Assembly (NCBI GenBank): GCA_013152815.1
Contig: JAADFO010000005.1
Coordinates: forward strand, 1 to 35,583
DNA length: 35,583 bases
Direction of reading: 5' to 3'
Origin: Nanobdellati archaeon
Lineage (GTDB): Archaea > Nanobdellota > Nanobdellia > Woesearchaeales > JAADFO01
Both the position numbers and the translations under genes were made by a program. The notes under the pieces are model-generated. The model did no database searches and was not told the DNA's origin. It worked only from the letters and a program-made list of their open reading frames with translations. Of this stretch, positions 1 through 35,583 are shown piece by piece (position 1 is the first letter of the stretch; every line of letters starts with the position of its first letter).

Positions 1-104
1 TCACCGAGCTGCTGAAATATTTCCCGCTTGTCCTGGTGACCGACAAGGGACGGATCCGGGGGCTCGTGACCAAATCAGACATCATCCAGAAACTGTATCA
101 TTGA
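1..104 (+). CDS. 3' end of a CBS-domain protein (possibly HTH-CBS regulator), 5'-truncated
   Basis: Frame from nt 3 reads TELLKYFPLVLVTDKGRIRGLVTKSDIIQKLYH* (TGA 102-104); 'LV.D.G...G.VTKSDI' is a typical CBS domain end. Confidence 0.7.
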   Translation, partial: TELLKYFPLVLVTDKGRIRGLVTKSDIIQKLYH

Positions 105-151
105 GTGGGCCGAATTCCCTTTCTCTTCCGCTTCTCCTGTCGCTGCCTGTC

Positions 152-862
152 TCATCCCATCCGTCTCTTCAGCTCGCCTACCTTTCCGAACAGGAGGGGC
201 TGGTCGCCCGCGACGAAGACCTCGAAATCGCTGATGTCGTCGAGAAGCGGACTGAGACGCTCTCTCCGAAGGATGTCCTGACCTTCCATGAGAAGATTGA
301 ACGAAGGGAGTACGATGAGGTTCTGTTTCTTGTATGTCCCTTTGAGGAAGCACTTGAAGGTCTCCTTCCTGCCGTTGTCTCTCAGCGTGAGTGCAGGATG
401 TTCATGGCCGATGATGATGACCTTCTTCTTCGTGGGCAATGCCCGGTCTCCGTGCATGAAGCAATAGTTTCCCTGCTCGTATTTCTCGAACACCGGCACG
501 TCGAACTTCTTCGCGATGGGCGGAAGGAACGTGTCGTGGTTCCCTTTGATGAGGATAAGATTGTTCACTTTCGTGTCTAGGAATTCGAACAGTCTCTTGA
601 GATCTCTCCATTCAGAATCTGTTATTTCGCTGAAATCGTCCTTGATGTCGCCGTCGATGATGATGGTCTCGACCGTCCCTGCATGGGCGAGGATGTTCTC
701 CAGACGTGCGAGGGTGAGCTGCATCTGCTGGCCCGGGACCATGATGCCCTGCTTCTGGAGCGACGCCTCATAGCCGATGTGGGTGTCGGCTATGACGAGG
801 ATATGCTCCTTCTCGATGTAGAGGGCGAGGTCGATGATGCGGAGGCCGGGAAGGATATCCAT
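152..862 (-). CDS. Calcineurin-like metallophosphoesterase (Lhr-associated MPE type)
   Basis: Motifs ADTHIG, DGDIKD, KGNHD, MHGD, GHEHP, LPSFN; directly downstream of Lhr. Confidence 0.88.
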   Translation of the reverse strand: MDILPGLRIIDLALYIEKEHILVIADTHIGYEASLQKQGIMVPGQQMQLTLARLENILAHAGTVETIIIDGDIKDDFSEITDSEWRDLKRLFEFLDTKVNNLILIKGNHDTFLPPIAKKFDVPVFEKYEQGNYCFMHGDRALPTKKKVIIIGHEHPALTLRDNGRKETFKCFLKGTYKKQNLIVLPSFNLLMEGQDILRRERLSPLLDDISDFEVFVAGDQPLLFGKVGELKRRMG

Positions 863-925
863 GTCGTGATGATGGGAACGCTGCTCTTTTATATCTTCTG
901 CCCGGTCTCTTCTGCTTGCTTCTTT

Positions 926-3598
926 CTACTTCCTTCTTTTCATCTTCTGTTTTCCTTTCTCCAGTGATATCTTGGCCTGGATCATGCTGTGCATGCGCCG
1001 GAGGAAGTCCATGCGGTCCTCCATGCGGAGCAGGTCGGTGTGGCCCTGGAGGATCAGGTGGAAGGCGAAGGGCGACGGGATGGTCGTGCTGATCTCCCTG
1101 GTCTGTATCTTCCTGTCGTCGATGGCCTGGATGATCTCTCTGGTGTGGTCGATGTCCATGAGGTCCTCAAGGACCTCCCGTCGGGCCTCCTTGAGGATGG
1201 AGAAGTCCTTGCTGATGCGCTTCAGAGCGTTGATGAGGATCTGGGACGATATCTGCTGTCTGCCGACCCTCTTGGTCCTTCCTTTGTAGTTCCGCAGGAT
1301 CATCAGGGAGCGGGTTGCACAATGACGGAACCGTCGTCTCAGCACCTCGCTGCGGTCGATGGCGAACTCCATGAGCAGGTCGAGCTTCTCTGCCTTGAGG
1401 ACCTTCATGGCACCCTTCACCGAGACGGATTTCGGGCTTGCGAGGTAGAACCCGTTGTCCGATATGCCGACCTCCACGTCACGATGCTCAAGGCGGGAGA
1501 ACGCATAGGCCACCGCCCTGCTGAGGCAGTCGTTGACCCGTCTGCCGTAGAGGCTGTGGAAGATGCAGTAGTATCTGCCCTCGTCCCGGTAATGCTCGAT
1601 GATGATCCTCCGGTGGTTGGGTATCTTCGCGTAGTCGTACTGTTCCCTGAAATAGCCGTGGATGGCCTTTGCTCCATTGTCGTCCACCCGGAGATACGAG
1701 TGGATGAACCGGACGATCTCCTCTTCCGGCTCCTCTGCCTTCAGTTTCGCGTCCATGAGCTTCCGGAACTTTCCGATGTCCTGGGCCAGGTCGAAGGAGA
1801 GAGGGAGCATCTCTGAGAACCAGGCAGGGATGGTGGGAGGCCTTCCTGCGCTGGCGACGACCTGGATGGTCATCCCTCTGGAGAACCTGAACTCGTAGCT
1901 TGCCCCTCCGAGCACGAAGACGTCTCCCCGATGCAGCCGTTCCAGGAATCCCTCGTCCAGGGTGCCGATGAGCCGGTCCCCTATCTTCACCCGGACCCTG
2001 GTCTCGTCGGGGATGGTGCCGATGTTGGTCATGTAGATGACCCTGGCCATCTTCCCTCTCCTGCCGATCATCCCGGTCTCCTCGTCCACCCAGATCTTGG
2101 CGTAGATATGCCTCGATTCGAGGGAGGCGTACTCCCCTGACAGGTAGCGGAGCACCTCAAGGAAATCGTGGTAGGGCAGGTCGGCATAGCAGTGGCTGCT
2201 CGTGACCAGTCGGAAGAGGTCGTCCCGGTGGATGGGAGCGGCTATGGCGATCCCATAGATCTGCTGGGCCAGGACGTCCAGGGCATTCTTCGGGATGTGG
2301 ATGCGGTCGATCTTCTTCTCGACGGCGTTCTTCTGGAGGATGGCACATTCCACCAGGTCGTCCTGGTTGGTCACGATGATCCTCGCCTTGACCGTCTCAT
2401 GGAGACGGTGGCCGGCCCTGCCTGCACGCTGGAGGAACCGGGCGACGGATTTGGGAGAGCCGATGCAGATGACCAGGTCGATGTAGCCGATGTCGATGCC
2501 CAGCTCCAAAGAGGTGGAGGTGACGACGGCTTTGAGCTTTCCCTGGCGCAACCCTTCTTCGATGCGGAAGCGGTGTTCCTTGGACAAGGATCCATGATGG
2601 GCGCCGATGGCCCTGGTCTTACCTGCCGGGGCAGGGTCTGGTTCATCTTCGATGTCCACCGGCTCGGTGTAGTTTTTGGGGAAATGGTTCCGCAGATAGT
2701 CCACCACCCGTTCTGTGGCTGCCCTGGTGTTGGTGAAGATGAGCGTCGTCCGGTGCTGCTGGATCAGGTCGTCGATGATCTCATAGCGTTTCCGGTAGGC
2801 TTCCTCATAGGGCGTGTTGATGAGGTCAGGGACAGGGCATATGACCTGGAGGTCCATGTCCTTGATGAACTGGACGTCGATGATGCTGCAGTCTCTCGGC
2901 TGTCCATCCTCGTGGCCGACGAGGAACTTGGCGATCTCTTCGAGCGGCGCGACCGTGGCAGAGAGTCCTACCCTGGTCAGGTGAGGGCAGAGGCGGTGGA
3001 GCCGTTCCACGCTCAGGGACAGGTGGACCCCTCTCTTGTTCTCCGCCAGTGCGTGGATCTCGTCGATGATGAGCCAGTCTGCCTCCTTGAGATGGTCGAT
3101 GAACTTGATGGAAGAGAGTACGATGGCGAGGCTTTCAGGGGTGGTGATGAGGATGTGCGGGGGCTTCTTGAGCATCCGGGTCTTCTCTGCAGGGGTGGTG
3201 TCCCCTGTCCTCACCCCCACCCTGATGCCGAGCTTCTTCCCGGCGATGGCTTCCATCTCCCTGAGCGGCTCCACCAGGTTCTTCTCGATGTCGTTGGATA
3301 ACGCCCGCAGCGGGCTCACATAGATGCAGTAGGTCCGGTCCTGGAGGATGCCCTTGTCGGCAGAGTCGATGAGCTCGTTGAGGATGGAGAGGAAGGCTGT
3401 CAGGGTCTTGGTGGCCCCGGTGGGCGCAGAGACCAGGATGTTCTTCCTGCTGTGTATCTCCATGACCCCGAAGCGCTGGGGGAGCGAGAACTCCTTGAAT
3501 CGGGAGAAGAACCACTTCTTCACGATGGGGTGCAGGATCCGCTCGATCTCTTCTGGCTTGTTGGGCGTCTCTTTGTAGGTTATTCCGGTATTGATCAC
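926..3598 (-). CDS. lhr: Lhr-family SF2 ATP-dependent helicase
   Basis: Motifs APTGATKT (I), YVSPLRALSND (Ia), TTPESL, IIDEIH (II), LSAT (III), HHGSL, TSLELGIDIG, QRAGRAGH (VI); 890 aa; GTG start. Confidence 0.93.
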   Translation of the reverse strand: MINTGITYKETPNKPEEIERILHPIVKKWFFSRFKEFSLPQRFGVMEIHSRKNILVSAPTGATKTLTAFLSILNELIDSADKGILQDRTYCIYVSPLRALSNDIEKNLVEPLREMEAIAGKKLGIRVGVRTGDTTPAEKTRMLKKPPHILITTPESLAIVLSSIKFIDHLKEADWLIIDEIHALAENKRGVHLSLSVERLHRLCPHLTRVGLSATVAPLEEIAKFLVGHEDGQPRDCSIIDVQFIKDMDLQVICPVPDLINTPYEEAYRKRYEIIDDLIQQHRTTLIFTNTRAATERVVDYLRNHFPKNYTEPVDIEDEPDPAPAGKTRAIGAHHGSLSKEHRFRIEEGLRQGKLKAVVTSTSLELGIDIGYIDLVICIGSPKSVARFLQRAGRAGHRLHETVKARIIVTNQDDLVECAILQKNAVEKKIDRIHIPKNALDVLAQQIYGIAIAAPIHRDDLFRLVTSSHCYADLPYHDFLEVLRYLSGEYASLESRHIYAKIWVDEETGMIGRRGKMARVIYMTNIGTIPDETRVRVKIGDRLIGTLDEGFLERLHRGDVFVLGGASYEFRFSRGMTIQVVASAGRPPTIPAWFSEMLPLSFDLAQDIGKFRKLMDAKLKAEEPEEEIVRFIHSYLRVDDNGAKAIHGYFREQYDYAKIPNHRRIIIEHYRDEGRYYCIFHSLYGRRVNDCLSRAVAYAFSRLEHRDVEVGISDNGFYLASPKSVSVKGAMKVLKAEKLDLLMEFAIDRSEVLRRRFRHCATRSLMILRNYKGRTKRVGRQQISSQILINALKRISKDFSILKEARREVLEDLMDIDHTREIIQAIDDRKIQTREISTTIPSPFAFHLILQGHTDLLRMEDRMDFLRRMHSMIQAKISLEKGKQKMKRRK

Positions 3599-3625
3599 CC
3601 TGGCCTGCTCTGTAACTTATAACGC

Positions 3626-3632
3626 TTTAAAA
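3626..3632 (-). promoter_or_regulatory. Putative TATA box of lhr
   Basis: Minus-strand TTTTAAA about 27 nt upstream of the lhr start (leaderless spacing); abuts repeat copy 1. Confidence 0.5.
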
Positions 3633-3635
3633 GCC

Positions 3636-3658
3636 TTATGCACGCCATGTCCAGTGGG
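3636..3658 (+). repeat. 23-bp direct repeat, copy 1 (TTATGCACGCCATGTCCAGTGGG)
   Basis: Identical to 6115-6137; 21/23 to 4426-4448; copies 1 and 2 also share the preceding AAAGCC. Confidence 0.95.
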
Positions 3659-3693
3659 GTGTGCCGGGTTTTGCTCTGTGTTCAAAGAAATAG

Positions 3694-4119
3694 CTATCTG
3701 CCTGCTCTTGATGAGGTGGGAGATAAGATGAACTTTTTTTCATTTTGCTGGAACTTGATGTTGAATTTATCGAAGAATACTTCCCTTCCGAGAAGCGGAT
3801 TATTGTTGAAGTCATCCAGCACCCAGACGGGCATCTGGAAGACGACACGATCATGGCCTTTCTCAATCTTTACAGACACTTTTGATAAGGTCCCTTTGAC
3901 TGTTCCTCCAATACCTGCAACATCCTGCTTTTTTCCACGAAGATCAAGTTCTAGAAGTTCAGCAAAATCTCTTGAGATGACAGGGGTGTCTGCTCCTGAG
4001 TCGATAAGGGCAACTGAAGTGAGTTTCTGTTTACCCGAGAAGGTGAGAGGTATGCATGGTGCATAGACGTTCCCATGATTCTTACGTTCCTGTAGCTTAT
4101 ATCGAAAGTGCATTGTCAT
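3694..4119 (-). CDS. Retropepsin-like (clan AA) aspartyl protease
   Basis: ALIDSGAD catalytic motif, GIGG flap-like segment, LLGR motif; 141 aa single domain. Confidence 0.88.
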   Translation of the reverse strand: MTMHFRYKLQERKNHGNVYAPCIPLTFSGKQKLTSVALIDSGADTPVISRDFAELLELDLRGKKQDVAGIGGTVKGTLSKVSVKIEKGHDRVVFQMPVWVLDDFNNNPLLGREVFFDKFNIKFQQNEKKFILSPTSSRAGR

Positions 4120-4127
4120 CTTAACAG

Positions 4128-4322
4128 CTAGAATAGCATCGCTTCATTACCTCGTACTTTGGTAATGAACGGGGTGGTCTTGGGTTGCTGTTTTTTTGCT
4201 TTGTTGAAAACTTCTTTTGCTGTCTTTCCAGAGGCAATGACTTTGTTTTGAGATATTGCTACCCATTCGTCTTTGTACTGGCTAAAATCCTCTTTCATGA
4301 AGAACTTGAATTCTTGTTCCAT
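4128..4322 (-). CDS. Small DUF5678-like protein (64 aa)
   Basis: MEQEFKFFMKEDFSQYKDEWVAISQNKVIASGKTAKEVFNKAKKQ; 'Y..EWVAI...KVIASG....V...A' pattern. Start reset to ATG 4322, which has an A-rich/TATATA element about 23-30 nt upstream. Confidence 0.8.
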   Translation of the reverse strand: MEQEFKFFMKEDFSQYKDEWVAISQNKVIASGKTAKEVFNKAKKQQPKTTPFITKVRGNEAMLF

Positions 4323-4425
4323 CTTTTCTCTTTTCAAGAAGAGTCTTTTCACGTATATATGGTTTTTCGTTGAAAACCCGGAAGAAATCCACTCAATATG
4401 TAACCATTCCATTGTTTATAAAGCC

Positions 4426-4448
4426 TTATGCACGCAGTGTCCAGTGGG
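4426..4448 (+). repeat. 23-bp direct repeat, copy 2 (TTATGCACGCAGTGTCCAGTGGG)
   Basis: Two mismatches (CA to AG) versus copies 1 and 3. Confidence 0.93.
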
Positions 4449-4485
4449 TGTTTTGTTTCTGTATAAACTATCGAGTAGTCAACTG

Positions 4486-4500
4486 CGAAATCTTTATAAA
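4486..4500 (+). promoter_or_regulatory. Putative BRE/TATA for the 375-aa ORF
   Basis: CGAAATCTTTATAAA ending 23 nt before ATG 4524. Confidence 0.55.
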
Positions 4501-4523
4501 TGTAAGATATACTCTCTGTATAT

Positions 4524-5651
4524 ATGTCTGAGCGAATTTTTCAAGCAATGGATGAAGTTGCTTCACAAGGACTAGACGCCATGTTAAAAGAAATTGTGCG
4601 GACAGGCTCTGATGAACACGATTATTCTAAAGTGTGCCAAGCAAAATATCATCTAAAAAGATTAGAATTGGGTTTGCCTGAGATTGTTGATTCAGGAAAA
4701 GATATTGAAGACAGAAAAGATTCTCTGCAACCGTTGAATGACGTAATGAGGCAGTGTAGGGCAGAGGTAGCAGCGCATTACAAAGCAGATGGAATTTTTT
4801 TAGAGGCAGCTCTTAATTTTATTGAAGCTGGAAGACCTAAAGATGCAATTGATATGTTTATTAAGGAAGGTTCTGAGAGATCTTTAGCTGATGCTGCGTT
4901 TTGGGCAGTCGAATCCGGTGTTGATTATAAATTTGGTTTTGACTATAGAATACAAAAAGGAGAAATACGGACAGCTTTTGATGAGTTACATAGAGTAAGC
5001 GACTCTCATGGTATCGGAACAGAAGAAAAACAGCGATGGGGAGAATACCTAACAAGAGCTGCTTACCATGCAGTTGTAGATGGAATAAAAGCTGAAATAG
5101 AAGAACAGGAAGGTCAAAAACCTAAAGGCGAAACAATCTCCCAATTACTTGATGGGAGAGATGCTAAGCTTATTTTTGTATCTGATGGCCATATTGATAA
5201 GAATTTTGTAAACTCGTTAAGGTATGTGAGCGAATCAAGTGACCCTGAAATAATTCAATTGGGAATTGAACTATATGCGTTTCTGGTAAGACATGAAGAA
5301 GAAAAACACATGAAAGAATATTATGAAATAACGGAAATGTATCTGAAAGGAAAATTAACAGGCAGTGATGAATATATTCAATATTTAATTAAAAAAACTG
5401 AAGAAAATCAAACAAATGATGAACTTGATTTTGGTAAGTTTATTGCTGAAAGAGCAGTTGACGTTTTACAATTTCATAAGAAATATGATGCTGCTTTAAA
5501 GGTTGCAGAAAGATTCTTGTCTCCGGAACATAAGACGAGGTTTGCATTGCTTGAAAAATTGGGAGATACTCAAAAGTTGGCCCTTGCCTATAGAGACATT
5601 GATGACCCCATCAGCTATGCTATGGTGGTGTCTGGAAGAACGGGCCAATAA
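4524..5651 (+). CDS. Hypothetical protein, probably alpha-helical
   Basis: 375-aa AT-rich ORF with a TATA-like element upstream; no motif recognised. Confidence 0.8.
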   Translation: MSERIFQAMDEVASQGLDAMLKEIVRTGSDEHDYSKVCQAKYHLKRLELGLPEIVDSGKDIEDRKDSLQPLNDVMRQCRAEVAAHYKADGIFLEAALNFIEAGRPKDAIDMFIKEGSERSLADAAFWAVESGVDYKFGFDYRIQKGEIRTAFDELHRVSDSHGIGTEEKQRWGEYLTRAAYHAVVDGIKAEIEEQEGQKPKGETISQLLDGRDAKLIFVSDGHIDKNFVNSLRYVSESSDPEIIQLGIELYAFLVRHEEEKHMKEYYEITEMYLKGKLTGSDEYIQYLIKKTEENQTNDELDFGKFIAERAVDVLQFHKKYDAALKVAERFLSPEHKTRFALLEKLGDTQKLALAYRDIDDPISYAMVVSGRTGQ

Positions 5652-5819
5652 GAACATCCTGCCTTTCTACGTTCAAGGCCTTTTTCTCGATTGAAACGAA
5701 TCCCTGTTGAATTTCATGGATGTGTAAACGCTTTATCTTGGAGAGACTAAAGCTTTCGAGTAAACGTTCAGGTCTCGCGTTTAGTATCTTTTAAATATTC
5801 TTCTTGATTTGCTTCTTTC

Positions 5820-6098
5820 ATGAAAGTATGGTATAGGTTACAAGTGTATAAAATGAAAAAAGAATTTGAATATCTTTCTAATGTTTATGCTGCGTTGGAT
5901 GAGACGATTTTAAAACGAGCTCATAAGAAGGAATTAAATCGAATATTTGAGCGATTATCTACAGATTTTCCTGTATTAGAAGAATTGGTTAAAGAGAATA
6001 CCCGTGAAGGATATTTCACTCTTTCAGCAGGTGGAACTGTTTATGACCTTGAAAGCGCCAAAAAACTCTTATCCAGATATCTTGTTCTTGCGGCCTAA
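5820..6098 (+). CDS. Hypothetical protein (92 aa; alternative start 5853)
   Basis: AT-rich ORF with TTTTAAATA about 23 nt upstream; stop lies 16 nt before repeat copy 3. Confidence 0.6.
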   Translation: MKVWYRLQVYKMKKEFEYLSNVYAALDETILKRAHKKELNRIFERLSTDFPVLEELVKENTREGYFTLSAGGTVYDLESAKKLLSRYLVLAA

Positions 6099-6114
6099 AC
6101 ATGTATTGCACATA

Positions 6115-6137
6115 TTATGCACGCCATGTCCAGTGGG
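6115..6137 (+). repeat. 23-bp direct repeat, copy 3
   Basis: Identical to 3636-3658; enclosed by inverted repeat TGCACATA (6107-6114) / TATGTGCA (6144-6151). Confidence 0.95.
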
Positions 6138-6163
6138 ATCTGCTATGTGCATTACCGCAACAC

Positions 6164-6281
6164 TTATAAACGCTCCCCTGTTCTCAGGATGTAAAGCTAC
6201 GATTCATGTAGCTGGTCTAGCGCCGAGAGGCGTGACACGATAGATACAACTCACATTCAAAGACCTATTCAAGGTGAAACA
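6164..6281 (+). promoter_or_regulatory. Putative TATA box and structured 5' leader of the rps19e operon
   Basis: TTATAAA 6164-6170; hairpins AGCTAC-7nt-GTAGCT (6195-6213) and CGCC-GAGA-GGCG (6221-6232); AGGTGA SD-like sequence before ATG 6282. Confidence 0.5.
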
Positions 6282-6884
6282 ATGGCATCAATCTATGACG
6301 TGCCCACTGACCGACTCATACAGCAGACTGCAGAGGAATTGAAGAAGGTCGAGTCCATACGGCCTCCGGTGTGGTCTCCCTATGTCAAGACCGGTGCGCA
6401 TAAGGAACGGCCGCCGGTCCAGAAGGACTGGTGGTATGTCCGGGCAGCGTCGGTCCTGCGGAAGGTGTCTATCCTGGGTCCCATCGGCACGTCAAAGCTC
6501 AAGGCGAAATATGGCGGCAAGAAGAACCGGGGCATGAAGAAGGAGCGTCACTATGACGGTTCGGGTTCCATCACGCGAAAGATCCTCCAGCAGCTGGAAG
6601 CGGCAGGTTTCCTTGCGAAGGAGGAGAAACAGGTCCATCGGGGAAGGAAACTCTCTCCCAAAGGCCATTCTTTCATCGACAAGGTCGCATCATCATTATA
6701 TGTTCCTCCTGTCAAGAAGAAGAAGCAGGTCAAGACGCCTGCAAAATCAGAGGCTCCGAAGGAGGATGTTCCTAAGGATGTTCCTAAGGATGTTCCTAAG
6801 GATGTTCCAGGGGCCACAGACAAGGCTGCTGCTGGAGCAGATGGTGCTTCAGAGAGCAAGCCGGTGAATGATAAGAAAGCGTAA
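6282..6884 (+). CDS. rps19e: 30S ribosomal protein S19e with low-complexity C-terminal extension
   Basis: PPVWSPYVKTGAHKERPP, WWYVRAASVLRK, YGGKKNRG, GSGSITRKILQQLE. Confidence 0.97.
   Translation: MASIYDVPTDRLIQQTAEELKKVESIRPPVWSPYVKTGAHKERPPVQKDWWYVRAASVLRKVSILGPIGTSKLKAKYGGKKNRGMKKERHYDGSGSITRKILQQLEAAGFLAKEEKQVHRGRKLSPKGHSFIDKVASSLYVPPVKKKKQVKTPAKSEAPKEDVPKDVPKDVPKDVPGATDKAAAGADGASESKPVNDKKA
6763..6808 (+). repeat. 12-bp tandem repeat AGGATGTTCCTA x3.8 encoding (DVPK)n
   Basis: Perfect copies at 6763, 6775, 6787; partial at 6799. Confidence 0.95.
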
Positions 6885-6885
6885 G

Positions 6886-7215
6886 ATGGATGAGCTTGAG
6901 GCATTGCGGCAGAAGAAGCTGGCAGAGATGCAGCAACAGGCAGAGATGCAGTCCCAGGCCCAGCAGGAGGCTTCCCAGCTCCAGGCGCAGATAGAACAGC
7001 TGGAGCAGTTGGCCCGGACGGTCCTGTCCCCTGAGGCCATGCAGCGCTATGCTGCCCTGAAGCTTGCCCATCCAGAGACTGCTGTCCAATCGTTGCTGGT
7101 CATCGCCCAGCTCGTCCAGGCAAAACGGCTGAAGCATCTCGACGATGCAGGGTTCAAGGACATCCTCCGGACCCTCGGCACCAGCAAGAAGGACATCACC
7201 ATAACCAGGAGATAA
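6886..7215 (+). CDS. PDCD5-related DNA-binding protein
   Basis: MDELEALRQKKLAEMQ, LSPEAMQRY, end ITITRR; conserved position between rps19e and rpl39e. Confidence 0.9.
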   Translation: MDELEALRQKKLAEMQQQAEMQSQAQQEASQLQAQIEQLEQLARTVLSPEAMQRYAALKLAHPETAVQSLLVIAQLVQAKRLKHLDDAGFKDILRTLGTSKKDITITRR

Positions 7216-7247
7216 GGACCGAAGAAGTAATCCGAGGAAATAATAAG

Positions 7248-7421
7248 ATGGCACGATTCATCCACCTGTCGAGGAAACTGAGGCTCGCCAAGAAAGGGCG
7301 GCAGACACGCTGGGCCCCTTTCTGGACAGTCCCGAAGATCTATGGCACCAACAGGAAGGTGCATCCAGGCAGGCATACTGTTGTTAAGCGGAGCTGGAGA
7401 CGCTCCAAGACCAAGGCATGA
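7248..7421 (+). CDS. rpl39e: 50S ribosomal protein L39e (absent from the ORF track, 57 aa)
   Basis: Translated by hand: MARFIHLSRKLRLAKKGRQTRWAPFWTVPKIYGTNRKVHPGRHTVVKRSWRRSKTKA*; K.RLAK, P.W and WRR motifs plus synteny. Confidence 0.92.
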   Translation: MARFIHLSRKLRLAKKGRQTRWAPFWTVPKIYGTNRKVHPGRHTVVKRSWRRSKTKA

Positions 7422-7423
7422 TC

Positions 7424-8074
7424 ATGGCAGATGACAAGGATGTCGATGTTTCGTACAATGTCCCTCTGAGGAAATCCTTCCTCAGGACCCCGAAGTACAA
7501 GCGGGCGAAGAAGGCCATAGCCGCACTTAAAGAATTCATCCGACGCCACCAGAAGGTGGAAGAGGTCAAGATCGGGAAGCATGCCAACGAGAAGATCTGG
7601 GCCAACGGCATCAAGAATCCTCCTCATCATATCAAGGTCCACGCGGTCAAGGAAGACAATATCGCTCTGGTGGAGCTTGAAGGCAAGGTCTATGCGAAGC
7701 CCAAGGTGAAGGAAGAGAAGAAAGAGGGCGGCCTGAAAGGGAAGATCCAGGATATGGTCGGCGGCGGAAAGAAGAAGTCGCCCCGGAAGAAGGAAGAGGC
7801 AAAGCCAGAGGAGAAGAAATCCGAACCTGTGTCTGAAGAGAAGAAGACGTCCGGAGCTGCTCCTGCTCAGACAAAGGATGCTGCCGTCGCTCCTGTCAAG
7901 CCTGCTCCTGTGGAGCCGAAGAAAGAGGATGTCCCTGCTGCTGAACCTTCTGAGAAGGCTGCTCCTGTCAAGCCTGCTCCTGTGGAGCCGAAGAAAGAGG
8001 ATGTCCCTGCGAAGCCCGCCGTGCCTGCCGGGAAGAAGCCAGAAGCAAAGCCTGCTGATAAACCTTCTGCATAA
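7424..8074 (+). CDS. rpl31e: 50S ribosomal protein L31e with long K/E/P/A-rich tail (start 7418 or 7424)
   Basis: YNVPLR, KRAKKAI, EFIRRH, NEKIWANGIKNPP. Confidence 0.95.
   Translation: MADDKDVDVSYNVPLRKSFLRTPKYKRAKKAIAALKEFIRRHQKVEEVKIGKHANEKIWANGIKNPPHHIKVHAVKEDNIALVELEGKVYAKPKVKEEKKEGGLKGKIQDMVGGGKKKSPRKKEEAKPEEKKSEPVSEEKKTSGAAPAQTKDAAVAPVKPAPVEPKKEDVPAAEPSEKAAPVKPAPVEPKKEDVPAKPAVPAGKKPEAKPADKPSA
7889..8010 (+). repeat. Two identical 50-bp copies (7889-7938, 7961-8010) in the L31e tail
   Basis: Each encodes APVKPAPVEPKKEDVP(A); period 72 bp. Confidence 0.95.
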
Positions 8075-8086
8075 TCTTGTTTCCTT

Positions 8087-9145
8087 CTATGTCTTTTCTG
8101 TTATGGCATATCTCTGTCCTGTTCCGAAGACGTGCAATGTCCTCTTGCCCGGCAGAAGCCTGCTCTCAAGTTCCTTCCGTTCTTTCCAATACTGTTCCGG
8201 CGCGATGGGATACCTGATGACGACCCTGTCCCCTTTCATCCTGCTGAGCACCTTTTGGAGCTCCTCTCTGTCCTTTGCGGTCTTCAGCACCCGATAACAG
8301 CAGAGGAACGGGCTTGCCTGCCGCTTCTCCGACGTCAGCAATGTCCTGTTGGTTCTGTCGAGCTTCTCTGCATCGACAGGCAACGAATCGATAAGTCCGG
8401 CTTTCTCCACAGCCGCATCAATCTCATACAGGTATTTCTTTGCCTGCTTTCCTTCAGCCAATCGTTTGCCCTTCTGTTCGGCCAGAACTTCACCTTCCGG
8501 AAGGAGCACGACGCCTGTCGTGCCTTTGCTGGCCGAACCAGGAGTGTGGTATAGTTGCAGTCTGTTGAGCTTATGATGCAGTGAGATGTATTCCCTGTCA
8601 TACTCCTTGGGGATGTTCTGGAGCTGAGGCGGCACCTCGAAGCAGAACTTTCTGGCAGCTTCTTTGTAGGCATCCCTGATCTGTCTTGGCGAGGGCCGTA
8701 GCCTGTCAAGTGAGCGTTCCTTTTCTTCAGGCAGCCGTTCCGGATCGCAGAACAGCCACTCTGCCTTGTCGATCGATGCTATGACCTCATCGGCAAGCGC
8801 ATCCCCCTGGATGACCCGGACATTGGTGATGCCTGTCTTCTCCAGGTTCTTCCTGAGCATGTCGCATCGTTTCCTGTCCAGCTCGATGGCTGTCACCCTT
8901 TTGCAGGTCCTGGCGAAGGCGATGGTCTGGAAGCCGATGCCTGCGCCTATCTCGATGAGGTGATTGCAGGCGAGCCGCTCTGCCCTGTATCTTGCGACCT
9001 GTTCGTTGGTGGCGAAGCGCAGGTTTTCAGGGTCTGATACCAGTCCTGCATACTCCGGCGAAGAGAACTTCTTTGATGCCATCTTCTTCAGCTCTGTGGT
9101 TTGTGATAGTATTAATGTGCTCTGTTTGGACTCCTTATTTTCCAT
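8087..9145 (-). CDS. Class I SAM-dependent methyltransferase, probably RNA-acting (start may be 9082)
   Basis: EIGAGIG motif I, AIELD, QGDAL, FCDPER; C-terminal region resembles a THUMP-like domain. Confidence 0.8.
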   Translation of the reverse strand: MENKESKQSTLILSQTTELKKMASKKFSSPEYAGLVSDPENLRFATNEQVARYRAERLACNHLIEIGAGIGFQTIAFARTCKRVTAIELDRKRCDMLRKNLEKTGITNVRVIQGDALADEVIASIDKAEWLFCDPERLPEEKERSLDRLRPSPRQIRDAYKEAARKFCFEVPPQLQNIPKEYDREYISLHHKLNRLQLYHTPGSASKGTTGVVLLPEGEVLAEQKGKRLAEGKQAKKYLYEIDAAVEKAGLIDSLPVDAEKLDRTNRTLLTSEKRQASPFLCCYRVLKTAKDREELQKVLSRMKGDRVVIRYPIAPEQYWKERKELESRLLPGKRTLHVFGTGQRYAITEKT

Positions 9146-9177
9146 ATAGAAAATTTATAGAAACTTTATAGGAAACT
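9145..9177 (+). repeat. Three imperfect 11-bp direct repeats in a divergent promoter region
   Basis: TATAGAAAATT / TATAGAAACTT / TATAGGAAACT. Confidence 0.7.
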
Positions 9178-9364
9178 CGAATACGGTAATTTAATCACTC
9201 ATTGGTAGTCATAATGGGAAAGCTTTTAAACTCTTCATCAATCACATAAGGACTCTGGTCAAGAGCATGTTTCCGGATGTCAATGATCCAAAGGCGATCA
9301 AGGCCTTCCCGGACCCATGGTCAAATGACAAGTTTTATAAGACGACGATCCTACTGACGAAAAA

Positions 9365-10309
9365 ATGTTAAACGTCCAGACACTCAACAAAGACGGTTCC
9401 TTCGCGGCTGTGCTGGGGCAGGAGACTGCCAAGCAGGGCCTCAGGTCAGCGCTCCTGTCGCAGAGGAACGTCCTGATCATCGGCCCTCCGGGGATAGGCA
9501 AGACCACCCTCGCGAAGGAGGTGGCCCTTCTTCTGCCGCCCATCGAGAAAGACGGAAAGAAGCAGAGCGGCGCGAGCCGTTTCATCCGTGTCCAGGGAAG
9601 TCCTGACCTGACAGTCGAGGACCTCATCGGCGATATCGACCCCATCAAGGCCTTGAAATTCGGTCCCCAGAGCATCGAGGCCTTCACCCCGGGGAAGATC
9701 TTCCGCGCCGACAAGGGCGTGCTGTTCTTCGACGAGATCAACCGATGTCCTGAGAAGGTGCAGAACGCCCTGCTCCAGGTCCTGGAAGAGAAGAAGGCCA
9801 CCATCGGATCCTATAAGCTCGACTTCGACGCCGACTTCATCCTCATAGCGACCATGAACCCTGAGGATTCCTCCACCGAGAAGCTCTCCGACGTCTTCCT
9901 CGACCGCTTCGACTGCATCTACATGGGCTATCCGGAAAGCCTGGACATCGAGAAGGCCATCGTCCTCTCCAAACACCATCATGATGACATCGCCATGCCC
10001 GGAAAGCTCCTCGACCTGGCCATCGGGTTCGTGCGGCTGCTGCGGGAAAGTCCGAAGCTCGAGAAGAGACCCTCGGTTCGGGCATCCCTCGGTCTTGTGG
10101 AACGGGCAAAGGCCAACGCCCTGCTCAGAGGATCCTCTGCCGCTGATTTTGACGATCTCAAGTCAGTGGTGGTGTCGGTCATCGCCCATCGCATACGGCT
10201 CAAGCCGAGCCACCGTTTCACCACGTCCCTCGCTGATTTCATCGAGAAAGAATTCTCTCAGCATGCAGAAGACTATGCTGATGAAGAGGAGAAAGGTGAT
10301 GGCCTTTGA
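9365..10309 (+). CDS. MoxR/ChlI-like AAA+ ATPase
   Basis: Walker A GPPGIGKT, Walker B LFFDEINR, QNALLQVLEE, ATMNP, LDRF. Confidence 0.9.
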   Translation: MLNVQTLNKDGSFAAVLGQETAKQGLRSALLSQRNVLIIGPPGIGKTTLAKEVALLLPPIEKDGKKQSGASRFIRVQGSPDLTVEDLIGDIDPIKALKFGPQSIEAFTPGKIFRADKGVLFFDEINRCPEKVQNALLQVLEEKKATIGSYKLDFDADFILIATMNPEDSSTEKLSDVFLDRFDCIYMGYPESLDIEKAIVLSKHHHDDIAMPGKLLDLAIGFVRLLRESPKLEKRPSVRASLGLVERAKANALLRGSSAADFDDLKSVVVSVIAHRIRLKPSHRFTTSLADFIEKEFSQHAEDYADEEEKGDGL

Positions 10310-11483
10310 CACAAGCATCCCGGTCTCCAGGCTCAGGTCCATCGAAGAGCTCCAGGGGAAACTCTCCATCTCTGACGAAGACGACAAGCTGATGCACTCG
10401 GTCATGGAGAACGACCAGCAGGCGGTGGACGACGGCAACCTCATCGAAGAGTCCATCAACCAGGGACTCGGAGGATTCACCCCAAACATGTTCTATGAGC
10501 AGCTGGTCAAGAACTACCGGAATGCTGAACACCTCTATGGGAAACGGCTGCTCCAGATAGTCACCGGCTATGATCCCCGTTACCTGAAGAAGAACCTGAA
10601 GATCCCTGAGTTCCAGCGCCAGGTCAGACAGGTCATGGAGGACCGGTTTCGCCAGTTGAAGAACGACGGCCTGCTCAACAAGGACGGCGCCATAACAGAC
10701 AAGGGATTCGCCCACACTTCCTGGATCGTGGTGCTCCAGGAGCTCGACAACCTGCTTCCCCGGGGCTATTTCGGCGAGAAGATCAGGAAACGGCCATTCG
10801 CCTATGGCCTGCGGGATGAGATCCATGACTATAGGAAAGGCGACCTGTACAAGGACCTCGATGTCCGCAGGAGCGTCAGGAAGGCCTTGCTTCGCCATCA
10901 CGGTTCTCTGGTTCCCGAAGACCTCCAGATGTATCGGCGCAAGGCCAAGGGCAAGGTCACCATCATCTTCGCCCTGGACGCTTCTTCCTCGATGCGGGGC
11001 GCGAAGCTTCGGACATGCAAACGTGCAGGCATCTCCCTGGCCTTCAATGCGACCCAGAACAAGGATGAGGTGGGCATCATCGTGTTCGGCTCGGACGTGA
11101 AGACATCGCTTGAGCCCACCGATGATTTCTCCCGTCTGCTCCATGAGATCATCAGGATACGGGCGACGACCCAGACCAACATCAGGGCGACCATAGACAA
11201 GGCGATCACCCTGTTCCCCCATGAGAACACCACCAAGCATCTCGTGCTGCTGACCGACACCCAGCCGACCACCGGCAACAAGCCCCGGGACGACACCCTC
11301 CAGGCCATCGGACAGGCACGGGCTGCAGGCATCACGGTCTCCCTCGTCGGCATCTCCCTGGACAAGGAGGCAGAGGAGCTGGCGCAGAAGATGGTGGAAC
11401 TGGGCCAGGGACGGCTCTACTCGGTATCAAATCTCGATGATGTCGGCCAGGTGGTGCTCGAGGATTACTATGCCGAGAGCTGA
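10299..11483 (+). CDS. VWA-domain protein (ChlD-like partner of the AAA+ ATPase)
   Basis: MIDAS DASSSM, TNI, LLTD; LDVRRSVRKA segment; start reset to ATG 10299 after AGGTG, overlapping the ATPase end. Confidence 0.88.
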   Translation: MAFDTSIPVSRLRSIEELQGKLSISDEDDKLMHSVMENDQQAVDDGNLIEESINQGLGGFTPNMFYEQLVKNYRNAEHLYGKRLLQIVTGYDPRYLKKNLKIPEFQRQVRQVMEDRFRQLKNDGLLNKDGAITDKGFAHTSWIVVLQELDNLLPRGYFGEKIRKRPFAYGLRDEIHDYRKGDLYKDLDVRRSVRKALLRHHGSLVPEDLQMYRRKAKGKVTIIFALDASSSMRGAKLRTCKRAGISLAFNATQNKDEVGIIVFGSDVKTSLEPTDDFSRLLHEIIRIRATTQTNIRATIDKAITLFPHENTTKHLVLLTDTQPTTGNKPRDDTLQAIGQARAAGITVSLVGISLDKEAEELAQKMVELGQGRLYSVSNLDDVGQVVLEDYYAES

Positions 11484-11522
11484 TATGCCCCGAGCTGATC
11501 AGGTGGGCTGTCCGTCGCGTCG

Positions 11523-11556
11523 GCGATGTTTAACAAGCTGCGATGTTTAACAAGCT
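11523..11556 (+). repeat. 17-bp perfect tandem duplication just upstream of a TATA-like element
   Basis: GCGATGTTTAACAAGCT x2, then TTTTATA about 23 nt before ATG 11586. Confidence 0.9.
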
Positions 11557-11585
11557 TTTTATAGCGGTTCTGGCTGCTCTCTCCC

Positions 11586-12176
11586 ATGCGTATCCTGGCC
11601 TTCACCGACACCCATGCGAGCCTGCGTGCCCATGAGACCCTCAAGAAAAAGGCGAAGAACGTCGATATCATCATCTGCGCAGGGGACATCTCCATCTTTG
11701 AGAACGAGATAGAGAGCATCATGTCCTTCCTCGATTCTTTAGGGAAGAAGGTCTACATCATCCACGGCAACCACGAGGAGCCAGGCGTCCTCAGGCTCCT
11801 TGCAAAGGAATCGAAGAACATCATCTTCATCCACCGGAAGATCGTCCAGCTTCCGGGCCTGCAGATCATCGGTTATGGCGGTGATGGATTCTCGAGGACC
11901 AACAAGGACTTCACAGCCTTTGCCAAAGGGCTGAAGAAGCGCCTGCGGAAGACCAAACCGGCCATCATGGTGACCCATCAGCCACCCTACGACACCATAT
12001 GCGATCGGATCATGGGTGAGAAGACCGGCAACCGTTCCTACACCGCCCTTCTCAGGAAAGGGCTCTTCACCCATTGGATCTGCGGCCACATCCATGAGAA
12101 CAACAACAAGAGCGAGACGCTCAAAGGGACACTGCTCCTCAATCCAGGCCCCAGAGGAAGGGTGCTCAGGATCTGA
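11586..12176 (+). CDS. Icc-like metallophosphoesterase
   Basis: FTDTH, AGD, HGNHE, THQPP, CGHIHE, NPG motifs. Confidence 0.9.
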   Translation: MRILAFTDTHASLRAHETLKKKAKNVDIIICAGDISIFENEIESIMSFLDSLGKKVYIIHGNHEEPGVLRLLAKESKNIIFIHRKIVQLPGLQIIGYGGDGFSRTNKDFTAFAKGLKKRLRKTKPAIMVTHQPPYDTICDRIMGEKTGNRSYTALLRKGLFTHWICGHIHENNNKSETLKGTLLLNPGPRGRVLRI

Positions 12177-12305
12177 CCGAGATATCCAAGATATGGTCTG
12201 TGCCGGGGGGTCATCTTCCCTATCGGTCTTCCCTGTTGGGAACGCTTCTTCCTGCGCAGAGGGCCGGAGTAAGATTTATATATGAACAGGGTTTTTTCAA
12301 CTTCC

Positions 12306-13022
12306 ATGCCGGGCATGAACAGCAACTCGACCGTTCCCAAGCATATCGCCGTCATATTAGATGGGAACCGGCGGTTCTCGAGACGTCTCATGATGAAACC
12401 CTTCAAGGGCCATGAATGGGGTGCCCGTAAGATCCACGACCTCTTCGACTGGTGCAAGGAATATGCCATCAGGGAACTGACCCTCTATAGCTTCTCGGTG
12501 GAGAACTTCAACCGGCCGAAGAAGGAGTTCGATTACCTCATGGACCTCTTCAGGAAAGAGTTCGACGCGTTGAAGGACGACCCAAAGCTTGCTGCAGAAG
12601 GCATCCGCATCAATGTCATCGGCCGCCTGTGGATGTTCCCTCAGGATATCCAGGACCGGCTTCATGCCATCATGGAGCAGACCAGGATGAACAGGAACTA
12701 CATCGTCAATTTTGCCATGGCCTACGGAGGCCGCACCGAGGTCGTGGATGCGACCCGGAAGATTGCTGAACAGGTGAAGGCAGGGACCCTTGATATCAGT
12801 CAGATCAATGAGGAGACCTTCTCCAGAAATCTTTACACCGAGGATGAACCCGACCTCATCATACGCACCGGCGGTGAGAAAAGGACCTCGAATTTCCTGC
12901 CTTTCCAGGGAGCCTATGCAGAATGGATATTCCTCGAGAAGATGTGGCCTGAGTTCGGGAAGGATGATTTTGTCGCCTGTCTCAATGAATACGCCTTCAG
13001 GCATCGTCGTTTCGGCAGATAG
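12306..13022 (+). CDS. uppS: cis-prenyltransferase (undecaprenyl-diphosphate synthase family)
   Basis: PKHIAVILDGNRR, YSFSVENFNRP, YGGRTE, PDLIIRTGGEKRTSNF, RRFG; start 12306 or 12315 given TTTATATA at 12275-12282. Confidence 0.95.
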   Translation: MPGMNSNSTVPKHIAVILDGNRRFSRRLMMKPFKGHEWGARKIHDLFDWCKEYAIRELTLYSFSVENFNRPKKEFDYLMDLFRKEFDALKDDPKLAAEGIRINVIGRLWMFPQDIQDRLHAIMEQTRMNRNYIVNFAMAYGGRTEVVDATRKIAEQVKAGTLDISQINEETFSRNLYTEDEPDLIIRTGGEKRTSNFLPFQGAYAEWIFLEKMWPEFGKDDFVACLNEYAFRHRRFGR

Positions 13023-13127
13023 CTTGCAGACAGTCAGATGCTCTTCCTGCCTGTTTCTTTCCGCTTCTTTCTTTTCTTCGTCGCCTTCTTCGCTACCTTT
13101 AAATAATTCTTGTTTTTCATCTTTGAC

Positions 13128-14096
13128 ATGAAAGCAACCGCACGCGCTTCATCGAACATCGCCTTCCTCAAGTACTGGGGAAAGAAGGATGCCCATCTGA
13201 ACCTTCCGCTCAACCCTTCCATCTCCATGACCCTTGATGAGACCGTCTCCACCCTGACGACCGTGGAGTTCGGCCTGGACATCAACCATGATGTGTTTAT
13301 CCTCAATGAAGAAGAGCAGACCGGAGAGAAGCTGATGCGTGTATCCGGGTTCCTTGACATCCTGCGGAAGCAGGCGAACACGATGATGAAGGCCATGGTG
13401 GTGTCTTTGAACACCTTTCCCACGGGGTCAGGCATGGCTTCATCTGCATCGGGGTTTGCCGCCCTGGCAGGCGCCGGCGCGAAGGCGTTGGACCTCTCCC
13501 TCGACCTTGATCAGCTCTCTTCATTGGCGCGGCTGGGGTCGGGTTCTGCATGCAGGTCGATCCATGGCGGCTTTGTGGAATGGCGGGATGACCATGCGGT
13601 CCAGCTCCATGACGAGCACCACTGGGACCATCTGCGCGACCTCATCATCATCACTTCAGAGGAAGAGAAGGCCATCAGCTCACGGGAGGCCATGAGCCTG
13701 ACCGTCGCGACATCGGCCCGTTTCCAGGACCGCATGACAAGGATCCTCCAACGTGCCGAGGCGATGAAAGAGGCCATCAGGAAGCGGGATTTCCAGCGTC
13801 TCGCGCCTCTCATCATGGAGGATTCCGATGATCTGCAGGCCTGCCTGAAGGATACCACGCCTTCCATCGACTATCTCAACAAGACCTCTGAACAGGTCAA
13901 GGGGCTCGTCCGAAGCCTCAATCAGGACGGCTTTGTGGCTGCCTACAGCTTCGATGCCGGACCCAATGCCCACATCATCTGCGACAGCCATGACCTCAAA
14001 GCGGTCCAGGAGGCGCTTCTGCCTCTGCAGGGAGTGAAGCGGGTCGTTGCAGGGGTCGGTCCAGGCATGCGCTATACCCGACATCATCTGATGTGA
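13128..14096 (+). CDS. mvaD: Diphosphomevalonate decarboxylase
   Basis: NIAFLKYWGK, PSISMTL, NTFPTGSGMASSASG, ARLGSGSACRS, FDAGPN; TTTAAATA about 23 nt upstream. Diphospho specificity inferred from the adjacent PMK. Confidence 0.9.
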   Translation: MKATARASSNIAFLKYWGKKDAHLNLPLNPSISMTLDETVSTLTTVEFGLDINHDVFILNEEEQTGEKLMRVSGFLDILRKQANTMMKAMVVSLNTFPTGSGMASSASGFAALAGAGAKALDLSLDLDQLSSLARLGSGSACRSIHGGFVEWRDDHAVQLHDEHHWDHLRDLIIITSEEEKAISSREAMSLTVATSARFQDRMTRILQRAEAMKEAIRKRDFQRLAPLIMEDSDDLQACLKDTTPSIDYLNKTSEQVKGLVRSLNQDGFVAAYSFDAGPNAHIICDSHDLKAVQEALLPLQGVKRVVAGVGPGMRYTRHHLM

Positions 14097-14164
14097 CAAG
14101 AGTATCGATGCGGGCATCCTCTTTGAAGGATGAACACCTTTCTGCAATGGACAGAGAGCAGGAA

Positions 14165-14244
14165 CAAGGGCAGTCAAGGGCAGTCAAGGGCAGTCAAGGG
14201 CAGTCAAGGGCAGTCAAGGGCAGTCAAGGGCAGTCAAGGGCAGT
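14165..14244 (+). repeat. 10-bp perfect tandem repeat CAAGGGCAGT x8, followed by degenerate copies
   Basis: Counted directly; intergenic between mvaD and PMK. Confidence 0.97.
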
Positions 14245-14282
14245 AAGGACAATCAATGGCAATCAGTGGCAAGGTGAATACG

Positions 14283-15371
14283 ATGGACAGCCAGGGACAG
14301 GTGCAGGTGAAAGCGTTCGGCAAGGTGCTGGTCTTCGGAGGCTATGCCATCCTCGAGGAGGGCAACATCGGCCTGGTCGTCAACGTGGACAAAGGCACCG
14401 AAGTGACGGTCAGGGACAATCCCGAGGGCCGGTTCTCAGCAGCGATCCCTCAATATGACCTTCACACATCCGGTTCTTTTGAGGAAGGAAAACTCGTCCT
14501 GGACCAGGGTGACACGCGTCTCTCTTTCCTGGTCAATGCCGTGACCTATGCCCGGCAGTACCTTGAGGCCCAGCACGTCCCTTTCAGGGATGTCGGCATC
14601 ATCACCCGGAACGATGCAGAGCTCATAGGCAGCAAGGGAAAGAAGACCGGTCTTGGAAGCTCTGCCTCATCGACCGTCGCCATCGTCGCAGCGATCCTGA
14701 AGTTCCACGGCGTGGATGACCGTGACGTGGTCTACAAGATCTCCTGCTACAGCCATCACCTTACCCAGGACCGCTTCGGCAGCAACTATGATGTCTATGC
14801 CGCCTGCTACGGTTCCCATTTCTTCACCGGCTCGAAGATGAAACTTGATGAGCATTTCATGCGCTGCATCTCAGCGGGATGGAACATCAGCCGGGACAGC
14901 TATACCTGGCCCGAGGAGCTGCTGCCGGTGCTGGTCTTCACCGGCCATGTCGCGTCTACCCGGCATCTGGTGGAGAAGGTCCTTCAGTATCGGAAGAAGC
15001 ATCGGAAAGACTATGAAGCGTTGATGTCAGAGTACAACGGCATCGACATCAAGCTCAGAGAGGCTTTCATAGGCCATGATCTCGATCTCATTCCAGGGCT
15101 TCTGGAACGTTCCTGGGAGAAAAGAAGAGAGCTCGGTGAGCGTTCCGGGGCCAACATCGAGCCGCAATCATTTACCGAGTTGATGCAGGAGATGAAAGCG
15201 CATGGAGCGTTGGCCGCAGGGCTTGTGGGCGCGGGCGGCGGAGATTCCATCCTCGCCCTCTGCAGGGACAAGCAGGAGCAGGACAAGCTCATCGCATTCG
15301 CCAAGAGAAAAAGGTATCTTGTCCTGGAGAACCTCAACGTCATCGATTCAGGGTATGTGTTCTTAGAGTGA
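14283..15371 (+). CDS. Phosphomevalonate kinase, ERG8-type GHMP kinase
   Basis: AFGKVLVFGGYAILE, KTGLGSSA, GSNYDV, GAGGGD; ATG 14283 preceded by AGGTGA. Confidence 0.82.
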   Translation: MDSQGQVQVKAFGKVLVFGGYAILEEGNIGLVVNVDKGTEVTVRDNPEGRFSAAIPQYDLHTSGSFEEGKLVLDQGDTRLSFLVNAVTYARQYLEAQHVPFRDVGIITRNDAELIGSKGKKTGLGSSASSTVAIVAAILKFHGVDDRDVVYKISCYSHHLTQDRFGSNYDVYAACYGSHFFTGSKMKLDEHFMRCISAGWNISRDSYTWPEELLPVLVFTGHVASTRHLVEKVLQYRKKHRKDYEALMSEYNGIDIKLREAFIGHDLDLIPGLLERSWEKRRELGERSGANIEPQSFTELMQEMKAHGALAAGLVGAGGGDSILALCRDKQEQDKLIAFAKRKRYLVLENLNVIDSGYVFLE

Positions 15372-15437
15372 CGAGTAACATAAGCTTTAAAAAGACGCCT
15401 GGACCCTTGATTTTTCAGGGGGATTTGTGATTGCATC

Positions 15438-16565
15438 ATGGCAGGTATCATCAGCTGGGGGAGCTATGTGCCCCGTTACCGTATCAAGGTCGAAGAGATC
15501 GCATCAGTCTGGGGAATGGATCCCGAGAAGGTCAAGGCAGGACTCAGGATACAGGAGAAGGCTGTCCCTGATATCGATGAGGATGCGGCGACCATTGCCG
15601 TGGAATGCGCAAGGAACGCCCTGGCAGTGGATGTTCCCTCTGACCCTGCTTCAGCCGATTCTTCTTCCTCTTCTTTCCCATCTTCCTCTGTCTCTTCTTC
15701 GTCTTCTTCATCTCTCCCTTCTCCTCTGGCAGAGCACATCCACGCTATCTATATCGGCAGCGAGAGCCATCCCTATGCTGTGAAGCCGACAGGCACCATC
15801 GTCGGCGAGGCCATCGGTGTGGGAAACGACTACACGACAGCAGACTTCGAGTTCGCCTGCAAGGCAGGCACCGCAGCCATGCAGGCAGCGTTGGCCATGG
15901 TGAGATCGGGCATGGCGACCTTTGCTCTCGCAGGCGGCGCAGACACTGCCCAGGCAGCCCCTGGCGATCCTCTTGAATACACTGCTGCGGCAGGCGGCGC
16001 TGTATTCATCATCGGCAAAGACCATGCAGTCGCAGAGATCAACCACACGCTCTCCTTCACCTCTGACACGCCGGATTTCTGGAGACGGGCCCACGAGCGT
16101 TACCCTTCCCACGGCGGGCCGTTCACCGGTGAGCCGGCCTATTTCCGGCATGTGATCGCATCAACCAAGAAGCTTATGCATGTGGCCGGAACAACACCCT
16201 CTGACTATGACCATGTCGTCCTGCACCAGCCCAACGGCAAGTTCCCTGCGCGGGCTGCAGCACGGTTGGGCTTCACCAGGGAACAGATGGCCCTGGGCAT
16301 GCTCGTCCCGCTCATCGGCAACACCTACTCAGGAGCAGCCATCCTTGGCCTTGCCAACGTGCTTGATAATGCAAGACCCGGCCAGCGTGTGTTGTTGACC
16401 TCCTATGGATCCGGAGCCGGCAGCGACAGCTTCGACATCACCATCACCGACAGGATCGTTCCTGTCCAGAAACAGATACGTCCTCTGCAGTCCTACATCG
16501 GCAGGAAGACCTATCTCGACTACCCTGCATACCTCCAGAAGGTGCGGGCCATCCAGCATACCTGA
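15438..16565 (+). CDS. hmgB: HMG-CoA synthase, archaeal type, with Ser-rich insertion
   Basis: [29 protein letters not shown] (catalytic Cys), [22 protein letters not shown]. Confidence 0.95.
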
Positions 16566-16620
16566 GCTGCCTGAGTTGCCTGAGTTGCCTGAGTTGCCTG
16601 AGTTGCCTGAGCTGCCTGAG
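16561..16620 (+). repeat. 9-bp tandem repeat CCTGAGYTG x6.7 starting at the HMGS stop codon
   Basis: Units at 16561, 16570, 16579, 16588, 16597, 16606; partial at 16615. Confidence 0.95.
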
Positions 16621-16647
16621 ATACCGGAGAACAACGAGGTTATCAAG

Positions 16648-17802
16648 ATGAGAAAAGTTGCCATCATCGGAGTGGGCATGACCCCGTTCGGTCAGCTCTG
16701 GGACCGTTCCCTGATATCCCTGGCTGTGGAAGCAGGGGCAAAGGCAATCCACGATGCTGGGATCACCCACAAAGACGTCGGAGTGCTCTACGGCGGCACC
16801 ATGTCTTCCGGCCTGTTTTCCGGCCAGGAACACCTGGCAAGCATGTTCGCTGACCATTCAGGCTTTGACCACATCCCCAGCGTCCGGGTCGAGGCTGCCT
16901 GCGCATCCGGCGGTCTGGCGCTGCGCCAGGCGTATATTGACGTGGCCTCTGGTGCCCATGATATCGCCGTTGTCGGCGGGGTGGAGAAGATGACCGACCT
17001 CGGGATCTACCCGGTGACCAAAGTCCTATCGACGGCTGCCGATGCTGAGCGGGAATCTTCCCTCGGCGTCACCTTCCCGGGAATCTATGCCATGATGGCA
17101 CGCCTCCACATGCACAAGTATCATACCACCGAAGAGCAGCTTGCGATGGTCGCGGTGAAGAACCATGCCCATGCCATCCATAATCCCCACGCCCAGTTCC
17201 GCCGGGCCATCACTGTCGACCAGGTCATGGGGTCGGTGAAGATAGCCGACCCGCTCAAGCTCCTGGATGCCTCTCCGGTCTCTGACGGCGGCGCTGCCCT
17301 GGTCCTTGCCGACGAGAAGACCGCTCGCAGCCAAAGTGACACTCCTGTCTGGATAGCAGGCAGCGGCCATGCCACCGATACCATCGCGCTCCATGACCGG
17401 GAAGACATGCTGAGCATGAGATCGACGGTCTATGCCGCAAGAGACGCCTTCAGGCAGGCAGGCCTCTCTCCAAAGGACATCGGCATGGCCGAGCTTCACG
17501 ACTGTTTTACCATCGCCGAACTCCTGGCCCTCGAAGACCTCGGGTTTGTCGACAGGGGGGCATCAGGCAGCTTCATCGAACAGGGCCAGGCTCATATCGG
17601 CGGAAGCCTCCCCATCAACCCTTCGGGCGGGCTCAAGGCTAAAGGACATCCGGTCGGCGCCTCAGGCATCGCCCAGGCCATCGAGTCGGTCCTGCAGCTG
17701 CGGGGGGATGCAGGGTTGCGCAACACCGGGGCTGAGATCGCCCTGACCCAGAACGTCGGCGGTTCAGGAGGGACCGCAGTGGTCCACATATTCAGGAGAT
17801 GA
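16648..17802 (+). CDS. Acetyl-CoA acetyltransferase (archaeal thiolase)
   Basis: VAIIGVGMT, VEAACASG, GVEKM, VKNH, ELHDCF, NPSGGLKAKGHPVGASG; GAGGT before ATG 16648. Confidence 0.95.
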   Translation: MRKVAIIGVGMTPFGQLWDRSLISLAVEAGAKAIHDAGITHKDVGVLYGGTMSSGLFSGQEHLASMFADHSGFDHIPSVRVEAACASGGLALRQAYIDVASGAHDIAVVGGVEKMTDLGIYPVTKVLSTAADAERESSLGVTFPGIYAMMARLHMHKYHTTEEQLAMVAVKNHAHAIHNPHAQFRRAITVDQVMGSVKIADPLKLLDASPVSDGGAALVLADEKTARSQSDTPVWIAGSGHATDTIALHDREDMLSMRSTVYAARDAFRQAGLSPKDIGMAELHDCFTIAELLALEDLGFVDRGASGSFIEQGQAHIGGSLPINPSGGLKAKGHPVGASGIAQAIESVLQLRGDAGLRNTGAEIALTQNVGGSGGTAVVHIFRR

Positions 17803-17809
17803 ACACACG

Positions 17810-18220
17810 ATGGCTGTACCGAAATTCTGGCGGCAGATACCGGCGCTCTACAATCTCGAGGGCAGCGTCTGCGGATGTGGTGCGTTGGCCTTCCCTCCCC
17901 GGGAGGTCTGTCCGAAATGTCATGCTGTCGGCCTGAAGCCCCATCGCTTCAGGGGGAAAGGGACGGTCGAGACGTTCACCATCATCCGCACTCCGACAAC
18001 AGATCCTGAGGGAGAGAATATAGAGGTTCCGGCACGAAGCATACCCTATGTCATGGGCATCATCCGTCTTGAGGAAGGCCCTCGTCTCACAGCGCAGATT
18101 GTCGATGCCCGACCTGAGGATGTGAGGATCGGTGACCGGGTCGAGCTGGTCTTCCGCAAGCTATTGGAGAAAGGACCGAAGGGGGTTATCCAATATGGAT
18201 ACAAGTTCCGGCCTGTCTGA
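17810..18220 (+). CDS. DUF35 Zn-ribbon/OB-fold scaffold protein
   Basis: CGCG...PPREVCPKC, G.VETFTII, IQYGYKFRP; follows the thiolase. Confidence 0.92.
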   Translation: MAVPKFWRQIPALYNLEGSVCGCGALAFPPREVCPKCHAVGLKPHRFRGKGTVETFTIIRTPTTDPEGENIEVPARSIPYVMGIIRLEEGPRLTAQIVDARPEDVRIGDRVELVFRKLLEKGPKGVIQYGYKFRPV

Positions 18221-19460
18221 CAGAGACGCCCTTGAACGCTTTGTCGCAGATGTCAGAGAAGGGAAGCGGTCGCTGCGTGACCTTGACCAGGAAGGGAAGC
18301 CTGCTGCGGTCTCCCTGAGGAGGCATGTCCTGGGCACGCTCACCCATACTGATCTCACCCCGCTCACCGCAACCCATGTGGATGCAGAACATACCCTGTC
18401 AAACATCGAGAACATGTTCGGTTCCATAGAGATCCCTCTCGGCGCAGCAGGTCCGCTCCTGGTGAAAGGCCAGCATGCTCGCGGCCTGTTCTTCTTGCCT
18501 CTGGCGACCACCGAGGGCGCGTTGGTGGCTTCGGTCAACCGGGGCTGCAGGGCGCTCACCGCTGCAGGAGGCGCCATCACCGAGACGCTGCAGGATGCCC
18601 AGGCACGCTCGTTGCTCTTCGAGACAGCGGACGCGGAAAGCGCCCGTTCCTTCGTCTCCTGGCTGGAGCAGGAAGAGAACCGCCAGGTCATCTTCACCGT
18701 CGGACAGAAAGGGAGCAGGCATCTGCAGCTCGTCGGTCTGGAACCCTTTGTCCGGGAGAACCATGTCTGGCTCAGGATCACCGCGAAGACCGGCGATGCC
18801 ATGGGCATGAACATGATCACCATCGCAGGGAAGCAGATCGGCGACTATCTGGAGAAGAAGCATCCTGCGGTCACGTTCCTCTCAGAATCAGGCAATCTCT
18901 GCGTCGACAAGAAAGCGTCCTCCCTGAACCAGGAGAAAGGACGGGGGAAACGGGTCAGGGCCTGGGCAGTGTTGTCGTCATCCATCGTCGAGGAGGTCCT
19001 GAAGACCACTCCCGAAGCCATGGTCCGTCTCAACCGTCTCAAGAACCAGGAGGGCAGCAGGCTTTCCGGCTCGCTGGGAGAGAATGCGCATCATGCCAAC
19101 ATGGTGGCAGCACTCTTCATCGCGCTGGGCCAGGATGTCGCCCACACGGTGGACGGCAGCGTCGGCTGGACCAGGATGACGCAGGAAAAAGACAGCCTCA
19201 GGGTCGAGGTGGAGCTTCCTGCCTTGCAGGTCGGCACGGTCGGCGGGGGGACCGGGCTTCCAGGACAGCATGCCTGTCTGGAGATGCTCGGTGTCGCAGG
19301 AGGCGGCCATCCTGAGGGCAGCAACGGCCGCAAGCTCGGCGAGATCATAGCTGCAGGCGTCCTGGCAGGTGAGATATCCCTGATGGCAGCCCTTTCAACC
19401 CGGATGCTCGCAGCGGCCCATCAGAGGCTCAACAGAAACCCTGTGCAGCCGGCACCTTGA
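18195..19460 (+). CDS. hmgA: HMG-CoA reductase, class I
   Basis: NIENMFG, PLATTEGALVAS, DAMGMN, GNLCVDKK, GQD, GTVGGGT, C-terminal His; start reset to ATG 18195. Confidence 0.95.
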   Translation: MDTSSGLSDRDALERFVADVREGKRSLRDLDQEGKPAAVSLRRHVLGTLTHTDLTPLTATHVDAEHTLSNIENMFGSIEIPLGAAGPLLVKGQHARGLFFLPLATTEGALVASVNRGCRALTAAGGAITETLQDAQARSLLFETADAESARSFVSWLEQEENRQVIFTVGQKGSRHLQLVGLEPFVRENHVWLRITAKTGDAMGMNMITIAGKQIGDYLEKKHPAVTFLSESGNLCVDKKASSLNQEKGRGKRVRAWAVLSSSIVEEVLKTTPEAMVRLNRLKNQEGSRLSGSLGENAHHANMVAALFIALGQDVAHTVDGSVGWTRMTQEKDSLRVEVELPALQVGTVGGGTGLPGQHACLEMLGVAGGGHPEGSNGRKLGEIIAAGVLAGEISLMAALSTRMLAAAHQRLNRNPVQPAP

Positions 19461-19485
19461 GGAATCATCACTTGAGGAATCATCA
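19456..19485 (+). repeat. 15-bp perfect tandem duplication containing the HMGR stop codon
   Basis: CTTGAGGAATCATCA x2. Confidence 0.9.
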
Positions 19486-19531
19486 GGATCGTCCAGGGCA
19501 TCATCACAGAGGTCATTGAAGGCTCATCGCG

Positions 19532-20551
19532 ATGATTGCGATGGGAAGTGGAGCGATGCAGACCATGGGGTATGGAACGGCAGGAACGGCAGGAACAGCC
19601 AAGGTACAGCAATCCATCGTGGCAGAGGCATGTGCAAAGGTCATCCTCTTCGGCGAGCATGGCGTGGTCTATGGAACAGAAGGCATCGCTGCCCCTGTCC
19701 GGTCGCTCAAGACCCGGATCATGATAGAGCCGGGTCAAGGACTTCAGGTGTTCTTCGATGGCGCTCCCGATTCCTCTGCCGATGAGCGGCATGAGCGACC
19801 TGGGCAGCAGGAGAAGGACCGCAGCATCATCGTCGAACTGGTCCTCTTCGCAGCCAGGAAACTGCGTATTGATGCTCTTGACGCCAGGGTCCATGTCTCT
19901 TCCACCATCCCCTTCAGTGCAGGACTCGGTTCCAGCGCTTCCCTTTCCGTGGCCATCCTTCGGGCACTGGCGGCCTTCGGCGGAAAAGACATATCCGACG
20001 ACATGATGGATGCGTTGGCCTTCTCCTGCGAGAGTCGCTTCCATGCGAAGCCGAGCGGCATCGACAATACGGTCATTGTGAGAGAGCAGGTCATCTCCTT
20101 CCAGGACAAGGCTTCTGTTCCCCTGTCTCTGGGGAAGCCCCTGACCCTGCTGATCGCGGATTCAGGCATCAGGGCAGATACCAAAGCTGTCCAGAAGACG
20201 CTTTCCCGGCAGTATCGGCAGCACAGCGCAGAGATGGAGGGCATCTTCAAGGTCATGGACGAGGTGGTGCAGAATGCGAAAGTCGCCCTCGTCGCCGGCG
20301 ACCTCAAAGAGGTGGGGAGTCTCATGAACCAGAACCATGGTCTTCTGCAGGACCTGGGCGTCTCGTCAGAGCCACTGGACACCCTGGTAAAGATAGCACG
20401 CGAGGAGGGGGCATCGGGGGCAAAGCTGTCCGGCGCAGGCAAAGGCGGCATCATCATAGCGTCGGTCCCGGATGACGCACAACAGAGTGACCGGATCAAA
20501 GGGGCGCTGGAAAAGCAGGGCGCCAAGGTCCATCGGGTGGTGATCGCATGA
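19532..20551 (+). CDS. mvk: Mevalonate kinase (start uncertain among several ATGs)
   Basis: KVILFGEHGVVYG, IPFSAGLGSSA, PSGIDN, GAKLSGAGKGG. Confidence 0.92.
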   Translation: MIAMGSGAMQTMGYGTAGTAGTAKVQQSIVAEACAKVILFGEHGVVYGTEGIAAPVRSLKTRIMIEPGQGLQVFFDGAPDSSADERHERPGQQEKDRSIIVELVLFAARKLRIDALDARVHVSSTIPFSAGLGSSASLSVAILRALAAFGGKDISDDMMDALAFSCESRFHAKPSGIDNTVIVREQVISFQDKASVPLSLGKPLTLLIADSGIRADTKAVQKTLSRQYRQHSAEMEGIFKVMDEVVQNAKVALVAGDLKEVGSLMNQNHGLLQDLGVSSEPLDTLVKIAREEGASGAKLSGAGKGGIIIASVPDDAQQSDRIKGALEKQGAKVHRVVIA

Positions 20552-21696
20552 GCAGGCAGACCATCCCGTCGCTCAGACGCAGGATAGACGATGCTCTGGC
20601 CACGTTCCTCGACGAGCAGATTGAGCAGATTGTCCGTGTCCAGGATGATCCCCTCGCTTCCTCTGTCATGCCCTCTGTCAGGGAATGCTATGATATCATC
20701 AGAGCATACACCCTTCGCGGAGGAAAGCGATTGCGTCCTCTTGCCTTGCTCCTTTCTTACAGGGCGGCAGGAGGGACCGACATCGAGAAGGCATTGCTGC
20801 CTGCAGTGGGCATCGAACTCCTGCATACCTATTCGCTCATCCTCGACGACCTCATGGATGAGGACGACCTTAGAAGGTCTCATCCCTCGGTGCATGCTGT
20901 CCTGCTGCGCCTGTTCGACGGGCGTCCTGTCAAGAAAGATATCCATCCTGCCGATCCTCCCTTGCTTCATGGGCCGGCGGGTACCTCGCCGGGTATCCGG
21001 CTCTTCGCAGGGCAACCTGAACGCTTCGCAGCATCGTTCTCCATCATGATGGCCAATGTCACCATGCTGCTCTCTCGCAAGGCCTTCCTGGTCTCTTCCT
21101 CTTCGCCAGGGCAGCGGCTTGCCATGCTCCAGCTGGTCAACAGGGCAGATGAGCTGCTCTATCATGGCCAGATGATGGACATGGCTGGCGAGCAGGAAGC
21201 GTCCCTCAGCAGGGAATGGTATCTTAAGATGATACAGAACAAGACAGGGACCCTGTTCGGGCTGGCGTTCCAGCTGGGAAGCCTCCTTGCAGGGAACGAT
21301 CAGGGCACCCAAGGAACCTATTGGCAGACCGGCATGGAACTGGCCCGCGGCTTCCAGATAAGAGACGACCTCAAGGATGTCAAAGGAACCAAGGGACGGA
21401 AGAAAGGGACCGACATCATCAAGAGGAAAAAGACGCTGCTCTTCATCGAGGCCATGGACAGGGCAGATAAGGGGCAACAGCAGGTTCTGAAGTCCATATT
21501 CTCCAAGCCCGCCGTGACTGACAGGCAGGTGAAAGAAGTCATTGCCATCATGGAGCAGACCGGCGCGGTCGAGGCGTGCAGAAGCATGGTCCGACGTTCT
21601 TTGACGGAGGCCCGTTCCCTGGTCGAAGATATCGCCTTCTCCCATGATGATCTCCTGAAATCATTTCTCTCACAGATGGTCGAGGATGCGTCATGA
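20548..21696 (+). CDS. trans-polyprenyl diphosphate synthase (FPP/GGPP synthase family)
   Basis: GGKRLRP, FARM DDLMD...RR, GQMMD, KTG, SARM FQIRDDLKD. Confidence 0.92.
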   Translation: MSRQTIPSLRRRIDDALATFLDEQIEQIVRVQDDPLASSVMPSVRECYDIIRAYTLRGGKRLRPLALLLSYRAAGGTDIEKALLPAVGIELLHTYSLILDDLMDEDDLRRSHPSVHAVLLRLFDGRPVKKDIHPADPPLLHGPAGTSPGIRLFAGQPERFAASFSIMMANVTMLLSRKAFLVSSSSPGQRLAMLQLVNRADELLYHGQMMDMAGEQEASLSREWYLKMIQNKTGTLFGLAFQLGSLLAGNDQGTQGTYWQTGMELARGFQIRDDLKDVKGTKGRKKGTDIIKRKKTLLFIEAMDRADKGQQQVLKSIFSKPAVTDRQVKEVIAIMEQTGAVEACRSMVRRSLTEARSLVEDIAFSHDDLLKSFLSQMVEDAS

Positions 21697-21713
21697 ACGG
21701 CAGAGGAGACACC

Positions 21714-22742
21714 ATGAGCAGGATACACCAGCGCAAGCAGAGCCATGTGGACGTGGCCCTGAACAAGGACATCTCTTATCATAGGTCTTCCGGGCTGGAG
21801 CGTTACGCCTTCATCCATAATGCGTTGCCTGACCTGGACTTTAAGGAGATCGATACCTCTGCTGTCTTCCTCGGGAAGAAGATACAGCTCCCGCTCATCA
21901 TCTCTGGCATGACCGGCGGCCATGCTCTGGGCGCCCGCATCAACAGGAACCTGGCCATGGCAGCAGAGAAGACGGGCATCGCCATGGGCATCGGTTCCCA
22001 GCGCATCGCCCTTGAACATGAAGATATGCATGATATGGTGAGCAGCTCCTTCGATGTCCGAAAATACGCTCCCAGCATACCGCTGCTCGCCAATCTTGGT
22101 GCGGCTCAGCTCAACAAGGGCTATGGCCTGAAGGAATGCAGGCAGGTCGTCGAGCAGATAAATGCCGATGCTCTGGTCTTCCATCTCAACCCTCTGCAGG
22201 AGGTCATCCAGGGAGGGGATGTGGACTGGAAGGGCATCCTTCCGAAGATAGGACGGATAGTCAAGGCGCTCGATGTGCCGGTGATCGTCAAGGAGGTCGG
22301 CTTCGGCATCTCGGACGAGGTCGGCCGTAGGCTGGATTCTGTCGGTGTCCATGCCATCGATGTCTCTGGCTCTGGTGGCACGTCCTGGGCTGCCATCGAG
22401 AGCAGGCAGGGAAGCATGCGGCGACGCATGTTAGGCAGAAGGTTCTGGGACTGGGGCATTCCCACCGCAGAGGCATTGCAGATGAACAAGGGGCGTAGGA
22501 CGAAGCTCATCGCAGGCGGCGGCATCCGGAGCGGCCAGGACATGGCGAAATCCATCGCGTTGGGTGCCGACTACTGCACCATGGCCTCCCCTTTTCTCAA
22601 GGCAGCTGCCGATTCTCCGCGAAAGGTCATGGAACTCATCCTGTTCCTGGAGCTCGAGCTCAGGACAGCCATGTTCGGCATAGGAGTAAAAGACCTGAAG
22701 ATGCTGAAAGGAACACCTTCCCTCCGCAGGCTCACTCCCTGA
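21714..22742 (+). CDS. fni: Type 2 isopentenyl-diphosphate isomerase
   Basis: RKQSH, GMTGG, GSQR, HLNPLQE, VKEVGFG, GGTSW, WGIPT, GGIRSG. Confidence 0.96.
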   Translation: MSRIHQRKQSHVDVALNKDISYHRSSGLERYAFIHNALPDLDFKEIDTSAVFLGKKIQLPLIISGMTGGHALGARINRNLAMAAEKTGIAMGIGSQRIALEHEDMHDMVSSSFDVRKYAPSIPLLANLGAAQLNKGYGLKECRQVVEQINADALVFHLNPLQEVIQGGDVDWKGILPKIGRIVKALDVPVIVKEVGFGISDEVGRRLDSVGVHAIDVSGSGGTSWAAIESRQGSMRRRMLGRRFWDWGIPTAEALQMNKGRRTKLIAGGGIRSGQDMAKSIALGADYCTMASPFLKAAADSPRKVMELILFLELELRTAMFGIGVKDLKMLKGTPSLRRLTP

Positions 22743-22762
22743 GAAGAAGGGTCATGGTCTCT

Positions 22763-23152
22763 CTATGGTTCTTCCTGGTCTCCCTGGTCATCCGCTCCCA
22801 GGCAGGATTCCAGCCATGACCGGTATGTCCTGTCCATCTCTTCTATCCTGACCGACTCTATGAGCGGGGTGGTGTAGCTGTGCAGCCTCTTTATGGCTGC
22901 TGCTATCCTGTCGTACTGTGCGGAGATGCTCTTGAGGATGAGCATGACCTCATCCTCGTCTTCCACCTTGCCCTCCCAGCGGTAGAGGCTTCTGATGGGC
23001 AGCAGGTTGGCGCAGCCGATGAGCCTATGGTCGAGGAGCGTCCTTGCCATGCGCTCTGCTTCCTGCTCGTCCTTGCAGGTCGTGATGATCATCACCGGCG
23101 TGTCCTTCTTCCTGTTCCCTTGTCCTGCGTCTCTTTCTATCGTGTCCTTCAT
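22763..23152 (-). CDS. cutA: CutA divalent-cation tolerance protein
   Basis: LIGCAN, SLYRWEG, LHSY..P. Confidence 0.92.
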   Translation of the reverse strand: MKDTIERDAGQGNRKKDTPVMIITTCKDEQEAERMARTLLDHRLIGCANLLPIRSLYRWEGKVEDEDEVMLILKSISAQYDRIAAAIKRLHSYTTPLIESVRIEEMDRTYRSWLESCLGADDQGDQEEP

Positions 23153-24351
23153 TGGCGATCACCGACGAAGACGGTCTTTCCCTTCAGGGGAGCGATGCCG
23201 TCCTTCTTGGAGATGCTCAGGAGCTGGCTGAGCAGCCGTTCCAGCAGGGCAGGGGTCTCCTCCTTCACCCGGGCAGGGTCGAAGGGTGTATCAGGATGGT
23301 GAAGATACCCGATGCAGCTGATCCCTTTCTCGAACAGTCTCTCATAGCCTTCTCCTATGGTTCCTGCGATGGCGATGACCGGTTTTCCTCCTGCTGACTT
23401 TCCGAGGCCAGCGATGGCCTTGCCCATGGCCGACTGTCCATCGATCCTGCCTTCGCCGGTCAGGATAAGGTCTGCCTGCCCTATCTTCTCCTGCAGGTGG
23501 ATAAGTTTTGCGACCACGCCGAATCCTGGCTCGACCGTCGCATGGCAAAGGGCGAGCAGTCCGAAACCGACCCCTCCTGCAGCTCCTGCTCCTGGAACAT
23601 TCCTGTACTCTTCTTGGCAGTGTCGCTCCACGATGGTCGCGCAGTGTTCCAGCCAGCGCTCTAGGCGGTGCAGTGTCTCTTCATCCCCTCCTTTCTGCGG
23701 GCCATAGATGGCTGTCGCGCCGTTCTGGCCAAGAAGCGGATTGTCAACATCGCTCGCGATGATGATCTTTCTTCCCTCCAGTAGCCTGTCCGATGTCGTC
23801 GTATCGATGCTTCTCACTCTGGGAAGGTCTTCTGCAGCGAGGAAGCCGCCGTCGGGCGGCATGATGTCTTTCCCATCATCGTCCAGGAACCGCACTCCTA
23901 ACGCTTGAGCCATGCCTATGCCGCAATCATTGGTGGCAGAACCGCCGACACCGACATAGATCCTTTCCAGGCCCAGGTCTATTGCCGCCTTGATGAGCTG
24001 GCCAAGGCCGTAGGAGGTGGCTTCCCTGAGGTTGCGCTCGTTCTCTTCGGTGAGCGCAAGTCCAGAGGAGAGGGCCATCTCGACAAGACCGCTGGTCGCG
24101 TCAAGTCTGAGGAAGTGGGATGCGATCACCTTGCGATAGGGGCCGATGACCTTGCAGGGGATGAGTTCTCCGTCTGCTCCCTGATGGACCGCTTCAATGG
24201 TCGAATCCCCCCCGTCTGCGATGGGGCTGATCATGCAGGTTGTCTCAGGAAGGACATTCCTGACCGACGATGCCATGAGCTGTCCGATCTCTCCGGCAGA
24301 GAAGGTCTCCTTGAAAGCGTTCGGAGCGATGAGGATGTGACGAAGTTCCAT
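23149..24351 (-). CDS. glxK: Glycerate kinase (GlxK/GarK class)
   Basis: IAPNAFKE, PIADGG, GGSATND, YGPQKG, GAGAAGG, TGEGRID.QS.MGK; start reset to 24351 (minus-strand ATATATA about 23 nt upstream). Confidence 0.92.
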   Translation of the reverse strand: MELRHILIAPNAFKETFSAGEIGQLMASSVRNVLPETTCMISPIADGGDSTIEAVHQGADGELIPCKVIGPYRKVIASHFLRLDATSGLVEMALSSGLALTEENERNLREATSYGLGQLIKAAIDLGLERIYVGVGGSATNDCGIGMAQALGVRFLDDDGKDIMPPDGGFLAAEDLPRVRSIDTTTSDRLLEGRKIIIASDVDNPLLGQNGATAIYGPQKGGDEETLHRLERWLEHCATIVERHCQEEYRNVPGAGAAGGVGFGLLALCHATVEPGFGVVAKLIHLQEKIGQADLILTGEGRIDGQSAMGKAIAGLGKSAGGKPVIAIAGTIGEGYERLFEKGISCIGYLHHPDTPFDPARVKEETPALLERLLSQLLSISKKDGIAPLKGKTVFVGDRQ

Positions 24352-24372
24352 GCTGTTACAGGAAACCACAGG

Positions 24373-24423
24373 ATATATATGCTTTTCTTCAGCCATGAGT
24401 TCAGCCATGAGTAACTTTAAATA
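24373..24423. promoter_or_regulatory. Divergent TATA boxes for glxK and nop5 separated by a 12-bp duplication
   Basis: ATATATAT 24373-24380; TTCAGCCATGAG x2 (24388-24411); TTTAAATA 24416-24423. Confidence 0.55.
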
Positions 24424-24446
24424 GGATGTGGGCCCTCGAAGGTGCT

Positions 24447-25541
24447 ATGACAACCATACAGTACCAGAACTGTCTCGGTACCTTCATCTTCACGAAGGAC
24501 CTCAAGCTCATCAAGCATGATGCGGAAGGAAGGGACCTTGCTTCAGAGTATGGCGCTGTCCCTCCTGATAAGACGCTCATCCCCCCGATCCTTGAATTCT
24601 TCAGGGATCCTCAGTGGCTTCGTGCCTTCCACGCCAAAGGCATCGCTCTTGCCAAGGCATCTATCCTCGCCGATTTCTCACGCGACCAGCTCATCATCAC
24701 GACCATCGCCTACCTCGATGACCTCAGCAAGGTCTCCAACATGCTCACCAAACGGCTTCGCGACGCCTACTATGAGGTCTTTCCTGAACCGGCCATGCGC
24801 ATCCGGGACAACGGGAAGTTCGTCGAACTGGTCGCGACCAAGTCCCCTGCAGAACTGCGGGACGATCTCAGGCTTTCGAAGGACGAGGTGATGGAGGCTC
24901 CGCTGAGGAAAGGAGATTGGGAACGGCTCCACGGGCTCGCCGTCCGGGTCCACGGCCTCTACGCAGAGAAAGAGGCGAGCGAACGCTACCTTGATGCGCT
25001 CATGACCGAGCTCTGTCCGAACATGCTCGCCTTGACCGGTTCCACGATAGGTGCGAGATTGCTCCAGCTTGCGGGTTCCCTGAAGAAGCTCTCGATCATG
25101 CCTGCGACGACTGTCCAGGTTCTTGGTGCCGAGACCGCCATGTTCCGGCACATGCGGAACAAGCGCTACCTTCCGCCGAAATACGGAATCCTCCATGAGC
25201 ATCCTGCCTTCGCATCGACGCCCAGATACATCCATGGCAAGATCGCCCGTGCCCTGGCCGACAGGATAGCCATCGCCGCTAAGGTGGATTACTTCAAAGG
25301 GAAGCCTGTCGGAGAAGAGCTGAAAGAGCAGTTCGAGAAGAGGCTGGCCATGATCATCCGCCAGAAGAGAGCGCGGCCGATGCCTGTTCGCTCGTCTGCT
25401 GAGGCAGGCAGGAAAGACGACAGGGATGGCCGTCCCCGAAGACAACACCATCCTTCCCAGAATCCTCCCCGGACGTCCCAGAAGGAGAAGGGGCAGCGGT
25501 GGAAGCCCTCGCGTCAGATGAAGCCCAGGAGGTACCGATGA
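24447..25541 (+). CDS. nop5: Nop5 (NOP56/58) C/D box sRNP protein
   Basis: FPE, CPN, GARL...AGSL..L, PATTVQVLGAE, PKYG, GKIARALA, VDYF; basic low-complexity tail. Confidence 0.93.
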   Translation: MTTIQYQNCLGTFIFTKDLKLIKHDAEGRDLASEYGAVPPDKTLIPPILEFFRDPQWLRAFHAKGIALAKASILADFSRDQLIITTIAYLDDLSKVSNMLTKRLRDAYYEVFPEPAMRIRDNGKFVELVATKSPAELRDDLRLSKDEVMEAPLRKGDWERLHGLAVRVHGLYAEKEASERYLDALMTELCPNMLALTGSTIGARLLQLAGSLKKLSIMPATTVQVLGAETAMFRHMRNKRYLPPKYGILHEHPAFASTPRYIHGKIARALADRIAIAAKVDYFKGKPVGEELKEQFEKRLAMIIRQKRARPMPVRSSAEAGRKDDRDGRPRRQHHPSQNPPRTSQKEKGQRWKPSRQMKPRRYR

Positions 25542-26200
25542 TGGAGCCGGCGAGGTTCGACAACATCTTCTTCGCAAGGGGAAAGCGTGAGCTCTTCACC
25601 CGTTCCAAAGGGGACGCGCTCTTCGATGAGAAGATTGTCGTCATGGACGGCGTCTCCTGCCGCTCCTGGGACCCGAAACGCAGCAAGTTGGGCGCAGCCA
25701 TCATGAAGGGAGCTTCTCAGATAGGCATAAGGGAAGGGTCCATCGTCCTCTATCTGGGCGCTGCCCACGGCTATACCCCTTCCTTCGTCTCTGACATCAT
25801 CGGAGAGGCAGGGATGGTGTTTGCGCTGGACTTCGCTCCCCGGGTGGTCAAGGACCTCATCCATGTCTGCGAACAGCGGCAGAACATGGTCCCGCTCCTG
25901 GGAGATGCATCGAATCCCCGCTCCTATCTGGACAGGCTCTGTCTCGTCGATGTGGTCTATCAGGACATCGCCCAGCGGCTGCAGACACGTATCTTCCTGG
26001 ACAACTGCAGGCTGTTCCTGAAACCCGACGGCTACGGCCTGTTCGCGGTCAAGGCGCGGTCCATCGACGTGGCCAGGAATCCTGATGCCATCTTCAAGGA
26101 AGTTGCCCTGGAACTTGCGAAAGAACTGGTCATCGTCGACCAGCGAAGGCTTGATCCCTTCGAGAAGGACCACATCATGTTCATCTGCAAGAAGAGATAA
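25538..26200 (+). CDS. flpA: Fibrillarin-like rRNA/tRNA 2'-O-methyltransferase
   Basis: WDPKRSKLGAAI, VLYLGAA, YQDIAQ, KARSIDV, LDPFEKDH; GGAGGT before ATG 25538. Confidence 0.96.
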   Translation: MMEPARFDNIFFARGKRELFTRSKGDALFDEKIVVMDGVSCRSWDPKRSKLGAAIMKGASQIGIREGSIVLYLGAAHGYTPSFVSDIIGEAGMVFALDFAPRVVKDLIHVCEQRQNMVPLLGDASNPRSYLDRLCLVDVVYQDIAQRLQTRIFLDNCRLFLKPDGYGLFAVKARSIDVARNPDAIFKEVALELAKELVIVDQRRLDPFEKDHIMFICKKR

Positions 26201-26236
26201 GAGCTGAAAGAACAGGTTTTCTTGCCTCGCTGTCGA

Positions 26237-29200
26237 CTACGTGTCGAAGACCATGACCACCATGTTGACGACCTCTCCGTTGAGGAGCACGACCTTTCTC
26301 GTCGTCACGACGTTCTTCGCGTCCACATTGATCCTTGCCCTGATGCCCGGAGCGGTGATGTAGGGCCCTGATTCTCCGCAGCAGGTGATGACATGGGTGC
26401 TGTTGTAGGGGATGGTGAACCCGGGAAGTCGTCCTTCGCACTCGTCCCTGGCCTGTTCGTTGTAGTAATAGCAGCCGAACTGGCCGTCGCAGGAAGGTTC
26501 GCAGATGCCGCCGAGGGTGCAGTCGCTCTGGCAGACGCTCCCGGAGACCGCGAGGGTGAAGTTGACGTTCACGGTCGCCAACGATTCCAGGTACTGGTCG
26601 AACACGGTCTTGGGCGTGTAATCGGTGGAGGATGCCACCAGGTCATAGGTGATCTTTGACTTGGCGAAGGAGCCGTACCAGCCGGTCCCGTCGGTATAGG
26701 TGTCTGTCGTCCTGTAGCCGATGAACTCGACCTTGGCTCCTGCTATGGGCGTTCCCATGCTGTCGAAGACATAGCCTGTGAAGTAGCCGTCGCAGTCCGG
26801 GTCGTCTGCGTCGATGAGCAGGTCCCCGTCATCGTCGATGCCGTTGAAGCAGTTTTCCACCGTCTCGTTCCAGGCGTCGCAGTATTCGGTGATGCTGTCA
26901 TCGTCGGCGTTGCCGTGGTATCCCTGGATATAGCAGACTCCCTGGTCGACGCAGTCGTCGGGACGGGTGCAGTAGGCGATGTCAGAGGTGTTGGTCTGGC
27001 AGGCATAGAACTGGCCGTTGTCGTAGGAGTCGTCCCACTCGGTCGCAGAGATGTTGACCGTCTCTCCGTCGTGGGTGTAGCAGTCATCGCATACTTCTGG
27101 CGACGCTCCATCGTCAGGCGGTCCGCTGTCTTCATGCATGTAACAGTCGGGGTCATCGTTGTCGATGAGATGGTCTCCGTCATCGTCCTGCTGGTTGTTG
27201 CAGATCTCCTGTTCCTGGCCTTCCCTGTGCTTGCCGTAGCAGTCCGGGTCCTGCATGTCCTTTGCCCCGTCATTGTCGTCGTCCAATCCGTTGTCGCACT
27301 CGGTCTCCCATTGGTCGCTCTGGTTGGACTCCGTGTCGGTGTGGGGCTCTGCAGCAGGATCGTTCTTGATATCTTCCCATTCGTCGTCGTGGTTGGCGAA
27401 CCAGACATCGTCGGGGATGACCTCGCACTCTTTATAACGCTTGTAGAGGCAGACTTCCTCTCCTGGCTGGCCGCAGACCGATGAGCCGACGCAGGAATCG
27501 GTATTGTCGAGGCAGTCCGAACATTCACATCCTTCTCCCGGGTCGCAGGTGCCGTTGTAATCGCAGAGGAAATGGCTGTCGCAGGTCTCTTTGCAGCTTC
27601 CGTCATCGCAGAGGGTCAGTCCGATGTCGCAGAGGGTCGTGTTGGTGCACTGGCCTCCTCCCGCAGGATCGCAGATGAGACCGTCAAGGCAGGTGTCCGG
27701 CTCTCCGTAGCAGTCAGCGCAGAGGCAGCTCTCTCCTGTGTTGCATGTGCCGTCGTTGTCGCAGGAGGTCTCGTTGGTACACACTGCCAGGCATTGTCCG
27801 TCATCGCAGAGGTGGGTTCCATCTGGGCAGCCTTCATAGCCGCACAGCCCGGTGTCAGAGAGACAGATCTCGCCTGTGTCGCAGTGGTCTGTCTGGTTGA
27901 AGCAGTCTGCGCAGTTGCAGGTCTCTCCGAGGAACCAGTCGCATTTTGAGTTGTTGTTGCATTCCGGCTCGGGGTTGCAGTTCGCCCTGCAGACGCCGTC
28001 CGGGCAGAGATAGGTATCTGCCGGGCATCTTGGATAGGTGCAGTTTCCTGCTCCGTCGGGGTCGCAGATGAGGCCGACGTCGCAGCTGTCGTGCCAGCCG
28101 TAGCAGTCTGAGCATTCGCAGTTCTCTCCTGGTTCGCAGCTGTTGTCATTGTCGCAGAGCGGCTCGCCGCAGGGAGGTGTCTTGCAGACATTGCCAGGAC
28201 AGAGGGTTGTCCCTTCCGGGCAGCCGATGAGTTCGCATTTCTCGGTGTCTGCATCGCAGAGGTGTCCTGCTGCGCAGGTGTCCTGCTTGCCGTAGCAGTC
28301 TGAGCATTCGCAGTTCTCTCCCGGGTCGCAGACCGCATCGTTGTTGCAGAGTCCGCAGGAGCTTGAGCTGAAACAGTCTGAGCATTCGCAGTTCTCGTTG
28401 GCATCACAGGTACTGTCATAGTTGCAGGTGCCGCAGGAGGTGAAGCAGTCGTCGCAGGCACAGGTCTCCCCTGCGTCGCAGACGCTGTCATAGTTGCATC
28501 CTGGTGCTGGCTTCACGCAGTCAGAGCCGTTGAACAGTTCTCCGTCGCCGCAGCCGGGCCAGAACATGACCGAACCGGTGGGCGTGGTGAAGTAGAGGGC
28601 CTCTGCGCCTGCATCTCCTGGATAGCCGTCCTTGTAGAGTCCTGCATAGGTCGCGTCGGCGGTCTCGCCGAGGCAGTCTGAGGAGATGTCAGGGACTGTC
28701 CATGCCTGGCAGTTGCCTGGTGCAGAGCAGGTCCCGTAGATGCCGGACATCTCGTTGTTGTTATGGGTGATGGCGCATTTCGCGCTTGCAGCGTCCACCT
28801 GCACATAGGCGGTCGCAGGGCAGTTCCCATGATAGACGGCGTTGATGGAGACCGTATCCCCTTTCCTGCATCCGTCGGGTCCGCAGTTGGGGCTGATGCT
28901 GACCGAGTCAAGATAACAGCAGGGCGTGTTGTCCCAGCCGGATGCTGTGCAGACCGATTGGGCGCAGTTCTGGTTGTAGTCGATGGTGGCGTTGACATAG
29001 CCTCCTGCTGAGCAGCTCTCGCCGTAGTAGCAGGCGCCGTCCATTCCATTGTTGTAGCCGTCGTCGAAGCAGGAATCGGTCCCGGTCGCGCAGGAGGTCG
29101 TCTGTTGGTATGTGCAGGAGGCAGCCTCAGAGCTGGCATCGCATCCTGCGTTGCACACGCCTCCGGTGGCGGTGAAGTCGTTCTCTGTGAGACAGGTCTG

Positions 29201-32200
29201 GCCGCATTCTCCGCTTGTGCACTGCTGGTTGCACGTCCCCTGCAGGACGCAGAAGGTTGTGCCTGTTGAGTATAATCCTCCTTCGCAGGTCGGGCACCAG
29301 TCGCATCCGGTGCTTGCGCCGCAGCTGGGTTCGTCCTGGAATGCCATGCATTCAGGGCAGAGGGTGTTGTCCCAGCCAGAGGTGGTGCAGATGGCAGCAT
29401 CGCATTTTCGGTCGGTGTCGACCGAGCCAGCGACATAACCTGATGAGGAACAGGACTCGCCGAAGTAGCAGTTGTCGCCCTCTGCATAGGGGTTGTCGAA
29501 GCAGCTGGGGCTTCCCTGGGCGCTGCAGTCGACTGAATTCTGGTACTGGCAGTTGTTCCCTGCATCACAGCTTGAGACGCAGGACGTTCCTTCCACCTTC
29601 CAGTCTGACGGATTCTCGCAGGTGGCGCCGCAGGATTGGTCGGTGCATTGGTAGAGGCTGCTGCACGTCCCCTTTGCTGTGCACCGGTCAGGGCCCTGCG
29701 AATAGCTGTTGTTGACATCGCAGGATGTGCACCATTCGCAGTTGTTGTCTGCTCCGCAGGTTCCTGCATCGCCATAGGAGTCGCATCCGTTGCTGCAGGC
29801 TCCGTTGTCCCATCCCATGTTGGTGCAGATGGATGCGCTGCATTGCTTTGCTGTCGTGTCTCTGACGCAGTTCTGCTGGCTCCAGCCGGTCGTGGTGCAG
29901 CTGACATCGCAGCTGTACCAGCAGTCCTGGCCGCTCTCGTAGAAGGTCTCTGGCCGGGGTGTCGATTCAGAGGCAGGGGACAGTCCTGTCTGGCTGCAGC
30001 TCTCGCCGTAGTAGCAGGAGTCCACGCCGACGATGGCGCCGTTGTCGTAGCAGCTTGAGGTGCCGGCAGCACAGCTCTCGTTGGTGGCGAACTGGCAGGT
30101 GGGATCGCAGTTGGCGAGGCACGACCCACCGTTCTCGATATAGGACAGGGAACTGTCGCACTCGGCCAGGCACTCGCCGGCGACACATTGGTAATTGCAG
30201 TTTCCGGCAGCTACGCACCTGTTCAGGCCGCCGGAATACCTGTTGTTGGAGCAGGCCTGGCACCAGTCGCACTGGTTGTCGCCTTCACAGGTGGAAGAGC
30301 TGCTGTATACTGAGCAGGCGCAGTCCTGGTTGTCCCATCCTGAGCTGGTGCAGACCGAAGAACCACACTGCTTGCTGAAGTCGGTGCTGCATCCGCTCTC
30401 GGTCCAGCCAGCGGAAGTGCACTGGACGTTGCAGCCGTAGTAGCAGGCGTTGCCCTCGTCATGGTATGCCCTGGGCCTGGACGCGTTCGCGGTGGGCGGC
30501 GTGTACCCTGCAGCGGTGCAGTCCTCGCCGGTGTAGCAGATGTTCGCGACCTCCACCCCGTCATCATGACAGCTTGCGGTGCCCTGGGAACAGGAGACCG
30601 TGCCGAGATACTCGCAGATGCCGCCGTCGCAGTTGGACTGGCAGACCCCTCCGGTGTCGTCGAAGTCGCTCGCCTGGTCGCAGCTCGCGCCGCAGGCAGG
30701 GGTGGAACAGGTTGCTGCGGCGCAGGATCCTGCGTTGACGCAGGATGAGACATCGCCTGAATATTTGTGGTTGGCGTCGCACTGTTCGCACCATTCGCAG
30801 TTCGTGTCGGTGCCGCAGGAATAGGAGTTGGTGTAGCTGGTGCAGACAGGGCAGGAGGAGGCGTCCCAGCCGGTGGAGGTGCAGGTCGCGGTGGGGCAGG
30901 GCTTGACCGAGGCGTCCTGGGATGAGGGTGCGTGATAGCCGGTGGCGTCGCAGCTCTCTCCGAAGTAGCAGACATCATTGACCGTATCTTCATAGCCGTC
31001 GTCGAAGCAGTCGCCGCTTCCCTGGGAGCAGCTTGCTGTTTGGGTGTAGGAGCAGCTGGTGGTGTCATCGCAGCTCCAGCTGCAGGTGTCGGCAGGGCTT
31101 CCTGCAATGACATCGAAGCCTCCTGGCGTGTCACAGGTGGCGCCGCAGTTGCCAGCGACGCAGCTGTAGCAGTTGCCGGCGAGGACGCAGCTGTTGGGGG
31201 TGGCTGACTGGCGGTTGCCGCTGACCTCGCAGTTCTGGCACCAGTCGCACAGGCTGTCATTCTCGCAGGTTAGCTCGTCTCCATGGGGTGCGCAGGGGTT
31301 GGAAGGGTCGATGCAATTGCCGTTGCCATCACATTGACAGTCTGAGCCGCTGCAGCCGGTGGAGCCGAAGCAGGACTCGTCGGTCTGTCCGGACGGGACG
31401 TTCTCAAGTCCGCAGTTTCCGTCGCAGGTGGGTTCCTGGCAGACAGGATCGTTGCAGGGTGTCAGGTCGACCTGCGCGCAGTAGCCGCTGTTGCAGACAT
31501 AGCATTCTGAACATGCTGCGCCTTCATTCGCCGTCTGGTAGGACCAGCCATCGGCAGTGTCGCAGCTCGGCCCGGAACGGCAGGTATCGTCGTAGAAGGA
31601 ATTCGCAGGTGGTGGCGCGTCACAGGCGCTGTTGCAGCAGTTGCCTGACCCTGCGCAGGTGGCGCCGTCTCCGCAGGACGCGGTATCCTGGCAGTCGACG
31701 AGGTTGTTGGCGTTGTCGTCTATCTCGTTGGTGCAGATCTCTCCGCAGAACGATGAGCAGTCCGGGTCGGTGCAGTCGGCGTTCCCGTCGCAGTCGTTGT
31801 CATAGCCGTCCTGGCATCGTGCCTGGGTGTTCTCAGCGACCGATGATTGGGTGGTGGATACCTGATGGCCTCCGTCATAGATGCAGTAATAGGGTGTGCC
31901 TTCGATGGAGAAGCTTCCGCCGCAGCCGTTGTTCGTCACATAGAAGTTGTCGCTGGTCAGGGTGTCGCAGGTCTTGGTGTCGACCTGGCAGCAGTCCTGT
32001 CCTGAGCAGCTGCTGGAACAGGTGGATGCGGTCGGCTCTGATTCGCTGATGGTCGGGCCGGTCGTGTCATCATAGCTGTCGCAGGCTATCCTGGTCGCCG
32101 GGGTGTATCCCGTTGCCTGGCAGTCCTCGTTGATCAGGCAGTCCGAGCCCGAGAGATAGCCGTCGTCGAAGCAGGAGCTGCTCGTCCCGTCGGCGGTGCA

Positions 32201-35200
32201 GTCTGACGCGTCTTCCCACTGGCAGGTGTCGGCAGTGTCGCAGGAGTTCCGGCAATATCCTCCCGAGGCATCGACGTTTGTTGTCGTGTCGCAGACAGCG
32301 CCGCATTGTCCCTCGGCGCATTGGTAATCGTTCGGGCAGCTGCCTGTATCGTAGCAGCCGTCGATGGCGGTCTGGTACTTGTTTCCTGAACAGGTGGATG
32401 CGGTGCAGTATTCGCAGCTGGAATCGGCGTTGCATGATGTGGTGTCCGTGCCGTAGACCGAGCAGGGACACGCGCTGTTGTCCCATCCCGATGTCGTGCA
32501 GCTGGCGCTTGCGCAGGCCTTGTTCGAGTCGGCGACGCAGTTGTTGCGGTCCCATCCCGTTGCCGTGCAGGTGACATCGCAGGAGAAGAGGCAATCGTTG
32601 CCGCTTGCGTAATAGGTGGTGGGCTTTGCCGTGTCTACGCTGGCCGGCGTGTAGCCCGTCGCATCGCAGCCCTCGCCGTAGTAGCAGGTGTTGCCGTTCT
32701 CAAAGCCGTTGTCATAGCAGGAGGAGGAGCTTCCGTCGGCAGCGCAGTCGTCCACCTGGGTGTAGGAGCAGGCGTTGGCCGCATCGCAATTGCTGCTGCA
32801 GCTTCCGCCGGTGGCGTCATAGTCTGCCGGGCTGTCACAGGTGGCTCCGCATTGTCCTTCTGTGCACTGATAGTTTGCTGTGCAGCTTTCTGTTCCGTCG
32901 ATGCACCATTCCTGCGGAGTCGTGTATTGGGCGCCGCTGCACTGTGCAGTGGTGCAGTAGTTGCATTGGCTGTCGGCCTGGCACTCGCTGGAGCCGAGGC
33001 CCGGGCACGTCCCTGAGCAGGCGCTGTTGTCCCATCCCGATGCGGTGCAGGTGGCCTGGGCGCATCCCTGGTCCGTGTCTTCGGTGCAGCTGCTCTGCTG
33101 CCATCCTGCTGTCGTGCACTGGGTCGTGCAGCCGTAGAAGCAGCTGCTTCCCTGCCCATAGTAGTCCGCAGGCCGCGGTCCGTCGTCCGAAGGGGGAGTA
33201 TATCCTGATGTGCTGCAGCTCTCGCCGTAGTAGCAGACGTTGCCTACCTCTGCGGGGTCGTCGAAGCAGCTTGATGATCCGCTGGCGCAGCTTGCGCTGT
33301 TCTGGTAGCTGCAGGTCGACGCGCTGTCGCAGCCCCAGGAGCAGGTCCCGCCGCTGGAGGAGAAGTCGTTCCCGTTGCACTCGGCGCCGCACTGCGGTTC
33401 CTGGCATTGGTATAATGATGAGCACGTCCCTGCATTGACACACCTGTTCACATCTCCTGAATATTTGTTGCCGTCGCAGTCGTTGCACCATTCGCAGGAA
33501 GATTGTGCATCGCAGCTCCCCGGTTCAACGTAGGCAGAGCATTGGCAGGGAGAATTGTCCCAGCCGGTCGTGGTGCAGGTGGAGGAGCCGCACATCTTGT
33601 TGGTGTCGAAGGAGCATCCGTTCCTCTGCCATCCTGATGAGGTGCATTGGATGTTGCATCCGTAGTAGCAGGTGTCTCCTGAACTGTAGCCGGTCGATGG
33701 TTTTGAGGTGTCTTCGGTCGGAGGGATGTATCCTGATGAGGCTGTGCAGCTTTCTCCGTAGAAGCAGCTGTTCCCTATCTCCAGGGCGTCATCTGAGCAG
33801 CTGGATGTCCCTGCAGAACAGCTGGCGAGCGAGTTGGTGCATCCTGATGCTGAGCATGATCCTTCGTTGTTGGCGCACTGGGTCCCGCCGATGATGTCTC
33901 CGCGGTCGTAGCAGGCGCTCGATGAGAGCTGCCATCCTGATCCTGTGCAGGCGTCGCTTTCCTTGTGATAACAGGTGTCGCTGCTGTCGTCGTAGCAGTA
34001 GGCGTTGGTATCGGTCGCAGAATAGCCTCCTTCGCAGCTGCTCCAGGCGATGGAATCCGGTCCGTCATCGCTGTCTGAATAGTATCCTGTCCCTGTGCAT
34101 TGCTCGTTGTAGTAGCAGAGCTCTCCGCTCACCTGGCCGCCGGAGCCGGTGGTGCAGCCAGAGCTGACGCAGGAACTGTAGGTGAGCGGTAAGATGTAGC
34201 CGGAGGATGAGCTGCAGTCCTCGTTCCAGTAGCAGACATGGCTGTTCGCATAACCATCGTCAGTGCAGATGCTGCTTCCGCTGGAGCAGCTCACCAGGTT
34301 GTCGGAGCATCCTGATGTGCCGCAGCTTGAGTCGCTGTCAGCGCATTGGTCGTTGTTGACGATGGTCCCTGTGGACAACAATGTGCAGGTCGTGGGGCTG
34401 CTGTAGCCAGAGGATGGGCTGCAGGATTCGTCGTAGTAGCAGGTGGTTCCCGTGGCATAGCCGTCGTCGGTGCATCTGTCTGATCCCTGCTGGCAGCTCA
34501 CCAGGTGATTGTTGCATCCTGTCGAGGCGCAGCCGGAATCGCTGTCTGCGCAGTTGTCTGGTTGTCCCTGGCTGCTCCTGTCCTGGACATCTCCTGTGCT
34601 GTAGAGATGGCATGTATCCGGCGCTTTGTATCCTGATGATGAGCTGCAGACCTCGTTGTAGTAGCAGGTGCTGCCGAGGGTTGCGCCGCTGTCGGTGCAG
34701 CTTGCTGTTCCCCTGTCCGGATTTTGGCAGTCCTCCAGATGGTTGGTGCATCCGCTCCCTGAACAGCCGGTCGTCTGGTTCACGCAGCGGTTGGGGCCGG
34801 TGAGCTGTTCTCCTGTGCTGTAGATATGGCAGCTCTGGACGCTATATTCTGCTGAGGAGGAGCAGATCTCATTATAATAGCAGGTCGAGCCGGATGTCTG
34901 GCCGTCATAGTTGCAGTTGGTGGATCCCGGCGCGCAATCTGTGATGTTGCTGCTTCCGTCGCAGCATTGTGCAGCATGTGCAGTCCCCTTGCCGTCGCAC
35001 TGGTCAGTGTTGGTGAACCAGCAGTCAGGTACTCTGCAGCAGTCGATGTCATCCGGTGAACAGGTCCCGGTGCTGTAGTCCTGGGGGCATCGTCCGTCAG
35101 AGACCGGTGAGCAGTCGTAGGGGATCTCGCAGATATCCACTCCGCCGATGCCCTCTGCGGTCTCCGCATGCTGGGAAAGGTAGAATAAGAACAGGATACC

Positions 35201-35245
35201 TAGCAGCAGGATGATGTTCACAGCGGTTCGTGCAGATTTGTTCAT
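26237..35245 (-). CDS. Giant (3002 aa) secreted cysteine-rich repeat protein
   Basis: N-terminal basic plus hydrophobic signal-like segment; several Cys repeat classes; acidic C.NG.DDD.D...D..DPDC motifs; carboxypeptidase-regulatory-like segment (GYVFD..G.PI.GA.V) near the C-terminus. Confidence 0.9.
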   Translation of the reverse strand: MNKSARTAVNIILLLGILFLFYLSQHAETAEGIGGVDICEIPYDCSPVSDGRCPQDYSTGTCSPDDIDCCRVPDCWFTNTDQCDGKGTAHAAQCCDGSSNITDCAPGSTNCNYDGQTSGSTCYYNEICSSSAEYSVQSCHIYSTGEQLTGPNRCVNQTTGCSGSGCTNHLEDCQNPDRGTASCTDSGATLGSTCYYNEVCSSSSGYKAPDTCHLYSTGDVQDRSSQGQPDNCADSDSGCASTGCNNHLVSCQQGSDRCTDDGYATGTTCYYDESCSPSSGYSSPTTCTLLSTGTIVNNDQCADSDSSCGTSGCSDNLVSCSSGSSICTDDGYANSHVCYWNEDCSSSSGYILPLTYSSCVSSGCTTGSGGQVSGELCYYNEQCTGTGYYSDSDDGPDSIAWSSCEGGYSATDTNAYCYDDSSDTCYHKESDACTGSGWQLSSSACYDRGDIIGGTQCANNEGSCSASGCTNSLASCSAGTSSCSDDALEIGNSCFYGESCTASSGYIPPTEDTSKPSTGYSSGDTCYYGCNIQCTSSGWQRNGCSFDTNKMCGSSTCTTTGWDNSPCQCSAYVEPGSCDAQSSCEWCNDCDGNKYSGDVNRCVNAGTCSSLYQCQEPQCGAECNGNDFSSSGGTCSWGCDSASTCSYQNSASCASGSSSCFDDPAEVGNVCYYGESCSTSGYTPPSDDGPRPADYYGQGSSCFYGCTTQCTTAGWQQSSCTEDTDQGCAQATCTASGWDNSACSGTCPGLGSSECQADSQCNYCTTAQCSGAQYTTPQEWCIDGTESCTANYQCTEGQCGATCDSPADYDATGGSCSSNCDAANACSYTQVDDCAADGSSSSCYDNGFENGNTCYYGEGCDATGYTPASVDTAKPTTYYASGNDCLFSCDVTCTATGWDRNNCVADSNKACASASCTTSGWDNSACPCSVYGTDTTSCNADSSCEYCTASTCSGNKYQTAIDGCYDTGSCPNDYQCAEGQCGAVCDTTTNVDASGGYCRNSCDTADTCQWEDASDCTADGTSSSCFDDGYLSGSDCLINEDCQATGYTPATRIACDSYDDTTGPTISESEPTASTCSSSCSGQDCCQVDTKTCDTLTSDNFYVTNNGCGGSFSIEGTPYYCIYDGGHQVSTTQSSVAENTQARCQDGYDNDCDGNADCTDPDCSSFCGEICTNEIDDNANNLVDCQDTASCGDGATCAGSGNCCNSACDAPPPANSFYDDTCRSGPSCDTADGWSYQTANEGAACSECYVCNSGYCAQVDLTPCNDPVCQEPTCDGNCGLENVPSGQTDESCFGSTGCSGSDCQCDGNGNCIDPSNPCAPHGDELTCENDSLCDWCQNCEVSGNRQSATPNSCVLAGNCYSCVAGNCGATCDTPGGFDVIAGSPADTCSWSCDDTTSCSYTQTASCSQGSGDCFDDGYEDTVNDVCYFGESCDATGYHAPSSQDASVKPCPTATCTSTGWDASSCPVCTSYTNSYSCGTDTNCEWCEQCDANHKYSGDVSSCVNAGSCAAATCSTPACGASCDQASDFDDTGGVCQSNCDGGICEYLGTVSCSQGTASCHDDGVEVANICYTGEDCTAAGYTPPTANASRPRAYHDEGNACYYGCNVQCTSAGWTESGCSTDFSKQCGSSVCTSSGWDNQDCACSVYSSSSTCEGDNQCDWCQACSNNRYSGGLNRCVAAGNCNYQCVAGECLAECDSSLSYIENGGSCLANCDPTCQFATNESCAAGTSSCYDNGAIVGVDSCYYGESCSQTGLSPASESTPRPETFYESGQDCWYSCDVSCTTTGWSQQNCVRDTTAKQCSASICTNMGWDNGACSNGCDSYGDAGTCGADNNCEWCTSCDVNNSYSQGPDRCTAKGTCSSLYQCTDQSCGATCENPSDWKVEGTSCVSSCDAGNNCQYQNSVDCSAQGSPSCFDNPYAEGDNCYFGESCSSSGYVAGSVDTDRKCDAAICTTSGWDNTLCPECMAFQDEPSCGASTGCDWCPTCEGGLYSTGTTFCVLQGTCNQQCTSGECGQTCLTENDFTATGGVCNAGCDASSEAASCTYQQTTSCATGTDSCFDDGYNNGMDGACYYGESCSAGGYVNATIDYNQNCAQSVCTASGWDNTPCCYLDSVSISPNCGPDGCRKGDTVSINAVYHGNCPATAYVQVDAASAKCAITHNNNEMSGIYGTCSAPGNCQAWTVPDISSDCLGETADATYAGLYKDGYPGDAGAEALYFTTPTGSVMFWPGCGDGELFNGSDCVKPAPGCNYDSVCDAGETCACDDCFTSCGTCNYDSTCDANENCECSDCFSSSSCGLCNNDAVCDPGENCECSDCYGKQDTCAAGHLCDADTEKCELIGCPEGTTLCPGNVCKTPPCGEPLCDNDNSCEPGENCECSDCYGWHDSCDVGLICDPDGAGNCTYPRCPADTYLCPDGVCRANCNPEPECNNNSKCDWFLGETCNCADCFNQTDHCDTGEICLSDTGLCGYEGCPDGTHLCDDGQCLAVCTNETSCDNDGTCNTGESCLCADCYGEPDTCLDGLICDPAGGGQCTNTTLCDIGLTLCDDGSCKETCDSHFLCDYNGTCDPGEGCECSDCLDNTDSCVGSSVCGQPGEEVCLYKRYKECEVIPDDVWFANHDDEWEDIKNDPAAEPHTDTESNQSDQWETECDNGLDDDNDGAKDMQDPDCYGKHREGQEQEICNNQQDDDGDHLIDNDDPDCYMHEDSGPPDDGASPEVCDDCYTHDGETVNISATEWDDSYDNGQFYACQTNTSDIAYCTRPDDCVDQGVCYIQGYHGNADDDSITEYCDAWNETVENCFNGIDDDGDLLIDADDPDCDGYFTGYVFDSMGTPIAGAKVEFIGYRTTDTYTDGTGWYGSFAKSKITYDLVASSTDYTPKTVFDQYLESLATVNVNFTLAVSGSVCQSDCTLGGICEPSCDGQFGCYYYNEQARDECEGRLPGFTIPYNSTHVITCCGESGPYITAPGIRARINVDAKNVVTTRKVVLLNGEVVNMVVMVFDT

Positions 35246-35299
35246 CTTGGGATCTTGGAAGTCGCTGATGTTCTGTTCTTATTACGCTCTTTTTAGTAT

Positions 35300-35581
35300 T
35301 CAGCTCAGGAAGCGCTCTTTGCAGAGCCCCCTGAGAGTCTCCTCTGTTATGTGGTCGCAGAGTCCGGGTTCTTTCTCGTTGACAGCCCTGTTGGCATAGA
35401 CGTTGTTCCTGCAGCTTTCGACCCGTGCCGGGATAGAGATGGCTTCGCAGGTCTTGACATCGCCTTCCTGGATGGCATTGTTCTGGTAGACATTGTCCTT
35501 GCAGCTGGTCTTCATGGCCTCATCCCTGATCTGGTCGCAGAGGAGCGCATCTCCCTGGTCCAAAGCCTTTGTCTTGGTGGA
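35300..35581 (-). CDS. 3' end of a protein with short A....D/E...C..I......C helical repeats, 5'-truncated
   Basis: Frame is open to the window edge: STKTKALDQGDALLCDQIRDEAMKTSC...DVKTCEAISIPARVESC...EPGLCDHITEETLRGLC; three 29-aa units. Confidence 0.75.
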   Translation of the reverse strand, partial: STKTKALDQGDALLCDQIRDEAMKTSCKDNVYQNNAIQEGDVKTCEAISIPARVESCRNNVYANRAVNEKEPGLCDHITEETLRGLCKERFLS

Positions 35582-35583
35582 GA

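Follow-up and report, generated by a model that had tools for sequence, protein, structure and literature searches.

In a draft genome of a Nanobdellati archaeon of the order Woesearchaeales, a small AT-rich block of genes lies between the divergent genes lhr and rps19e and is bracketed and divided by three direct copies of one 23-bp word, which raises the question of what this word is and how the block came to be there. The locus is part of a stretch of 35,583 nucleotides (the window; contig JAADFO010000005.1), drawn from an assembly of 1,494,016 bp in 76 contigs that is 90.8% complete. An earlier note on the window had interpreted the locus as an array of cargo-only cassettes, inserted in tandem at the 23-bp site by a recombinase acting in trans, and had proposed that the site could represent an undescribed archaeal cassette system.

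Foreign DNA between lhr and rps19e

The insert of ~2.48 kb between lhr and rps19e (Table 1) is compositionally foreign: sliding GC amounts to 0.58-0.62 in lhr, to 0.30-0.45 over 3600-6150, where the AT-rich stretch had been described, and to 0.52-0.58 from rps19e onward, and the edges of the drop coincide with the 23-mer repeats, so that the insert at 3636-6137 has direct repeats at its junctions. All three copies were recovered on the + strand in direct orientation, the outer two with 0 mismatches to each other and the middle one with 2, while none is expected from 100 dinucleotide shuffles; their spacings of 790 and 1689 nt reproduce the two modules originally delimited. Copies 1 and 2 share a longer stretch of 29 nt, consisting of AAAGCC and the 23-mer (27/29 matching), beyond which their similarity does not exceed that of shuffles (84/500 and 90/500). 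A more extended paralogy of these two copies had been suspected by eye and was dropped, as shuffles do as well. Copy 3 sits at the far edge of the insert, with neither a TATA to its left nor a leftward gene. An Rfam scan of 3300-6500 at E<=1 returned 0 matches.

Table 1. Genes, promoter elements and repeats of the lhr-rps19e region (positions in the window).
Feature	Position	Strand	Evidence and remarks
lhr, Lhr-type helicase, 890 aa, GTG start	926..3598	-	Pfam DEAD, Helicase_C, WH_Lhr, DEAD_assoc
TATA-like box TTTAAAAG, lhr promoter	3626..3633	-	sequence
23-mer copy 1	3636..3658	+	spacer 3636-3647 and box TGTCCAGTGGG 3648-3658; predicted lhr promoter element
Retropepsin-like aspartic protease, 141 aa, module A	3694..4119	-	PF13650 1e-8, PF13975 9e-8
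DUF5678 protein, module A	4128..4322	-	PF18929 4e-14; listed ORF extends to 4412
TATA-like box TTTATAAAG, predicted duplicated promoter before the DUF5678-protease pair	4415..4423	-	borders on the 29 nt that recur in the lhr promoter
23-mer copy 2	4426..4448	+	CA>AG at positions 11-12 (2 mismatches); box 4438-4448
All-helical TPR-like protein, 375 aa, module B	4524..5651	+	own TATA 4491-4501
ORF, 92 aa, module B	5820..6098	+	no relatives found
Inverted repeat, 12 nt, 11/12	GTATTGCACATA 6103-6114, TATGTGCATTAC 6144-6155	.	straddles copy 3; seen in fold and sequence
23-mer copy 3	6115..6137	+	identical to copy 1; box 6127-6137
rps19e	6282..6884	+	PF01090 8e-51; TATA-like box 6163-6171

The cargo modules have opposite orientations (A on the - strand, B on the + strand) and their own TATA-like promoters, as had been described, and the Pfam matches bear out the assignment of module A to a DUF5678-like protein and a protease. 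The true start of the DUF5678 protein is likely the methionine of MEQEF, from which its homologues align, giving 64 aa. Relatives of the protease (24-48% identity) are patchily distributed and occur in 19/150 other genomes of the order, and DUF5678 is found directly upstream of the protease in 7/11 fetched loci, which points to a portable pair. Module B had been taken to consist of two orphans, which holds for the 92-aa ORF but not for the 375-aa ORF, for which six relatives (36-68% identity) exist in low-GC archaeal MAG contigs with no neighbours in common. AF2 models the 375-aa protein as a solenoid of helical repeats (pLDDT 88), for which the PDB offers no match at E<=1e-3; tblastn against phage and plasmid records gave no match, a comparison with viral contigs gave one negligible match (E 1e-4, 47 residues), and a PHROGs search with all four cargo ORFs returned weak matches only, to families of unknown function. 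No tRNA is present in the window, and none of the 13 ORFs scanned at 1-11.5 kb matched a recombinase or transposase family, in agreement with what had first been seen.

The repeat as a predicted part of the lhr promoter

The GTG start of lhr lies 50 nt left of the box of copy 1, and next to the lhr TATA the word CCTTATG (CATAAGG on the - strand) occupies the place of a putative BRE. The 23-mer can be divided in a BRE-side spacer, TTATGCACGCCA, which makes up its 5' half, and the 11-nt box TGTCCAGTGGG, which makes up its 3' half; the word described as a 23-bp cassette site is predicted to be a host promoter element, namely the upstream, regulatory part of the lhr promoter. The same-family relatives G002 and G003 have TTTAAAAGnCTTATG in common with this genome upstream of lhr, and in G029 lhr is preceded by CACTGGACATnnnnTGC at the same 14-nt spacing from the TATA. 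By its arrangement, copy 2 also appears to be a copy of the lhr promoter placed ahead of the acquired DUF5678-retropepsin pair, not a bare site. Among the lhr upstream regions of 12 relatives the box was found in G029 only, with a tandem variant in G006, and three same-family genomes are without it; therefore the box at lhr may have arrived together with the insert instead of having been its target.

Within the genome, TGTCCAGTGG occurs 11 times versus ~2.8 expected by a size-based estimate, while TTATGCACGC is confined to the three 23-mer copies. A 44-nt model built from eight sites recovers those eight, followed by copy 3 (nhmmer E 0.023), whose match is limited to the model's spacer and box, and by nothing else below E 0.3; the value for copy 2 (nhmmer E 2.7e-4) is that of one of the eight training sites. 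For five of the eight sites, the distance from the box to a gene start is 44-50 nt and includes a TATA, the genes being lhr, Hef (ERCC4 and helicase), a PDDEXK_1 nuclease, an RNase_H_2 protein and a 140-aa ORF; radA, at a contig end, is weakly linked to its box over 494 nt. The 12-nt spacer varies widely among the other box sites. Judged from its position, the box is thus predicted to be a promoter element at scattered ordinary genes. A genome-wide occurrence of the 23-mer upstream of such genes, which according to the earlier note would speak against a cassette site, is seen for the 11-nt core and not for the full 23-mer.

A box at DNA-repair and replication genes of the order

The box is not restricted to this genome, as 75 copies were found in 27/60 relatives versus 15 for a reversed control. 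A TATA-like 8-mer lies 11-14 nt upstream of 22/30 box sites of relatives, compared with 21% of random positions, and order-wide the box is found on the BRE side of the TATA, ~40-60 nt upstream of leaderless gene starts. An ORF of at least 100 aa starts 25-140 nt away from 17 of the sites in relatives, and at 43-53 nt in 11/17. By Pfam, repair and replication functions among these ORFs comprise UvrA (twice), a Hef-type helicase (twice), DEAD_2/HBB (XPD-type), Cdc6 and RNase_H_2, the others being Bro-N (three), LAGLIDADG (two), DUF4186, a Na/H exchanger and three ORFs with no match; toxin-antitoxin-like genes also follow the box in relatives. Like the element of a regulon, the box keeps a fixed position to TATA/BRE and to gene starts at unlinked promoters, and its targets are functionally coherent across genomes, with mobile-type genes also among them. 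The box would therefore mark a set of DNA-repair and replication genes plus many mobile-type genes throughout the order. Among the listed matches of a literature search, titles and openings of abstracts gave no description of it.

The sequence of the box bears some similarity to the origin recognition box (ORB), the consensus of which is CTTCCAGTGGAAACGAAAGGGGT or GTTCCAGTGGAAAC (PMC4153887, Table 2; PMC1868953), as eight consecutive bases, TCCAGTGG, are common to both (PMC4153887; PMC1868953). Following GTGG, however, the box reads GG(A/T)GTG where the ORB reads AAAC, and it lies at a fixed TATA distance at many scattered genes, whereas ORBs form inverted pairs around an unwinding element. 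The 23-mer copies do not flank an AT-rich unwinding element beside orc1/cdc6 as inverted pairs would; they are direct and separated by genes, and the orc1/cdc6 genes lie elsewhere, on contigs C26 and C27. Since the box shares TCCAGTGG with the ORB, we infer that an Orc1/Cdc6 paralogue, in the role of a transcription factor, would bind to it. A candidate for this factor is the second Orc1/Cdc6 protein (C27, 364 aa), which is 50% identical to the product of a G024 gene with two boxes in its promoter.

In Sulfolobales, an Orc1/Cdc6 paralogue controls the response to DNA damage, and the promoter motif of Sulfolobus is a different short word than the box. The likeness to this Orc1-2 regulon lies in the marked genes, which serve repair and replication and among which is an orc1/cdc6 paralogue, and expression of the box genes may be damage-inducible. 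Knowledge of how repair is turned on in archaea other than the Sulfolobales is scant, and with its fixed promoter place at genes of the lhr, hef, uvrA, XPD-type, nuclease and orc1/cdc6 kinds and its presence in 27/60 genomes sampled from this large order, the 11-nt ORB-like box would offer a tangible candidate, open to testing, for an SOS-like regulon of archaea and for its regulator.

Is there a dedicated cassette site?

The cassette reading holds that the 23-mer is the att site of an active, integrase-free system, in which circles are moved in tandem by a recombinase encoded elsewhere. The part of it that stands is that repeats bracket foreign two-module DNA with no recombinase nearby, and the exact 23/23 outer repeats with their sharp edges and the different GC of the two modules would suit it. 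It also gains from a second mini-island, on contig C51, which is enclosed by an exact 31-nt repeat, and from the relatives G012 and G027, in which 2.4 kb and 1.5 kb, respectively, with small gene pairs lie between near-identical, box-containing direct repeats of ~100 nt; in G012, moreover, a gene for a Xer-like recombinase starts 64 nt from a box. However, a dedicated site is unsupported, as the 3' half of the 23-mer is predicted to be a promoter box that recurs upstream of ordinary genes in this genome and order-wide, and copy 2 appears to be a promoter itself. At <=3 mismatches, the 23-mer has its three matches only in the whole assembly (reversed control 0) and 0 in 400 other genomes of the order, and with its two central bases free it has 0 in viral and 0 in metagenome contigs. 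No empty site, other cargo or circle was seen in the relatives, all of other genera, or in the metagenome contigs searched, and no sign of mobility was obtained.

The copies also lack the hallmarks of known recombination sites, and that the word matches neither an integron site nor dif was borne out. Inverted arms of 11 nt with spacers of 4-10 nt, sought within 20 nt of the copies on either side, reach at best 7, 7 and 8 of 11, while the best arms of 500 random 63-mers of the window are mostly 7 (263), with 8 in 87 and 9 in 7, so that a dif-like dyad was ruled out. An attC-like hairpin was likewise dismissed, as 70-nt single-stranded folds of the three sites on both strands have z from -1.47 to +0.48 versus shuffles. 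PF00589 has a single match in the genome, a Xer-like gene of 279 aa in ordinary context on contig C1, and no serine recombinase passed the cut-off, hence the suggested listing of recombinases yields one tyrosine enzyme on another contig and no serine enzyme. The largest cargo protein (375 aa) is predicted to be without a recombinase fold, the modelled solenoid and the missing PDB match speaking against a hidden recombinase. Finally, repeat length varies from case to case (23, 29 and ~100 nt), as does the side of the box on which the repeat continues, and therefore homology fits better than a fixed core. Taken together, we regard an active cassette system as distinctly improbable.

The locus was also compared with known mobile systems. 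Integron cassette arrays resemble it in the row of small cargo-only modules, one of which is a two-gene pair of a sort frequent among cassettes, yet here intI is not adjacent, an attI or Pc arrangement is absent, the sites are without attC hairpin folds, each gene comes with a TATA of its own and the two modules point in opposite directions. In bacteria, cis-mobilisable elements (CIMEs) accrete in tandem at the att sites of integrative elements (ICEs), and the direct repeats around integrase-less DNA and the two tandem modules with a shared middle repeat are reminiscent of this, but neither a matching element with an integrase nor the 23-mer at another locus was found, and the repeat is predicted to belong to a promoter instead of forming the end of a tRNA gene or other gene. 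Elements that use Xer and dif (IMEX, dif modules) share the integrase-free, repeat-flanked DNA, and a Xer-like enzyme is the only tyrosine recombinase of the genome. Taking the definition in PMC2958812, by which dif is a 28-bp site with two 11-bp inverted arms around a 6-bp spacer, there is no above-chance dif dyad over any copy. ORFs that run across the copies, inspected by eye for an SSV-type split integrase (3638-4066, 4273-4575 and 6004-6243), are short, and the first is antisense to the protease gene.

Origin of the insert

Our preferred explanation, with a probability of roughly 0.55, is that foreign DNA was inserted by recombination at the ORB-like promoter element of lhr and thereby duplicated it, the box being the operator of an Orc1/Cdc6 paralogue. 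From the one allele at hand, we infer that low-GC DNA would have entered, once or in two steps, at or within the element, resulting in three copies, of which copy 1 would keep serving lhr, copy 2, with its 29 shared nt and the TATA just upstream, would supply an lhr-type promoter to the protease pair, and copy 3 would be a leftover duplicate at the far junction. As to the enzyme, the DNA may have come in through recombination of similar-looking promoters, driven by homology or microhomology, or a site-specific recombinase with its gene elsewhere may have acted. With its sharp edges, the exact 23/23 match of the outer copies is best read as the footprint of a recombination event. Of 59 low-GC islands in the genome, 37 are testable, and long flanking direct repeats were found only here (23 nt) and at C51 (31 nt), while 2/300 random controls reached a flanking repeat of 23 nt. 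If foreign genes can land in a promoter element and take over a copy of it, this would be a route to damage-regulated acquired genes; at the same time, not every repeat-bracketed islet is a new mobile system.

Alternatively, the three copies could be operator or promoter copies that are kept alike by selection or gene conversion, the foreign DNA having entered through unrelated illegitimate events. Promoters or clusters with two or three boxes within 41-193 nt are common in relatives (L040, L043, L058, L077 and L081), the lhr-rps19e spacer of G006 contains four tandem 11-12-mers of a box-like word, and the box itself is a predicted promoter element. In its spacer, the 23-mer comes close to the family consensus CTTAYGCAC, and therefore part of the copy identity could reflect selection; most other low-GC islands of the genome are without flanking repeats, and foreign DNA can therefore enter leaving none. 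Against this, the 12-nt spacer differs widely at other sites of the genome, so that selection by itself would not be expected to yield 23/23 identity, the GC drop begins and ends at the repeats, and copy 3 lacks both a suitably spaced TATA and a leftward gene and has an orientation to rps19e opposite to the usual arrangement. On balance, duplication for regulatory reasons seems rather unlikely. Under such an arrangement, a single factor might govern lhr and the protease pair through the copies, and perhaps rps19e as well.

An assembly artefact, in which the contig took up a low-GC fragment of another organism or of an episome through a short repeat common to both, is conceivable for a 76-contig draft with an insert of strongly different GC and short exact repeats at its edges. 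However, such a fragment would have to carry the 23-mer at each end and a further time in between, copy 2 shares 29 nt with the host promoter, including the lhr-specific AAAGCC, and the final k-mers of common assemblers exceed 23 nt in length, which makes this explanation highly improbable.

A broader form of the preferred explanation would give the box a double role throughout the order, as the operator of a DNA-damage regulon under an Orc1/Cdc6 paralogue and as a recombination hot spot that captures two-gene modules. If so, the regulon would cover lhr, hef, uvrA, XPD, nucleases and orc1/cdc6 itself, the captured modules would include the DUF5678-retropepsin pair here and the NTase/HEPN-type pairs in G027, and modules landing at the box would be wired into the damage response, amounting to a promoter-based, integrase-free analogue of integrons. 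We consider this double role unlikely. In the bracketed 1.5 kb of G027 the NTase/HEPN-type pairs lie behind the box, and this likens the locus to toxin-antitoxin two-gene modules, as does the patchy occurrence of the DUF5678-retropepsin pair. The box is absent from all 11 other protease loci fetched, and among these loci only this genome has the pair behind it. We know of no toxin or antitoxin activity of the DUF5678-retropepsin pair. Two small ORFs of the C51 mini-island were also considered as toxin-antitoxin genes and dropped, as they have no Pfam match.

The lhr-rps19e spacers of relatives were compared with the locus as well. Those of G003, G024 and G029, which hold extra genes, have no flanking repeats of note. 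Alignments of right flanks to the G002 spacer were meant to show which copy is native; those of copies 1 and 3 are not significant, and the sole significant match (3/500) is that of the TATA region at copy 2 (4487-4502) to a TATA-like stretch of G002. Excision of 3659-6137 would leave an lhr-rps19e spacer of 204 nt, not far from the 232 nt of G002, which fits the inferred insertion.

Three copies of a 23-nt repeat bound a low-GC insert

The 23-mer TTATGCACGCCATGTCCAGTGGG occurs three times, on the + strand throughout, with exact copies at 3636 and 6115 (copies 1 and 3) and a copy with 2 mismatches at 4426 (copy 2), as the earlier note had described, and no matches are expected by chance (100 shuffles). 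The copies lie 790 and 1689 nt apart and bracket an insert of ~2.48 kb between the divergent genes lhr and rps19e. The GC content falls from 0.58–0.62 in lhr to 0.30–0.45 between the outer copies and returns to 0.52–0.58 in rps19e, in agreement with the AT-rich stretch noted at the repeats. The identity between copies 1 and 3 stops sharply at either side. Copies 1 and 2 have 29 nt in common (AAAGCC followed by the 23-mer; 27/29 identical), and their likeness outside this 29-mer was not above that of shuffles. Beyond the three copies, no match with up to 3 mismatches was detected in the assembly of this archaeon (1,494,016 bp in 76 contigs, 90.8% complete), and no second place of occurrence was found in this genome, in 400 genomes of the order or in viral or metagenome contigs; the 5′ part, TTATGCACGC, likewise has three copies only in a sub-string count of the genome. 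Copy 3 sits between the arms of a 12-nt inverted repeat (11/12), one of them in the insert and the other in the host flank; copy 2, similarly, is flanked by two inverted TATA-like 10-mers (9/10).

Coordinates of the features discussed. Positions are window coordinates unless a contig (C) or fetched locus (L) is named; G-numbers denote relatives of the same order
Feature	Position	Strand	Remark
lhr	926-3598	-
Copy 1	3636-3658	+
Retropepsin-like protease gene	3694-4119	-
DUF5678 gene, probable extent	4128-4322	-	64 aa
Inverted TATA-like 10-mers	4414-4423 and 4458-4467
Copy 2	4426-4448	+
12-nt inverted repeat	6103-6114 and 6144-6155		insert; host flank
Copy 3	6115-6137	+
rps19e (S19e)	6282-6884	+	200 aa
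L31e gene	7418-8074		218 aa
Xer-like gene, own genome	C1:776-1615		279 aa
Orc1/Cdc6 paralogue, own genome	C27:6894-7988	-	364 aa
XRE-type HTH gene, own genome	L030:2675-2896	+	73 aa; right of box C59:12569
Mini-island, own genome	C51:32341-33118 (L083:842-1619)		31-nt repeat at 32341 and 33088
lhr-rps19e spacer, G006	L016 (G006:C16)		four tandem units
Xer-like gene, G012	L091 (G012:C10:40200-41642), 437-1249	-	270 aa; box 1313-1323
Bracketed segment, G012	L078 (G012:C1:202000-208500)		boxes 1921 and 4312
Neighbouring gene pairs, G027	L080 (G027:C53:1200-6500)		boxes 1534 and 3013

The repeat contains a host promoter element

The 23-mer had been taken for a dedicated cassette site; it is a host promoter element, and its 11-nt 3′ part (the box) is also found at the TATA boxes of other genes. 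The words TGTCCAGTGG and GTCCAGTGGG occur 11 and 9 times in the genome, vs ~2.8 expected from genome size, and the extra copies adjoin TATA boxes at a fixed spacing. A 44-nt promoter profile made from 8 sites of this genome recovered its building sites at E 5e-7 to 1e-3, followed by copy 3 (E 0.023) and two doubtful sites (E 0.37 and 0.75), with no others below E 10. At 5/8 sites an opposite-strand gene starts 44–50 nt from the first box base with the TATA box in between, so that transcription runs away from the box, which is located past the TATA box on the BRE side, around -40 to -60 with respect to a leaderless gene. The stretch from TATA to box, GCATAAGG on the gene strand and adjoining the TATA box, may be the BRE, which it would fit in position and in being purine-rich.

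Box promoters of this genome precede lhr, Hef (734 aa; DEAD, Helicase_C, ERCC4 and HhH), a PD-(D/E)XK nuclease (PDDEXK_1, 1e-31), an RNase_H_2-superfamily protein (8e-33) and a 140-aa ORF. A sixth site, at the end of a contig, has radA (Rad51 family, 5e-88) 494 nt away, which makes for a weak link between radA and the box.

Copy 1 is part of the lhr promoter, and TTTAAAAGnCTTATG, to its left, is also present in two same-family relatives (G002 and G003). Copy 2 faces the DUF5678-protease pair and has a TATA-like box just upstream (TTTATAAAGCC + 23-mer, vs TTTAAAAGCC + 23-mer at lhr); since the other box sites of the genome differ much in the spacer, it is read as a copy of the lhr promoter rather than as convergence. 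Copy 3 matches copy 1 at 23/23 positions, has neither a TATA box at the right distance nor a leftward gene, and stands where GC returns to the host level.

The box across the order

Among 60 relatives, 27 carry TGTCCAGTGGG, with 75 occurrences in all, vs 15 of the reversed control word. A TATA-like 8-mer stands 11–14 nt upstream of 22/30 box sites in 29 fetched loci, compared with 1069/5000 random positions, and 17 box sites have an opposite-strand ORF (ATG start, at least 100 aa) 25–140 nt away, 11 of them at 43–53 nt. Among the Pfam assignments of these 17 ORFs, repair and replication are represented by UvrA (2), Hef-type helicase (2), XPD-type DEAD_2/HBB (1), Cdc6 lid/AAA (1) and RNase_H_2 (1); the others are Bro-N (3), LAGLIDADG (2), DUF4186 (1), a Na/H exchanger (1, at 112 nt) and three ORFs with no family. 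For 36 sites the consensus reads TTTAaAt-N3-tta.g-N5-aTGTCCAGTGGG..gTG.

In a genome of another family (G029) the lhr promoter carries CACTGGACATnnnnTGC with a TATA spacing of 14 nt, as in the window. Upstream of lhr the box is missing in the 11 other genomes inspected, all three same-family genomes among them, which indicates that the membership of lhr in the box gene set is changeable. The lhr-rps19e spacer of G006 holds four tandem 11-12-nt units, GCCGGACATCT-like and opposite in sense to the window's box, which may be a diverged multi-site form of the element. In G012, a box lies 64 nt from the start of a gene for a Xer-like tyrosine recombinase, and a TATA-like stretch separates the two, so chromosome-dimer resolution may belong to the box gene set there; an nhmmer scan found no box at the Xer-like gene of the own genome.

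The box and the archaeal origin-recognition box (ORB) have TCCAGTGG in common, the ORB consensus being given as CTTCCAGTGGAAACGAAAGGGGT by PMC4153887 (Table 2) and as GTTCCAGTGGAAAC-AAA----GGGGG by PMC1868953. No archaeal description of the box was found among the literature titles and abstract openings listed, and this conserved, ORB-like putative regulon box is apparently undescribed. Of the two Orc1/Cdc6 genes in the own genome, the one on contig C26 is canonical, and the paralogue on C27 shares 50% identity with a G024 gene that has two boxes in its promoter. In Sulfolobales, the Orc1/Cdc6 paralogue Orc1-2 is reportedly a key damage-response regulator, acting via a different short motif. 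By analogy, we infer that an Orc1/Cdc6 paralogue may bind the box and that the gene set may be a damage or replication-stress regulon. Another candidate for the binding factor is an XRE-type HTH protein (HTH_3, 4e-12); its gene occupies AT-rich DNA immediately past the box of the PD-(D/E)XK nuclease promoter.

Comparison with known systems and insertion history

The lack of a recombinase, transposase or tRNA had been noted from the sequence, and indeed the window contains no tRNA, and no recombinase or transposase family matched among 13 ORFs scanned at 1–11.5 kb. Equally, the mismatch to integron and dif sites holds: the array differs from integrons in having neither an adjacent integrase nor an attC-like hairpin at the 23-mer sites (z -1.5 to +0.5), and a dif/IMEX dyad of 11-nt arms, with dif as defined in PMC2958812, was not above chance at the copies. 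The locus resembles an att-type integrated element in its repeats and foreign DNA, but differs in that it has no integrase and no second site wherever searched. A replication origin was rejected, as the copies are direct, separated by genes and not adjoining orc1/cdc6. Evidence of activity, as implied by the proposed undescribed cassette system, is lacking.

Without 3659-6137, the lhr-rps19e spacer is 204 nt long; the divergent pair is 232, 348 and 542 nt apart in G002, G006 and G029, and the spacers of G003 (769 nt) and G024 (1290 nt) contain other small genes without flanking repeats. The own genome (mean GC 0.53) contains 59 low-GC islands after merging, each with GC <0.43 over at least 0.8 kb, and long flanking direct repeats occur in 2 of the 37 testable ones, namely the window insert (23 nt) and an island on contig C51 (31 nt), with none >17 nt in the other 35; a 23-nt flanking repeat was reached by 2/300 random controls. 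The residual spacer and the rarity of such repeats lead us to read the outer pair as a recombination footprint, and the repeats are most likely a record of foreign genes having been inserted. Foreign DNA would have entered by recombination at the promoter element, leaving the outer copies as its footprint, either as a single piece already carrying copy 2 or as two successive pieces.

Look-alike promoters on the incoming DNA and the chromosome may have recombined by homology or microhomology. Comparable structures with longer repeats are present in two relatives. In G012, a direct repeat of ~100 nt (~93% identical, one indel), which spans a TATA box, the box and the sequence downstream, encloses 2.4 kb that encode a 423-aa protein with LAGLIDADG_3 and a TYW1-like radical-SAM protein. 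In G027, at least 100 nt on the far side of each of two boxes 1.5 kb apart are nearly identical, and behind each box lies a toxin-antitoxin-like pair (Polbeta/NTP_transf_2 + HEPN; 221-aa ORF + DUF6036). As the lengths and sides of the repeats vary among genomes, homology-driven events account for them more readily than a fixed core site would. A site-specific enzyme whose gene lies elsewhere may also have acted; the one tyrosine recombinase of the genome is the Xer-like protein, in an ordinary context, and no serine recombinase scored above the cut-off. Finally, the box may have reached lhr together with the insert, TTATG alone being native. Three genomes hint that small gene modules accumulate at the box, and the box itself is the more interesting result.

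The C51 mini-island has an exact repeat and an interior of 716 bp (GC ~0.31) with two (-) ORFs of 81 and 94 aa without Pfam match. Its 31-mer belongs to a dispersed hairpin-like repeat family (C71:5583, 1 mismatch; C12, C15, C43, C53 and C60, 5-6 mismatches), some copies of which border other low-GC islands.

Genes between the copies

The insert holds four genes. Those on the (-) strand code for a retropepsin-like protease (PF13650, 1e-8) and for a DUF5678 protein (4e-14), and those on the (+) strand are ORFs of 375 and 92 aa. Relatives of the protease (24–48% identity) are found in 19/150 other genomes of the order, a tally that takes in the unpublished genome G134, which entered no other part of the analysis. 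Of 11 fetched protease loci, 2 are incomplete, and in 7 a DUF5678 gene lies directly upstream; these homologues align from Met31 of the listed ORF, hence the true gene is probably the shorter one. The box is absent within all 11 loci. The pair is therefore a portable two-gene unit, which stands behind an lhr-type promoter only in the own genome. Eukaryotic Ddi1 is a damage-inducible retropepsin-like protease, which the window protease behind its repair-gene promoter recalls; the Ddi1-type family PF09668 matches it at E 0.067 only.

Two orphans had been noted in the 1689-bp module: the 92-aa ORF has indeed no relative found, but the 375-aa protein has six (36–68% identity). Their loci, on three metagenome contigs and three MAG contigs (Aenigmatarchaeota archaeon, 'Euryarchaeota archaeon SM23-78' and an unclassified archaeon) with GC of 0.32–0.46, have no conserved neighbours. 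The AF2 model of the 375-aa protein predicts a helical TPR-like solenoid (pLDDT 88) without PDB match at E<=1e-3, and a hidden recombinase would thereby be ruled out. In the flanking region, S19e and L31e both have long Lys/Pro/Ala-rich C-terminal tails beyond their Pfam domains, which hold short repeats such as KDVP (four times in S19e).
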